Under the pieces are notes generated by a model, which was not told the DNA's origin, did no database searches, and was given only the letters and a program-made list of their open reading frames with translations. The translations under genes were made by a program, and so were the position numbers. 64,000 bases of DNA, from assembly GCA_963710375.1 (NCBI GenBank), contig CAVPZX010000006.1, forward strand, positions 94,467 to 158,466, given 5' to 3'. Each line of letters opens with the position of its first letter. Within the stretch, counting starts at the first letter, position 1. This DNA comes from Nitrospirota bacterium. Lineage in GTDB: Bacteria > Nitrospirota > Thermodesulfovibrionia > Thermodesulfovibrionales > Dissulfurispiraceae. Positions 1 to 64,000 of the stretch are shown one piece after another.

Positions 1-1
1 A

Positions 2-544
2 GAAAGAATTACCGGCGTCACGACAATCCTAATGGATACCGGAATCGACACAGGAGATATACTGCAACATGCCGAAGTTCAGATTCTGGATGACGATAAT
101 GCTGAAACGCTTTCAGGGAAACTTGCCGACCTTGGGGGGAAGACGCTTATAGAGACACTTAAGGGAATAAGGTCAGGCACGGTCAAGCCGGTACCGCAGA
201 CCGGCGATGCGACCTATGCGCCTCCGCTCAGGAAGGAGGACGGCAGAATAAACTGGGGCAGGAGCGCTCGCGAGTTGCTCCAGTTTGTAAAAGGCCTGTA
301 CCCATGGCCTTCTGCATTCAGTTATCTTAACGATGAGCTGATAAAGATAATCAAAGTGAAGCCGCTTGATGGTGACGGCGTCGCCGGGAGGATCGAAAAG
401 GCATCAGGGGGTCAACTTGTCGTAGGTACAGGGAAGGGCCTTCTTTTGGTAGAGGAACTCCAACCAGGGGGCAGGAGAATCATGTCTTCTGAAGCATTTA
501 TGTCAGGCCGGAGATTAAAAGAAGGACATGAAACGTTTTCTTAG
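2..544 (+). CDS. fmt: Methionyl-tRNA formyltransferase, 5' part outside the window
   Basis: Motifs TGVTTILMDTGIDTGDIL, TYAPPLRKEDGRINW and GLYPWPSAF; the frame is open from the window start; upstream of rsmB. Confidence 0.93.
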   Translation, partial: ERITGVTTILMDTGIDTGDILQHAEVQILDDDNAETLSGKLADLGGKTLIETLKGIRSGTVKPVPQTGDATYAPPLRKEDGRINWGRSARELLQFVKGLYPWPSAFSYLNDELIKIIKVKPLDGDGVAGRIEKASGGQLVVGTGKGLLLVEELQPGGRRIMSSEAFMSGRRLKEGHETFS

Positions 545-1052
545 AGGATTTGTTTTAAAGGTGCTATACCCGTTGCTGATGCTGGCAGGGGCTTTTCTGA
601 AAAGCAGAAAAGAGCTATTCCAGCGCTACGTTATTGATCTGAATAACTGGCTGATCAAAGCGGAGCCTGAGAGATACAGGACAAAGAGGATACTGCTGCT
701 GTTGCCTCATTGCCTGCAGATAAGTGACTGCGACGTCAGGATAACCATTGATATCAATAATTGCAAGCGGTGCGGCAGGTGTGGAATTAAGGACCTGATA
801 CAGGTGGCCGTTGATAATGACCTGAAACTTTTTGTTGCCACCGGAGGAAATCTTGCCAGACGCATTGTAAGTGATGTAAGGCCGGAGGCCATTGTGGCCG
901 TTGCCTGCGAGAGGGATTTAAGCAGCGGCATTGTTGACAGCTATCCTCTCCCGGTTTTGGGTATCCACAATGAGAGGCCTTTCGGCCCATGCCGTGATAC
1001 GCGGGTTGATCTGGAAAAGGTAAGAGAAGCCATAAAATTCTTCGGAACGTGA
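528..1052 (+). CDS. DUF116-family Cys-rich protein
   Basis: Motifs LLLLPHCLQ, CKRCGRC, ATGG and AVACERDL; fmt-rsmB context. Confidence 0.85.
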   Translation: MKRFLRGFVLKVLYPLLMLAGAFLKSRKELFQRYVIDLNNWLIKAEPERYRTKRILLLLPHCLQISDCDVRITIDINNCKRCGRCGIKDLIQVAVDNDLKLFVATGGNLARRIVSDVRPEAIVAVACERDLSSGIVDSYPLPVLGIHNERPFGPCRDTRVDLEKVREAIKFFGT

Positions 1053-1221
1053 AACGTTAATAGTGAATAGTGAAAGGTGAATAGTGAATAGTGAAAAGCA
1101 ACAGACTAAAACCAAAGTAGAATTTTTATTTCTTGTATTTTGTATTTGTTTTTTTACTATTCACTATTCACCCTTCACTGTTTTTGTTACTATTTACTAT
1201 TCACCTTTCACTTTTCACGTT
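1049..1221. repeat. Inverted heptamer array: (GTGAATA-like)x7 followed by (TATTCAC-like)x8
   Basis: Forward units 1049-1097; reverse-complement units 1151-1178 and 1191-1218. Confidence 0.9.
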
Positions 1222-1240
1222 CTTTGTTTTTCTAGATAGT

Positions 1241-2581
1241 ATGTCACCTGCCAGAGAGCGCGCTGTCGTTGCCCTTAATAAGATTTTCATAAGAGGAAAA
1301 AAACCCAGGGAAGTGATCGAGGCCCTGTCATGGGAGGACGACAAGAGGGAACGGGCCTTTCTTATGGAACTGGTATACGGGGTCTTGAGATACCGGGACT
1401 TGCTTGACTGGATGCTTAAGGATTTCTTAAGGAAGCCGGCTGGTTTATCATTCGATACGATCAATAACCTGAGAATTGCAGTTTACCAGATCGCGTATAT
1501 GCGCGTTCCAGAATGGGCCGCTGTAAATGAGGCGGTTGATGTTGAAAAGGCGCAAAGGGGAAGGGCTTCGCTTGTGAACGCGGTATTGAGGAACTTTCTA
1601 AGGCGAATAGAGACGATACCCCCCCCGGATGACGACATAGCGATCGAGACATCCCATCCCAGATGGCTCATAAAGCGTTGGGTCAAGCGGTTTGGTCATG
1701 ATGGCGCCATGAGGCTCGCAAAAAAAAATAACGAACTCCCGAAGCTCACCTTAAGAATAGATGACACCGTGGAACGGGAAAGAGCAGTGGCCGTCCTTGC
1801 AGCAAAGGGCGTTCAAGCCAATAAAACGAGTTTCTCTCCATCCGGCATTGCGCTTCAAGACCTGCATTCATTCAGCGATCTTCATGGCTTGCTGGATTTC
1901 CCTTTCCTTGTCCAGGATGAAGCAGCCCAGTTGATAACCTTTCTGCTGGCCCCCTGTCCTGAAGAAATTATACTAGATGCCTGTGCCGCTCCCGGCGGAA
2001 AGACTACCCATATTGCAAAACTTATGGGTGACAGAGGGAAGGTCATAGCGGTCGAGACCGAATCACAAAGAATCAAACAGCTTGAGGAAAATATCACCAG
2101 GCTTGGGCTGCATTCAGTGGTGGTTGTGCACGGAGATGTTCGTGATGCAGAGGACGGTATCAGGCAGGCCGCCGGTTGCGAAACCGGTTCTGGCAATTGT
2201 TTGTTTGACCGTATTCTCCTTGACGCCCCATGTTCAGCCCTGGGTGTTATTCGAAGGAACCCTGATGTAAAGTACCGGCACCTTCCGCGGGATTTGCAGA
2301 GGTTCAGGGAAAATCAACTGGCGCTTCTTCAGGCTGTTTCCCGGTACCTGAAGGTCAACGGAAGTATGGTATATTCAGTATGTTCGACAGAACCGGAAGA
2401 AGGGGAGGAAGTAATAGGGACATTTTTACACAGTAATCAGAATTTTAGTATTATAAAGGGCGAGCATGATTTTCTGCGGCCTTTTGAATATAGCTATTCA
2501 GGGCGGGTATTTTACAGGACTTTTCCCCATGAGCACGATATGGATGGTTTTTTCGCCGCACGGCTGAAAAGGATTGGATGA
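1241..2581 (+). CDS. rsmB: 16S rRNA m5C967 methyltransferase RsmB/Sun
   Basis: NusB-like N-terminus, then LDACAAPGGKT, DAPCS and YSVCS. Start moved to ATG 1241 because the longer ORF is translated repeat DNA. Confidence 0.93.
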   Translation: MSPARERAVVALNKIFIRGKKPREVIEALSWEDDKRERAFLMELVYGVLRYRDLLDWMLKDFLRKPAGLSFDTINNLRIAVYQIAYMRVPEWAAVNEAVDVEKAQRGRASLVNAVLRNFLRRIETIPPPDDDIAIETSHPRWLIKRWVKRFGHDGAMRLAKKNNELPKLTLRIDDTVERERAVAVLAAKGVQANKTSFSPSGIALQDLHSFSDLHGLLDFPFLVQDEAAQLITFLLAPCPEEIILDACAAPGGKTTHIAKLMGDRGKVIAVETESQRIKQLEENITRLGLHSVVVVHGDVRDAEDGIRQAAGCETGSGNCLFDRILLDAPCSALGVIRRNPDVKYRHLPRDLQRFRENQLALLQAVSRYLKVNGSMVYSVCSTEPEEGEEVIGTFLHSNQNFSIIKGEHDFLRPFEYSYSGRVFYRTFPHEHDMDGFFAARLKRIG

Positions 2582-3093
2582 AGAATTTAATAAAAATACC
2601 GGTGTATCTTTTTGCCTTGCTGGTTCTCGGCATTGTTTCAGGCCACCTGACTTTTCAACTTCTGAGCTTCAGCAGGACTGTTATTGTCCCTGATCTCAGA
2701 GGCAAGGGAATGATGGACGCTGACGACATTCTCAGGGGTAAGGGACTGCATATCCGTCTTGAAGGCGAGGATTACGATGCTGCTGTACCCCAGGGGAATA
2801 TAATTCGTCAGGATATACTGCCCGGCAGCAAGGTAAAGCAGGACAGAGAAGTCGGTATCGTGTTGAGCAAAGGGCCGAAGATACAATACGTGCCTGATAT
2901 TGTCGGCCAGCCTCTCGACAGGGCTGAAGCAATATTAAAAGATAAGGGTATACAGATCGGAAAGATACTTTATGTTCATTCCGAGAAGACCACAAAGAAT
3001 GTAGTTTTGGCGCAGAGGCCCGAGACGAATGAGAGCGGAGCTGATGTTTTCAGTATTATAGTGAGCCTCGGTGATTTTGAGGAAAAACAATAA
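2578..3093 (+). CDS. Membrane-anchored PASTA-domain protein
   Basis: N-terminal TM helix and two PASTA repeats (VPDLRG, VPDIVG). Confidence 0.85.
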   Translation: MKNLIKIPVYLFALLVLGIVSGHLTFQLLSFSRTVIVPDLRGKGMMDADDILRGKGLHIRLEGEDYDAAVPQGNIIRQDILPGSKVKQDREVGIVLSKGPKIQYVPDIVGQPLDRAEAILKDKGIQIGKILYVHSEKTTKNVVLAQRPETNESGADVFSIIVSLGDFEEKQ

Positions 3094-3099
3094 GCAAGG

Positions 3100-3190
3100 A
3101 AGGTTTAGGTTGAGGTTAAGGTTGAGACTGAGCAATTTTGTTCAATGTTGATATTTGTTTCTTACTTGACCTTAACCTTAGCCTTAACCT
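3100..3190. repeat. Inverted hexamer array (AGGTTN)n / (NAACCT)n
   Basis: aggtttaggttgaggttaaggttgag, then ttgaccttaaccttagccttaacct. Confidence 0.8.
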
Positions 3191-3209
3191 GTTTTTTTAA
3201 GGAGGAAAC

Positions 3210-3887
3210 GTGATTAAAATTGCTCCGTCACTATTATCCGCAGATTTTTTGAGACTCGGGGAAGAAATAAAAGCGGCAGAGGCTTCCGGCGCAGATATAA
3301 TGCATCTCGATGTAATGGACGGCCATTTTGTACCCAATATCACCATAGGTCCGGCAATTGTTGAATCAATACGTAAAGCCACTGCTCTGCCGCTCGATGT
3401 CCACCTTATGATAGAATCCCCGGACCGTTACTTGGATGATTTTATCAGAGCCGGGGCCGATTACCTCACAGTACATGTCGAAACTTGTATCCATCTTCAC
3501 CGGACCGTTCATTATATAAAGAGCAAGGGGATTAAGGCCGCTGTATCGCTGAATCCGGCCACCCCTCTTTGCACCCTTGATCTCATTCTGCCCGATCTCG
3601 ACATGGTGTTGCTTATGTCTGTCAATCCTGGGTTCGGTGGGCAGCATTTCATCCCATTCGTTCTGGATAAAATACGGTCGCTGAAAACTGTTATCAAAGA
3701 GAGGGGTCTGAACGCGCTTATCGAAGTCGATGGCGGAATTAAGCCGGGCAATGCGGTGGAAGTGGCATCTGCAGGGGCCGATATCATGGTCATGGGATCC
3801 GCTTACTTTTATTCCGGAGATTATAACGCTCTGATGAAAGGGCTCAGGGAGCAATTAGCGGGAATCGGAGAGATGCATGGACGATAA
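3210..3887 (+). CDS. rpe: Ribulose-phosphate 3-epimerase
   Basis: IAPSLLSADF, HLDVMDGHFVPN, MSVNPGFGGQ, VDGG. Confidence 0.97.
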   Translation: MIKIAPSLLSADFLRLGEEIKAAEASGADIMHLDVMDGHFVPNITIGPAIVESIRKATALPLDVHLMIESPDRYLDDFIRAGADYLTVHVETCIHLHRTVHYIKSKGIKAAVSLNPATPLCTLDLILPDLDMVLLMSVNPGFGGQHFIPFVLDKIRSLKTVIKERGLNALIEVDGGIKPGNAVEVASAGADIMVMGSAYFYSGDYNALMKGLREQLAGIGEMHGR

Positions 3888-4971
3888 AATCATTGCACTT
3901 ATAAGAAAGGCTGAAGTTTTAAGGGACAAGGCGCAATATCGTGAAGCCCTGAAGTTTTTCAAAAGCGCCCTGGCCATAAGCAAGAGAGGGGGCCACGTGA
4001 GCGGTATCCTCGATGCAACGCTTGCCATAGCCGATATCAGCAGGATGACAGGTGACTTTGACCGGGCCATAAACAATTACGAGGAGGCGCTGGAGGCATG
4101 CGAAGCCCTTGGCCAGACTCTTACTGCCGCAGACTGCATGGTTGGAATGGGGCTTTCCCTCAGGGCGATAGGGATGTGGAAAGAGGCGCTGCAGTTCGTT
4201 TCTGCGGCCAGGAAGACATACCGGAGAGAAAAGGACAAGAGGGGAGCAGCGTTTTCCCTATGGGCGGAAGCCGGGGTGTATAGGGTAGCCGGGAATATAG
4301 GAAAGGCCATTACTTTATTCACCGAGGCAAAGACTTCTTTTGCTTCGATCGGATTTAATTCCGGTATAGCATATGCTTTGTGCGGGCTTGGAGGCACTCA
4401 CCGCATTGCGGGAAAATACGGTGAATCGCTGCAATATTACCGGCAGGCAAATCAGATGTTCGGCAGCCTGAAGGACAAATTCGGGACCGCCTATTCGCAT
4501 TGCGGTATCGGCAATGCGTACAGGATGCAGATGCGTTACGGTGATGCCATGCGGCATTTCAGAAAAGCGGCTCATCTCTATGAAGAGATAGGCGACATCG
4601 TGAGCTATTCCTATACCCTGTGGAGCATTGCCACCGCTTGCAAGATGAAGAGGGACTTCCCGCAGGCCGAAACGTATACATCCGCTGCATTGCGCAACTT
4701 CAAAAAAACAAAGGACCCGAGGGGTGTTATATACTGTGATATGCTGATCGGCGAAATGGATTTTATGAAAGGCAGAAATGCTGCTGCCGGGAAAAGGCTG
4801 CGCCGGGCGCTGCTCCTCGCCGGGAAGTATGGCTTCAGCCTGGAACAATGCCATGCGAAAACGCTCCTTGCGTTGTTGTCTGGCGCCTCGCGAGAGGCCG
4901 AGCCTTTATCGTGCTATAAGAGGATGGGAGTTGCCATGCACACTATCTCAGTTCCTTTTAATATGCCATGA
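3877..4971 (+). CDS. Tetratricopeptide-repeat protein
   Basis: Repeated ~40-aa A..L..LG...G....A..Y...A helical units. Confidence 0.85.
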   Translation: MDDKIIALIRKAEVLRDKAQYREALKFFKSALAISKRGGHVSGILDATLAIADISRMTGDFDRAINNYEEALEACEALGQTLTAADCMVGMGLSLRAIGMWKEALQFVSAARKTYRREKDKRGAAFSLWAEAGVYRVAGNIGKAITLFTEAKTSFASIGFNSGIAYALCGLGGTHRIAGKYGESLQYYRQANQMFGSLKDKFGTAYSHCGIGNAYRMQMRYGDAMRHFRKAAHLYEEIGDIVSYSYTLWSIATACKMKRDFPQAETYTSAALRNFKKTKDPRGVIYCDMLIGEMDFMKGRNAAAGKRLRRALLLAGKYGFSLEQCHAKTLLALLSGASREAEPLSCYKRMGVAMHTISVPFNMP

Positions 4972-5516
4972 GCGGTCTGAAGGTCCTAAGCATCCCGAAC
5001 AGTGTCACATTTATCAGAATTGTGATCATTCCCGTATTTGTGACCGCGCTCGTTTACAATCGGGTCGATTACGCGCTGTTTCTTTTCATAGTAGCCAGCA
5101 TCTCGGATATGTTTGACGGCCTTCTCGCAAGGATAACCAACCAGCAAACCCGTCTCGGAGCCTTTCTCGATCCATTAGCCGACAAATTCCTGCTGATGAC
5201 GTCATTCATACTGTTTTCAGTGTACGGTTGGATACCGATGTGGATGACCATAACCGTGATTAGCCGTGACCTGATTGTAACGCTGGGTTGGTTACTGCTG
5301 TATCTGCTTTATGACATAACGAAGGTCGAACCGTCGTTTATAGGAAAGGCCGCTATTGCTACCCAGCTTGTCCTGATCGCCTATACGCTTTTTTCGCGCA
5401 CCTTCCGGGGCGTACCGTCACCTGAAGTCTGGATGCTCGTCATTGTTGCCCTGCTGACCGTCGTATCCGGACTCCAGTACATTTATAGGGGGTTGAAACA
5501 GGCCGGTGAAAAGTAG
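4968..5516 (+). CDS. CDP-alcohol phosphatidyltransferase (PgsA-like)
   Basis: D..DG..AR......G..LD..ADK signature. Confidence 0.9.
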   Translation: MSGLKVLSIPNSVTFIRIVIIPVFVTALVYNRVDYALFLFIVASISDMFDGLLARITNQQTRLGAFLDPLADKFLLMTSFILFSVYGWIPMWMTITVISRDLIVTLGWLLLYLLYDITKVEPSFIGKAAIATQLVLIAYTLFSRTFRGVPSPEVWMLVIVALLTVVSGLQYIYRGLKQAGEK

Positions 5517-6819
5517 TCCCGGAGTTGAAATAGAATTAATAGCAGGAGGTAGTATAGCTGAACGGGCAGGCCTGCTACCTAAGGACAAGCTTATCAGAGT
5601 CAACGGCAAGAGGATCAAAGATGCAATAGACCTGCTGTTCTACAGTAATGAACCTGAACTGCAGCTCACGGTCGGCAGAGGTGACGTAAAGCTTGGTATA
5701 AACGCCTGCAGGAGCCGGGATGAGACCGTCGGGCTGGGGATTGGGCTAAAACCGTTCCATACCAGATCATGCAAGAACAACTGCATTTTCTGTTTTGTAT
5801 CGCAGCTCCCAAAAGGGTTGAGGAAGTCCCTTTATCTGAAAGACGACGATTACAGGATGTCGTTTCTCTATGGCAATTATATAACCTTAACCAACCTCAC
5901 TCCCGAGGACAAACAGAGGATCATAGCTCAGCACCTGAGCCCTCTGTATATTTCAGTCCATTCGACCAATTCTGCGATCAGGAATAAATTGCTTGGCGTC
6001 CACGCAGCGGAAAATATTCTCAAGGAGATCAAGTTCCTTGCCGACAACAAGATACGCATGCATACACAGATTGTTTTGTGCCCCGGCTATAACGACGGCA
6101 AAGGTCTTGAAAAAACAATCGCCGACCTCTACCGTTTTTATCCTTATGTGCAGTCGATAGCGGTTGTGCCGGTGGGACTCACTGCACACCGTAAAAAACA
6201 GCTGAAACCCGTGGATATGGAAGATGCCCTGAGAGCGCTGGATACTATACGCAAGTTCCAGCACAGGTTCAGGAGGAAGCACGGAGAAAGCATTGCGTAT
6301 GGGGCTGACGAGTTGTATATCAAGGCTGCAGCGGAATTCCCCCCTCTGGATGACTACGGCGAGCTTCCGCAGATCGAAAACGGTGTAGGCATGGTCCAGT
6401 TGTTCATGCATCAGGCTAAAAAGGTGAAGCTTCCACAGTCGCTCCAGAAGAGCAAGGATGCAGGCAGACGATTTCTCACATTTACAGGCGTTTCTTTCTA
6501 CCCTTATCTCGCCAGGTATGTCGGCAGGCTCAGGAAGACAGGTATTGACATAGAGGCGGTGCCTGTCGAGAATACTTTTTTCGGCACAAGTGTAACAGTG
6601 ACGGGACTCCTCACGGGCCGCGATGTAATTAAGGTCCTTTCCGGACTTGTGGACAAGTTCGACACAATTCTCGTTCCTGATGTTGTCCTGCGTTCTGAAG
6701 GCGACTTGTTTCTTGACGATATATCCCTGCATGTTTTAGAAGAAATGCTGGGTGTGCCTGTAGTGGCTGTGGCATCGACCCCACAGGGTATCATGGACGC
6801 GATAGCAGCCCTGTCATAA
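5506..6819 (+). CDS. PDZ + radical-SAM-like DUF512 protein
   Basis: N-terminal PDZ, CKNNCIFCF (CxxxCxxC), QIENGVG, VTVTGLLTG. Confidence 0.88.
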   Translation: MKSSPGVEIELIAGGSIAERAGLLPKDKLIRVNGKRIKDAIDLLFYSNEPELQLTVGRGDVKLGINACRSRDETVGLGIGLKPFHTRSCKNNCIFCFVSQLPKGLRKSLYLKDDDYRMSFLYGNYITLTNLTPEDKQRIIAQHLSPLYISVHSTNSAIRNKLLGVHAAENILKEIKFLADNKIRMHTQIVLCPGYNDGKGLEKTIADLYRFYPYVQSIAVVPVGLTAHRKKQLKPVDMEDALRALDTIRKFQHRFRRKHGESIAYGADELYIKAAAEFPPLDDYGELPQIENGVGMVQLFMHQAKKVKLPQSLQKSKDAGRRFLTFTGVSFYPYLARYVGRLRKTGIDIEAVPVENTFFGTSVTVTGLLTGRDVIKVLSGLVDKFDTILVPDVVLRSEGDLFLDDISLHVLEEMLGVPVVAVASTPQGIMDAIAALS

Positions 6820-6823
6820 CGTA

Positions 6824-7933
6824 ATGGCGCGAGTCATCCTCAGAAAAGCAGCGTATGATTACGATACCTTGCGGCCGGTGTTCTTCGAGATTATGGACTC
6901 CCTCGGCGGTGGTCTCATTGGGAAGAACAGCCGAGTTTTGATAAAACCGAATCTTTTGGCCCCGGCGCCTCCGGAATGTGCGATAGTTACTCACCCGCTC
7001 GTAGTGAAAGCGGCTGTCGAATATGTGATCAGCAGACATGCTTGCCCGGTAATTTCAGACAGCCCTGCAATGGGGTCCTTCGAAAGAGTTTTAAAAGAAA
7101 GCGGAATCAAAGATGCGCTGAAGGGGCTTGATGTGGAGTACAGTGAGTTTAAGAAATCGGTGCCGGTTGCTGCCGGCATTCCGTTTCATACCGTTGCTAT
7201 AGCCGAGGATGCGCTCGCATCTGATGTCATGATCAACCTGCCGAAACTTAAGACGCATGCCCAGATGTTGCTTACTCTCGGCGTGAAAAACCTTTTTGGA
7301 TGCATTGTCGGATTGAGTAAACCGGAGTGGCATTTCAGGACCGGTGTAGACAGGGAGATGTTTGCCCGGCTATTAGCCCAGATATGCAAAGCGGTAAACC
7401 CTTCTTTTACTGTTCTCGACGGAGTACTTGCCATGGAAGGGGAAGGTCCGGGAAGGAGCGGGACACCCCGTGAAATCGGTGTGTTGATAGGCAGCAACGA
7501 TGCTGTGGCCCTTGATGCAGCAGTGTGCAGGATGCTCGGCATTGAGCCTGAAGAATTATTGACCTGCAAGGCTGCAAAGGAGATTGGCCTGTCAGGAGGT
7601 GATGCCGCCATAGACGGTGAAGTTCCGGTTATAACAGATTTTAAATTTCCGGTTGTAGGTTCTCTGGTCTTCGGCCCTAAGCAGCTGCATGGCGCAATGA
7701 GAAGGCATCTGGTCCAGCGTCCGATCGTCGATGCATCAACCTGCGCATTATGCGGAGAATGCTGGAAATACTGTCCTTCAAAAGCGATTCAGCGAAAAGG
7801 CAGGAAAATCGATTTTGATTATGATAAGTGCATCAGGTGCTATTGCTGCATAGAGGTCTGTCCGCACGGTGCGCTCAAGGCGGTTGACACATTGCCCGGC
7901 AAATTGCTGCGGAGTATAGCAAGGAAGTTGTAG
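6824..7933 (+). CDS. DUF362 protein with C-terminal 2x[4Fe-4S] domain
   Basis: LIKPN, INLPKLKTH, KNLFG, MEGEGP; two CxxCxxCxxxCP motifs. Confidence 0.88.
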   Translation: MARVILRKAAYDYDTLRPVFFEIMDSLGGGLIGKNSRVLIKPNLLAPAPPECAIVTHPLVVKAAVEYVISRHACPVISDSPAMGSFERVLKESGIKDALKGLDVEYSEFKKSVPVAAGIPFHTVAIAEDALASDVMINLPKLKTHAQMLLTLGVKNLFGCIVGLSKPEWHFRTGVDREMFARLLAQICKAVNPSFTVLDGVLAMEGEGPGRSGTPREIGVLIGSNDAVALDAAVCRMLGIEPEELLTCKAAKEIGLSGGDAAIDGEVPVITDFKFPVVGSLVFGPKQLHGAMRRHLVQRPIVDASTCALCGECWKYCPSKAIQRKGRKIDFDYDKCIRCYCCIEVCPHGALKAVDTLPGKLLRSIARKL

Positions 7934-7937
7934 TGTA

Positions 7938-7966
7938 TTGACACTTGCCGGACTATCAGATAGACT
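7938..7966 (+). promoter_or_regulatory. Sigma70-type promoter for the coo operon
   Basis: TTGACA-17 nt-TAGACT. Confidence 0.55.
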
Positions 7967-8032
7967 TTGACTTATAGGCAGGAAAGATCAAGGAGCCTTC
8001 TAAATTCTTCATTCAAAAAGGAGGTTTGTAGC

Positions 8033-9253
8033 ATGAATGCTGTCATAATCGGCCTGAGCGCTGCCGGGCTGTCATGCCTCGATGTTCTTTTGAAATTCTC
8101 TCCTCAAGTCAACGTTACCGCGATATCTGAAGAAAAATACTCTCCTTACTGCAGGTGTATGCTCACCCACTATCTAGGCAGGATTGTCCGGGAGGAACAG
8201 ATGTACATAAAAGACATATCCGCCTGCCCGAATAACGTTAATTTGATTTTCGGAGATAGGGTAGAGACTATTGATGTGCATAAAAGGTCGTTGACGTTGT
8301 CGAGCGGCAAAATAATAAGCTACGACAAGCTTCTTATTGCTACTGGAGCAAACGCTGTCAAACCGGAATATTATGACGAAAAAAAGAGAACTTTCACTTT
8401 GCGCTACATGGATGATGCCAGGAAACTTGAACAATATATTAAAGACAGTGCGGTGGTTCTTGGTGGAGGGTTTGTCGGAATAAAAGCCGCCTATGGATTA
8501 CTTGAGCGGAATGTTAAGGTTGAAATGATTGTATCATCTCCTTACCCTCTTTCCCTGGTCTTGGATGAAAAGACAGCGCGGTTTGTGGAAAAGGATATGC
8601 GGGATGCCGGCATCGTCATACGCACCCAGGATGACATTGCGGAGATAAACATGAAAAAAGAAAGTGTCGCTGTTTCCCTTAAATCTGGGATCGAAGTGTA
8701 CAGTGATGTAGTTGTGGTCGGAAAGGGTGTAAAACCAAGGGTTGACGTTGCCAGAAAATCAGGGATAAAGATCGATCTGGGAATCATGGTCAATGAATTC
8801 CTTGAAACCTCGGCAGAAGGTGTTTACGCTGCAGGAGATTGTTGCGAGACGATGGATGTGGCGCGGAAAGTGCCTTGGATTAACGCCCTCTGGCCTGTTG
8901 CAGCGGAACAGGGTTATTTTGCCGCACTAAATATTTTGGGCCCCAATACCCCATATGCCGGAAGCATCGGAATGAACAGTCTCAAAACCCATTCCTTTCA
9001 CCTTATCTCCGGAGGAGTCTTGAAGGAAGAGGAGGGGGTTGTCGTATATGAAAAACACTTCCCTCACCGTAAACAATTCCGGAAATTGGCGGTTAGAGAC
9101 AACGTCCCCGTAGGGATGGCTTTCTATAACTGCCCGGAGGATGCGGGACTTTATATTAACCTTATCAAGAAGGGTATGCCGCTCAATGCCGATCCTGTCA
9201 AGATCGTTAACGGCGAATTGGACATAGCGGACATACTCATACCTCAACGTTAA
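8033..9253 (+). CDS. FAD/NAD(P)-dependent oxidoreductase (CODH-associated FNOR type)
   Basis: IIGLSAAG, LLIATG, GGGFVG, VYAAGD; RBS AAGGAGG before ATG 8033. Confidence 0.88.
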   Translation: MNAVIIGLSAAGLSCLDVLLKFSPQVNVTAISEEKYSPYCRCMLTHYLGRIVREEQMYIKDISACPNNVNLIFGDRVETIDVHKRSLTLSSGKIISYDKLLIATGANAVKPEYYDEKKRTFTLRYMDDARKLEQYIKDSAVVLGGGFVGIKAAYGLLERNVKVEMIVSSPYPLSLVLDEKTARFVEKDMRDAGIVIRTQDDIAEINMKKESVAVSLKSGIEVYSDVVVVGKGVKPRVDVARKSGIKIDLGIMVNEFLETSAEGVYAAGDCCETMDVARKVPWINALWPVAAEQGYFAALNILGPNTPYAGSIGMNSLKTHSFHLISGGVLKEEEGVVVYEKHFPHRKQFRKLAVRDNVPVGMAFYNCPEDAGLYINLIKKGMPLNADPVKIVNGELDIADILIPQR

Positions 9254-9257
9254 AATG

Positions 9258-9381
9258 GACGGTTTCGTAAAAGGTCCATAGGCAAGGCGCGCAAATACTG
9301 AGGAATGAGGCGTACTTTGTGTACGCCGCAGTGACTAAGGATGCAGCGCAACGCAGCATATGGACTTTTTACGAAACCGTC
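9258..9381. mobile_element. 124-bp palindromic MITE/REP-like element
   Basis: 23-bp terminal inverted repeats with one mismatch (9258-9280 / 9359-9381); inner GGCGTAC-tttgt-GTACGCC hairpin. Confidence 0.75.
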
Positions 9382-9393
9382 GAGGAGGACGTT

Positions 9394-9993
9394 ATGAAAG
9401 TGGTTGTAGTTAAACCTGAGCGGTGTGTGGGATGCCTTCAATGCCGTTTCGCATGCGCCGTAGAGCACTCGATCAGCGGTTCACCCTATGCCGCACCCTA
9501 CGAATCGGTCCTTTCGAAGCCGAGGATTCATATCGGGCTGACTAAAGACAAAGACACCTTCCCGAACAAATGCAGGCACTGCGACCCTGCACCCTGCGAG
9601 ATGGCATGTCTGCCAAAGGCCATATTCAGAGAGCCTTCGACCGGAATGGTTCTCATCAACCCTGACCGGTGCATAAACTGCGGAATGTGTGCGATGGCCT
9701 GTCCTTTCGGCGTTGTTCGGTATCACGTCTATAGCAACAATAAGACAGCAGCCCACAAATGCGACCAATGCATAGTGCGGCAGAAAAAAGGCCAGGCGCC
9801 TGCCTGCGTCGAGGTCTGCAAGGTCGGGGCCCTCCTTTTCGAAGACTATAATAAAGTAATGGACAGGGATACAGACGAAATCTCCTCCCTGGTCTATCTT
9901 GGCATAAGATCAAAGGAACAGGAGAAAGGCCCATATCAGTCCTTAACTGCATATAAACACAAATTGGAAGATTTAAGGAGGCAGCAGTCATGA
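9394..9993 (+). CDS. cooF: 4x[4Fe-4S] electron-transfer protein CooF
   Basis: CVGCLQCRFAC, CRHCDPAPC...C, CINCGMCAMACP, KCDQC...PACVEVC; directly upstream of cooS. Confidence 0.9.
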   Translation: MKVVVVKPERCVGCLQCRFACAVEHSISGSPYAAPYESVLSKPRIHIGLTKDKDTFPNKCRHCDPAPCEMACLPKAIFREPSTGMVLINPDRCINCGMCAMACPFGVVRYHVYSNNKTAAHKCDQCIVRQKKGQAPACVEVCKVGALLFEDYNKVMDRDTDEISSLVYLGIRSKEQEKGPYQSLTAYKHKLEDLRRQQS

Positions 9994-11864
9994 GTGAATA
10001 CGAGAAGCTTTCCATATGCAATGACGCACAACTGACACTCAGAAAGGCTCATGAAGACGGAGTTGAAACTGTCTGGGACAGATTCAAGAAGCAGGAGCCC
10101 CAGTGCGGATACTGTGAATTGGGGGTGTCATGCCGGATATGCGTTATGGGACCATGCCGTATTGATCCGTTTGGTGAAGGACCTCAGTACGGAGTCTGCG
10201 GCGCAGATGCTGATATTATAGTGGCAAGGAACCTGGCGCGCATGATTGCCGCAGGGGCCGCGTCCCATTCAGACCACGGCCGTGATCTGGTTGAAGTACT
10301 GCACAAAATAGGCCAGGGCCTCGCTCCGGGTTACACTATCAAGGATGCGGACAAGCTCAAACGGGTGGCTGCTGAATATGGCATCGACACCGCGGGACTT
10401 GGCAATGAGGATATTGCCACGCGGTTGGCAGAGGCCATGATGGAAGATTATGGTATGAAGAAGGAACAGATCACGCTAATAAACAGGGCCCCCAAACAAC
10501 GGCTTGAATTATGGAAAAAGCTGAAAGTGATACCGCGCGGTATCGACAGGGAGACCTCGGAGACCATGCATCGCACTCACATGGGTGTGGACAATGAATA
10601 TGTCTCCATACTGCTTCATGCTGTAAGAAACAGTCTTGCCGATGGCTACGGCGGGTCCCTGATCGGTACGGAACTGTCGGATATCATCTTTGGAACTCCC
10701 AAACCGGGTTTCTCCGAAGTCAACCTGGGTGTTCTGAAAGAGGATTACGTTAATATTCTGGTCCATGGTCATAGTCCTGTTGTTTCAGAAATGGTCGGGC
10801 TCGCGGTTGACGACAAAGAGATGATTGAATTGGCAAAATCCATGGGGGCAAAGGGCATCAACCTCGCAGGGCTCTGTTGTACGGGGAACGAGATAATGAT
10901 GCGAAAGAAGATCCCTATGGCTGGAAACCATCTTATGACTGAACTGACCATGGTCACCGGGGTAGTGGAATCCATGATCGTTGACTACCAGTGCATTATG
11001 CCGTCATTAGGACAGGTGGCGCAGTGCTATCATACTAAGATGTACACGACATCGGATAAGGCAAAGTTCCCTTTTATGGAGCATGTTGAATTTACGCCGA
11101 TGAATGCCAGAGAACAAGCATTCAGAATAGTGAAGGAGTCTGTAAAGAACTTCAGCCGCAGAAACAAGGACAAAGTATATATTCCCGTTGCTCCGGTCAG
11201 GAACATGACAGGGTTCTCTGTGGAGTCAATAGTGGCGGCTCTCGGCGGAAGCCTGACGCCCCTGATCGATGCTATCAAGGCGGGGAAAATAAAGGGTGCA
11301 GTCGGTGTGGTCGGCTGCAACAATCCCAAGATAAAGCAGGATTCCGGACATGTCGAACTTATCAAACGACTTATCGCCAATGATATACTGGTACTTACGA
11401 CAGGGTGCGTTAATGTTGCGGCAGGCAAGGCGGGACTGCAGGTGCCGGAGGCGAAGGAGATGGCCGGGCCGGGACTGAAAGAGATCTGTGGACTTCTGAA
11501 TATCCCGCCATCACTGCATTTGGGCTCGTGTGTGGACAATTCCCGTATAATGGTCATTGCCTGTGCGCTTGCAAATGCGATCGGTGTGGATATTGATAAA
11601 TTGCCGCTTGCCGGAGCTGCTCCTGAATGGTACTCCGAAAAGGCCGCGACTATCGCGTTTTATGTTATGGCCAGCGGAATCTTTACGGTGCTTGGGGTGA
11701 TGCCCCCTATCCTGGGAAGCAAGAAAGTCACCGAACTTGCCACATCAGGGTTGAACGGTGTATTTGGCGCATGCTTCGCTGTGGAACCCGATCCTGTAAA
11801 AGCGGCCCAACTTATCACAAATCATATTATGGAGAAAAGGAAAGGGTTGGGACTCAGTGCTTAG
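9990..11864 (+). CDS. cooS: Anaerobic Ni,Fe carbon monoxide dehydrogenase catalytic subunit
   Basis: CRICVMGPC, GVCGA, HSDHG, HGH, GLCCTGNE, DYQC, GCNN, TGC, GSCVDN, SEKA. Confidence 0.96.
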   Translation: MSEYEKLSICNDAQLTLRKAHEDGVETVWDRFKKQEPQCGYCELGVSCRICVMGPCRIDPFGEGPQYGVCGADADIIVARNLARMIAAGAASHSDHGRDLVEVLHKIGQGLAPGYTIKDADKLKRVAAEYGIDTAGLGNEDIATRLAEAMMEDYGMKKEQITLINRAPKQRLELWKKLKVIPRGIDRETSETMHRTHMGVDNEYVSILLHAVRNSLADGYGGSLIGTELSDIIFGTPKPGFSEVNLGVLKEDYVNILVHGHSPVVSEMVGLAVDDKEMIELAKSMGAKGINLAGLCCTGNEIMMRKKIPMAGNHLMTELTMVTGVVESMIVDYQCIMPSLGQVAQCYHTKMYTTSDKAKFPFMEHVEFTPMNAREQAFRIVKESVKNFSRRNKDKVYIPVAPVRNMTGFSVESIVAALGGSLTPLIDAIKAGKIKGAVGVVGCNNPKIKQDSGHVELIKRLIANDILVLTTGCVNVAAGKAGLQVPEAKEMAGPGLKEICGLLNIPPSLHLGSCVDNSRIMVIACALANAIGVDIDKLPLAGAAPEWYSEKAATIAFYVMASGIFTVLGVMPPILGSKKVTELATSGLNGVFGACFAVEPDPVKAAQLITNHIMEKRKGLGLSA

Positions 11865-11870
11865 CTGACT

Positions 11871-11904
11871 TACGGAAGAGACCGGCTACCCGGTCTCTTC
11901 CGTA
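11871..11904. terminator. Perfect 15-bp hairpin between convergent cooS and modA
   Basis: tacggaagagaccgg-ctac-ccggtctcttccgta. Confidence 0.75.
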
Positions 11905-11963
11905 TCGAGGCTGAACCCGTGCAGTTTTTCTTCAATAAGAAGAGCACGGAACTATCCATTTTT

Positions 11964-12740
11964 TTATTTGGCTACTGTTTTAAATCCGTATTTCGCCAAT
12001 ATCTTCTTCCCTTCCGGCGAAGTCACCAGGGCAATGAATGCCTTTGCCAGCGCGCCATTTTGGGATGCTTTTACCACGGCAATGGGATACACAACCGGTT
12101 TATGGCTGGCTTCGGGCGCTGTTGCCGCAATGGCCACTTCGTTTATCCTGATCGTCGCATCGGTAGAATACACTACACCTGCGTCAACCTCGCCCCTGGC
12201 CACATAGTCAAGCACCTGTCGCACGTTTTCTGTGAAGATCAATTTGTCTTTTAAACCGGCAAGCATCTTATAGTATGTTAAAACATCTTCTGCGTACCTG
12301 CCGGCAGGCACTGTCCTGGGATCGCCGATTGCGATCTTTTTTACGTTTTCAGATTGGAGGTCGCCAAAGGATTTTATCGGGACCCTCGTGCTGCGAGGGA
12401 CTATAAGCACAACAGTGTTGGCAGCAAAATTGGTCCTGGTACCGGGACTGATCAATCCCCTTGCCTCGGCGTCATTCATGTCTTTCTGGGCAGCAGAGGC
12501 GAAGACGTCAACAGGGGCTCCACCCGCGATTTGTTGCATCAGGTCTCCGGACGCCCCGAAATTAAACACCACTTTTGTCCCCCTGTTTTTTGCTTCGTAA
12601 ATCTTGCCTATTTCCTCAAAGGCATTTTTCAGACTTATAGCCGCAGAAACAATTATTTCCTTTGGGGGTGCGGCGAAAGCGAGCGATGATGACAAAAAGG
12701 CTGCTACAGTAATAAGTGCCAAAAGTATTTTTTTGAACAT
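11964..12740 (-). CDS. modA: Molybdate ABC transporter substrate-binding protein
   Basis: Signal peptide, SAAISL, GASGDL, VPAGRYA, NVRQVL, VYSTDA. Confidence 0.93.
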   Translation of the reverse strand: MFKKILLALITVAAFLSSSLAFAAPPKEIIVSAAISLKNAFEEIGKIYEAKNRGTKVVFNFGASGDLMQQIAGGAPVDVFASAAQKDMNDAEARGLISPGTRTNFAANTVVLIVPRSTRVPIKSFGDLQSENVKKIAIGDPRTVPAGRYAEDVLTYYKMLAGLKDKLIFTENVRQVLDYVARGEVDAGVVYSTDATIRINEVAIAATAPEASHKPVVYPIAVVKASQNGALAKAFIALVTSPEGKKILAKYGFKTVAK

Positions 12741-12847
12741 GGGTCCTTTTCCTCCTTCGATTGAAACCTGCACAGGGTACTCCTTAAGTTATAAAGCCTG
12801 TCCCATGCGTAATTTATTTTACAACACAAATAGGACTATTGCAAAAG

Positions 12848-12871
12848 CGTTAGGCCATAATGTATATTACG
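12848..12871. promoter_or_regulatory. Putative ModE-binding box overlapping the modE-fdh promoter
   Basis: CGTTAGGCC-N6-TATATTACG resembles the ModE consensus CGTTATATA-N6-TATATAACG; overlaps TTGCAA...TATATT; lies between divergent modA and modE. Confidence 0.5.
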
Positions 12872-12883
12872 CTTTAAATAAAC

Positions 12884-13261
12884 ATGGACAATAGAACTTC
12901 TCGTAAACAGGAAAAGTTATGCCCTTCTCTCAGAGGCCATATCTGGATCGAGGGAAGCGAAGGCACATTTCTGGGGTATGGAAGGATAGCTCTCCTTGAG
13001 CGGATTCGCGAATACGGCTCTATCACGAAGGCGGCAAAGTCGCTGGAGATGCCGTACCGGAAGGCCTGGTTACTAATTGATTCAATGAACCAGCAAGTGC
13101 CTAAACCATATGTTGTGACTTCTGCCGGAGGCAGGAAGGGCGGAGGCACCAGGGTCACACCTGAGGGTGAAAAAGCAATAAAAGTGTTCTGGAAAATCCA
13201 CGCTAAATTCCAAAAATTTTTAATGAGCCAGGCTGGCGTAGTCAGCTCCATCTGTAAATAG
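12884..13261 (+). CDS. modE: ModE-family winged-helix regulator (N-terminal domain only, no TOBE domains)
   Basis: G.GRIALLE.I...GSI..AAK...M.YRKAW and GGRKGGGT..T..G. Confidence 0.85.
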   Translation: MDNRTSRKQEKLCPSLRGHIWIEGSEGTFLGYGRIALLERIREYGSITKAAKSLEMPYRKAWLLIDSMNQQVPKPYVVTSAGGRKGGGTRVTPEGEKAIKVFWKIHAKFQKFLMSQAGVVSSICK

Positions 13262-13275
13262 GCGGGAGGTAACTT

Positions 13276-15960
13276 GTGAGTATCAGGGTCATTATCAACG
13301 GCATCCAAAAAATTGTCGAGGAAGGGCAGACCATCCTTGAGATCTGCAGGGAGTCAGGGTTATTCATCCCGACATTATGCTACGATGAAAGACTTGAGCC
13401 GTACGGAGGCTGCCGTCTTTGCCTCGTCGAGATCAAGGGCATTCCGAGACCGCTTGCCGCCTGTACAACACCTGTTCAGGACGGCATGGAAATAGCCACT
13501 GAAACCGAAAAGCTGACCCATCTTAGAAGGACCAATCTCTCCCTTATTCTCTCGAACCATCCCAATGATTGCATGTGTTGTGAAAAGGCGGGAGATTGCG
13601 ATCTTCAGGAATTGGCCTATATGTATAATGTCAGACCCGGAGAATTCGAGGGCGAGAAATGGGACCTCCCTATACGGGAAGACAATCCTTTCATAACTTA
13701 TGAGCCGAATAAATGTATTCTATGTGCGCGTTGCACGCGCATCTGCAATGAAGTGGTAATGGCCGGAACAATAGACCTTGTCGGAAGGGGCTTTAAAGCG
13801 ATGCCGGACACGGCCTACAGGAAACCCCGCACACTCGAAAACTGCGAGTTCTGCGGGCAATGCGTCTCCACCTGTCCCACCGGTGCGCTGACCGACCGGA
13901 AAGGCAAGGGCAAGGGCCGTTCCCTTGATATTAAGAAAGTAAAGACCACCTGTTCTTACTGTGGGACCGGATGTAATTTCTATCTGAATGTGAAAGACAA
14001 TAAGGTCGTAAAAGTGACCTCCGACTACGATGCTCCTGTGAACAGGGGCAACCTCTGTATCAAGGGAAGATACGGGTACGATTTCATTCACAGCGATGAC
14101 AGGCTGAAGACCCCTCTTATTAAGAGGGACGGGGTCTTCCACGAGGCCACATGGGACGAAGCGCTTGAACTCGTCGCTAATAAATTCAGGGAACTGATAG
14201 ACAAATACGGACCGGAAAAAGTCGGCGGGTTTTCGTCGTCGCGGTGTACGAACGAAGAAAATTATCTCCTTGCAAAATGGGCCAGATGCGCAGTTGGGTC
14301 GAACAACGTCGACAACTGCGCCCGAGTCTGACACGCCCCTACTGTGGCCGGTCTGGCCACAAGCCTTGGAGCGGGAGCTTCTACTAATTCATTAAGTCAG
14401 ATGCCGGATATGGACACACTGTTTCTGTTCGGATCGAATCCTACGGAAGGTCATCCGATCATTTCTTTATGGCTTAAAAAGGCCTTGCGCCACGGCGCTA
14501 AACTCATCGTCGGAGATCCGAGAAAGACCTGGATGGCGAAACGCTCCGACGTCTGGCTGAACCTCAAGCCCGGCAGCAATATCGCCATGTTGAACGGTCT
14601 TATTAATGTCATCCTTAAAAACGGCTGGGAAAACTTGGATTTCATAGCCAAAAGGACGGAAGGTTTTGAGGAACTGAAAGCCAAGGTCCGGCATTATGAT
14701 CTTGACCATGTGGAGAAGCTTACAGGTGTCTCGAAAGAGAAGATCATTGAAGCGGCCCGTATATATTCTCATGCCGGCAAGGCCATGATAGTGTACGGTC
14801 TCGGCGTAACCGAGCACCAGACAGGCACTGAAAACGCTATGGCAATTGCCAATCTTGCGCTTGTCTGCGGTCAACTCGGAAGACCCTCAACCGGTATTAT
14901 GGCGCTGAGAGGTCAGAACAATGTCCAGGGCGCATCAGACCTCGGTCCGCTTCCTGCAACGCTGCCGGGCTATCAGCCCGTCACCGATCCGAAGGTGCGT
15001 GAAAAGTTCGAGAAGGCATGGAACGTCAAGATAAGCCCCAAACCGGGACTTAAATCAGTTGAGATGCTGGATGAGTGCAAGCGGGGAAATTTCAAGGGCT
15101 TGTACATACTCGGAGAAGACCCGGCACAGACAGACCCTGACCTTAATCATGTCCGGAGCGCATTGGAGTCGATAGAGTTTCTTGTAGTGCAGGACATATT
15201 CCCTACCGAGACGACACAGTTTGCCCATGTAATCCTGCCAGGCGCAAGCTTTGCCGAAAAAGACGGGTCGTTTACGAACGGGGAGCGCAGGGTGCAGCGT
15301 GTAAGAAAGGCAATAGAGCCTCTAGCCTGCATGGCGGATTGGCAGGTCATCAGCAGAATTTCAACACTTATGGGATATCCAATGCATTATAATGGCCCCT
15401 CTGAGATAATGGACGAAATCGCGGGCCTGGTGCCCATGTACGGCGGAATTAGCTACGAGCGTATTGAGAAGCAGGGAATCCAGTGGCCCTGTCCTACAAA
15501 AGACCATCCCGGCACGACCACGCTCTACACTGATTTATTCGCGCGGCCCGGAGGATTGGCCAAGTTCATGGCACTGGACCACAAAGGATCCGGCGAAAAG
15601 ACTGATAAAGAATACCCGTTGGTATTGATAACAGGAAGGATCCGGGAACATTACAATAACGGTTCCATGACCGGAAGGGTGCCGGGGATCATGGAACTGG
15701 TCCCTGAAGAACTGCTCGAGATAAGTCCGGAGGATGCGAGGGCGTTAAAGATCAAAAGCGGCGAAATGGTCAGCGTCTCTTCGAGAAGGGGTTCAGTCAA
15801 GGCAAAGGCCAAGGTGAGCGATCGCTCACAAGAGGGCAATATTTTTATGACGTTCCATTTCAGGAATACACTTACCAATATTCTTACCTCGGAACATCGC
15901 GATCCAATATCAGGAACGCCGGAATACAAGTCATGCGCCGTGAGGATAGAAAAGTTATGA
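13276..15960 (+). CDS. fdhF: Selenocysteine-containing Mo/W formate dehydrogenase alpha subunit with N-terminal [2Fe-2S]/[4Fe-4S] domains
   Basis: ORFs 13276..14331 and 14344..15960 are in the same frame, joined by TGA 14329-14331 in DNCARV-U-HAPTVAGL; also RGQNNVQG, CSYCGTGC and the PEYK C-terminus. Confidence 0.93.
14329..14361 (+). promoter_or_regulatory. Sec UGA codon and bacterial SECIS hairpin
   Basis: TGA, then 11 nt, then TGTGGCC-GGTCT-GGCCACA (14343-14361); GGUCU loop and spacing match the E. coli fdhF SECIS. Confidence 0.88.
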
Positions 15961-16007
15961 TTTCTCTTACTTAAAATAATCAAATTGATAAGTCCCCAAT
16001 CAACCCG

Positions 16008-16270
16008 GTGCGAAAAGCTCGAATTGACAGAAGGGTCCCGCAATTCAGACAGTGTAATGAAGGATATGTCTCCTACGCTCAGGCGCTACGTCCTGACAGT
16101 TCTAACGGCTTGTTCGCTACAGTCGCAAAACTCGCCCTTCGGGCTCAGACATTGCGCCTGTTAGACGCTCACTTCGCCGAGAACTGTTACCAGGACTCCG
16201 CGATTCGCTTCAGAGACATATCCTTCATTACACTGTCTGAATTGCAGAGAAGAGTCAGCCACTTTTGCAC
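16008..16270. mobile_element. ~260-bp long palindromic MITE/REP-like element
   Basis: Perfect 33-bp inverted repeat 16040-16072 / 16213-16245; nested inner stems around AAACTCGCCCTTCGGGCTCAGACA. Confidence 0.75.
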
Positions 16271-16348
16271 ATGATCCAAAACAGTTGTATAATTGAAAAT
16301 ATAGCGTTACTTGGCTTACGGATATGGTGAATGAATGGAAGTAATTCG

Positions 16349-17374
16349 ATGAAAACAATATCGGTCTTCGAAGCTGAAGGCATGGTCCTGTGCCACGATA
16401 TTACAGAGATTGTACCGGATATGTTCAAGGGCAGGGCATTCAAAAAAGGGCATGTGGTCCGGCGCGAGGACATCCCCAGGCTGCTCGATCTCGGCAAAGA
16501 GCATCTTTATGTCATGGAATTGAATGAAAAAATGCTGCACGAAAACGACGCAGCGACAAGATTGGCCGTGGCAGCCGGAGGCCCCGGCATCAGCCTGACC
16601 GAGCCGGTGGAAGGCAAGGTTGAGCTGAAGTCTGAAATCAACGGCCTCTTAAAAATCAATGTCCAGGCGCTGGAAGATGTCAATGACATAGACCAGATCA
16701 TTATTGCTTCAATCCACTCAAACCGGATGGTAACCGCGGGGAAAACCCTGGCGGGCTGCCGTGTCGTCCCCCTGGTCATTGAATCTGAAAAAATAGATAA
16801 GGTGGAGACAATCTGCCGGACCTCTTTCCCGCTGTTCGAAGTAAAGCCGCTGCGTTCACTGAACGTGGGCATCATCACGACGGGAAGCGAAGTTTATCAC
16901 GGCCGCATCCAGGACAAGTTTGGCCCGGTGCTGATAGAGAAAGTTTATAAATTGGGCAGCCGTGTGATGCGCCAGCTTTTCGTGTCCGACAGCATTTCGA
17001 TGATCGTAGAAGCGATCGAAGCGTTGCTGCGGGAGGGGGCCGGGTTGATTCTCATTTCAGGCGGTATGTCGGTCGATCCGGATGACGTGACGCCGGCGGG
17101 TATCAAGGCCGCAGGCGGCACTGTGGTTTCCTACGGCGCTCCCGTACTTCCCGGCGCCATGTTCATGCTGGCATATATTGGATCGATCCCTGTGCTCGGC
17201 CTGCCGGGGTGCGTAATGTATCACAAGACGACGATCTTCGATCTCCTGCTTCCCCGGATCCTGGCCGGCGACGGGATCACACGCAAGGATATTGTCAGGC
17301 TCGGCCACGGCGGGTTGTGTTCGATGTGCAATCCCTGCAAGTATCCAGATTGTGCGTTCGGGAAAGGGCATTGA
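16349..17374 (+). CDS. Molybdopterin-binding protein (MoeA/CinA-like C-terminal domain)
   Basis: LCHDITEI, HENDAA, TTGSE, GGMSVDPDD.TP, PGAM, HGGLC..C..C.YP.C. Confidence 0.85.
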   Translation: MKTISVFEAEGMVLCHDITEIVPDMFKGRAFKKGHVVRREDIPRLLDLGKEHLYVMELNEKMLHENDAATRLAVAAGGPGISLTEPVEGKVELKSEINGLLKINVQALEDVNDIDQIIIASIHSNRMVTAGKTLAGCRVVPLVIESEKIDKVETICRTSFPLFEVKPLRSLNVGIITTGSEVYHGRIQDKFGPVLIEKVYKLGSRVMRQLFVSDSISMIVEAIEALLREGAGLILISGGMSVDPDDVTPAGIKAAGGTVVSYGAPVLPGAMFMLAYIGSIPVLGLPGCVMYHKTTIFDLLLPRILAGDGITRKDIVRLGHGGLCSMCNPCKYPDCAFGKGH

Positions 17375-17414
17375 AAATTAGACCCATGGTTTCATCCGGT
17401 TGTCTGCCGCATCC

Positions 17415-18467
17415 ATGATGAAAAAATTGTATCGTCAGATGGCGGATCTCCTGCTCAGCGGAGAGAGTTTCGTTATGGCGACTGTTTTCGATAAAACCGG
17501 ATCAGCGCCGCGGTCCGACGGCTCAAAAATGGTTGTTCGCAGCAACGGCTCGATCATAGGATCGGTTGGCGGCGGGCGTCTGGAAGCCGATGCAATGCAG
17601 CTTGCAAAGAGCGTCTTTCAGAGCAAGCAACCCTTGATCCAGTCCTTTGCCCTTACCGGAGAGGATGCTGATGGCATGGCGATGATCTGCGGCGGGCAGG
17701 GAAAGATTCTGCTCGATTATATCGACGGAAATGATCAAAACAACCGGATCCTTTTCGATAAAGCCGCGGCAATTCTCCAACGAGGCAGTAAAGCCTGGCT
17801 GGTAACCGCGCTCGGAGATCCGAAACAAAAAGCCATACCGGCGCGGCAGCAGTGCCTGGTCAAGCATGATGGAACACTTATCGGGACGATCGGCTGCGAT
17901 CCGGGATTTCTAACAAAACTTGTTTCCGGACCGGCGAGACTGTCCATCCATGCAGAGGTGCTCAACAACATCTTCATCCTTGTCGAGCCGATCCGTCAGA
18001 CGGGAACGCTATATATCTTCGGGGCCGGTCATGTATCGCAGAAAATCGCGCCACTGGCCGAGACCGTCGGGTTCAGGACCGTGGTACTGGACGACCGCAG
18101 TGAATACGCAAGCCGGGCGAAGTTCGCAGAACCTACGGAGCTCATACTTATTGAATCATTTTCCCGATTGCCCGACCTGGGCATAGACGACAACAGCTAT
18201 CTCGTGATTGTGACCAGGGGACATATGCACGACAAGGTGGTCCTGGAGCAGGCTTTGAGGACAGAGGCAGTGTATATCGGAATGATCGGAAGCCGGCGGA
18301 AGCGGGATACTATTTTCGAGACCCTGATACAGAAGGGCGTAACCAGGCATGATCTGGATCGTGTATATTCACCCATCGGCACCGATATCGGGGCGGAGAC
18401 GCCCGAGGAACTCGCCGTGAGCATAGTTGGTGAGTTGATCAAGGTGCGCGCGGAACGGGAATGCTGA
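17415..18467 (+). CDS. XdhC/CoxI-family molybdoenzyme maturation factor
   Basis: GSAPR, GSVGGG, MICGG, FGAGHV, VTRGH, YIGMIGS, AETPEELAVSI. Confidence 0.9.
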   Translation: MMKKLYRQMADLLLSGESFVMATVFDKTGSAPRSDGSKMVVRSNGSIIGSVGGGRLEADAMQLAKSVFQSKQPLIQSFALTGEDADGMAMICGGQGKILLDYIDGNDQNNRILFDKAAAILQRGSKAWLVTALGDPKQKAIPARQQCLVKHDGTLIGTIGCDPGFLTKLVSGPARLSIHAEVLNNIFILVEPIRQTGTLYIFGAGHVSQKIAPLAETVGFRTVVLDDRSEYASRAKFAEPTELILIESFSRLPDLGIDDNSYLVIVTRGHMHDKVVLEQALRTEAVYIGMIGSRRKRDTIFETLIQKGVTRHDLDRVYSPIGTDIGAETPEELAVSIVGELIKVRAEREC

Positions 18468-19627
18468 ACTCAAAAGAAGTAGCCGCCTTGGTGTTGGCTG
18501 CTGGTTGCTCATCACGGGCTCCTGGATTTAAACCGTTGCTGCCGCTGGGCGATGGCACTGTTATAGAAGCAACAGTTCGGAACCTCCGCCGCGGGGGCGT
18601 TGACGATATCATTGTTGTTATCGGCTACCGCATATCAGAAATGATCCGTGAGTTGAACCGTCTGGATATACGGTATGTTTTCAATAAAGACTACGAAAAG
18701 GGAATGTTTTCATCGGTCGTCGCCGGGGTAAGTTCCATCTCTTCTCATGCAGAGGCTTTTTTCTTGTTGCCCTGCGACATGCCGCTTGTGCGGAGTCATA
18801 CCGTTCGGATGCTTTGGAATGCATACCACCGGGTGAGCGCGAAAGTGATCTATCCGGTATTCCTAACGCAGCGGGGCCATCCACCGCTCATTTCAGCGCA
18901 GTGTTGCCCGGCGATTGCATCATGGACGCGACCGGAGGGGTTAAGCTCCCTTTTAGCTCTTTATGAAGATCAATCGTATGAGGTCGAAACAGCGGACGAA
19001 GGGATATTGATGGATATCGACAGTCCCGAAGACTACACCAAAGTCGTGGATCGTTTTCAACACCGTGAGATCCCGACGCATAACGAATGTGAAGCAATCC
19101 TTGCCAAATTGGACGTATCGGAAGGTGTTGTGAGGCATAGCAGGCTTGTGTCCGAGGTTGCCCGGATCCTGGCGGAGCGATTGAATCGAGCAGGGTTGAG
19201 ACTGAATGTCGGACTTGTTGTGGCTGGAGGGATGCTGCATGATCTTGCAAAAGGAAGGTCACATCACGAACGTCTCGGGGCACGAATGCTGGATATCCTG
19301 GAGTATTGCGATGTGGCTGCAATTGTTGCCTTGCACCGTGACATCCAATTCGAGGAAGGGCAGCCGCCGAACGAAGCTGCGGTGCTCTACCTGGCTGATA
19401 AATTGGTAAAAGGCGATCGTCTTGTCTCAATCGACGAGCGGTTTCAGGGAACTCTGGAGAAGTTTTCGCGGAACTTTGAAGTTCTTCTCAGGGTAAGGCA
19501 GCGCCTGCTCAATGCGCGGGTCATAGGCAGAGCGGTGGAGCGTTTGATTGGAACGAGCCTGGAACAGGCTCTTTCGGAGGATCGTGAAAAGAGAATAGGG
19601 AAAAGCACCTGGGGCATACCGATTTGA
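18461..19627 (+). CDS. MocA-like nucleotidyltransferase fused to an HD domain
   Basis: LAAG.SSR, GMFSS, PCDMP, GHPP, DID.PEDY; C-terminal H...LHDLAK...YLADK. Confidence 0.85.
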   Translation: MLNSKEVAALVLAAGCSSRAPGFKPLLPLGDGTVIEATVRNLRRGGVDDIIVVIGYRISEMIRELNRLDIRYVFNKDYEKGMFSSVVAGVSSISSHAEAFFLLPCDMPLVRSHTVRMLWNAYHRVSAKVIYPVFLTQRGHPPLISAQCCPAIASWTRPEGLSSLLALYEDQSYEVETADEGILMDIDSPEDYTKVVDRFQHREIPTHNECEAILAKLDVSEGVVRHSRLVSEVARILAERLNRAGLRLNVGLVVAGGMLHDLAKGRSHHERLGARMLDILEYCDVAAIVALHRDIQFEEGQPPNEAAVLYLADKLVKGDRLVSIDERFQGTLEKFSRNFEVLLRVRQRLLNARVIGRAVERLIGTSLEQALSEDREKRIGKSTWGIPI

Positions 19628-19688
19628 ACCGGAAGATCTATTGTTTGACATTTATAATCACTTAGAGTTTTTATAAGTATAAGTATGA

Positions 19689-20555
19689 ATGCAAAGCATC
19701 ACTCCAGGGGGAGGAACAATTAATATAAGCGGAAAGACCAAAGTAGTGGGGCTATTCGGCTATCCTGTCGAACATAGCCTTTCACCGCTAATGCACAATG
19801 CCGCTTTTGCGCAGCTGGGTCTGGATTACTGTTACGTAACATTTTTGGTAAAGCCCGATCGCCTGCTTGAAGCGGTGGAAGCGATAAGGGCATTGGACCT
19901 TAAAGGGGTTAACGTCACCGTTCCCCACAAAGAGAAGGTGATGCCTTTCCTGGATTCGATAAGTGAAGAGGCTTCCTTTATCGGTGCGGTCAATACAATT
20001 CGGAACGACGGCGGCACGTTGACAGGCTATAACACTGACGGCAGGGGGTTCATGAGGTCGCTATCAGAGGCCGGGATCGATGTTTCGGGCAAGCGAGTTC
20101 TCGTTGTGGGTGCCGGAGGCGCCTCCCGAGCCGTTGGTTACTATCTTTGCACAGCTGCTTCGGAGGTATCCCTTTATGATGCCCTCATTGAAAAGGCTGA
20201 ACAGTTGGCGCAGCATCTGAACCTTCTGAAAGGCAACGCCCGCGTAATTGACGCTACAGATTTCAAAGAAGGCCGGTTTTTTTCAGGACTGGATATTATT
20301 ATTAACGCTACGCCGCTCGGACTTAACCTTCATGACCCTGTTCCTGTTGACCTCTCACTGCTTAACAATAGCCAAACAGTGTGTGATCTCATTTACAAAG
20401 AGACGCCGCTGCTCCGCAAGGCTTCAGAGCACGGATGCAGAACGCTGGACGGCCTGGGCATGCTCTTATGGCAGGGGATCTTCGCGTTCGAACTCTGGAC
20501 AGGAAAGACGCCTTCCGTTGAGGTAATGCGCAACGCGTTGCATACCGCTCGATAG
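19689..20555 (+). CDS. aroE: Shikimate dehydrogenase
   Basis: HSLSP.MHN, NVTVPHK, GAVNT, NTDG.GF, GAGGA. Confidence 0.96.
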   Translation: MQSITPGGGTINISGKTKVVGLFGYPVEHSLSPLMHNAAFAQLGLDYCYVTFLVKPDRLLEAVEAIRALDLKGVNVTVPHKEKVMPFLDSISEEASFIGAVNTIRNDGGTLTGYNTDGRGFMRSLSEAGIDVSGKRVLVVGAGGASRAVGYYLCTAASEVSLYDALIEKAEQLAQHLNLLKGNARVIDATDFKEGRFFSGLDIIINATPLGLNLHDPVPVDLSLLNNSQTVCDLIYKETPLLRKASEHGCRTLDGLGMLLWQGIFAFELWTGKTPSVEVMRNALHTAR

Positions 20556-20621
20556 GTGCAGTGAACGCCACTGACCCGGCGCCCGGCTTTACAATGCTGC
20601 ACCGCTATGGTAAAATTTCAC

Positions 20622-21134
20622 ATGAAAAGAATAATATTTCTGTTTGTTTTTATATGTTTTTTTGGGGTGATTGCACTGCTTTTCGATAGAGAAGGAGACT
20701 TTAAACCTAAGGTGAATTTGACTGAAAACTCTTACATGGATGGCGTCAGTATTATCCAGAGGAAGGAAGGTGTCGTCAAATGGACGCTGGGCTCGAAAAA
20801 GGCGATATTCCTTAACGAAAACGATGTGAAACTTGTCGGACTTACCATAACCTTTCCTGAAAAGGAGCTTACGCTCACCTCTGACGGAGGCCTGTACGAT
20901 ATCGGAAAGAGAAACCTGAAAATCGATGGTCATATATGTGCATCAACCAAGGATTATGATATAGTTTGTCCCACACTTTTCTGGGATGCGTCGAAGAACG
21001 AACTCACTACTGACCAAAGGGTGCATATGATAGGTAAAAGATTTGATGTTGAGGGTGATGATTTGAACGCAACGAATGACAAGGCAACATTGAACAAAAA
21101 TGTAAAGGCAACATTTTATTATGACAAACAATAA
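20622..21134 (+). CDS. lptC: LPS export periplasmic protein LptC
   Basis: N-terminal TM helix and beta-jellyroll composition; upstream of lptA and lptB. Confidence 0.75.
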   Translation: MKRIIFLFVFICFFGVIALLFDREGDFKPKVNLTENSYMDGVSIIQRKEGVVKWTLGSKKAIFLNENDVKLVGLTITFPEKELTLTSDGGLYDIGKRNLKIDGHICASTKDYDIVCPTLFWDASKNELTTDQRVHMIGKRFDVEGDDLNATNDKATLNKNVKATFYYDKQ

Positions 21135-21633
21135 GGGTCTTTCCGGTGTGATAGCCGGGTTGCTGTTTGCTGCGGTTTTGTTTACGACCGGGGTTTTTGC
21201 AGCTGAAGAACAGAAGAACATTGAGCAAAACAAGAACGTCAAGGAGCCTACAGTTGTCACGTCGCAGAAAATGACAACTGACCAAAAGGCCAAAACCGCG
21301 CTCTTTGAAGGGAATGTGGTAACCAAAAAAGGAGATCGGACTATGTACGCGGACAAGATGCTTGTCCATTATTCGGAAGAAAAGGGCAGCAGTAACATTA
21401 AGGAAATAGATGCCGAGGGCAATGTCAAACTCGTAAGGGGGGATAGAGTGGTAACCTCAAAATTTGCCGTTTACTATGCGGAACCTGAAGAGTATATTGT
21501 ATTTACCGGTGACCCCCGTGCATCGCAAGGAGAGAACGTAGTGACCGGTACAAAAATAACGTACTTTATGAAAGATGATCACTCCGTTGTTGAAAACAGC
21601 AAGGTTTTCATTGTCAACAAAAACAGGCAATAG
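21121..21633 (+). CDS. lptA: LPS transport protein LptA/OstA
   Basis: Signal peptide, FEGNVV, AEGNV, TGDP...QG. Confidence 0.85.
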   Translation: MTNNKGLSGVIAGLLFAAVLFTTGVFAAEEQKNIEQNKNVKEPTVVTSQKMTTDQKAKTALFEGNVVTKKGDRTMYADKMLVHYSEEKGSSNIKEIDAEGNVKLVRGDRVVTSKFAVYYAEPEEYIVFTGDPRASQGENVVTGTKITYFMKDDHSVVENSKVFIVNKNRQ

Positions 21634-21734
21634 GCAATGGGCAATAGGCAATGAAAATAAAACAAAAGGACACGAAGCAGAAAGAGGTTTTTTTTTATTG
21701 TTACATATTTCCTATAGCCTATTGCCTATAGCCT
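21625..21734. repeat. Inverted heptamer array (AGGCAAT)x4 / (ATAGCCT-like)x3
   Basis: aggcaataggcaatgggcaataggcaat, then cctatagcctattgcctatagcct; includes the lptA stop codon. Confidence 0.8.
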
Positions 21735-21744
21735 TTCTATTATT

Positions 21745-22488
21745 ATGAACCGGCATATTCTTGAAATAAGGGATCTTGCGAAAGCGTATGGCAAGAGGTA
21801 TGTGGTAAAAGATATCAATATCTCGGTCAGTACGGGTGAAATTGTGGGACTTCTCGGCCCTAACGGCGCAGGGAAGACTACAACTTTTTATATGGTTGTT
21901 GGTATGATACATCCGGAGCAGGGCAGCATCATGCTTGACGGTGAAGACATACTGGGATTGCCGATGTATATGAGGGCAAGAAAGGGAATGGGCTACCTCC
22001 CGCAGGAACCCTCCATATTCAGAAAGCTGACTGTGAGAGATAATCTGAGGGCGGTTCTGGAGATCAAGGGCCCTGGCGGAAATGGGGGGACGAAGGCGGA
22101 CATGGAGTCGCTAGTCGAAACGCTGCTTGAGGAGTTCAACCTGAAGGAGTTCGCAGACAGGGACGGCTACCGGTTGTCCGGCGGAGAGCGACGGCGAGCT
22201 GAAATTGCAAGGGCCATAGCGCTGCGTCCCATGTTTATGCTTTTTGATGAGCCGTTTGCCGGCATTGACCCTATTGCTGTTATAGAGTTGAAGAAGATGC
22301 TCAACTATTTGAAATCAAAAGGGCTTGGTATATTGATCACTGACCATAACGTGAGAGAAACGCTGTCCATAACCGACAGGGCATACATAATAAACAACGG
22401 TTCTATTCTGGCTGAGGGGATACCTGATGAACTTATTAATAACCCGTCCGTCAAGGAAGCATACCTTGGGGAGGAATTCAGACTCTGA
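21745..22488 (+). CDS. lptB: LPS export ABC ATPase LptB
   Basis: GPNGAGKTT, YLPQEPSIFRKL, LSGGERRR, DEPFAG. Confidence 0.96.
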   Translation: MNRHILEIRDLAKAYGKRYVVKDINISVSTGEIVGLLGPNGAGKTTTFYMVVGMIHPEQGSIMLDGEDILGLPMYMRARKGMGYLPQEPSIFRKLTVRDNLRAVLEIKGPGGNGGTKADMESLVETLLEEFNLKEFADRDGYRLSGGERRRAEIARAIALRPMFMLFDEPFAGIDPIAVIELKKMLNYLKSKGLGILITDHNVRETLSITDRAYIINNGSILAEGIPDELINNPSVKEAYLGEEFRL

Positions 22489-23924
22489 TGGCCCTGGAAA
22501 ATAGACTGGATCTCAGACTTTCTCAGAAGCTTATCCTTACCCCCCAGTTGCAGCAGGCTATCAAACTTCTGCAAATGCCGCAGCTTGAACTGGTCCAGGT
22601 ATTGAGCCAGGAGCTTGTTGATAATCCTTTTCTCGAAGACTCCATCGATGAGCCGTACACAGATGAGGCTGCTGGAGAAGAGACGTCAGCCGAGGCCCCT
22701 GATGAGGTCTTTGATGCAGAGATATCTTTTGATAACCTTGCCAGCTTTAGTGTCGATGATTATTTCGATGAGCGGAGCAGCGACGGAAGAGACCTGGGTT
22801 ATTTTTCGCCCGGCGTCGACGAGCAGCCTTCATATGAATTGTTCTATTCGAAAAAGCCTGACCTTTATGATCATTTGCTGTGGCAGCTCAGGCTCTGCAA
22901 TGAACATGATCGCGTCAGGATGGCGGCCGAGGCGGTCATAGGCAACATCGATGAGGACGGCTACCTCAGGACTTCGGAAGAAGAGCTGGCTTCCGCTCTG
23001 GATACGGATACCGGCACTGTCAGGAAAGCCATTGCGTTGGTCCATAGTTTTGATCCTCCCGGCGTCGGGGCGCGGGACCTCAAGGAGTGCCTGCTGCTGC
23101 AGCTTAATGCACTTAACCTATGCGATACGCTTGTGGGAAAGGTTGTCGGCTGCCACATGGAACTTGTGGAACGGAAAAAATACGCAATGCTTGCAAAGCA
23201 GTACAATGCGACATTGGATGACATTATGACTGCGATAAAAATAATCGAGGGGCTTGAGCCGCGGCCCGGCAGGATATTTTCGAGTACGGAGACCAACTAC
23301 GTCGTGCCTGATGTTTATATAAGCAAAACAGATGAAGGCTATCAGATAGTCCTTAATGAAGAGGGTATGCCGAGATTGGTCCTTAATAACAGCTATCGCA
23401 AGCTTCTACTGAGAAAAGATATGCTTACAAAAGAGGAGCGGGAGTTTTTGAAGGACAAGCTCAAAAAGGCCACCGATTTGATCAAGAGCCTCGACCAGCG
23501 GAACAAGACCATATACAAAGTTTCAGCGAGTATCCTGAAGTTCCAGATCGACTTTTTCGACAGGGGGATGCAGTTTTTAAAACCGTTGAACCTTAAAGAT
23601 GTTGCAACGGACATAGGGATGCATGAGAGCACCATCAGCAGAGTTACCTCGAACAAATTCCTGTCCTGCGATCACGGGGTATCCAGTTTCAGGTTCTTTT
23701 TCAGCAGTGCTATACAGTCCGATGCAGGCGATGTCTCGTCTACCCTGGTTAAAGATTTGATTAAAAAAGTGATAGTCGAAGAGGATCCTATGCGTCCTTT
23801 CAGTGATCAGATGATAGTAGATAAACTGAAAGCACAGAATATAAATATAGCACGCAGGACCGTTGCAAAATACAGGGAGGAACTTAAGATTCCTCCGCAA
23901 AACCAGAGAAAGAAGTACGACTAA
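22488..23924 (+). CDS. rpoN: RNA polymerase sigma-54 factor
   Basis: LTPQLQQAIKLLQ, MHESTISR, RpoN box ARRTVAKYRE. Confidence 0.97.
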   Translation: MALENRLDLRLSQKLILTPQLQQAIKLLQMPQLELVQVLSQELVDNPFLEDSIDEPYTDEAAGEETSAEAPDEVFDAEISFDNLASFSVDDYFDERSSDGRDLGYFSPGVDEQPSYELFYSKKPDLYDHLLWQLRLCNEHDRVRMAAEAVIGNIDEDGYLRTSEEELASALDTDTGTVRKAIALVHSFDPPGVGARDLKECLLLQLNALNLCDTLVGKVVGCHMELVERKKYAMLAKQYNATLDDIMTAIKIIEGLEPRPGRIFSSTETNYVVPDVYISKTDEGYQIVLNEEGMPRLVLNNSYRKLLLRKDMLTKEEREFLKDKLKKATDLIKSLDQRNKTIYKVSASILKFQIDFFDRGMQFLKPLNLKDVATDIGMHESTISRVTSNKFLSCDHGVSSFRFFFSSAIQSDAGDVSSTLVKDLIKKVIVEEDPMRPFSDQMIVDKLKAQNINIARRTVAKYREELKIPPQNQRKKYD

Positions 23925-24104
23925 GGGCTCGTGAATACATGATTTGTGCATTCAGGCGCTCAGATTTGGGTTAGATTTGGCTGATCCGACTGAGCAAGAC
24001 CGCAGGCGTAGCACAGCTACGTTGAGGATTTTGCGACTGAGGATCTGGCAAAGATGGCCTAAATCCGAGATGCATCAATGTGCAAATCATGTATTCGCGA
24101 GCCC
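23925..24104. mobile_element. 180-bp MITE with long terminal inverted repeats and TAA direct repeats
   Basis: gggctcgtgaatacatgatttg ... caaatcatgtattcgcgagccc, flanked by TAA (23922-24) and TAA (24105-07). Confidence 0.75.
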
Positions 24105-24122
24105 TAAAAAGGGAGGGAGTGC

Positions 24123-24641
24123 ATGAACGTTATTATGAATGGCCGTCATCTTGACATAACACCTGCATTGAGAAGTTATGCCGAAGAGAAAATAGGGAGG
24201 TTCGATAAATATTTGTCCAATATTACTGAGGCGGTCGTAACCTTGAGTGTGGAGAAATACAGGCACAAGGCCGAAGTGCTTCTGAAAGTCAATGGTGTAC
24301 AAATCCAGGCTGAGGGAAAGACCGGCGAGGTGTATTCGGCTATAGATCAGGTAGTCGAAAAGCTCGAGAAGCAGGTCGTGAAATATAAAGAGAAGCTGCA
24401 CGATCACCGTAAAGGTGAAAAAAAGACAACAGGGACTCTTGAGGGCGGCGGTACCGAGCGCGGCACAATAATAAAACACAAACGGTTTGATATGAAACCG
24501 ATGAGTTCGGAAGAGGCTGTCAACCATATGGAATTCCTCGACAAGAACTTTTTTGTTTTTACCAATGACAGAAGCGGCGACGTTAATGTTGTCTATCGCC
24601 GTGATGACGGCAATTATGGGTTGATTGAGCCGGCCAAATAG
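24123..24641 (+). CDS. hpf: Long-form ribosome hibernation promoting factor
   Basis: ITPALR.Y...K, YSAID, KPM..EEA, VNVVYRR.DG.YGLI. Confidence 0.93.
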   Translation: MNVIMNGRHLDITPALRSYAEEKIGRFDKYLSNITEAVVTLSVEKYRHKAEVLLKVNGVQIQAEGKTGEVYSAIDQVVEKLEKQVVKYKEKLHDHRKGEKKTTGTLEGGGTERGTIIKHKRFDMKPMSSEEAVNHMEFLDKNFFVFTNDRSGDVNVVYRRDDGNYGLIEPAK

Positions 24642-24652
24642 ATGCCGGAAAG

Positions 24653-25528
24653 ATGGAAACACCTCCGATCGAAGTGATAATAGTCAGCGGGCTCTCGGGA
24701 GCTGGCAAGACCGTTGCTCTGAGGGCCCTTGAGGATGCCGGCTATTTCTGCATAGACAATCTTCCGGTTACACTCATAGAGCCTTTTCTCTCCACAGTTA
24801 GGGCAGGAAAGAACATCAGGAATATCGGGATAGGCGTGGATATCAGAGAGTACTTATTTCTTTCCGACGCATACCGCATAATCTCATCGTTGAAGAGCCA
24901 ATACAATATAAGGATATTGTTTCTTGAGGCTGAGAAAGAGGTCATGGTCCGCCGGTTCAAAGAAACGAGACGGCCCCATCCCATGGTGCCTATCAGCGGG
25001 GAGAAGAATCTCGAAAAAGCTATAGAGGAGGAACGAAAGCTCCTCTCGGTTATCAGAGATGCAGCTGATACTGTGCTGGACACCTCGAATTTTACGCCGC
25101 ATCAGTTGCGCGACCGGATCATTTCGAAGCATGGGACCGGGGAGTCCGGCAGCGCGATCAAGGTCACCATGATCTCTTTCGGTTTTAAGTTCGGGGCGCC
25201 GTATGACCTGGATCTACTCTTCGATGTGAGGTTTTTGCCTAATCCATACTTTATCGCCGAACTCAAGCCGCTTAAAGGAACTGACAGAGCAGTTGCTGAT
25301 TTTGTCCTTAAAAGTGACGAGACTGCCGAGTTTCTCGCTCGCGTCGGCGCGTTGCTGGATTTTACACTGCCTTACTATATGAAGGAGGGGAGGTCTTATC
25401 TCACAATAGGAATAGGGTGCACAGGCGGCAGGCACCGCTCGCCTGCCATTGTGGAGTGGCTGGCCAGGCGCCTTGATTCAAAGTATAAACTGGCTGTAAA
25501 CATAGTTCACAGAGACATCGATACCTGA
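24653..25528 (+). CDS. rapZ: RNase adapter RapZ / P-loop ATPase
   Basis: GLSGAGKT, DNLP, ETRRPHP, SFGFKFG, GCTGGRHRS. Confidence 0.95.
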   Translation: METPPIEVIIVSGLSGAGKTVALRALEDAGYFCIDNLPVTLIEPFLSTVRAGKNIRNIGIGVDIREYLFLSDAYRIISSLKSQYNIRILFLEAEKEVMVRRFKETRRPHPMVPISGEKNLEKAIEEERKLLSVIRDAADTVLDTSNFTPHQLRDRIISKHGTGESGSAIKVTMISFGFKFGAPYDLDLLFDVRFLPNPYFIAELKPLKGTDRAVADFVLKSDETAEFLARVGALLDFTLPYYMKEGRSYLTIGIGCTGGRHRSPAIVEWLARRLDSKYKLAVNIVHRDIDT

Positions 25529-25679
25529 ATAAAACTCTTTCATTTTGACCCGCTTTTTTTTGTTATATAATTATAAAAAATTATAATTGATTATTCGCCT
25601 CTAAATTCTTGACAAAGGTGTGCCTTCATGTGCTATCCTTCTTTTCAATGTTCATAAAAACCATTTCAAAGGTGAAATT

Positions 25680-26099
25680 ATGCTAGAGTTCAATCACTGG
25701 TTTTTTTATCTCCTTGCCAATTTTCTTGTCCTTCTTTTTGTCCTTAATCTCATCCTTTTCCAGCCTATTTTAAAGATAATGAAGGAAAGGGAGGGTGCAA
25801 CCTCCGGCGCGCTTGATGAGGCCAAGTCCATGACCATCAAGAAAGATGAGGCAGTTGCAAGAATGAACGCCGAACTGTTGGCAGCGAGAAATATGGCTAA
25901 AGCGGCATTCGATGGTTTAAGGGAGCAAGGACAATCCCTGCAGAAAGAAACGTTATCAAAGGCCGAAGCTCAGGCTTTGGCGATAATTGAACAGGCAAGG
26001 AAGGAACTGCGGGCCGAGGCCGAGAAGGCCAGGGCTTCTTTAAAGGCCGATATTGAAAAATTCTCCGAAGAGATCGTAAGAAAACTGGTGAAGGCATGA
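25680..26099 (+). CDS. ATP synthase F0 subunit b'
   Basis: TM helix NFLVLLFVLN..LFQP followed by a coiled coil; first gene of the atp operon. Confidence 0.85.
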   Translation: MLEFNHWFFYLLANFLVLLFVLNLILFQPILKIMKEREGATSGALDEAKSMTIKKDEAVARMNAELLAARNMAKAAFDGLREQGQSLQKETLSKAEAQALAIIEQARKELRAEAEKARASLKADIEKFSEEIVRKLVKA

Positions 26100-26710
26100 A
26101 AAAGGTAACTCAAGCTTTGTCCAAATGTGATATATTTTGTCGTTCCGCTTTTATTGCGGCTTCCGGGTTCTGGATTCTGTCGTCTGCCGCTTCTGCCTTT
26201 GCAGCTGAAGGGGGCGGCGAACACGGCGGCGGCTCTGTTATGCAATGGGTTTGGCGTTTGGTCAATTTCGCTATCCTTGTATTCATACTCGTCAAATTCG
26301 GCGGTAAACCCATGAAGGACTATTTCCAGCAGAGAAAGGCCTTGATCGAGAAGAGCATACACGAGGCCCAGGAGGCCAAAGCGCTTGCTGCAAAGGCATT
26401 GGCTGAGGTTGAAGAGAGGCTTAAACTTAAAGACAAGGAAATAGAGGGTATTAAGGCTGCGGCGGTGAGTTCCGGTGAACGTGAGAAGGCCCGTCTAATC
26501 GAGGAAGGTGAACGTCTAAAGGCTAAAATACTTGAGCAGGCAAAGTCCAATATCGATTTTGAGCTCAAAAAGGCGAAGGATGTTATCAAGGCTGAAGCAG
26601 TTGAGGCGGCAATGCAACTCGCGGAAGAGAAAATCAAATCTAAGATGACCAAAGAGGACCAGGACAGGCTTTTGCAGGAATCACTTAAACTGTTAGAGGG
26701 TAAAAATTGA
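26096..26710 (+). CDS. atpF: ATP synthase F0 subunit b
   Basis: VNFAILV TM helix and coiled coil; N-terminal signal-like extension. Confidence 0.88.
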   Translation: MKKVTQALSKCDIFCRSAFIAASGFWILSSAASAFAAEGGGEHGGGSVMQWVWRLVNFAILVFILVKFGGKPMKDYFQQRKALIEKSIHEAQEAKALAAKALAEVEERLKLKDKEIEGIKAAAVSSGEREKARLIEEGERLKAKILEQAKSNIDFELKKAKDVIKAEAVEAAMQLAEEKIKSKMTKEDQDRLLQESLKLLEGKN

Positions 26711-27246
26711 AAAAGATTAAAGGTGTCAAACGATACGCGAAGCAATTTTTGAGTGCTGTTGATTTGAATGAAGTGCCTGAGGGCATTGAACAGTTGGGGG
26801 CCATTTCAAATCTGATGGAGAAAGATAAGGCTTTCAGAAACCTGATGATAAGCCCTGTCTTCAGCGCGGATGAGATCGGGCGCATCATTTCTTATTTAAG
26901 CGTGAAGCTCAAAATGTCAGCCAAGGCTTCCAAATATCTCCAATACTTGGTTGAGACAGGCGCGATAGGTGCACTTTCCGAAATCGTTAGGTCTATACAA
27001 TCCCAATACTTCGATATCAAAAGACGGTCAAAAGCCGTGGTCATTACGTCAGTGCAGGTGGGCAAGGACTATGCAGCACAGTTGTCGGAGTCGTTGAAGC
27101 TGGTTACCGGTGGCGATGTTGACCTTGAGTTCGTTTTGGACCCGTCGCTTCTGGGCGGCGTGACGATAAAGGTCGGCAGTACTATGTATGACAGTAGTAT
27201 AAAGGGCCAGTTGGGGCTTTTAAAAGATAAGCTTATAAAGGGGTGA
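26707..27246 (+). CDS. atpH: ATP synthase delta subunit
   Basis: RYAK...; DPSLLGG..IKVG...YD.SI. Confidence 0.92.
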
Positions 27247-27250
27247 TTGC

Positions 27251-28759
27251 ATGGAAATCAAGGTAGATGAGATTAGCGAGTATTTGAAAAAGCAAATAAC
27301 CGATTTCGAGAAGCGCGTTGATGTCAGTGAAGTGGGTGTTGTCGTTGCGGTCGGCGACGGTATCTCGAGGGTTTATGGACTCGATAACTGTATGTCTTCA
27401 GAGCTTCTCGAGTTCCCCAATAATGTCTTTGGCATGGCGCTTAACCTTGAAGAAGACATGATTGGAGCGGTCCTGTTCGGTGAGGACACCGACATTAAGG
27501 AAGGCGATGTTGTCAAAAGGACTGGAAAGATCATGTCTGTTCCGGTCGGAGAGGAAATGGTCGGACGGGTTGTTAACGCTATCGGGCAGCCTATTGACGG
27601 CAAAGGGCCGATCAATGCGAAGTCAAGCAGAATTGTTGACGTTGTGGCCCCGGGTATTGTTGATAGGCAGCCGGTCAGGGAGCCGCTTCAGACGGGAATA
27701 AAGGCCATTGATGCGATGATCCCGATTGGAAGGGGACAAAGGGAGCTTATCATCGGTGATCGCCAGACAGGAAAGACGGCGATTGCCCTTGATGCGATCA
27801 TCAACCAGAATGGCGGCGATGTCGTTTGTATTTACGTTGCCATAGGCCAGAAAAGGGCGAGTGTTGCGCGTGTGGTAAAGACCCTTGAACAGTATGGAGC
27901 TATGGAACATACTATAGTGGTTTCTGCAACAGCGAGCGAGCCGGCCCCTATGCAGTATATTGCACCTTATACCGGATGCGCTATAGGCGAATATTTCAGG
28001 GACAACAAAAAACATGCTTTGATTATATATGATGACCTCAGCAAACAGGCTACGTCATACAGGCAGCTCTCGCTCATCCTGAGGCGTCCGCCAGGACGTG
28101 AGGCGTTTCCCGGCGACGTATTCTATCTCCATTCCAGACTGCTGGAAAGAGCGTCGAAACTAAGTGATGAACTTGGCGGAGGCTCACTTACCGCCCTTCC
28201 TATAATTGAGACACAGGCAGGCGACGTTTCAGCCTATATTCCCACAAACGTCATTTCCATTACGGACGGACAAATTTACCTTGAACCGGATCTCTTCTAT
28301 GCCGGCATCAGGCCTGCGGTCAATGTCGGCCTCTCTGTCAGCCGTGTCGGGAGTTCTGCGCAGACAAAAGCGATGAAGCAGGTTGCCGGGACGCTCAGGC
28401 TCGATCTTGCGCAGTTCAGAGAGCTTGCTGCTTTTGCCCAGTTCGGTTCCGACCTCGACAAATCAACAATGGCACAGATCGAGAGAGGAAAGAGGATGGT
28501 TGAGATTCTGAAACAGGACCAGTATGTGCCGCTCCCTATGGAGGACCAGGTCATGCTCCTCTTCGCAGGATCACAGGGCCACCTCGATGATGTTCCGGTT
28601 GAGGCATTAAAAAAGTTTGAGGCCGAATTCGTCAGCTTTATGAAGGACAGAAAGTCCGACCTCAGAAATGAAATCAGGGACAAAAAGGCGATTGATGATA
28701 CGCTGAAAGAGAAACTGAACAGCGCGATAGCAGAATTCAAGAAAGGCTTCATAGCTTAG
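27251..28759 (+). CDS. atpA: ATP synthase alpha subunit
   Basis: [29 protein letters not shown]. Confidence 0.98.
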
Positions 28760-28770
28760 AGGTATAAAGA

Positions 28771-29658
28771 ATGGCTGGTTTAAAAGAGATACGAAAGAGA
28801 ATAGGGTCTGTTAAAAGCACGAAGCAAATCACAAAAGCTATGAAGATGGTTGCTGCAGCCAAATTCAGGAAGGCGCAGACACGGATTATCGAGCTGCGGC
28901 CATATGCCGATAAGATGCACTCGGTCCTTTCCGGACTGGCCAGGAGTGTTGAAACAGGACATCCCCTTCTCGAAGTCAGGCCCAGGAAAAAGGTTGAGGT
29001 GATGGTCCTCACGAGTGATAAAGGCCTTTGCGGGGCTTTTAACACCAACATTATGAAGGCAGCGGTAAAGCTTATCAAGGAAATCAAGTCTGAAGAGATA
29101 GAGGTGAGCGTCAGCACTATCGGCAAGAAGGGAACGGACCTTTTCAGGAGGAGAGGCCAGGCGGTGAGACGCTCATGGACGGGTATCTCAGGCAGGATTT
29201 CATATTTTAATGCAAAGGAAATCGCGGCTGATATTATAGAGAATTACACGGGCGAACTATTTGACGAAGTCGTTCTTGTATATAACGAGTTTAAGTCGGC
29301 GCTCGTTCAAAAGGTCTCTGTAGTTCGCCTGTTGCCACTTGCAGCAGTGGACGGCCCGCCTGGGCGGGCTGAGCAGCCGGATATTCAGGAGGAAGTCCTC
29401 AGTTTTCTTTGTGAGCCTTCGCAGCAGGCAATATTCGATAATCTGTTGCCGAAGAATCTTGAGATACAGGTTTTCAGGGCTCTTCTCGAATCGCAGGCAT
29501 CGGAAGAAGCCGCGCGCATGACCTCGATGGAAAATGCTACGAAAGCGGCTGATGACATGATATCCAGTTTGACCTTGCAGTATAACAAGGCACGTCAGGC
29601 GTCCATCACGAAGGAATTGATGGATATCGTCGGCGGCGTTGAAGCACTTAAGCAATAA
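28771..29658 (+). CDS. atpG: ATP synthase gamma subunit
   Basis: ITKAMKMVAA, DKGLCG, YNKARQASITKE. Confidence 0.98.
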   Translation: MAGLKEIRKRIGSVKSTKQITKAMKMVAAAKFRKAQTRIIELRPYADKMHSVLSGLARSVETGHPLLEVRPRKKVEVMVLTSDKGLCGAFNTNIMKAAVKLIKEIKSEEIEVSVSTIGKKGTDLFRRRGQAVRRSWTGISGRISYFNAKEIAADIIENYTGELFDEVVLVYNEFKSALVQKVSVVRLLPLAAVDGPPGRAEQPDIQEEVLSFLCEPSQQAIFDNLLPKNLEIQVFRALLESQASEEAARMTSMENATKAADDMISSLTLQYNKARQASITKELMDIVGGVEALKQ

Positions 29659-31107
<1,449 letters not shown>

Positions 31108-31119
31108 GGGGAATTCGGG

Positions 31120-31530
31120 ATGGACAATAAGATAAGACTTGATGTTGTAACGCCTTACGGTCTTGTGATGAGCGAGGATGTCGATGAACTTACTGCCGCC
31201 GGCAGCGAGGGCGAATTTGGCGTCTTGCCCGGTCACGTGCCGTTCATCACAACGCTGAACATAGGGATGCTTATTATTAAGAAAGACGGTCATACAGAAT
31301 ATGTTTTTGTGAGTTCAGGATACTGTGAAGTTACATTTGATAAAGTTGTGGTACTGGCTGATAGCGCTGAGAGGGCTGAGGATATAGATGTTGACAGGGC
31401 TGCCGCAGCCAGACAACGTGCTGAAGAGCGGCTGAAGCAGGCTGAGAAGATTGATTTCGCGCGTGCCACTGCAGCGATCGAAAGGGCAACCATCCGTATC
31501 CAGATAGCAGAGAAAAGGTCTGCAAAATAA
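31120..31530 (+). CDS. atpC: ATP synthase epsilon subunit
   Basis: VVTP, GEFGVLPGH, ID..RA. Confidence 0.95.
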   Translation: MDNKIRLDVVTPYGLVMSEDVDELTAAGSEGEFGVLPGHVPFITTLNIGMLIIKKDGHTEYVFVSSGYCEVTFDKVVVLADSAERAEDIDVDRAAAARQRAEERLKQAEKIDFARATAAIERATIRIQIAEKRSAK

Positions 31531-31542
31531 TAATTGCCGCTT

Positions 31543-31593
31543 AAATTTCGGCAGTTGGTCAAAAACAAACTGACCAACTGCCGAAATTTTTTT
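31543..31593 (+). terminator. Intrinsic terminator of the atp operon
   Basis: aaatttcggcagttggtca ... tgaccaactgccgaaattt followed by a T-tract. Confidence 0.85.
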
Positions 31594-31613
31594 AATTTGT
31601 TGTACGATGTGGC

Positions 31614-32378
31614 TTAAAACGATTGTATATTCGTAGAACCAAAAAAAGAATCCGCAATATCCGGATTAATGAAATATTTGTCGATCACCGTTTGCGCTAT
31701 CTTCATTCCTGCAGCATAATTGGTGATGCTGAAGGGAAATAGAGAGCCGCCGACTTTCTTAAAGTCCGAGTATTCTGTAGAAAGATACATCCTTTTATCG
31801 TCTTCGCTGAAATAACCGGTAACTTTTACTATAATAAAAGTATGCACGTCAATAAAAACATCCATTATAGTACCCTCTTTATCAATCAGTCGCAGGACCT
31901 CAACAGGATTACCGTTTACGGAAGATTGTCCGGCGAAACTTATCTTATATGATCCCTTCAACAGGTCATGGAGTATGTCCAGGTGCTTATACTGATAAAG
32001 CATAGAAAAATACCTCGCACCGAATACTTCTTCAAGGGGAAGTCCGTCATCGCTCCTGTACCCTCTGTCGCCGTTCAATATCCTGAGTTCCGATGCGTGC
32101 TCGTATTTAGTTTCTACCCGGAGTTTCCTTTCTCTTTTCAAATAAAGCTCATACGTCCCATGGTCTTGGCGCATAAAAGCCTGGATTTCCCCTTTTGCAT
32201 GAATGGAATGTATTCCTTCTACAACTTTTTTGCCGCCATAAGCGTCGATTACCTTACTAATGATAGATGTGATATGCTGGGCCTCAACCGGCGCTTCATC
32301 CGCAAAGAGGCCTTCCGGTCCTGTGAGAAAAAAGACGCAGACTAAAATGTAAATTACATGTGTCATTCGATTTTTCAT
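31614..32378 (-). CDS. Exported hypothetical protein (possible LolA-like fold)
   Basis: Signal peptide; pattern I.AYGG...; YSDFKKVGG.LFP; start uncertain. Confidence 0.6.
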   Translation of the reverse strand: MKNRMTHVIYILVCVFFLTGPEGLFADEAPVEAQHITSIISKVIDAYGGKKVVEGIHSIHAKGEIQAFMRQDHGTYELYLKRERKLRVETKYEHASELRILNGDRGYRSDDGLPLEEVFGARYFSMLYQYKHLDILHDLLKGSYKISFAGQSSVNGNPVEVLRLIDKEGTIMDVFIDVHTFIIVKVTGYFSEDDKRMYLSTEYSDFKKVGGSLFPFSITNYAAGMKIAQTVIDKYFINPDIADSFFGSTNIQSF

Positions 32379-32432
32379 GAGAATCTTTTCACGATACTGC
32401 TTTGATAAAGTTAATATCAATGCCAATCAGGA

Positions 32433-33374
32433 TCAGGATCCGGTTTTTCTCATTTCTACATAATGCGCTGCAGCCAGCGCTGCTATACACCCGTCGGAGG
32501 CGGCTATCACTATCTGGTTTGCGAACTTCCGCCTCAAGTCTCCAACGGCGAAGAGTCCCGGGACGTTCGTCTCACACTTATCATCCGTAATTACGAAACC
32601 CTGTTCGTTTATTCGGACTTCCTTGGGGACCAACTGATTATTTGGAGAATAGCCGATAAGAATGAAGACGCCGTCAACCTGTAGTTCTCCTTTTTTTCCC
32701 GTTTCGGTATTTTCGTACGAGACCGCTTCAACAGTCCTGCCGTCCCCCCTGATTTCTGTAATGATAGTGTTCCAAATTACCTCAATTCCGGGCTCAGACT
32801 TAAGACGACTTTGCAATATGTTGCTTGCGCGCAGCGCATTGCCCCTATGTACAAGGTATACTTTCTTTGCCAGTCTCGACAGGTAAACTGCCTCCTCGAC
32901 AGCGGTATCTCCCCCACCGACGACAACGACGCTCTTGTCTTTGAAGAAGAAGCCGTCGCATGTGGCGCAATAGGAAACGCCCGCTCCTAAGTATTCCGCT
33001 TCACCCGGGATTCCGAGCTTTCGCAAGGTCCCTCCCACTGCAATAATCAGGGCAACAGTATGGAGCAGCTTACCGCCGGCAAGTCGGACCGAGTGGAGCT
33101 CTGTCCCGCAGTTTATCGATGCAATTTCCTGCGGGATAATTCTCAGGCCGAAGGAGCCGGCCTGGTGGACCAGTTTTTCTGCCAAATCAAATCCGGTTAT
33201 GCCCTCCAGGCCCGGGTAGTTATCAACCTCTTTTGATATTGCAATCTGGCCGCCGATCAATCCTTTCTCGAAAAGGACAGTTTTCAAAGCCGCTCTTTTG
33301 CAATATATCCCCGCAGTAAGCCCTGCAGGCCCCCCTCCCACAATAATTACTTCATATGTTTCATCAATGTTCAT
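32433..33374 (-). CDS. trxB: Thioredoxin-disulfide reductase
   Basis: GGGPAG, GVSYCATCDG, GGGDTA.EEA, HR. Confidence 0.95.
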   Translation of the reverse strand: MNIDETYEVIIVGGGPAGLTAGIYCKRAALKTVLFEKGLIGGQIAISKEVDNYPGLEGITGFDLAEKLVHQAGSFGLRIIPQEIASINCGTELHSVRLAGGKLLHTVALIIAVGGTLRKLGIPGEAEYLGAGVSYCATCDGFFFKDKSVVVVGGGDTAVEEAVYLSRLAKKVYLVHRGNALRASNILQSRLKSEPGIEVIWNTIITEIRGDGRTVEAVSYENTETGKKGELQVDGVFILIGYSPNNQLVPKEVRINEQGFVITDDKCETNVPGLFAVGDLRRKFANQIVIAASDGCIAALAAAHYVEMRKTGS

Positions 33375-33405
33375 AGTTTCTCTTTATATTATACATGTTA
33401 TGTAG

Positions 33406-34581
33406 CTAAAGTCTCCGTCTGAAGAAAGAGAAAAAGTATTCCTTCGCCTTTTCCTTAAGCGGCCTGCCACGCCATTCCTCCGGATCTATTCTTATAGAGT
33501 GTTTAATGTCCTCCTCGAAGAGGTCACTAATTTTAGCCGCGAAATTGAGATCGAGTATGCCTACATTTCCTTCGTCATTATAGCGCAGGGACTGGAAATC
33601 GAGATTGGTGGAGCCTATGATTCCCCAGCAGTCGTCGAAAAGAGATGTCTTTGCATGCAGTATCTCGCCGGCATAGGAATAAATTTCGACACCGGCCTTC
33701 AGCAGCCGCGCAAAAAAAGCTCGTCCTGCATATGCTGCCGGTGGGAAGTCTGTTATCCCGGGCACGAGCAGCCTTACGCGTACTCCGCGAGCCACTGCAT
33801 TCTCAAGGGTCTCGACCATTCTTCTGCTAGGAGTGAAGTAAGCGGTAGTCAGGGCGATGCTTTTTTGCGCATGGTTAATACTGTAATAGAGAAGCCTCCG
33901 CATCTTTCTTCTTCCCCTGGCCGAATTAACAAAAATAGGCATGACCGGAATGGCGCAAGAGTCTCCGGAATAGCTGCCTTGAATTATTTCCAAGGGAGAT
34001 TCGATCATTTCACCTGCCCAGACTAACCAGTTCTTCCGGAAGATCCTGAAGAGTTCGTGTGCCACAGGCCCTTCGAGCATAATGCCTGTGTCCCGCCATT
34101 TCCTGCCTTTGAGCCTCAGATGAAAGCCGCTGTATTCGTTGGCAATGTTCAGTCCGCCGGTGAATGCCTTCTGATCGTCGATAACAATAAGCTTCCGGTG
34201 GTCCCGGTGAACATAATAGGATGGATAAATCCACTTAAACGGGTGTGATGCCGCTGTCCCTATACCTGCTTCTTTCAAGCTGTTCCAGAAATCCCGTGGT
34301 GTGCCAAAAGAGCCGAAATGGTCGTACAGCAGGTACACCCGTACCCCTTCTCGGCTCTTTTGTTTCAATATCTCAGCCAGTTCAGAGCCGGTCTCGTCAT
34401 TTCTGAATATATAAAATTCAAGGCAGATGAGCCGTTTAGCACTTCTGACAGCGTCAAAAATGGTAGTAAAGGATTCCCTTCCCTTCCATAGGAGCTTTAT
34501 GGAGTGCGCTGCAGAAAACTTTTCCTTGACTATCTCTTCAATAGTAGGTGCGGCAAACGTTTGCGTATATTCAAGGGCCAT
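33406..34581 (-). CDS. Phospholipase D family cardiolipin synthase (ClsB-like)
   Basis: Two HKD motifs (DHRKLIVID, LHAKTSLFD). Confidence 0.88.
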   Translation of the reverse strand: MALEYTQTFAAPTIEEIVKEKFSAAHSIKLLWKGRESFTTIFDAVRSAKRLICLEFYIFRNDETGSELAEILKQKSREGVRVYLLYDHFGSFGTPRDFWNSLKEAGIGTAASHPFKWIYPSYYVHRDHRKLIVIDDQKAFTGGLNIANEYSGFHLRLKGRKWRDTGIMLEGPVAHELFRIFRKNWLVWAGEMIESPLEIIQGSYSGDSCAIPVMPIFVNSARGRRKMRRLLYYSINHAQKSIALTTAYFTPSRRMVETLENAVARGVRVRLLVPGITDFPPAAYAGRAFFARLLKAGVEIYSYAGEILHAKTSLFDDCWGIIGSTNLDFQSLRYNDEGNVGILDLNFAAKISDLFEEDIKHSIRIDPEEWRGRPLKEKAKEYFFSFFRRRL

Positions 34582-34602
34582 ATGTTAATGCCGGCTTTCA
34601 TT

Positions 34603-36231
34603 CTACAGCTTGAATTTGTCAACCTCGTTCTTCAGTTCCATGGACACCTTTGACAGGTCGAGAGATGCCTGTTTTATCTGTGTGGCGCTTGAGCTGGTTT
34701 CCTGTGCAACGGAAGCTATGACCTCTATATCGGAGCTTATGGAATCCGATACCGTTGACATCTCCTCGGTTGCGGAGGCTATCTGCTGTACCATGGACTG
34801 TAAACCGTTTACGCTCTCAACTATCTTTTGCAAAGCGTCTCCGGCCTCTGTCGAAAGCCTGGCTCCCAATTCCACTCTTTTAAGGGTGTTTTCCATAGCA
34901 GACACTGCCTGGTCCGTCTCACCCTGTATGCCCTGTATCATCCCGCTGATCTCTGTCGTTGCTTTCGAGGTTCTTTCAGCAAGTTTTCTGACTTCATCCG
35001 CTACTACGGCAAACCCTCTGCCCTGCTCGCCGGCTCTTGCCGCCTCGATAGCCGCATTAAGCGCAAGGAGGTTAGTCTGATCGGCAATGTCTTTTATTAC
35101 GTCTATTATTTCGCCTATCTGTTTTGAACGCTCGCCAAGCGAGGTTATCAACTGAGATGATTCCGACACAGTCCTCGAAATCTCCTGTACCTCGTCAACT
35201 GTCTTGGTTACGACGCCTTTTCCGTCATGGGCCACATTCAATGTGTCATTTGAAGAGGCCGCTATGTTTGAGGCATTCTTGGCTATGTCCAGCACGGTCT
35301 GTGACATCTCTGTGGATGCAGTTGCCACCTGGTTCGCCTTATTGGCCTGTTCGTTCACCCTTTTCGTTATCTCTTCAACAGTGACAGAGAGTTCTTCGGA
35401 ACTGCTCGCGATAGTGCTTGAGCTCTTGCCTATCTTCCCTGTCATAGACCTGAGACTTCTGACCATGTTTTGCATTGCGGAAAGGAGGAGTCCGGCCTCA
35501 TCTTTTCTTGTAAATTCTATCTTTACGGTAAGATCACCTTCTGACAGGGAATTGGCTATGCTGACAGCTTTGGCCAGAGGCTCCGTGATGCTGCGTGTGA
35601 CGAGATAATTTATCGCAACGGCAAAAACCAATGCCACGAGGAGGAGAAGAATTATGACATTTCGGGATATCACGTACCTTTCACCAGCGTCTTTCAAGGA
35701 TTTTTCCATTAATTTTTGCTGGTGACCAATAAGGCCTTCAGCGGCGTCTATATAAGCTGTTTGGGTCGCACGCATGGTTGTCAGCAATGATTTTTTTGCA
35801 TCTTCGCCTTGACCTGCCTTTATCATGTCGATCATTTTGTCCTGTTCGGACAGATAGCCAGGGACGGCATCTTTTAATTTCTTTAAAAAAGCGGACCCCT
35901 CAGTGTCCTGGATGAGCTGGCCCATCTTTTCGATATCCTTTGACATCGAACTCCTTGCATCGTAAATCCTTTTGAGTTCAGCCTGAACTGTTTCAGGTTC
36001 ATTTATAAAGATGACCATGTTTCTCAAGGCCCGTGCATTAACATTGGCATGGTCTATTATGTCTTTGGACAGGACTACTTTGGGCAATTTGTCATTTACT
36101 ACATTCTCCACTTGACTGTTAAGCATTGAAAGACCCGTAAACGCAAGAATGCCTATTGTTAGCATCAATACCGTAATAATGCAGTACCCGACTCCAGATC
36201 TTTTACCTACCGATATGTCTTTTAGTCTCAT
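34603..36231 (-). CDS. Methyl-accepting chemotaxis protein (4HB sensor, HAMP)
   Basis: Two TM helices, HAMP domain, [38 protein letters not shown]. Confidence 0.96.
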
Positions 36232-36375
36232 TTTCCGCTCCTCCGGGTATTTTTTATGAAGCCCTCCTCAGCCTATGTCGCTGTGCTTGGCAAATCAAAC
36301 AACTTAATATATCATAATCACAAAAGTGATGCTGGATTTTCAGCTGAAGTTGCCCTCGAGCAATTTTTTTGACGC

Positions 36376-36406
36376 AAAAAAATGGCAGGACATAATCCTG
36401 CCATTT
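36376..36406 (-). terminator. Intrinsic terminator in the leader upstream of the MCP gene
   Basis: 11-bp stem aaatggcagga/tcctgccattt with a 7-U tract on the minus strand, ~145 nt before the ATG. Confidence 0.65.
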
Positions 36407-36543
36407 CAACTTGATTCGTCCTGATATGGACTCTGATTGATAATTATCCCCCCATATCGCCAGCAGCTGCAAACTCGCTATCAAACGTTTCCGGCACTTT
36501 CACCGATATATAGGAAAAAACTTATCCTGTATAAAGTCAAGAC

Positions 36544-36631
36544 GTAAATGGTGAATAGTGAATGGTGAATAGAAACAGTAAGACGTGAGACCCTTTTTGC
36601 TTGCTTTTACTATTCACCATTCACTATTCAC
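36544..36631. repeat. Inverted heptamer array (GTGAATR)n / (YATTCAC)n
   Basis: gtaaatggtgaatagtgaatggtgaata, then tattcaccattcactattcac. Confidence 0.85.
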
Positions 36632-36702
36632 TCTTCTCCTGTCTTTCCTCATTTGCCGGAATACATTATAATTAGCTAAATAAAAGGTATGAGAGGAGGA
36701 CC

Positions 36703-37425
36703 ATGATAATTCTGGAAGACATTACTATGACGGATTTCAGTAAGTATTTGCGCCGAACCAAAACTATTGTTTTTCCTTTTGGGACCATAGAGGAACACGG
36801 CAGCCATCTGCCGCTGAATACTGATTCTTCAATTATTTATGCTGCCCTCAAGCGGCTGAAACGGAAAAAGGAATTTTTCCTTGCGCCGGTTGTTGATTAC
36901 GGGGTCTGCACGACGACGAAAGATCATCCCGGAACCCTGAGCATAGCTCCGGAAACACTCAGGCTCCTTTCCAGAGATCTCGTTACTGAAGCTTACAAAA
37001 AAGGACTCAGGAAATTCGTGCTAGTCTCAGGCCATGGGGGCAGCCTTCATATGTCGGCACTTAAGGAGACTGCGGAAGAACTTGTCGAGCGCCTCGATCT
37101 GATAACAATCGCTGTTTTCACTCCATATGATCTTTTATGGAAAGAACTGTCCGGGATAACCGAAACCTCCAATGACTCGCATGCCGGAGAAATGGAGACG
37201 TCCATGATGTTGTACTTGGCGCCCGAACTAGTTAAGGGAAGGGCGCGGGAGGAGTATCCGAAAATACCCAGACCTCTGAGTGTAAAGGACAAAGTCAGTT
37301 ACTGGCCCGGCGGTGTGTGGGGAAATCCAGGGAAAGCGTCAGCCGTTAAAGGTGAAAAGGCAGTGGCACTGATTTCGGCAAAGATCAATGAAGTGCTGGA
37401 TATTGTTGAAAAGAAAGGTAAATAG
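36703..37425 (+). CDS. Creatininase-family amidohydrolase
   Basis: PFGTIEEHG.HLP..TD, SGHGG, HAGEMETS. Confidence 0.9.
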   Translation: MIILEDITMTDFSKYLRRTKTIVFPFGTIEEHGSHLPLNTDSSIIYAALKRLKRKKEFFLAPVVDYGVCTTTKDHPGTLSIAPETLRLLSRDLVTEAYKKGLRKFVLVSGHGGSLHMSALKETAEELVERLDLITIAVFTPYDLLWKELSGITETSNDSHAGEMETSMMLYLAPELVKGRAREEYPKIPRPLSVKDKVSYWPGGVWGNPGKASAVKGEKAVALISAKINEVLDIVEKKGK

Positions 37426-37434
37426 AAATTTAGC

Positions 37435-37848
37435 ATGCAATTCGAGATACTGGATATTTCAGGGGATACAGGTATCAAAGCATATGGAAAGACTGTCTCA
37501 GAGGCATATGCCAATGCCGGCATCGGAATGTATAGCCTGATCACCGATATCAGTGGTGTGTATGAGCGGGAAAGGGTTGAGTTTCAACTGAGCGGGGATT
37601 CTCCCGAAGGTATGCTGGCAGCATACCTTAATGAGCTGATATTTCGCTTTGATACCCAAGGTTTTGTAGGCAGAAGGGTCGAAGTGCCAGACCTTTCCGG
37701 CAGCTTCATTCGTGTAATTGTGCATGGCGAAGAGTTTGATGCTGACAGGCATGAACGGCGATTGCTTATCAAGGCTGCCACGTATCATAATATAAGAATT
37801 GAACGGACTGATAATGTGTGGGAGGTTGAAGTTGTTTTTGATATCTAG
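37435..37848 (+). CDS. Archease
   Basis: FE.LD...D.G, IKAATYH, C-terminal V.FDI; upstream of rtcB. Confidence 0.9.
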   Translation: MQFEILDISGDTGIKAYGKTVSEAYANAGIGMYSLITDISGVYERERVEFQLSGDSPEGMLAAYLNELIFRFDTQGFVGRRVEVPDLSGSFIRVIVHGEEFDADRHERRLLIKAATYHNIRIERTDNVWEVEVVFDI

Positions 37849-37859
37849 AGGTACTTTGC

Positions 37860-39305
37860 ATGTTACTTGAGAAGCTCAAAAGGATAGATGAAAACAGGCT
37901 AGAAGTGCCGCGTGATTACAAACCCGGCATGGGGACGCGCGGTGTTATCTATGTTGACAGGCTTCTTGAGGAAGCGCTGGAACAGGGCGCTATTGAGCAG
38001 GTTGCCAATGTTGCTTCGTTGCCGGGGATTGTCGGAGCTTCAATGGCGATGCCGGATGTGCATACCGGCTATGGATTCCCCATAGGCGGGGTAGCTGCGT
38101 TTGACATTCAGGGAGGTGTTATTTCACCAGGAGGCGTCGGGTATGATATTAACTGCGGGGTGAGGCTCTTGAGAAGTAATCTCGATAGGGAGCATCTGCT
38201 GCCTCGCATTAAAGAACTGGTCGATGTCCTTTTCAGGGAAATACCCGCAGGCGTGGGCTCAAAAGGAAAGGTCAGGCTGGGACCTGCTGATGAGGAGAAA
38301 GTGCTGCTAAAAGGGGCGAGGTGGGCGGTTGAAAGAGGCTTTGGCGATATGGCCGACCTTGAACGGATTGAATCCGGAGGCTGCCTTGAAGGGGCTGACT
38401 CATCGCTGGTGAGCAAGAAGGCTTATGACAGGGGCGCCGCGCAGCAGGGCACGCTGGGGGCGGGAAACCATTTCCTCGAAATCCAGTATGTTGATATGAT
38501 ATACGATGAAGATGCGGCAAGGGCGCTGAATCTCTTTAGAGATCAGATAACGGTAATGATTCACACAGGATCTCGGGGGTTTGGCCATCAGGTTTGCACT
38601 GACTTTCTTGAAGTTATGTCGCGGGCTGCTAAGAAGTATGGCATTGAACTGCCGGACAGGGAACTTGCCTGCGCACCTTTCGGCAGTGGCGAGGCGCAAG
38701 ACTATCTGGCTGCAATGAAAGCTGCAGCCAATTATGCCTGGGCCAACAGGCAGTGTCTTATGCACTGGACACGGGAGGCGTTCATGTCAGTGCTAAGGGT
38801 GGGGCCGCAAGATTTGGGAATGTCTCTTGTCTATGATGTGGCACATAACATGGCAAAGGTCGAGGAGCATACAGTGAATGGCCGGAAGGTAAAACTGGTG
38901 GTCCACAGAAAGGGCAGCACCAGGGCGTTTCCACCAGGTCATCCCGAACTGCCTGCCGTATACCGCGATCTCGGCCAACCTGTGCTAATCCCCGGAGATA
39001 TGGGGCGAGCGTCATTCGTCCTTCTCGGAACAGAAAAGGCAATGCATGAGACCTTTGGCTCTACCTGTCATGGCGCAGGGAGAATGCTGTCCAGGCATCA
39101 GGCCATCAGGCAGGCAAAGGGGCGTGCCATCTGGAGGGAATTGGCGGACAAGGGAGTTATCGTGAAGTCATCTGGAAGGGATACACTTGCAGAAGAGATG
39201 CCGGAGGCATACAAAGACGTGTCCAGTGTAGTGAATGTCGTTCATAATGCAGGCATTTCAAAAAAGGTGGCACGTCTCAGACCTTTAGGAGTCATTAAAG
39301 GATGA
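37860..39305 (+). CDS. rtcB: RNA-splicing/repair ligase RtcB
   Basis: MPDVH.GYGFPIGG, GYDINCG, GNHFLE, HTGSRG, HRKG, STCHGAGR. Confidence 0.96.
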   Translation: MLLEKLKRIDENRLEVPRDYKPGMGTRGVIYVDRLLEEALEQGAIEQVANVASLPGIVGASMAMPDVHTGYGFPIGGVAAFDIQGGVISPGGVGYDINCGVRLLRSNLDREHLLPRIKELVDVLFREIPAGVGSKGKVRLGPADEEKVLLKGARWAVERGFGDMADLERIESGGCLEGADSSLVSKKAYDRGAAQQGTLGAGNHFLEIQYVDMIYDEDAARALNLFRDQITVMIHTGSRGFGHQVCTDFLEVMSRAAKKYGIELPDRELACAPFGSGEAQDYLAAMKAAANYAWANRQCLMHWTREAFMSVLRVGPQDLGMSLVYDVAHNMAKVEEHTVNGRKVKLVVHRKGSTRAFPPGHPELPAVYRDLGQPVLIPGDMGRASFVLLGTEKAMHETFGSTCHGAGRMLSRHQAIRQAKGRAIWRELADKGVIVKSSGRDTLAEEMPEAYKDVSSVVNVVHNAGISKKVARLRPLGVIKG

Positions 39306-40108
39306 ACGGCAAAAAGCTTGTCATAGGCAGGATACCGTATGCGAATGTGTTCCCGATTTTTTATGTGCTCGAACACGAGGTTGATTGCTCACAATATACA
39401 TTCGTGGAGGGTGTGCCCTCTCGCCTGAACAGGATGCTCAGGGAAGGGGAAGTGGATATCAGTCCCTCCTCATCCATAGAATATCTTGGGCATATGGGAA
39501 GTTACGAGATAATCAGCAATCATTCTATCAGTTCCAGGGGGCCGGTGGGGAGCATATTGCTTTTTACCCCTAAACCTGTTGAAGAACTGCAAGGCTCCGT
39601 AGTCTTTGCTTCATCACAGTCCGAAACATCGGTTGCTCTCCTTAAGATTGTCCTCAGGAGGTTTTACGGATTATCTGCAACGGTCGAGGCAGTCTCGCAT
39701 CCTATCCAGACCGGAGCCGGAAGGGCGGCTTTTCTTTTGATCGGCGATGATGCCTTGAGACAACAGGCATCCAGTCACGCATCGTACAAAGCCAATTATC
39801 CTTTTATATACGACCTTGGCGAGATATGGTACCGGCAAACCGGCCTGCCGTTTGTTTTTGCCCTCTGGATAGTCAGAAAGGACATCCCTGACAAAAAAGA
39901 GCTTGTCGATAAATTTATTATTGACCTTAACAGGGCCAAAGAGTCTGCCCTTAAAAAGCTTGCCGAGATCGCCCAATATACACCGATACGGTCGTTCATG
40001 ACAGAGGAAGAGATCCTGACATACTGGAAAAAGCTCGATTACGAGCTCTCAGCGGAGCACAAGAAAGGCCTCGCATTGTTCGACCAGTATAGGAAAGAGG
40101 TTTCTTAG
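39302..40108 (+). CDS. mqnA: Chorismate dehydratase of the futalosine menaquinone pathway
   Basis: GRIPYAN..P, S.TS, LLIGD.AL, DLG..W...TGLPFVFALW. Confidence 0.88.
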   Translation: MNGKKLVIGRIPYANVFPIFYVLEHEVDCSQYTFVEGVPSRLNRMLREGEVDISPSSSIEYLGHMGSYEIISNHSISSRGPVGSILLFTPKPVEELQGSVVFASSQSETSVALLKIVLRRFYGLSATVEAVSHPIQTGAGRAAFLLIGDDALRQQASSHASYKANYPFIYDLGEIWYRQTGLPFVFALWIVRKDIPDKKELVDKFIIDLNRAKESALKKLAEIAQYTPIRSFMTEEEILTYWKKLDYELSAEHKKGLALFDQYRKEVS

Positions 40109-40262
40109 ATAGCCTGGGTGCTATCGAAGAAAATCAGCACTAACAATGTCTTCACATATTTCTTGCGAAATATAGGCTGTATTATGTTACGATATAGGTC
40201 GAATTTAATTAGCTTTCTTTAGTAAAAGCATTAAAAATTATTGTCGGATACGGAGGTGTATC

Positions 40263-40616
40263 ATGTTGCATTTATTTGATTTTGTTACAAGTGCTTATGC
40301 CATGGGGCCTGCACCCCAGGCTGGCGGCACGTCAGGCGGTATGGCTGGAATGGTCACCAGTCTTCTTCCTCTGATACTTATCTTCGTTGTTTTTTATTTT
40401 CTGCTCATACGGCCCCAGCAGAAGAAGGCGAAAGATCACCAGCTTATGCTTGAAAGTGTTAAGAAGGGTGACAAAGTTATCACTGCAGGAGGTATTTACG
40501 GTCTGGTTGACAGTGTCGGCACTAATACGCTTGTCCTGAAAGTAGCTGAAAACGTCAAGATAAAAATCGGCAAGGGCTATATCGCTACGGTGCGTGTGGC
40601 ATCGGACGAGGATTAA
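40263..40616 (+). CDS. yajC: Preprotein translocase subunit YajC
   Basis: FYFLLIRPQQK, KGDKVIT.GG. Confidence 0.95.
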   Translation: MLHLFDFVTSAYAMGPAPQAGGTSGGMAGMVTSLLPLILIFVVFYFLLIRPQQKKAKDHQLMLESVKKGDKVITAGGIYGLVDSVGTNTLVLKVAENVKIKIGKGYIATVRVASDED

Positions 40617-40634
40617 CAGGAGGATACACGTCTC

Positions 40635-42258
40635 ATGAAGAAAGGTATTGTTTGGAGGGTCGGCATAATTGCCGTAATGATCGTGCTTGCGGTCATTTTC
40701 TTTTTGCCCAACACACCGCTGTTTAAAAACGTGCCCGATTGGTGGCAGAAGAATATGCCTAATAAAGGCATAGTTCTTGGGCTGGACCTTCAGGGAGGGC
40801 TCCATCTTCTTTTTGAGGTTGAGGGTGACAAGGCAGTTGAGATAGCTGCCCAGCGTATCGCATCTACACTGAATGGCGTGTTTGAGAGGAAAAAGATCAA
40901 CGCAACCGCAAAGAATGAGGGACTGTTTGTGACGGTGACGCCGGCCGGCATGGATGTGAGAAAGGTAATAGAAGATACATATCCTGCGCTGTCTCTTGTC
41001 GAGAGCTCAAGTATGCTGCGATACACGCTCTCTCAAAGAGAACAGCAGCATATTAAAGATACCGCCACAGACCAGGTACTCGAAATTATAAGAAACAGGA
41101 TAGACCAGTTCGGTGTTGCTGAACCCACTATTCAGCGGCAAGGTACAAATGAGATTGTTGTTCAGTCTGCCGGGCGTAAAAGATCCGAAAAGGGCTATCG
41201 AGATCATCGGCAAAACAGCGCAGTTGGAGTTCAAGCTCGTTGATGATGAAGCCGCCGCTGCCGCAGGATTACCTGCTTCAATCCTCCCTGGTGAGGAAGC
41301 CCAGTTGATGGAGAGGGTGCAAAATAAACTGGCCGAGGGGGATGAAATACTGTATCAGCGGGTAACTAACAAAGATACGGGCATTGTTACCAGGAGGCCT
41401 TTTGTTCTCAAGAAGCAGACACTGCTTACAGGCGACCTTCTGACCGAGGCAAAGGTTAATATCGACCAGCGGTTCAACGAGCCATATGTCTCGATAACGT
41501 TTAACAGCACCGGTGCAAAGATTTTTGAGGACATTACCGCTCAGAATGTGAAAAAACGGCTCGCTATTATTCTTGACGGCAATGTGTACTCCGCTCCTGT
41601 TATACAGGAGAAGATAAGCGGCGGGAATGCCCAGATAACCGGCAGCTTCACCATGGAAGAGGCGAGAGACCTGGCGATTGTTTTAAGGGCCGGCGCGCTT
41701 CCTGCTCCTGTCAAGATGCTGCAAAATGTGACTGTCGGCCCATCCCTGGGGAGGGACTCAATTCAGGCAGGCAAACTGGCCGGAATAATGGGCACTATTT
41801 TTGTTGTGGCCTTCATGATTTTCTATTACAGGTTGTCGGGTCTTATAGCTGATTTTGCGCTCGCTCTCAATATATTGCTTCTGATGGGAGCTATGGCCTC
41901 AATCAATTCTACGCTGACCATGCCCGGTATTGCCGGGATTATCCTTGCCGTGGGTATGGCCGTCGATTCCAACGTACTCATGTTTGAAAGGATCAGGGAA
42001 GAACTGAGAAGCGGAAAAAAACCGAAGGCAGCGGTGGATGGCGGATACCAGAAGGCGTTCTGGACTATTTTCGACTCTCATGTGACAACACTTATAACAG
42101 CTGCCGTATTGTTCCAGTTTGGCACGGGGCCGATAAAGGGTTTTGCCGTTACTCTGAGCCTTGGTGTTGCGATCAATCTGTTTACGGCACTCATCGGCAC
42201 CAAGACTGTCTTTGACATTATGTATTCCAAAAAAGAAACTCAGGGGCTCAGCATATGA
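40635..42258 (+). CDS. secD: Protein translocase subunit SecD, split by a +1 frameshift near 41166
   Basis: LGLDLQGG and RIDQFGV.EP in the first frame; [20 protein letters not shown] and FERIREE in the second. Removing T41166 restores EIVVQLPG. Confidence 0.92.
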
Positions 42259-43178
42259 TAGAGCTTATAAAAAATACAAATATAGATTTTATGGCCAAAA
42301 GGAAGTATGCTTTTACTTTTTCGGGTATTCTGGCATTGCTTGGAATCTTTGCCATTGTACAGATCGCTCTCGGCAAGGCAAACCTCGGTGTTGACTTTGC
42401 CGGCGGGACCGCTGTACAGGTCAAGTTTACGCAATCGGTACCGCTTAGTCAGGTGAGGAAGGCCCTCGAAGAAGGCGGGCTCAAGGATTTTGATCTCCAG
42501 GATCTACCTACTGAGAACAAAATACTTATCAGGGTAAAAAAACAGGAAGAGAAGCTGGGCGGAGCTTCCGAGAACATAACCCAGGTACTCTCTCAGAAGT
42601 TTTCCGCAAGTAAGCCGGTTATCGACTCAACCACTGAAATCGGCCCGACAGTCAGCGCCAAATTGAGAGATGATGCAATGTGGGCTGTGGTTATGGCAAC
42701 CGCCGGGATCCTGCTATATGTAGCGTGGAGGTTTCAGTTAAGGTTCGGAGTGGGTGCTACCATTGCCACATTCCATGATGTGCTGGCAGTGCTCGGTATT
42801 TTCTATATTTTAAATAAGGAAATGAATTTGATTTTCCTGAGCGCGCTTCTTACCGTTGCCGGTTATTCCCTTACCGACACAGTTGTGGTTTTCGACAGGA
42901 TAAGAGAAAACATCAAGCGTTACCTTAAGGACCCTGTTGAGGTTATAATCAACAAAAGCATTAATGAAGTGCTTTCCAGGACTATTGTTACATCTTTAAC
43001 GGTTTTCCTATCTTCACTCGCCTTATTCCTGTTCGGCGGGGAAGTTATCCATGACTTTGCGCTGGCCATGCTGCTGGGCGTTGCTGTGGGTACTTACTCC
43101 TCGGTCTTCGTTGCAAGTCCGGTGGTCATTCTTCTCGGGAAAAAGGGCAGCGGCAAAGCGGCAATAGGCGGTCGATAG
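42255..43178 (+). CDS. secF: Protein translocase subunit SecF
   Basis: [25 protein letters not shown]. Confidence 0.96.
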
Positions 43179-43237
43179 GTGTAATGAGCGTCCCTCGGTG
43201 TTCATGTGTATGTTGTCATAACACGGAGACCTGACAT

Positions 43238-44959
43238 ATGGCTGACAGCGGGATGGCAAGCAGATGGATAATAAACAAGACTAATCCAGAGTATATTGCG
43301 TATATTTCCAGGATTGCTTCGGTATCGCCAATTTTTGCACAGGTACTGGTCAACAGGGGCCTTAAAACAGCAGCACAGCTTGATGCCTTTCTGAACCCCG
43401 ATATCAGCAAACTTGCCGACCCCTTTGCATTGCCTCAATTGAATGTAGCACTTGAAAGGATACGTATAGCCAAAAAAAATGGAGAGCGTGTCCTTGTCCA
43501 TGGTGATTACGATGCCGACGGCGTGACCGCAACTGCTATATTGGTAGAGGGGTTGAAGGAGTATGGACTCGATGTCCATTTCTTTATACCGGACAGGATT
43601 CAGGACGGCTACGGATTCGGCGCTGCCGGTCTTGAAAGGGCTGAAGCACTGGGGGCGAGGCTCATTGTTACAGTCGACTGCGGTATCTCTTCCTTTGAAG
43701 CAGCGTCAGCTGCGCGCACCCGTGGGATTGACCTCATAATTACCGACCATCACGAGCCGGCACGTGAAAAGATAGAAGGCCGGGTTCTTTTACCTGAAGC
43801 CGTCGCAGTGGTAAACCCGAAAGCTGCGGCATGTCCACTGGAAATGGCACACCTCTCAGGGGCTGGCGTGGCATTAAAGTTTATTCAGGGATTATTTGAT
43901 AATAACATCGACGCGATATACAAGTTCTTTGATCTTGCAGCAATTGGGACTGCTGCCGACGTAGTGCCGGTACAGAATGACAACAGGACCATTATCAGGG
44001 AAGGCATCAAACTGCTCCAATCAGGGCAGCGCATAGGACTCAAAGTGCTCTGCAGGACGGCTGGAATCCGCCTGGACTCTTTCAAAACGTCTTATTTGTA
44101 TTATATGCTGATTCCGAGAATCAATGCCGCAGGCCGGATAGCAAATGCGACGGATGTGGTAAAACTCCTTACAACCAAGTCCGAGGACGAGGCCTGTCAA
44201 CTTGCCGGATGGATGAACAGTCTGAACACAAGACGTCAGGAGGTGGAGGAGTCTGTTTATAGTGAGGCCATGAAACAGGTGGATTCAATGGATCCCGGCA
44301 AAGGTGCCTTGGTTGTCGCCTCTGAGGGATGGCACATTGGCGTTGTAGGGATTGTTGCATCGAGGATTGCCCAGAAGTACTACAGACCGACTGTTGTCCT
44401 TTCTATTGACGGCGGCATTGCAAAGGGATCGGGTCGGAGTATCCCCACTTTTGATCTTTATGAAGGCCTCATAGAGTGCAGGAATATACTTACGCGATTT
44501 GGCGGACATAAGCAGGCTGCCGGGTTAAGCCTTCCATCTGCGGATATCGGACACTTTAGGACCCTGTTCTGCAGCAAAGTTCGCGAGCGTCTTGCTGAGG
44601 AAGATTTTCTGCCGGTCCTGATGATTGACGGAGCGGTAAGCATATCCGATATGAGCATAGGGCTCGTGAATGAGCTTGCAAGGATGGAGCCTTTTGGCTA
44701 TAGTAATGTTGAGCCGGTGTTCGGCTCCAGGGGCCTTGAAGTGGTGCAGTCCAGGATAGTAGGTAATAATCACCTGAAGATGCAGCTGAGGCAGAAGGGA
44801 AGGAAGATGGATAGCATCGGTTTTGATTTTGGCTCTATGCTGGGCTCTGTTGAAGAGAGCGGTATTATAGATGCAGCGTTTGTGCCGACGATCAATGAAT
44901 GGGATGGCGGAAGATATTTGCAGTTGAATCTTAAGGCGATCAGGCCGGCTGCAAAGTAG
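43238..44959 (+). CDS. recJ: ssDNA-specific exonuclease RecJ
   Basis: GDYDADG, TVDCG, TDHH, PRINAAGR, GGHKQAAG. Confidence 0.96.
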   Translation: MADSGMASRWIINKTNPEYIAYISRIASVSPIFAQVLVNRGLKTAAQLDAFLNPDISKLADPFALPQLNVALERIRIAKKNGERVLVHGDYDADGVTATAILVEGLKEYGLDVHFFIPDRIQDGYGFGAAGLERAEALGARLIVTVDCGISSFEAASAARTRGIDLIITDHHEPAREKIEGRVLLPEAVAVVNPKAAACPLEMAHLSGAGVALKFIQGLFDNNIDAIYKFFDLAAIGTAADVVPVQNDNRTIIREGIKLLQSGQRIGLKVLCRTAGIRLDSFKTSYLYYMLIPRINAAGRIANATDVVKLLTTKSEDEACQLAGWMNSLNTRRQEVEESVYSEAMKQVDSMDPGKGALVVASEGWHIGVVGIVASRIAQKYYRPTVVLSIDGGIAKGSGRSIPTFDLYEGLIECRNILTRFGGHKQAAGLSLPSADIGHFRTLFCSKVRERLAEEDFLPVLMIDGAVSISDMSIGLVNELARMEPFGYSNVEPVFGSRGLEVVQSRIVGNNHLKMQLRQKGRKMDSIGFDFGSMLGSVEESGIIDAAFVPTINEWDGGRYLQLNLKAIRPAAK

Positions 44960-45049
44960 AATTACGAATTACGAATTATGAATTACGAATTGTGGAAAAA
45001 AAAGACTTTAACTCATCAATTCTTAATTATTAATTATTAATTCGTAATT
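44958..45049. repeat. Inverted heptamer array (GAATTAC)x4-5 / degenerate (TAATT-containing)n
   Basis: gaattacgaattacgaattatgaattacgaattg, then aattcttaattattaattattaattcgtaatt. Confidence 0.8.
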
Positions 45050-45070
45050 AATTTTAGTACGGGGGAACAT

Positions 45071-45871
45071 ATGGCTGGAAGAGTAACCATCCAATCCTTG
45101 CTTCAAAAGAAGCATGAACGGCAAAAAATCTCCATGATAACAGCGTATGATTATCCTTTTGCTCAAATAGCGGATGAGGCTGGCGTTGATGCCATTATTG
45201 TCGGAGATTCTCTGGCAATGGTCGTGCAGGGACTGGATACAACGCTTCCTGTGAGCATGGATGAAATGATATACCACACTAAAATGGTCTCAAGGGCCGC
45301 AAATAGGGCGATGGTTATCGGCGATATGCCTTATCTCTCTTACCAGGTGAGCACCGAGGAAGCTGTGAGGAATGCTGGAAGATTTATTAAGGAAGCGGGG
45401 GCCCATGCAGTAAAGCTGGAAGGCGGCAGCGAGGTAGCTCAGACAGTTCAGTTATTAACAAAGGCGGAAATCCCTGTTATGGCGCATATAGGTCTCACAC
45501 CGCAGGCAATTTATCGCATGGGCGGTTTTAAAGTCCAGGGCAGATCTGAAGAGGCGGCGAAGAGGTTAGTGGAGGATGCTAAACTTCTGGAAAGCGCCGG
45601 GGCATTCTCGATTATCCTTGAGGCAATACCAGCAGCGCTTGCACAGCAGATCACCGGTATACTGGCTATTCCCACCATCGGTATCGGTGGCGGGCCTTAC
45701 TGCGATGGTCAAGTTCTCGTTATCCACGATGTGCTTGGTATGTTTGACCGGTTTACTCCGAAGTTCATAAAAAAATACGCAAATCTTAAGAGCGATGCTA
45801 TAACTGCCGTCAGGAAATATAGGGAAGAAGTCGAAAATGGAATTTTCCCCGGGAGCGAGCATTCGTTTTGA
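45071..45871 (+). CDS. panB: 3-methyl-2-oxobutanoate hydroxymethyltransferase
   Basis: TAYD, VGDSL, VKLEGG, HIGLTPQ, PTIGIG. Confidence 0.97.
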   Translation: MAGRVTIQSLLQKKHERQKISMITAYDYPFAQIADEAGVDAIIVGDSLAMVVQGLDTTLPVSMDEMIYHTKMVSRAANRAMVIGDMPYLSYQVSTEEAVRNAGRFIKEAGAHAVKLEGGSEVAQTVQLLTKAEIPVMAHIGLTPQAIYRMGGFKVQGRSEEAAKRLVEDAKLLESAGAFSIILEAIPAALAQQITGILAIPTIGIGGGPYCDGQVLVIHDVLGMFDRFTPKFIKKYANLKSDAITAVRKYREEVENGIFPGSEHSF

Positions 45872-45942
45872 AAATGTGCAAGGATGTTTTTTTCCCGCAG
45901 GTCTGTTACAATTACTACAAAGATATCTAAAGGGGGTATGGG

Positions 45943-46362
45943 ATGTCGAAAAAGGCGATTTTTGTTTGCGTAAAAAGAGATCTCACCCATCCTGTTAGTT
46001 TTGCGCTCAGGGAATTTGAGGGCAAGTTGAACGTGAGATATTTTGATAATACCAAGCAGCTGGGAGCCGCGCTGGCGAGTGTTACAGAGGGCTGTACGGT
46101 AATACTCGACTCGATAATTGGAGACGAATCTACGGTTGCGTTTGCAAAGAGCATTAAGGATGAGAAGCCTGCTGTTAAGTTTCTTCTCATTGTTTCATCA
46201 GGTACGCCAAAGGAAGAGCTCGTCAAACTTATTCAGTCAAAGATTGTCAGCGGGGTGCTAATGAGGCCTTTTACCGCTGAGCAGATGAGCGATAATATCC
46301 ATAAATTGTGCGGTTTTCAGAAGAAAGATGTGCCCTGGTATATGCAGACAGGGTTCAAGTAG
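45943..46362 (+). CDS. Hypothetical protein, possible degenerate receiver domain
   Basis: Alpha/beta pattern, VILD, and LMRPF in place of xxKPF. Confidence 0.5.
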   Translation: MSKKAIFVCVKRDLTHPVSFALREFEGKLNVRYFDNTKQLGAALASVTEGCTVILDSIIGDESTVAFAKSIKDEKPAVKFLLIVSSGTPKEELVKLIQSKIVSGVLMRPFTAEQMSDNIHKLCGFQKKDVPWYMQTGFK

Positions 46363-46367
46363 GAGAC

Positions 46368-46466
46368 CGTGAAACGTGAATCGTGAATCGTAAAAAAACA
46401 AAAGTCGGCAGCCCATCTAACGTTTTTTGCCTCTAACTTTTCACGATTCACTTTTCACGATTCACA
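46368..46466. repeat. Inverted heptamer array (CGTGAAW)n / (TTCACGA)n between convergent genes
   Basis: cgtgaaacgtgaatcgtgaatcgt, then ttcacgattcacttttcacgattcac; overlaps the ald 3' end. Confidence 0.8.
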
Positions 46467-47533
46467 GTCTCTTTCAGCGCAGCATTCATTATCTCGCCAT
46501 TGCGGGTGTTCAATGCGCTTCTCAGTTCAATATCTTCGTTGATCGCTGATTCAATACCCTTATCGGCTAGGGCGGCTATGTATGGCAGGGTAGCATTGGT
46601 CAGGGCAAGCGTTAACGTGCGGGGATAAGCGCCAGGCATATTAGCAACAGTATAATGGATGACGCCTTCTATGGTGTAGACCGGGTTGTCGTGTGTTGTC
46701 GGCCTGGATGTTTCAACGCACCCCCCCTGGTCAACCGAAACGTCAACGATCACCGAACCCCGCTTCATGGTCTTGAGCATTTCCTTTGTAACGAGCATTG
46801 GCGTTTTGCCGCCTGGGACCAGGACCGCTCCGATGATAATATCGGCATCCCTGATTTCTTCGCGTATCATATAATCTTTAAGCGGCAATGTTTTAATGCG
46901 TCCCATGAACAGTTCATCGATTCGCCTCAACCGCTCTTGACCCTTATTCATGACGATCGTATCCATGCCCAGACCCAAAGCAATGCGGGCTGCATTGGTC
47001 CCTACAACCCCCGCGCCCAGAATGAGTGCCCTTGCCGGTTTTACGCCGGGAACGCCGGCAGGCAGTATGCCGCTGCCGCTATGGATTTTTTGCAGGTAAT
47101 GGGCGCCCATCAGCGGCGCCATTCTTCCTGCAATTTCGCTCATTGGAGCAAGCAGGGGAAGGGTATCACCCTTACGCAGCGTTTCGTAGCCAAAGGATGT
47201 CACTTTTTTATCGACCAGCACTCTTGTGAGCTCGATATTTGCCGCAAGGTGGAGGTATGTGAACAGCGCCTGTCTCTCCCGGACAAACCCGAATTCGTCG
47301 GGGAGGAGCTCTTTCACTTTGACGATAAGATCCGCCTCTTTAAAAAGCGATCCCCTGTCGGCAACGCCTGCACCGGCGGTGATGTAATCGGTATCGGAAA
47401 AACCGCTGCCTTCGCCCGCTCCTTTTTCAACATACACGGTATGGCCGTGGCGCTTGAGTTCTTCAACACCTGACGGAGTAATGCTGACCCTGTATTCCTC
47501 TTTCTTGATCTCCTTTGGCACGCCGATTACCAT
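46448..47533 (-). CDS. ald: Alanine dehydrogenase
   Basis: GVPKEIK..E.RV, FTYLHLA, PMSEIAGR, VDQGG, VANMPG. Confidence 0.96.
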   Translation of the reverse strand: MVIGVPKEIKKEEYRVSITPSGVEELKRHGHTVYVEKGAGEGSGFSDTDYITAGAGVADRGSLFKEADLIVKVKELLPDEFGFVRERQALFTYLHLAANIELTRVLVDKKVTSFGYETLRKGDTLPLLAPMSEIAGRMAPLMGAHYLQKIHSGSGILPAGVPGVKPARALILGAGVVGTNAARIALGLGMDTIVMNKGQERLRRIDELFMGRIKTLPLKDYMIREEIRDADIIIGAVLVPGGKTPMLVTKEMLKTMKRGSVIVDVSVDQGGCVETSRPTTHDNPVYTIEGVIHYTVANMPGAYPRTLTLALTNATLPYIAALADKGIESAINEDIELRSALNTRNGEIMNAALKETVNREK

Positions 47534-47668
47534 CAGTGGTTCCTCCTCAAGTAGCGATAGTATTTTAAATTGCCGCTTTCCCGCACGATATCTTCACTGC
47601 AATTTTACCATACGTGCGGTGCGGATATATATCGCACCTATTCCCCCAAGCGCGCACCTATTGAGCGG

Positions 47669-48145
47669 CTAATAAGGGACATAAGGGGTCGGTGGCGGTG
47701 GAGGAGCCTCCTGGTTGCCCTTGGCAAACATACACTGTGTGTATGCTATATCGTACCGACGCTGTGCCTCCTGGCCATAAACCTGTCCTGCGCTTGCTCC
47801 TGCGGCGGTCCCTACAAGAAGACCACTTCCCGCTCCGATGGCTGCGCCAGTGCCGGCATGGCCAGCGGCTGCACCGATGACTGCGCCCAAGCCAGCGCCG
47901 ACGACTGTACCGACTGCAGCCCCTTCGGCAGTATTCTGATTGGCCGTTTGTTGGGGTGACAGTCCTATCTGCTGTGATGCCCACTGCCTGCAGACTGCGT
48001 CATCAGCCTGAAATTGTTCAAAGGACTTTCCGGTGCCCGGCATCATCGAAACGCTCGGCCCTGTGGGCACTGTCGCACATCCGGTCACCGTCAATATAAT
48101 CAGTAATGCCAGAAATGGAAAGATGTTTAGCATTTGTTTCATCAT
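47669..48145 (-). CDS. Glycine-zipper lipoprotein
   Basis: Lipobox VTGC, GAAVG..VGAGLGA zipper, D...C and Y..CM. Confidence 0.8.
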   Translation of the reverse strand: MMKQMLNIFPFLALLIILTVTGCATVPTGPSVSMMPGTGKSFEQFQADDAVCRQWASQQIGLSPQQTANQNTAEGAAVGTVVGAGLGAVIGAAAGHAGTGAAIGAGSGLLVGTAAGASAGQVYGQEAQRRYDIAYTQCMFAKGNQEAPPPPPTPYVPY

Positions 48146-48149
48146 GTCA

Positions 48150-48674
48150 TTACCTCCTCTGGTCCGGAGGCGCCTGAGCTGGTTCCCCATGAGACTCATA
48201 GTCTGGTGGAGTCGAGCGCGGCACAACCTTCATCCATCCGCCAGAACACTTTTTCACATAAGGGTAATAGCCCTGAGGATATCCGCAGAAATACCAGTAG
48301 CTCTGTTCCTCTTGTTGCGGGGCCTGTTGAATATATTGCTGAGGCTGCTGGACGTAAAAGGGCGGAGCTGCATAATCATAATATGGAGTGTAGCCGTCAT
48401 AGTACGGATAGTAATCATACGGAGGTCCCCACCACCACGCGTCCCACCACGGGTCCCATCCCGGACCTATCCAAACACCTCCCCTAAAACCGCCGTGCCC
48501 CCGACCACCGTGCCCCCAACCACCATGCCCGCCACCACCGTGCCCCCAACCACCGTGACCACCGCTGCTGTGACCACCACCGTGGCCACCATCTGCCGAC
48601 ATGGCCGGAACTGGCGACACGACAAGGGACAAGCCTACAAAAACGACTAAAAGCAGCAAATATATTTTTTTCAT
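48150..48674 (-). CDS. Secreted Gly/His-rich, Tyr/Pro-rich hypothetical protein
   Basis: Signal peptide, GGHGG repeats, WYFC....GYYPYV..C..GW. Confidence 0.75.
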   Translation of the reverse strand: MKKIYLLLLVVFVGLSLVVSPVPAMSADGGHGGGHSSGGHGGWGHGGGGHGGWGHGGRGHGGFRGGVWIGPGWDPWWDAWWWGPPYDYYPYYDGYTPYYDYAAPPFYVQQPQQYIQQAPQQEEQSYWYFCGYPQGYYPYVKKCSGGWMKVVPRSTPPDYESHGEPAQAPPDQRR

Positions 48675-48915
48675 GACACGCCTCCTTTGCCACTTCCGTT
48701 CTCTATATCTTAATATAGGATAAAACCTATCCGGATTAATGTCAATAAAACATTACAGATGGGTTTACGATGGAATATAATGCGTCTAATCTGGGTTGGA
48801 ATGCAAATTGTGGGAACTACTTGCTATTATCATAATTGATTTATAAAGGTAAAATATGTATCCTCTATAATAAGGGCCTATTGCAACGAGGGCAAAGAAA
48901 AGGAAGGACAACCCC

Positions 48916-50463
48916 ATGAAGATTGTAACAGCTGATGAAATGAGAGATATTGACAGACTGACTATTGAAGATTACGGCATCCCCGGCATGGTGTTGATGG
49001 AGAGGGCAGGGTTGGCTGTAGCATCAAGGGTAAGGGAGCTTTTTCCGTCAAAAAAGGTGGTGGTTCTCTGCGGGGGCGGCAACAACGGCGGTGATGGACT
49101 GGTCGCTGCACGGGACCTTTTTCACTGGGGGTTTAAGGTTTTAGTCATCATGACTGCGAAGAAAGAGGCTCTCAGTTCTGATTGTGCCTCACAGTTTCAG
49201 ATTGCAAAGAAGATGGGAATACAGACAGAGTTCCGCAGCTCATTGAGTGGGAAAGATATACACAGTTCTGTAGTCATAGATGCTGTATTCGGGACCGGTC
49301 TTGCCCGTCCCGTGAAGGGCGCTATTGCCGGACTGTTCTCTTTTTTGAATAGTGCCGATGCGCCGGTGGTTGCTGTCGACATTCCTTCAGGGATTTCATC
49401 AGATACGGGCGAAATTCTTGGCCAGGCGGTCATGGCTGATTGCACAGTCACTTTCGGACTGCCCAAAAGGGCGCACTTTCTTTATCCTGGCGCCGAGTAT
49501 GCCGGAAAGCTCTTTGTAGAGGACATCGGCTTCCCCACTTTTCTCCTCGAATCGGACTCGATCAAAGCTTCCTTGATCGACAGGGAAACGGCTTCCGCCC
49601 TTATTCCTGTGAGGCCTGCTAATTCTTTTAAAGGGGATTACGGGCATCTGCTGGTAATTGCGGGTTCACGGGGCAAGACTGGTGCGGCGCTGATGTGCGG
49701 TCATGCAGCGCTCAGGAGCGGTTCCGGACTTGTGACCCTCGGTGTCCCCGAATCGCTGGTAGAAAGCTTCCAGTCCAGGGTGACAGAAGAGATGGTCCTG
49801 CCGCTGCCTGACGACGGCAAAGGTATGTTGTCTTTAAAAGCATTGGACAGCATCCTCGAATTTGCTGCTGAAAAAATCGATGTAATTGCTGTGGGCCCCG
49901 GCATCGGCGTATCGCCGGCCACGAAATATATCATTACAGAACTTGTTCTTAGGTCGGCCATACCTATGGTAATCGATGCTGACGGACTGAACTCAATCAG
50001 CGCTTCAGCGAAGCATGCTCGCGGAGTGACGGACCTTTTACAGAATGCAAAGTCTCCCATTATTCTTACTCCGCATCCCGGTGAAATGGCGCGTCTTATT
50101 TATAAGCCTAAAGTCACGGACCGGTTGGGCATTCCCGTCTCTTTTGCTGTAGATTCGGGCAGTTACCTGGTGTTGAAGGGAGTCCCCACTACTATCGCTC
50201 TGCCGGAAGGGAATATCTTTATCAATACCACAGGGAACCCCGGGATGGCTACCGCAGGGGCAGGCGATGTCCTGACAGGAATTATCGCATCCCTGCTGGG
50301 TCAGGGACTGAATCCTGCTCATGCATCGGCACTCGGCGTCTATATCCATGGTATGGCCGGTGACAATGCTGCCGCAATTGGCGGCGAATATTCGCTTATT
50401 GCGTCTGATATCATCAATGCGCTGCCAGCTGCCTTTATGGAATTGCAAGGTAATAGAACGTAA
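48916..50463 (+). CDS. nnr: Bifunctional NAD(P)H-hydrate epimerase/dehydratase
   Basis: GNNGGDG, DAVFGTG, DIPSG, TPHPGE, GAGDVL. Confidence 0.95.
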   Translation: MKIVTADEMRDIDRLTIEDYGIPGMVLMERAGLAVASRVRELFPSKKVVVLCGGGNNGGDGLVAARDLFHWGFKVLVIMTAKKEALSSDCASQFQIAKKMGIQTEFRSSLSGKDIHSSVVIDAVFGTGLARPVKGAIAGLFSFLNSADAPVVAVDIPSGISSDTGEILGQAVMADCTVTFGLPKRAHFLYPGAEYAGKLFVEDIGFPTFLLESDSIKASLIDRETASALIPVRPANSFKGDYGHLLVIAGSRGKTGAALMCGHAALRSGSGLVTLGVPESLVESFQSRVTEEMVLPLPDDGKGMLSLKALDSILEFAAEKIDVIAVGPGIGVSPATKYIITELVLRSAIPMVIDADGLNSISASAKHARGVTDLLQNAKSPIILTPHPGEMARLIYKPKVTDRLGIPVSFAVDSGSYLVLKGVPTTIALPEGNIFINTTGNPGMATAGAGDVLTGIIASLLGQGLNPAHASALGVYIHGMAGDNAAAIGGEYSLIASDIINALPAAFMELQGNRT

Positions 50464-50468
50464 GGATT

Positions 50469-51161
50469 GTGACAGACGTGCATAAAGAGATTCTCGTTCC
50501 ACCGGTTTTCGATAGTGGTCATGCAAAAGCCTTTTTTACTACTAAGGCATTGCATTGTGATGTGCATAGGCTGGCAGAGTTTCTCTCCGTCCCTTCGGTG
50601 AATATTTACATGCCCATCCAAAAGCATACCGACAAAGTCATGGTCCTGGATGATGACCGCAGACCTCAAGTGGCAGATGCCGTCATCACCGGCAAAAGGG
50701 GAATTTTCATTGGTGTGCAGGTGGCGGACTGCGTGCCAGTTCTTTTGTTCGATAAAAAACAACGGGTGGCCGGGGCGGTCCACGCGGGATGGCGGGGGAC
50801 TGCTGCATCGATACTAAAAAAAACGATTGAAACGATGTCGGAGCGTTTTTTTTGTTCACCGCAGGATATAATCATGGCAATAGGCCCTGCCATAGGGGGG
50901 TGCTGTTATGAGGTGGGATATGAAGTCATAGAATCGGTAGTGAGGGCGAGCGGCGAGGGCGATTATTACCGGACTAATGGCGGGAAATACTGTATTGATC
51001 TGACGAGCGCCAACAGACAGCAGGCAGTCTCTTCAGGCGTGTCCCCTGAGCAAATATGGCTCGCGGATGAATGCACATTTTGCAAGCCTGACAAATACCA
51101 CTCATACCGTTTTACAAAGGGGACAACGGGACGCCAGTGCGGCGTTATCGGAATAGTATAA
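50469..51161 (+). CDS. pgeF: PgeF/YfiH-family protein
   Basis: QKH, ADC.P, HAGWRG, GPAI..CCYEV, SYR. Confidence 0.9.
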   Translation: MTDVHKEILVPPVFDSGHAKAFFTTKALHCDVHRLAEFLSVPSVNIYMPIQKHTDKVMVLDDDRRPQVADAVITGKRGIFIGVQVADCVPVLLFDKKQRVAGAVHAGWRGTAASILKKTIETMSERFFCSPQDIIMAIGPAIGGCCYEVGYEVIESVVRASGEGDYYRTNGGKYCIDLTSANRQQAVSSGVSPEQIWLADECTFCKPDKYHSYRFTKGTTGRQCGVIGIV

Positions 51162-51243
51162 TCAAGCGGTAACAGTCTACACCATTTGGATTTGAGTTAT
51201 AATAGAGGCAAGTTAATATTTATTATAAATAAGGAGAGAGAGT

Positions 51244-51693
51244 ATGCTCAAGGCAAAAGACATTATGACGAAAGATGTGATAACGGTGAACACGGCTACC
51301 ACTATCGAAGATCTGGCCCATATTTTGATAAAGCATAATATCAGCGGCGCTCCTGTAGTAAACGATGAGGGCGATTTGATAGGTATAGTTACTGAAAATG
51401 ATCTGATCAGCAAGAACAAACGTTTGCACATTCCCACGGTAATGAGGCTTTTCGATGCCTATATCATGCTCGAGAGCCCTGCGACAATTGAGAGAGAGAT
51501 TAGGAGAATGGCGGCAGTCACTGTTAATGATATATGCATTAAGGAAGTTGTCTCCGTTTCCGAGGAGACCACGGTCGAGGAAATCGCCACCACCATGTCC
51601 GAAAAGAAGGTATACCTTATACCTGTTACAGCAGGGAAAAAGGTCATCGGGATAATTGGGAAAATGGACATTATAAAGGGGATTGCGGCTTAG
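51244..51693 (+). CDS. Tandem CBS-domain protein
   Basis: KDIMT, ISGAPVV...LIGIVTE.DL; second CBS repeat. Confidence 0.9.
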   Translation: MLKAKDIMTKDVITVNTATTIEDLAHILIKHNISGAPVVNDEGDLIGIVTENDLISKNKRLHIPTVMRLFDAYIMLESPATIEREIRRMAAVTVNDICIKEVVSVSEETTVEEIATTMSEKKVYLIPVTAGKKVIGIIGKMDIIKGIAA

Positions 51694-51712
51694 CCGTGCA
51701 CTGTCGTTGGGA

Positions 51713-52171
51713 ATGGAATGTTTTTCAGTGCGTATAATTACCCGATCACCCGAGGAAACGGAGCATATAGGCTTCAGGCTTGGTTCCATCCTGGAGTCAT
51801 CTGCACGAACAAAGACGGTGATGCTTTATGGCGATCTCGGGGCGGGCAAGACAACGCTGATAAAGGGAATTGCCTATGCGTTCGGTATCCCAAAGAGAGA
51901 TGTGTGCAGCGCCAGTTTCGTAATGGTTGCGGAGTATGAAACGTCTCCGCCATTTTATCATATAGACCTGTACCGCTTGGAAACACGTGAGGCCGTTGAT
52001 GCTTCAGGGATATGGGAATATATTGATACAGGTGGAATTGCGGTCATAGAATGGGCGGAAAGGCTTTCCGACATGCCTGACAACGCTATTAAAGTACACA
52101 TTACGCAGCTCGCTGAGCAGGAAAGGGAGATTATTATAGATGGAGTTGACCGCGAGGCGTTGGGGATTTAA
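51713..52171 (+). CDS. tsaE: tRNA t6A biosynthesis ATPase TsaE
   Basis: GDLGAGKT, S.SF, HIDLYRL, IEWAE. Confidence 0.93.
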   Translation: MECFSVRIITRSPEETEHIGFRLGSILESSARTKTVMLYGDLGAGKTTLIKGIAYAFGIPKRDVCSASFVMVAEYETSPPFYHIDLYRLETREAVDASGIWEYIDTGGIAVIEWAERLSDMPDNAIKVHITQLAEQEREIIIDGVDREALGI

Positions 52172-52404
52172 AGCGTTTATATGTTAGGCTTTTTTGCCGA
52201 AAGCCCTATATTTCACTTCCAAATATGCCATCACATTGGCTTTAGCAAATGCTTTGATCAACTGCTTCCGAAGGCCGTGCACTTGCTATGTGCAGCTACG
52301 CATAACACCTGAAAAACCGCACCGAGGCAAGTTTTGCTATTGTGCTCGATTACAGTAGAATGTGTTAAAAATCGTTTCGTGTTTCCGCGAAAACTAACAA
52401 ACAC

Positions 52405-52446
52405 TTGCATATAGGTCATCTGTCTGTTAGAATAGAGACAGGTGAC
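52405..52446 (+). promoter_or_regulatory. TA operon promoter with operator palindrome
   Basis: TTGCAT-17-TAGAAT; inverted repeat gtcatctgtct (52415-25) / agacaggtgac (52436-46) flanks the -10. Confidence 0.65.
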
Positions 52447-52475
52447 ACACTAAACTATTAATAAGGGGGGATAGT

Positions 52476-52913
52476 ATGAGTGCTGCAACAGTAAACGTTG
52501 AGATAATAAACGTACTGGGAGTGAAAGGTAAGACATCGGTAAACTTTGACTCCATCATAAGGAAAGGGTTTTCGATAGAAGCATTAGAACGCTTCAAAAA
52601 AACATTCCAGATGGATGAAGAGACATTAGCACGCTCCATAGGAGTGAGCAGGAAGACGCTCCAGAGAAAAAGAAAAAAGAGTGCTCGCCAGAAGCTAAAC
52701 GTGGAAGAGAGCAATCGGCTGTTTAGGATGGTGAGAATCTTGACTATGGCAACGGAGACATTCGGCGGCGACAAGAAAGTTGCCACAGAGTGGATGCAGG
52801 AGCCGCAGTACGGACTTGGCGGTATGACTCCTCTAAAAATGCTTGAAACGGATGCTGGTACTGAAAAGGTCGAAAGCCTGCTCCTGCACTTGCAATATGG
52901 TGGGGTCGCATAA
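52476..52913 (+). CDS. Xre/MbcA/ParS-family antitoxin
   Basis: HTH with GVSRKTLQR, ES.RL.R, FGG...A.EW...P..LGG.TP. Confidence 0.9.
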   Translation: MSAATVNVEIINVLGVKGKTSVNFDSIIRKGFSIEALERFKKTFQMDEETLARSIGVSRKTLQRKRKKSARQKLNVEESNRLFRMVRILTMATETFGGDKKVATEWMQEPQYGLGGMTPLKMLETDAGTEKVESLLLHLQYGGVA

Positions 52914-53369
52914 ATGGTTACCGCCTATCGGATGTGCCAGAAGATGTGGGCACTTGAGGCGTTTTCAGGGGAAGGCGCGAAGAAAAGGGGCATGAGATGG
53001 AACCACAAGGATATTCCCGTTATTTATGTAGCAGAACATTTGTCGTTGTCGGCCCTGGAGATTATCGTAAATTTCCCCCGAAAGACACTCGGAGTGCCCT
53101 TTGTTTTTTTTAAGGTGGAAATACCCGAAACCGTAAAAATAGCAAACGTCGGGCATCTTCCGATGGACTGGAGGGATCTCCCGTATCAGACCTCGACTCA
53201 GGATATTGGTTCTCAGTGGGCACTAGAGCGAAAGACGGCTGTACTTGAAGTCCCTTCAGCAGTAATCCCTATTGAGAGAAACTATATCCTCAATCCACTT
53301 CACCCGGACTTCACGAAGATCCTAATAAACCCAGCGACAGATTTCCACTTCGACAACAGGTTGTTATAG
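52914..53369 (+). CDS. RES-domain toxin
   Basis: YR, FSGEGA...G.RWN, LE, VPSAV, N..LNP.HP. Confidence 0.92.
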   Translation: MVTAYRMCQKMWALEAFSGEGAKKRGMRWNHKDIPVIYVAEHLSLSALEIIVNFPRKTLGVPFVFFKVEIPETVKIANVGHLPMDWRDLPYQTSTQDIGSQWALERKTAVLEVPSAVIPIERNYILNPLHPDFTKILINPATDFHFDNRLL

Positions 53370-53506
53370 GGGTTACCTCACGCCTTGAAAAACGCCCCCT
53401 CTAACTCTTTTTTTATCGGCAACATTATATATATCTTTTTTGTAGAATAACCCGAAATCGTCCGCAGGTTCCACCTTCTACTTGGGATTTATGGTATAAA
53501 GTCTTT

Positions 53507-53665
53507 AATGGATGGGTTTTACCCATCTTTCGAGAAGGCAGGAGAACTTGGTTTTCACCTGGGTCTGAGAACCCTTCTTTCAGTGTGTTCCCTGCCTCCC
53601 AAAGCCCTGATAGGTTGGTTGGGCCGAGAGCCCTTGTCACGATGAAGGTTTGGTAGGGAGGCATT
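53507..53665 (+). ncRNA. Candidate bridge RNA of the IS110 element
   Basis: 5' hairpin (53511-27) plus two stems with large internal loops capped by near-identical GGGY..GAGARCCC hairpins (53536-97; 53599-653). Confidence 0.65.
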
Positions 53666-53703
53666 CCTGTCTTTTCATATCTGGGATTCAAGGAGGTGCT
53701 CAA

Positions 53704-54897
53704 TTGTCAGAATGTTATGTTGGCATTGATGTTTCTAAGGATGCCTCTACTGCCCAGGGCATAGACAGCGAAGGGAAGAAACTCTTCTATGTTGAATTTA
53801 CGATGAATGCCGAGGGCTTTTCAAAGCTCCTTAGCGTTCTAAGGCTGCATTGCGAAGACCTTTCCACGGTAAAAGCTGCGATGGAGTCCACGGGATGCTA
53901 TCACAGCAATCTCCTCTGCTTTCTTGTCACAGAGGGGATACAGTGTTATGTGATCAATCCTCTTATCATCGCAAATTTTGCTAAGCTTTCACTTAGGAAG
54001 ACGAAGACTGATAAAAAAGATGCCATGGTGATCGCCCAGTTTCTTCTGATGCACAAGGATGCCCTCGTCAAGGCAGCACCATCAGAGAGCCTGCAGGATC
54101 TCAAAGACCTGGCTAGGGAAAGAGAATCTCTTACGGTACTCATGTCGGGGCTGAAAAACGACATTAAGAGGATGCTGCAGATCACCTTTCCGGAGCTTGA
54201 ATCTCTCTGTAATGTTTTCTCCGAGTCGATGCGAGACATTATAAAGCAGTTTCCCTCCGCCCGGCTGATCAGGACCGCAGAATTTCTGGTAGTGAAAAAA
54301 GCTCTGACGCCTTCTGACAGAAGGAGGACTCCTCCCTTCTATCCGGCGGATTTAATAGCGGCTGCCAAAAAATCAGTTGCTACCGACAGTATCGCCAAGG
54401 AGCTTATTCTTCCTGAGAAGTACGCAACACTTGAGCACCTCATGAAGCAGAGAGAACGGATCACGGAAGCCCTTATAGAGGCATGTCAGGCTATGATGAT
54501 CGAGGACATAGAAATCATCACCTCCATTGGTGGTATCAGTGATACGACGGCATCAGCATTTCTAGCAGAGATGGGCGACTACAAGGCATTTCATTCATAT
54601 AAGCACCTGATTGCTTTCGCCGGGATTGATCCATCGATCCACCAATCTGGCAAGTTTGAAGGGATAAGCAAAATATCGAAACGGGGCAACAGGCACATGA
54701 GGCACCTTTCCTATCTTATGACCACTTGCGTTGTAAGGCTCGATAACATTTTCAGGGAATATTACCTCAGAAGAAGGGCTGAAGGCCTTCCCTATAAAAA
54801 GGCGATTCTCGCGACCGCACATAAATTGCTGCGCGTCATTTTTGCCATGCTGACAAACAGAACAACTTTCCAAGTAAAGGGGGTGATTGAAATATAG
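53704..54897 (+). CDS. IS110-family DEDD transposase/recombinase
   Basis: GIDVSK, MESTG, KTDKKDA, FAGIDP...QSG, ISKRGN; TTG start after AGGAGG. Confidence 0.95.
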   Translation: MSECYVGIDVSKDASTAQGIDSEGKKLFYVEFTMNAEGFSKLLSVLRLHCEDLSTVKAAMESTGCYHSNLLCFLVTEGIQCYVINPLIIANFAKLSLRKTKTDKKDAMVIAQFLLMHKDALVKAAPSESLQDLKDLARERESLTVLMSGLKNDIKRMLQITFPELESLCNVFSESMRDIIKQFPSARLIRTAEFLVVKKALTPSDRRRTPPFYPADLIAAAKKSVATDSIAKELILPEKYATLEHLMKQRERITEALIEACQAMMIEDIEIITSIGGISDTTASAFLAEMGDYKAFHSYKHLIAFAGIDPSIHQSGKFEGISKISKRGNRHMRHLSYLMTTCVVRLDNIFREYYLRRRAEGLPYKKAILATAHKLLRVIFAMLTNRTTFQVKGVIEI

Positions 54898-55430
54898 TTG
54901 ACTGATAACCGATAGTTTCACAATTCTGCAACTGACGAGGACTTTGTCCAGAAACATGTGTCCCGTAAGAAGAGAGAATAAAGCTTGTGATTAGCCGGCC
55001 TCGTGGCTTCGGGGATCATCGGCGGTGTGTGTTACTTTTGAAAATTAACGGAAGAAAGCTCAGCGAGGAGAAAAACCAGTTATGTCCCGTAGTACACACA
55101 ATCCCAAGATCGTTAATGAAGGAGTCTTACACTCTGGTCTTCACCGACAACTCCTCGCTACAGTCATCGCAGCAGTGGTATTGATTTCCAATAATATATA
55201 TCAGGAATGACTTGCGCTGTACGAGTTGTACTCTTCATGTCCCCGGTCAGTTAAGAGCCAATGACTTCAGCCACTACTGCGCAAAAAATAAGGCCCTAAG
55301 CTGTTATCACTTTTCTGAAGAAACAAACGCTGTCGCCATAGCTATCAGAAATTAAACATCCAATCATCGTGCATTTTTCATTACACTGTTTTTTCTGCCC
55401 CAGTTACCCTGTTTTTCAAGGGATGAAGGT

Positions 55431-55469
55431 AGAGGCGGAAGGGCAAGCTAAACCCTTCCGCCTCTTTTT
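55431..55469. terminator. Strong hairpin downstream of the Ser-rich gene
   Basis: agaggcggaaggg ... cccttccgcctct followed by tttt. Confidence 0.7.
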
Positions 55470-55484
55470 GCCATGCTTTGCTAC

Positions 55485-56294
55485 TTACGCAAAAGCGTTA
55501 ATAGCGTAACTACTCGTGCTGGCTGACTGTCCCTGCGTAAACATAGTAAGGATCTCACTCAGCTCCGTTTCCAGGGTTGTGGTCGAGCTTGTGCTCGATG
55601 AAGAAGTGCCCTGGCTGCTGCTCGTACTCGTACTCGTTGAACTCGATGCATTCTGACCCTGGCTGTTCATTGCCGAGAGATCATTTAGGACATTGGTCAC
55701 CGCTGTAGACAGGGTCGAGTCTGAAGAAGAAGTACTCGAGCTGCTACTAGCTGAAGTCAATGCACTCTGAAGAGTCTGCAGGTCACTTTGCAGTGTCTGC
55801 ATCGGGTTCGTGGTCTGACCGCTACCTGAACTGCTATTGTCCGAGCTATCTCCATCTGAACTATGATGGTGGTGATGATGGCCCTGGCTTTGCATCGAGG
55901 ATAAGTCACTCAGGACATTGTTCAAGGCCGTAGACAGGGTCGAGTTTGATGAAGAAGTACTCGAACTGCTACTTGTTGAAGAAGTACTCGAGCTGCTACT
56001 GGCTGAAGTCAATGCACTCTGAAGTGTCTGCAAATCACTCTGCAATGTCTGCATCGGGTTCTGGGTCTGACCGCTGCTGCTTGAAGACGACAGTCCTTGA
56101 GTATTACTTGGCAAGTCGCTCGTAAGCTGGGTCAATGCTGCGGACAAGGCACTTTCCGATAGCGTAACCTGATCCTGATTACCTGAACTCAAAGCAGTTT
56201 GTAGCGCATTTGCATCTGTCGTGAAAGTCTGAAAATCTGACATCACGGAGTTCTGAGTCTGGTAATAACTGTTGCTGATTGACTGTATTGTCAT
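55485..56294 (-). CDS. Ser/Thr/Gln-rich low-complexity protein with an internal duplication and His6 tract
   Basis: RBS AAGGAGG; two copies of NPMQTLQSDLQTLQSALTSASSSSS; HHHHHH between them. Confidence 0.75.
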   Translation of the reverse strand: MTIQSISNSYYQTQNSVMSDFQTFTTDANALQTALSSGNQDQVTLSESALSAALTQLTSDLPSNTQGLSSSSSSGQTQNPMQTLQSDLQTLQSALTSASSSSSTSSTSSSSSTSSSNSTLSTALNNVLSDLSSMQSQGHHHHHHSSDGDSSDNSSSGSGQTTNPMQTLQSDLQTLQSALTSASSSSSTSSSDSTLSTAVTNVLNDLSAMNSQGQNASSSTSTSTSSSQGTSSSSTSSTTTLETELSEILTMFTQGQSASTSSYAINAFA

Positions 56295-56484
56295 ATTGTT
56301 CACCTCCTTAGGGGACAACTATGACATCAAATATTGGAGAGCAAGTCTTATACCAGAAAAACTCCTTTAACACGAAAAAAACAAAGGTTAAATGGCTAAC
56401 CACTTATAATAAACAATCTTTTCCTGATTTTTCTGCTCTGTCCTTGGCCTTGCTGCTCTTCACGTTTCATTATTCAGCTGATGT

Positions 56485-57057
56485 TTATACGGCAGAATTT
56501 TCCAACTGCTTATCCGTCGAGGGAAAATTTTTCCCCGAATGCCTTATGAGGTCCGCGATCCTGTTTAGGATAAAATCGGGAAGCAACTTCCTGTTATTCC
56601 AGGTTACCTCATGAATTTCGATGTCCTCCCTGGTCATTACCTCCATAATAAAATCGTCCCCTCCGGAGGCGATTGTTCCTATAACAATATTTGATGAATC
56701 AAGGGCTTTGATGACAGCACGTTTGAAGACCTTGGAAAAACATTCCATCTTTGTGATGCCGTCGAGTATGATGACATTCTCCTTGACGGGGGCAATGGAC
56801 GGCGCAGCGATAGTCTCGATATTTCGAACGCTCACACCGTATTTTCTTATATGGCAAGCAGATATTATATCTCGATGTGCAAGGTATCCTATCCTGCCGT
56901 CAAGGGTTCTTATTACGAATCCGGCCCTCCCGTATCCAGCTCTCTCTTCTTCGGTGTAAAAGCCGTTTGCGGGTACCTTCAGTTTTGCTATTACTTGCTT
57001 TATGACAGCAGTTTTTCCTGACGAAGGCCCCCCTGTTAAAAAGATATTTTTCTTCAT
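56485..57057 (-). CDS. NTPase_1 / THEP1-family nucleoside triphosphatase
   Basis: TGGPSSGKT, GFYTEE, GF, KYGV, KME..S..F; Walker B reads ILDG instead of xIDE. Confidence 0.8.
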   Translation of the reverse strand: MKKNIFLTGGPSSGKTAVIKQVIAKLKVPANGFYTEEERAGYGRAGFVIRTLDGRIGYLAHRDIISACHIRKYGVSVRNIETIAAPSIAPVKENVIILDGITKMECFSKVFKRAVIKALDSSNIVIGTIASGGDDFIMEVMTREDIEIHEVTWNNRKLLPDFILNRIADLIRHSGKNFPSTDKQLENSAV

Positions 57058-57103
57058 AATTTTCCTCAAGGCGCTCCCGGTCTTTCGTGCAGCATCATCA
57101 TTT

Positions 57104-57161
57104 ATGGGATTAGAATATCAGGCGAATGTGGCACGAATATGGAAGAAATAAGGAAATTTGA
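57104..57161 (-). promoter_or_regulatory. BaeR/OmpR-type direct-repeat box with a -10 element
   Basis: Minus strand tttccttatttcttccatattcgtgccacattc, then TATTCT; divergent from the baeSR-like genes. Confidence 0.45.
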
Positions 57162-57247
57162 GCGAGGGCTGAAATAATAGTGCATATTGCCAGGCATACG
57201 ATATAAAATAATCCTGAGAATCCTGATAAAACAGGGAAAGAAAGATA

Positions 57248-58709
57248 ATGAAAATCAGCATAGCTTATCGGATGTTCCTCTCTATTTTTATCGCTACTTG
57301 TATGGCAGTATTATGCATGTTCCTGATAATGCAGTGGAGCATTAACAGAGGGTTCCTGCAGTATTTGGCTGCCATGGAACAGGACAGGCTGGAGAAGATG
57401 GCCGCAAATCTGGAACAGTCATATGCCGAACATGGGAACTGGGACTTTCTGCTGAATGATCCGGAACACTGGATCATGAACCTGATGGAAAAGCCTGATG
57501 ATAAATTTGCATCGAGGCGTTTAAAAGAATTCAGTGATAAACCGTTTGCTCTACCCCCTCCTCCTTTTTGGAATGGTCTGCGCCAGCCTCCTCTCCCGCC
57601 TGGCGGTCCACACCAGCCAAGGATGCACTTCATTATTTTAGATGCAAACAGGAAACTGCTCATTGGCAACCCGGCGGAAGCAGAGAACGTGAAATTCAGG
57701 CCTCTTGTCCACAAGGGTTCGACTGTTGGCTACATTGGACTGCTGTCTCCAAAGCACTTCCTGAATCCACCCCAGTTTGAGTTTTTGAAACAGCAAAAAT
57801 TGTCTCTTGCTCTGGCAGCATCAGGGATGGTGCTTATAGTTGTGATTTTTTCTCTTCCTCTGGCTAACCGTCTTGTCCGACCGATCAAATCTATAGCCGC
57901 AGCAACCCGTGAGCTTGCTTCAGGAAAATACGCTGTCCGGGTCTCTATCTCCTCTTCTGACGAACTGGGACAACTTGCACACGATTTCAATACCATGGCG
58001 TTTACTCTTGAAAAAAATGAGCAGGCGCGCCGACAATGGGTTGCCGACATTTCTCATGAGCCTGAGGACTCCTTTATCTGTATTGCGAGGTGAAATTGAG
58101 GCCCTGATGGAAGGAGTCCGCAATACCACCCCTGAGGCCATTGGCTCTTTACATGAAGAAGCGCTTCGGCTGCATCGCCTGGTCAACGATCTTTATCAAC
58201 TTGCCCTCTCTGACCTCGGTGCCCTGACCTACCGCAAGAAGGACCTTGATCTGGCCCAGGTACTCAGGGATTCCATTGAACCTGCCCTTGAGGAATTTAC
58301 ACGCAAGGGCATCACGTTCATTTCGGAAATATCAGAAGAAGTTGAGATCATTGTATTTGGCGACCGGGAGCGGCTGCGTCAACTCTTCGTCAATCTGCTC
58401 GACAATTCATTAAAGTACACCGACGCGGGGGGACACATTACCGCTCGCCTGACGTGCCACAACAGTAAAGCTAAAATTGAATTCGAGGACTCATTGCCGG
58501 GGGTCCCGGAAAGCGAACTGGATAAACTCTTTGGCCGACTCTATCGAGTAGAAGCGTCCCGAAATCGCGAGTCAGGCGGTGCAGGGCTCGGCCTTGCAAT
58601 CTGCAGGAATATTGTCGATGCTCATTCCGGTACTATCTCTGCCCATACGGCGTTGTTAGGAGGTTTGCTGATAAGAGTCATTCTTCCAACCTCAGGTGAA
58701 TGCCGGTGA
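57248..58709 (+). CDS. baeS: BaeS-like sensor histidine kinase, split by a +1 frameshift at 58061
   Basis: TM-HAMP, then WVADISHE|LRTPL H-box across frames, NLLDNSLKYT, SRNRESGGAGLGL. Confidence 0.85.
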
Positions 58710-59383
58710 GCAACAATATTCTTATTGTTGAAGACGAGCCGAAACTGGCCAAACTGCTGGCCGATTACCTGAGCGCGTCCGGGTTCGATCCGTCTTGTAT
58801 TGCTAAGGGCACTAAGGTTATCCTTTGGGTTCAGGAGCATAAGCCTGATTTGATTCTACTTGACCTTATGTTGCCCGGACTAAATGGAATAGAAGTTTGT
58901 AAGGGAATCCGTTCATTCTCCAGAGTCCCTATTATCATAGTAACAGCCAAGATAGAAGAAATAGACCGTATTCTGGGACTTGAACTTGGTGCGGATGACT
59001 ACATCTGTAAGCCGTTCAGTCCCCGTGAGGTAGTCGCACGGGTCAAGGCTGTTTTGCGCCGGACCTCTGACGGACTGACGTTTCAGTTCCAGGGGCTTGT
59101 GCTCGACGAGCAACGCTATGAGGCTTCGCTGCACGGCCATACTTTGGCTCTCACTGCAGTAGAGTTCAAACTACTGCAATTCCTGGTCACCAATCCAGGA
59201 TGCATCTATGGCCGCCAGCAACTAATGAACAAAATCTATCCGGATGAGCGGAGCGTCAGCGACCGCACCATAGACAGTCACATCAAAAAATTGCGAAGGA
59301 AGATCGAGGCTGTTGACCCTGAAGCAAAGCTCATCCATTCGGTCTACGGTGTCGGCTACAAGTTCGAGGTGGACTCGCCTTAA
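58700..59383 (+). CDS. baeR: BaeR-like OmpR-family response regulator
   Basis: IVEDE, LLDLMLPG, GADDYICKPFSPREVVARVK, DRTIDSHIK. Confidence 0.88.
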   Translation: MPVSNNILIVEDEPKLAKLLADYLSASGFDPSCIAKGTKVILWVQEHKPDLILLDLMLPGLNGIEVCKGIRSFSRVPIIIVTAKIEEIDRILGLELGADDYICKPFSPREVVARVKAVLRRTSDGLTFQFQGLVLDEQRYEASLHGHTLALTAVEFKLLQFLVTNPGCIYGRQQLMNKIYPDERSVSDRTIDSHIKKLRRKIEAVDPEAKLIHSVYGVGYKFEVDSP

Positions 59384-59826
59384 GAATATTGTCATCAGTT
59401 CTGGTTCGAACATCGTTTGCCTTCAGATCGATAGGCGTTTTCATACATACTTGCCGATAAGCGTTATAGAAGGATACGGTCGCGAGTTCTGGCATGCAAA
59501 GCCTTTCACAAAAGCACCTTTTTTTCTTCGTCTTACGGACATTTATCTCCACAAGATGCGGCAGGAACGCAACTTCTTGTCATCGAGTCTTCCCCGAAGT
59601 GTTTTATTCGGGTTGAACCCTTGATATAGTTTCAAGTTTCTGAAAGTGTGATGTCGGTACTTGAGCTCGCCGCCCTGCCCAAAATTCGTTCTTTTGCGAC
59701 TGTTCATTTTGTCGTTTCTGTTCGAAACATATCATTTCGAGTGAAGTCCTGGCGCACTTCATTTTGGGGAGAAGGGAACGCTTACACAAATTCTCTAATC
59801 TGTTGTGTGCCGAATGTACTTAACGC

Positions 59827-59901
59827 TGAGCAGAATTTATTGCCAAAAGTACTTCACACAATTGTTACAAGCACGACCGCTGCGGTTTTCAGGAAGACAT
59901 C
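59827..59901 (+). repeat. Dispersed repeat copy 1 (inverted partner at 62421-62496)
   Basis: 22-bp perfect core tacttcacacaattgttacaag (59850-71) plus flanking similarity. Confidence 0.7.
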
Positions 59902-60200
59902 GCGAGAGTCCAGAGTCATTAAGATTAGTGAAGGAATTTGCAAGTTTTGCCCTGTATCACGCAAAAAAAAGAGCATCGGCAAAAATTGTGACTAATATTT
60001 TGGTGTCTTCCTCCTATCGATGGTACTTTCCGATCTTCATAACTGTTTTATGCCGGGAAGAAACTGGTAGATTCCATTTCTCATTGACCGGCAAGCTTTA
60101 GCTTGGCACAATTGACAGCTTACCTCAGTTAATATAGTATTTTGTTGAGAGATCATTCGGATAACTAAAATTAGGTTGTCGCTCTACGGAGGAGGTTGTC

Positions 60201-60599
60201 ATGCCAATTTCCTACACGGTAGACGAAGAGGCTAGGGTAATTTATGAGAAATGGGTCGGTGATATTTATGCGACCGATTTGGCAAGTTACTGGAAAGACT
60301 ACCTTAAGGATCCGATAGTACTTGAAATACGAAGGACTCTGGTTGACTTACGAGAAGCCAAAGTATGTTTCAAAGGTGAAGATTTTTCACAACTCATTCC
60401 ATCAATAGTGTTACCAATTCTTGGCAAGAGGACTTGGAAAACGGCAATTCTTGTAAATGAGCCTTATCAGTACGGAGTATCGATGCAGTACCACGTCTTT
60501 GCCGATATATATAGCTGTGACGCTGTTTTCTATGACCGTGAGAAGGCGTTGTCCTGGCTATTGGACACCACGTGCCCGCAAACATCGCATTCTTCATGA
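60201..60599 (+). CDS. Hypothetical protein (possibly STAS/SpoIIAA-like)
   Basis: RBS GGAGG; LVDLRE and K.AILV.....YG pattern. Confidence 0.65.
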   Translation: MPISYTVDEEARVIYEKWVGDIYATDLASYWKDYLKDPIVLEIRRTLVDLREAKVCFKGEDFSQLIPSIVLPILGKRTWKTAILVNEPYQYGVSMQYHVFADIYSCDAVFYDREKALSWLLDTTCPQTSHSS

Positions 60600-60948
60600 T
60601 TATTGCTGATTAAAATTGTTTGTCCTAACATGCGCAACCGGGGTTATCAGCTCGCGTTTAATTTGGGTCATAACTTTACCAGAGCTTCGATTTGCTGAAC
60701 ATACGCAGTGGTCAGTGCAAGCCGCTGCCCGGCACGTTCTTCCTGAAGTCGAGCTTTTCAAAATCTTCTAAATATTGTAAGTTATTATCGGAACTACGTA
60801 TGGCAAAGTTCGAGGTTAATCTCAATAATATACAAATTCCGATATTATCGGGGTGGGTTCCGTCTGATAACTGGGTGACTAACATCGGATTCCTCTTGTT
60901 AGTCCTATTATTGGTTTAATAATTAGTTGGATGCTACTGGAGGCATGT

Positions 60949-61365
60949 ATGTTTCGTATGACTGTGTTGTCGTTGCTACTGCTGCTGATGGTTTCTAAGT
61001 TCCTAACTCATGGCGACTCCCCTACACTCTTTGTGTCTATTGCTCACGCGCAAGATTGCGGTTACAAAAGTGATGGAAAGTACCACTGTGGAAGCAACTG
61101 CGGATATAAGAGCGATGGAAATTACCACTGTGGAAGCAACTGCGGATACAAGAGTGACGGTAATTACCACTGCGTTGGAGAAGACGGGCAGGATGCACCA
61201 ACACCACGCCAACCCGTTCGCCAACAAGAGCAAGATTGCGGTTACAAAAGTGATGGAAAGTACCACTGTGGAAGCAACTGCGGATATAAGAGCGATGGAA
61301 ATTACCACTGTGGAAGCAACTGCGGATACAAGAGTGACGGTAATTACCACTGTTCCGACTATTAG
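60949..61365 (+). CDS. Secreted Cys-rich repeat protein with six CGYKSDG(K/N)YHC units
   Basis: RBS GGAGG, signal-like N-terminus ending AHA; differences between units are almost all synonymous in this frame. Confidence 0.78.
   Translation: MFRMTVLSLLLLLMVSKFLTHGDSPTLFVSIAHAQDCGYKSDGKYHCGSNCGYKSDGNYHCGSNCGYKSDGNYHCVGEDGQDAPTPRQPVRQQEQDCGYKSDGKYHCGSNCGYKSDGNYHCGSNCGYKSDGNYHCSDY
61050..61352 (+). repeat. 123-bp exact duplication (61050-61172 = 61230-61352), each copy with three ~42-bp units
   Basis: Direct comparison of the sequence lines; period 180 bp. Confidence 0.95.
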
Positions 61366-61465
61366 TGCTGCCGTCGATGAGACACTGGATTTCAAGCGGT
61401 AATTGTTAACCTATCAAAATAATGACGGAGAGGTGTTGTCGGAGATGAGAGGCAAAAGTCCGGTT

Positions 61466-62134
61466 TCACTCTTCCATGGGAAATATATTTGATGCGGAAT
61501 CAAACTTCGGAGAATTTACCGTGGTCGAAACTTTAAACATCTCCATTTCCTCTGCTGGATAGGGAAGGAGAATATCCTTCAGTGCACGGTAATCCTGAAA
61601 TAAAGGATCCAGCCAAATGTCCACCTTTTCTTCCGGAACAATTACCGGCATGCGGTTATGAATAGCGGCAACCAAATCATTGGACTCAGTTGTGATAATC
61701 GCACAGCCGCAGATTTTGTTCTCTTCAGAATATGACGAATACTGATATAACCCTGCAAAACCCATTGGCTTCCCGGATTTTAATCTTATGTAATAAGGAA
61801 TCTTCTTTTGTTTCGACCGCTCCCACTCGTAAAACCCATCGGCAATAATTAGGCATCGATTCTTCTTGAATGCCGCTTTGAAACTGGGTTTTTCATCTAT
61901 CGTCTCAGTTCGGGCGTTTATCATCGGGCTTCCCTCAGAAAGGTCTTTAATCCATGGCGGCAAGAACCCCCATCGGCACTTTATGAGTTCCCGTTTGCCT
62001 GTATCATTGATAATGAGGATGTCCTGCGAAGGGGCTATATTCAAGCTTGCAGAAAGCTCAAAAGCTGCAGGTGAGACATGGAATATCTCTATTATGGTAG
62101 AGACGGGACTACTTCTAACAAATCTGCCACACAC
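61466..62134 (-). CDS. SOS response-associated peptidase (SRAP/YedK family)
   Basis: N-terminal MCGRF, NIAP, INAR.ET, GFYEW, HNRMP. Confidence 0.93.
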   Translation of the reverse strand: MCGRFVRSSPVSTIIEIFHVSPAAFELSASLNIAPSQDILIINDTGKRELIKCRWGFLPPWIKDLSEGSPMINARTETIDEKPSFKAAFKKNRCLIIADGFYEWERSKQKKIPYYIRLKSGKPMGFAGLYQYSSYSEENKICGCAIITTESNDLVAAIHNRMPVIVPEEKVDIWLDPLFQDYRALKDILLPYPAEEMEMFKVSTTVNSPKFDSASNIFPMEE

Positions 62135-62305
62135 TTAAGAATTAGCCGAGTAAAGAAAGTATATGACAGAGAGAACAGCCGCAATAATGGCAACTCCCAC
62201 AATCTTCCAGTTGAACTTATAACGCTTTTCCCCCGGAGAAATTAGCCCGCCGTTGTCATGATCAATCTTGCGTTCTCGATACCAATCACGATCATACATT
62301 GACAT
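62135..62305 (-). CDS. Small membrane protein
   Basis: MSMYDRDWYRE N-terminus and a C-terminal TM helix; abuts the SRAP start. Confidence 0.55.
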   Translation of the reverse strand: MSMYDRDWYRERKIDHDNGGLISPGEKRYKFNWKIVGVAIIAAVLSVIYFLYSANS

Positions 62306-62420
62306 AAAATTAATATAGATTAAATATGAGAGAAAATTCAATTATGGGACATGATAGTTGAAACCTCGGCCACTGATGGGAGGTCGTGGTGAGTCTCTTT
62401 CGCCCCTAACCACTCATGAA

Positions 62421-62496
62421 GATGTACTTCCTGTACATCACAGTAGTCGGTCTTGTAACAATTGTGTGAAGTATAAATGGAAATTTAGTCTGCTCG
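62421..62496 (-). repeat. Dispersed repeat copy 2
   Basis: cttgtaacaattgtgtgaagta (62452-73) is the reverse complement of 59850-71. Confidence 0.7.
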
Positions 62497-62556
62497 GTGG
62501 TCGTTATTATCAGCATGTCGCGGAGCGATGTTTACGATGCAATTGTTATGCATTTA

Positions 62557-62940
62557 TTATTTGTCAATCTTAAAATTGAAGGTTACATCTTCTGCTGAAA
62601 TTCCACCTCGAATACCCCAGTTCTCAAGTGGCTGCTCATCTAAGACAATAAAAATACTATCTTTTGCAATTTTCAAATTCCCCTCTAATACTTCAACAAT
62701 TTTTTTGTATAATTCTTTTTTAGTTTCTTTCGCGCGACCTTTAAACAATGTTATTTCAATTAAAATTTCATACGGCTGTTTCATGATGAAATTATTTTTT
62801 GCATATTCGATCAAGCGAATATTTCTATCATCGTTTGGTAATCTAAGGATTTCTACGAGGACATCACTAACCAAATTGATTAAATTTACTTTGAATTCCT
62901 GTGTTCTCCCAGAAGGCAATTCAATTCTCGTAAGTGGCAT
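62557..62940 (-). CDS. Tautomerase-family protein (two beta-alpha-beta units)
   Basis: N-terminal Pro (MP), GR..E.KK.LY, E.P.ENWG..G. Confidence 0.88.
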   Translation of the reverse strand: MPLTRIELPSGRTQEFKVNLINLVSDVLVEILRLPNDDRNIRLIEYAKNNFIMKQPYEILIEITLFKGRAKETKKELYKKIVEVLEGNLKIAKDSIFIVLDEQPLENWGIRGGISAEDVTFNFKIDK

Positions 62941-63072
62941 ATAGACTCCTTATATTTCTCATAACATATCCTAACCCGATATTTTCAGTCGCCATTGTCA
63001 GGATGATAACATATTTATCACACCTCTTGAGAACACTAAAGTTGTGCACGCCATGAGTTTATGATACCGAAA

Positions 63073-63999
63073 TCAGAAAAAACTGGGTAACACTTTTCCG
63101 TTTCGGGTAATGGTTATAAAGCCTTTCATGTTCAGCCAGGACTCCACGGCGATGCGCCAGGCCGCTTGCGGCTGAACTCCCTCACTGCATAATATATCAT
63201 TTTGCAAGTTCGTTATCCAGTCATAGGCATCCCTCCTTTCCCATTTGGAAAACGTTCTTTTGCCGGTGAAGTACACCTGGCAAGCATTCTTACCACTCAA
63301 GCATGGACGAGGCCGGTGATTAAGATCATGCTCAACTGTCGAGGCATATGCCTCCAGGTGTTCACGCGGACAAGAGGGTTTATAAGCGAGCTTCGAAGCA
63401 AGCCCGTTTTTCAGCTCGGTTTGCGCTTCTTCGATAGCGCCATTGTAAGGCGGATAATGAACCGGACTGTTCACCGGCATGACGAAGTAATCAGCAAGCA
63501 CGTCATTGACCGCCGAATGATTGAGGTTACCGCCATTGTCCCGCTTGAGAAACAGTGGCGAGCCGAAACGGTTGAAGGTTGCAGTAAGATAGCCGGATAT
63601 TTCTTCGCCGCAGGGGATGTCTCCTGTCATGGGATTGAACTTGTAGCGAGAAGCCATGTCCTGCATCTGGTTCAGGTACATCTTTGCGCCGGTTTCGTCA
63701 CGCTGTGCGTATTCGCAGGGGTCCATAGACCACGCAACGTTCGGCACGTTCCAGTGAATGCGCCTCAGATTCTGTCGGTGCAACATATTGAGATCATGCC
63801 TCGCCATCGGTACCATTCTTTGCAACTCCCTTCTTGAGACGCCTGATGCGTAACGAGCATATAATGCCCCCGTGCCCTGTGTGCGATTATAACCATGAGA
63901 CAACTGATCAATATCCCGCTTCAGTTTGTCCATATCCGGCGGCCTGACTTTGGGAGGACCCGGCTGCCGAACGAGAGGCGTGTCTTTCTTATGCCGCAT
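63073..63999 (-). mobile_element. Transposase with an integrase-core (DDE) domain, 5' part outside the window
   Basis: WSMD, QDMASRY, KRDNG, P..NGAIE, LN..PR..L; candidate end TGTGCACGCC at 63043. Confidence 0.75.
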
Positions 64000-64000
64000 G

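Follow-up and report, generated by a model that had tools for sequence, protein, structure and literature searches.

Most IS110-group elements are predicted to encode a bridge RNA (85.7%; PMC11208160). In IS621 of E. coli, as presented in the parts of PMC11208160 and PMC11208158 relied on here, the recombinase joins a DEDD RuvC-like domain to a Tnp domain with a serine, and a long left end (LE) 5' of the coding sequence carries the sequence of the RNA, whose parts follow in the order 5' stem-loop, target loop, donor loop. The first loop's 5' side base-pairs to the left target (LT) plus core on the bottom strand and its 3' side to the core plus right target (RT) on the top strand; a CT core lies within all four pairings, the 9-nt left target guide (LTG) reads in the sense of LT plus core, and past the core-pairing AG, on its 3' side, come handshake bases. 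The -35 box sits in the right end (RE), the -10 in LE, and the target within a genomic repeat. The core, pairing and handshake assignments made below follow the rules given in these two papers, where a 2-3-bp subterminal inverted repeat around IS110 donors is reported as a trend rather than a defining feature. Members of the IS1111 group (IS4321/IS5075, seekRNA-type) belong to the same recombinase family and enter another mobile element at a fixed point in its end, but are described as having their guide RNA in a long RE, with 7-17-bp subterminal inverted repeats (PMC11208160). ISPpu9 and ISPpu10 of Pseudomonas putida are, by published description, IS110 elements whose insertion sites are multi-copy intergenic REP sequences, a different repeat family in a different host from ours (PMC12288879, 10.64898/2026.03.19.712850).

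Here, we describe an element in a window of 64,000 nt from a Nitrospirota genome of the Thermodesulfovibrionales lineage, in which all the IS621 features listed above have counterparts, several of them predicted; every feature lies on the forward strand. We give a probability of roughly 90% to the reading that positions 53477-54903 are a 1,427-bp IS110-group insertion sequence with a structured RNA of the bridge-RNA type encoded in its left end, the predicted guide of its DEDD/serine recombinase. The 397-aa recombinase is encoded at 53704..54897 from a TTG start (ATG at the equivalent position in several close copies), behind an RBS at 53690-98. An earlier, sequence-only reading had recognized an IS110 recombinase, and Pfam agrees, with DEDD_Tnp_IS110 (PF01548, E 2.8e-39) and Transposase_20 (PF02371, E 1.9e-23). 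The protein thus has the two domains of the IS110 family, DEDD (RuvC-like) at the N terminus and Tnp, which contains a conserved serine, at the C terminus, and in phmmer searches both domains align with IS621 (8wt6, E 1.1e-15) and with the likewise two-domain ISCro4 transposase (PDB 9t56, E 3.6e-15), a likeness drawn from protein alone. Residues D9, E61, D103, D106 and S315 lie in motifs aligning with IS621 chain 8wt6, and GIDxxK, ExTG, KTDxxDA and SG are retained relative to IS621 and ISCro4. We take the roles of these residues to be those of their IS621 counterparts.

Comparison of copies places the ends of the element at 53477 and 54903; it drew on 10 close and ~55 more distant copies, on 15 copies of the flanking repeat that lack the IS, and on the loose ends of contigs. 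Among the close copies (BLASTN, n=10), left limits fall at 53465-77 (9 copies, leaving out L012, truncated by the start of its contig) and right limits at 54903-23. Homology runs from about 53471 (53470-77) to 54903-08 in most complete copies and stops at 54903-11 in most of the more distant copies reaching the 3' end, and contigs break off at 53472 on the left and 54902-04 on the right; the matching DNA contigs show no joints. A CT core at 53475-76 is repeated at 54902-03 as the last bases of the element. The IS-free repeat copies hold a single CT (CACCT-GATAAC), indicating that the core is shared by both junctions and present once in the empty site; as in the IS110 group, no target duplication extends beyond the core dinucleotide. 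The 227-nt LE (53477..53703) begins TCTAC at the homology limit of the copies, and YCTAC follows the CT (CA in 2 loci) immediately in 61/61 loci in which the junction motif was found. At the other end, the left donor TAGTTGA, with the stop codon inside it, and the core CT occupy 54895..54903; of the 66 loci aligned, 54 have ATAG[T/A]TGAC[T/A] 3' of the CDS. Beyond the stop codon RE comprises 4 nt plus CT, so that a long non-coding LE faces a short RE, the IS110-group layout. The IS1111-group arrangement, a long RE holding the RNA together with subterminal inverted repeats of 7-17 bp, was not found, the RNA being in LE. Half of the subterminal inverted repeat ATA..TAT is present: ATA precedes the left donor (54892-94), and TTG, not TAT, follows the right donor (TCTAC). 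An LE starting at 53480 (core CT at 53478-79, 15-nt spacer) was also considered and rejected, as guide covariation, described below for LTG and the right donor guide (RDG), fits CT at 53475-76 alone.

The copy in the window is inserted at GTTCCAC-CT-GATAACC, where CACCT-GATA marks the 5' edge of a ~260-nt host repeat. The first bases of this repeat, GTTCCAC + CT (53468..53476), are the left target plus core and lie outside the element; also outside are GATAACC, the right target, and the remainder of the repeat (together 54904..55165). The repeat has many occurrences across the genus, and CACCT stands immediately 5' of a GATAAC-like sequence in 8/15 IS-free copies; one of them, L102, reads ttccacct followed by GATAACCGAG. 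The empty-site evidence consists of these other copies of the repeat, not of this locus: an empty site at this exact position was not found, as left-flank homology in relatives ends within or just past the RES gene, and in L093 a 64-nt look-alike of the left flank gives way to unrelated DNA past 53468. A hammerhead-like CTGACGAG..CGAAAC in the repeat was set aside, with no Rfam support.

The sequence-only reading had drawn the element differently, at 53490-54916, assuming TT cores at 53488-89 and 54917-18, with loop 1 of the RNA reading CTTGGGATT plus CACA and loop 2 reading CGATAGTTT plus TTTATGGTA. The string matches behind it (7/9, 7/9, 6/9 and TGTG/CACA) are literally present but do not exceed chance, since 7/9 or better within the 41-nt junction region arose in 1582/5000 shuffles of the loop-1 5' side. 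Positions 53477-89, which it put outside the element, are conserved in all close copies and hence inside, including CTTGGGATT (53481-89), its supposed left flank. Positions 54904-23 vary among copies and are present in IS-free repeat copies; CGATAGTTT, read as right end, and CACA, read as right flank (54910-23), are therefore target-repeat DNA. Loop 2, moreover, is conserved, whereas that supposed right end is not. Ends taken from other copies and empty sites, the very check it had proposed, came out 13 nt away on the left and 14 nt away on the right, none of its four guide-to-DNA assignments is supported, and the core matches that of IS621, CT. Already contradicted in this way, the TT-core model is scarcely credible; "new orthologue" was a fair description; a variant with a new core it is not.

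What had been read correctly was the architecture of the RNA. The transcript predicted from LE has a two-arm fold with large internal loops that is conserved across copies. A 5' stem-loop (53510..53528) appears in the MFE fold as had been claimed, with compensatory changes in close copies by eye, and is missing from the majority sister clade. The target-binding arm (53537..53596; stem GGCAGG-A-GAAC / GUUC-CCUGCC) is capped by a hairpin at 53561-74 and the donor-binding arm (53593..53663; stem (UGCC)UCCC / GGGA(GGCA), then GCC/GGU) by one at 53621-33, and the two caps resemble each other (GGGTCTGAGAACCC and GGGCCGAGAGCCC), much as first described. For 25 stem pairs in 66 sequences, 99.3% of 1649 cells are paired, compared with 40-66% when partners are slid, and 6 pairs change on both sides, a number reached in 0/500 shuffles; RNAalifold recovers both arms independently. 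The single-sequence fold of 53490-53705 is no better than shuffles (z = -0.13), and Rfam searches at E up to 10 on 53300-55100 and 54890-55600 found no relevant family. A pairing AAGCC/GGUUU at the base of loop 2 was discarded: by eye, G53648 varies and C53605-06 are constant.

Before counting guide matches, L087 was dropped from alignment A1 (37 nt matched only), along with 5 loci cut by contig ends and 11 exact duplicates; among the 66 rows, 6 have no usable 9-nt left flank and 15 no 7-nt right flank, among them L018 and L050, which have a shared foreign sequence in place of their left edge. Across the remaining rows, the putative target loop tracks each copy's flanks, LTG running in the sense of the left flank plus CT and the right target guide (RTG) being complementary to CT plus the right flank. 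LTG (UUUUCACCU, 53552..53560) gives 317/413 matches to LT against 227±8.5 with shuffled flanks (maximum 260; 0/10000 as high). RTG (UUCUUUC, followed by the core-pairing AG at 53582-83 and handshake UG at 53584-85; 53575..53585 in all) gives 229/357 matches to RT against 152±8 (maximum 184; 0/10000 as high); because the loci are related, both shuffle tests overstate independence. RTG and RT match at position 1 in 51/51 loci, RTG covaries by eye in three states with the first flank bases, and U53584 stands opposite donor A in 54/54. One MAG carries nine copies whose guides differ, each following its own flanks by eye.

The putative donor loop tracks the element's own ends instead, the left donor guide (LDG) following ..AGTTGA-CT and RDG following CT-TC... 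LDG (GGUUGGUU, 53613..53620) covaries with RE, its T/A position being concordant with that of RE in 53/54 loci. RDG, at 53644..53649, covaries with LE: GAAG (53644-47) would pair with CT+TC and the handshake GU (53648-49) would face target AC. Base 53645 is complementary to LE's first base in 61/61 loci (A-T 5, G-C 56), covariation that covers CT+2 nt (to RD position 11), beyond which LE (YCTAC) and the RNA are nearly invariant, and the RDG-side handshake base is able to pair with target position 7 in 53/60. Both loci with a CA core have UG in both RTG and RDG. With corrected ends, the LE RNA is thus predicted to read like an IS621-type bridge RNA. The earlier proposals of a bridge-RNA-type RNA encoded 5' of the recombinase, with loop 1 for the target and loop 2 for the donor, fit this pattern well, and the loop-target covariation that the sequence-only reading had suggested looking for in aligned homologous ends is seen across the family.

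A conserved RNA in this position might alternatively be nothing but a cis-acting leader of the recombinase mRNA, affecting translation or stability, with loops that guide nothing. A long-range helix (53532-43/53665-76) lies just 5' of the RBS and a terminator-like hairpin at 53652-71, and regulatory roles for IS110 ends were proposed in older literature, as cited in PMC11208160. Covariation with DNA outside the element, which loop 1 shows for both flanks, is not what one would expect of a leader, however, and the tracking of the element's own termini by loop 2 is the pattern of IS621; we regard a leader-only role as very improbable. The RNA could have a regulatory role in addition to its predicted guide role.

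The same helix suggests a more specific, and tentative, extension of the guide-RNA reading. Positions 53665..53676 may form the 3' strand of a closing helix with 53532-43: its extension past an invariant core averages 3.08 pairs, compared with 1.97±0.17 in permuted sets (0/2000 as high), a test not based on A1, which is poorly aligned at its 3' end. It is possible, though we lean against it, that the bridge RNA of this Nitrospirota/Thermodesulfovibrionales clade is a closed three-way junction, in which the conserved helix clamps the arm bases, competes with the canonical target-arm stem for GGCAGG and acts as a switch coupling guide-RNA folding to the downstream recombinase RBS, together with a compressed donor and a replaceable core T. 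Within such a reading, the CA-core sister copies would show that the "invariant" core T is replaceable in nature.

The window copy fits its own site imperfectly, with 7/9 plus 1 wobble at LT, 3/7 at RT and 3 wobble pairs needed between LDG and the donor. The element could therefore be of the right kind and this copy a resting or inactive relic, as the poor RT match may suggest; its genome holds this single full copy plus one 96-nt LE fragment, and a further, IS-free copy of the repeat detected there stands unoccupied. Against a relic stand the intact ORF with its catalytic motifs, the intact RNA stems, copies at 85-87% DNA identity at many different metagenome sites and a variant copy at another site in a soil sample. 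We consider this explanation unlikely.

An extended -10 (TGgTATAAA, 53492..53500), noted earlier and conserved in copies, can be read in LE, with transcription probably starting near 53507. In the integrated state no sigma-70-like site was found upstream of the RNA, the extended -10 having no -35 partner; TTGACT, an 18-nt spacer and TATAAA with TG come together only when RE is joined to LE, at a predicted junction reading ..ATAGTTGA-CT-TCTAC... The idea that the -10 is completed at a circle junction is thus probably right, with a spacing of 18 nt in place of the ~20 nt first estimated. By analogy with IS621, the element would excise as a circle, in which the RE-LE junction would bring TTGACT 18 nt from the extended -10 and drive an RNA of ~170 nt. 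Together with this RNA, recombinase tetramers would then bring the circle junction into pairing with a TTTTCAC-CT-GAAA-like site, and strand exchange would take place 3' of CT. The LE RNA is accordingly a predicted guide of the recombinase to the edge of the host repeat.

Compared with IS621 as published, several differences stand out. The host is a Nitrospirota/Thermodesulfovibrionales lineage and the protein match is distant (E 1e-15). There is hardly any RE, with 9 bp shared by the stop codon, the left donor, the -35 box (TTGACT, 54898-54903, overlapping the core) and the core. RTG appears to pair effectively over ~5 nt or more, against 4 in wild-type IS621, LDG has G·T and U·G wobbles, and a closing helix may surround both arms.

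Taken together, our findings describe a new element of a known kind, an IS110-group bridge-recombinase system. They also indicate that reading guides from one copy with assumed cores is unsafe, as the matches first proposed were at chance level. Biologically, this is one more IS110 element homing to the edge of another repeat, a kind of system already well described. It adds, from a phylum remote from that of the E. coli models, a natural bridge-recombinase system in fully annotated form, with its ends and core placed, along with its four predicted guides, handshake bases and natural target, and its ~65 relatives, whose differing guides follow their own insertion sites, constitute a natural reprogramming series for testing orthologues.

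The element encodes a 397-amino-acid recombinase with a TTG start (53704-54897, forward strand), behind a ribosome-binding site, AAGGAGGTG, at 53690-98 on the same strand. The protein carries both the DEDD_Tnp_IS110 and the Transposase_20 domain of Pfam, and each of its halves aligns with the solved bridge recombinases of IS621 (8wt6, E 1.1e-15) and ISCro4 (9t56, E 3.6e-15), an alignment in which the DEDD-residue and serine motifs are retained (D9, E61, D103, D106 and S315). The DEDD recombinase of IS110 kind proposed by the sequence-only reading is thus borne out, and the extended -10 (TGgTATAAA, 53492-500), the hairpin at 53510-28 and the two internal-loop stems with similar cap hairpins that it described are all present. 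Relatives sharing at least 50% identity come from metagenome-assembled genomes (MAGs) of Nitrospirota, Thermodesulfovibrionales, Nitrospiraceae, Thermodesulfobacteriota and a 'delta proteobacterium'.

Because the window's own genome holds a single full copy, besides one 96-nt left-end fragment, copies from elsewhere were needed to place the ends. Of 8000 candidates scored in a protein search, 2172 were relatives at E<=1e-60, and a metagenome scan yielded 80 loci, 10 of them encoding proteins 74-90% identical to that of the window. BLASTN homology between the window and these close copies starts at 53465-77 in 9/10 (the left limit of locus L012, cut by the contig start, is unusable) and ends at 54903-23, while in most of the complete, more distant copies it stops at 54903-11. 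Aligned ends share the stretch from CACCT-YCTACTT on the left through TAGTTGACT on the right, and the DNA outside varies from copy to copy. The right flank, outside the element, is a genus repeat of ~260 nt (54904 to about 55165) that occurs once more in the window's own genome and has matches in 10/10 genomes searched, with 10 matches in one genome. Among 15 IS-free copies of this repeat, CACCT directly precedes the first aligned base in eight, and three more are by eye one base off (TACCT, CATCT, CACTT); in locus L102 (ttccacct|GATAACCGAG), one CT connects the left and right flanks known from the window. Contigs from soil samples have loose ends at 53472 and 54902-04, which stem from a variant copy inserted elsewhere and from repeat copies that lack the IS. 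Since homology limits, IS-free repeats and loose ends agree, we place the element, on sequence comparison, at 53477-54903, with one CT at 53475-76, the other at 54902-03, and CAC-CT|GATA as the insertion site.

The TT dinucleotides at 53488-89 and 54917-18, earlier taken as cores, are therefore not junctions. The supposed left flank CTTGGGATT falls inside the element, as the shared stretch begins at CACCT-YCTACTT, and the supposed right end CGATAGTTT lies outside it, beyond that stretch. Copies and empty sites thus put the ends elsewhere, yet loop complementarity is found at the corrected ends. Two loci of different subfamilies (L018:94- and L050) carry an identical foreign left flank, ..GGACAGGTTTAATACATTATG|TCTAC, which looks like the insertion of some other element right at the boundary of the IS110 left end in each. 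The solo left-end fragment (L002, C2:16494-16589, minus strand) reads GCACCA|CCTACTTTGG...GGTTTCACCA|AGTAATG, ending exactly at the DNA encoding the left target guide, with CACCA at both junctions; speculatively, it could reflect a deletion between a pseudo-target in that guide-coding DNA and the right junction, i.e., self-targeting.

The non-coding region at 53535-53672 retains 74-98% DNA identity in 82 loci, even where the proteins are only ~50% identical. In an alignment of 66 non-redundant sequences, the 25 base pairs of two arms form in 99.3% of cells versus 40-66% with slid partners, both sides have changed in six pairs, and RNAalifold recovers both arms unaided. The target-arm stem (GGCAGG-A-GAAC/GUUC-CCUGCC, 53537-47/53587-96, in which the bulged A at 53543 never varies) leads into loop 1, whose 5' side (UUGG followed by UUUUCACCU) and 3' side (UUCUUUC-AG-UG-U) flank a cap hairpin at 53561-74. 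The donor arm has an outer stem, (53593-)53597-600/53656-59(-63), then an inner GCC/GGU stem, and loop 2 (5' side ..AUAGGUUGGUU, 3' side ..CGAUGAAG-GU-UU) around a cap hairpin at 53621-33. The majority clade (L027-L063) lacks the 5' stem-loop, its -10 lying only ~20 nt from the target arm.

As set out in PMC11208160 (Durrant 2024) and PMC11208158 (Hiraizumi 2024), the left target and left donor guides (LTG, LDG) read like the top strand across left half and core, the right guides (RTG, RDG) are complementary to core plus right half, and all four pairings include the core, with the handshake bases immediately 3' of those that pair with it. At the corrected ends, the LTG UUUUCACCU matches GTTCCACCT at 7/9 plus one U·G wobble, and the RTG (UUCUUUC+AG against CT+GATAACC) pairs at 2/2 core and 3/7 flank positions, including three of the first four flank bases. 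The LDG GGUUGGUU forms 8 pairs with AGTTGACT, 3 of them wobble, and the RDG GAAG pairs 4/4 with CT+TC; in the handshakes, U53584 faces donor A54901 and GU 53648-49 faces target AC 53473-74. In one clade (L019, L021, L029, L039, L043, L111-L118), LTG and LDG both end in A rather than U, and this A can pair with a U after the cap hairpin, lengthening the hairpin stem and shortening the guide by one base.

Loop-target covariation, a check proposed with the sequence-only reading, is evident across relatives. Over 7 non-core positions, LTGs match their own flank at 317/413 (59 distinct left flanks; shuffled 227±8.5, maximum 260 in 10000 shuffles) and RTGs at 229/357 (51 right flanks; shuffled 152±8, maximum 184), the latter with 51, 39, 38, 33, 32, 23 and 13 of 51 by position. 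As the loci are relatives, these shuffles overstate independence, and the sturdier evidence is the number of separate guide classes together with the within-genome series: by eye, LTG classes numbering at least five (..CACCT, ..TTCCT, ..CTACT/A, ..CTCACT and ..GCAACT) each stand beside their own flank kind, and nine copies in one MAG have differing LTGs and RTGs, each following its own flanks. Loop 2 tracks the element ends: a T/A difference at the right end (ATAGTTGACT vs ATAGATGACT) is mirrored in the LDG in 53/54 loci, RDG base 53645, an A or a G, pairs with the T or C that opens the left end in 61/61, and in 53/60 target position 7 is a possible partner for the handshake base of the donor loop. 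The core is CA at either end of L006 and L007, where UG replaces AG in RTG and RDG; their LTG keeps CU and their LDG UU, giving a mismatch on the bottom-strand side. The assignment of loop 1 to target and loop 2 to donor therefore holds. The guide matches first proposed are at chance level (at least 7/9 between the 5' side of loop 1 and any 9-mer of the 41-nt junction region in 1582/5000 shuffled loops), with no counterpart seen by eye in distant clades; those cores, ends and guide assignments were wrong and are replaced by CT-core registers from copies, empty sites and covariation.

Joining right to left end brings together TTGACT (54898-903, its last two bases the core), an 18-nt spacer (53477-94; not the ~20 nt first estimated) and the TG-preceded TATAAA, while no sigma-70-like site was called upstream of the RNA in the integrated state, so a promoter is likely rebuilt in the predicted circle. 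The majority sister clade has, by our own count, a 17-nt spacer. By analogy with IS621, the element would be excised as a circle, the rebuilt promoter would drive the RNA, recombinase and RNA would synapse the ..TAGTTGA-CT-TCTAC.. junction with a site like TTTTCAC-CT-GAAA, and strands would be exchanged after CT.

A candidate closing helix (53532-43 with 53665-76), conserved among relatives and long-range, encloses both arms and competes with the target-arm stem for GGCAGG. Its extension beyond the invariant core averages 3.08 contiguous pairs versus 1.97±0.17 with permuted partners (0/2000 as high), at -3.09 versus -2.55±0.23 kcal/mol (5/1000). Given that RNAalifold divides the shared CCUGCCUCCC between the arms, the helix would produce a three-way junction, a term ("three-way") absent from the main text of PMC11208160, the one paper searched for it.

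We infer that natural insertion favours the initial few bases of the ~260-nt repeat, which has no matching Rfam family. The repeat starts ..CACCT|GATAACCGATAGTTTCAC and ends ..CT(T/C)CACC|GAC (L095-L109). In one copy (L098), a gene for an IS200-like Y1 transposase (PF01797, E 7e-18) directly follows the first ~140 nt of the repeat, which may therefore be non-autonomous and of Y1 type, its left junction being where the IS110 homes. The 64 nt immediately left of the window's repeat (53405-53468) share 89% identity with DNA in a second genome of the genus (L093) that runs on into unrelated sequence, which marks them as one more short repeat or as intergenic DNA under conservation. The IS lies in intergenic DNA after the RES gene of an Xre-like antitoxin (PF20432, PF09722) and RES-domain toxin (PF08808) pair directly upstream (52476-53369).

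The IS621 protein match is distant (E 1e-15). Unlike IS621, the window element has overlapping stop codon, left donor, -35 box and core, an LDG that pairs through wobbles, an effectively longer RTG and possibly the closing helix. In the IS110 bridge-RNA reading, then, the kind of element stands and its cores, ends and guide assignments do not. All defining structural features of an IS110-group bridge system that can be tested in silico are found here, and since bridge RNAs were predicted in 85.7% of IS110-group elements, according to PMC11208160, the element belongs to an already known kind.
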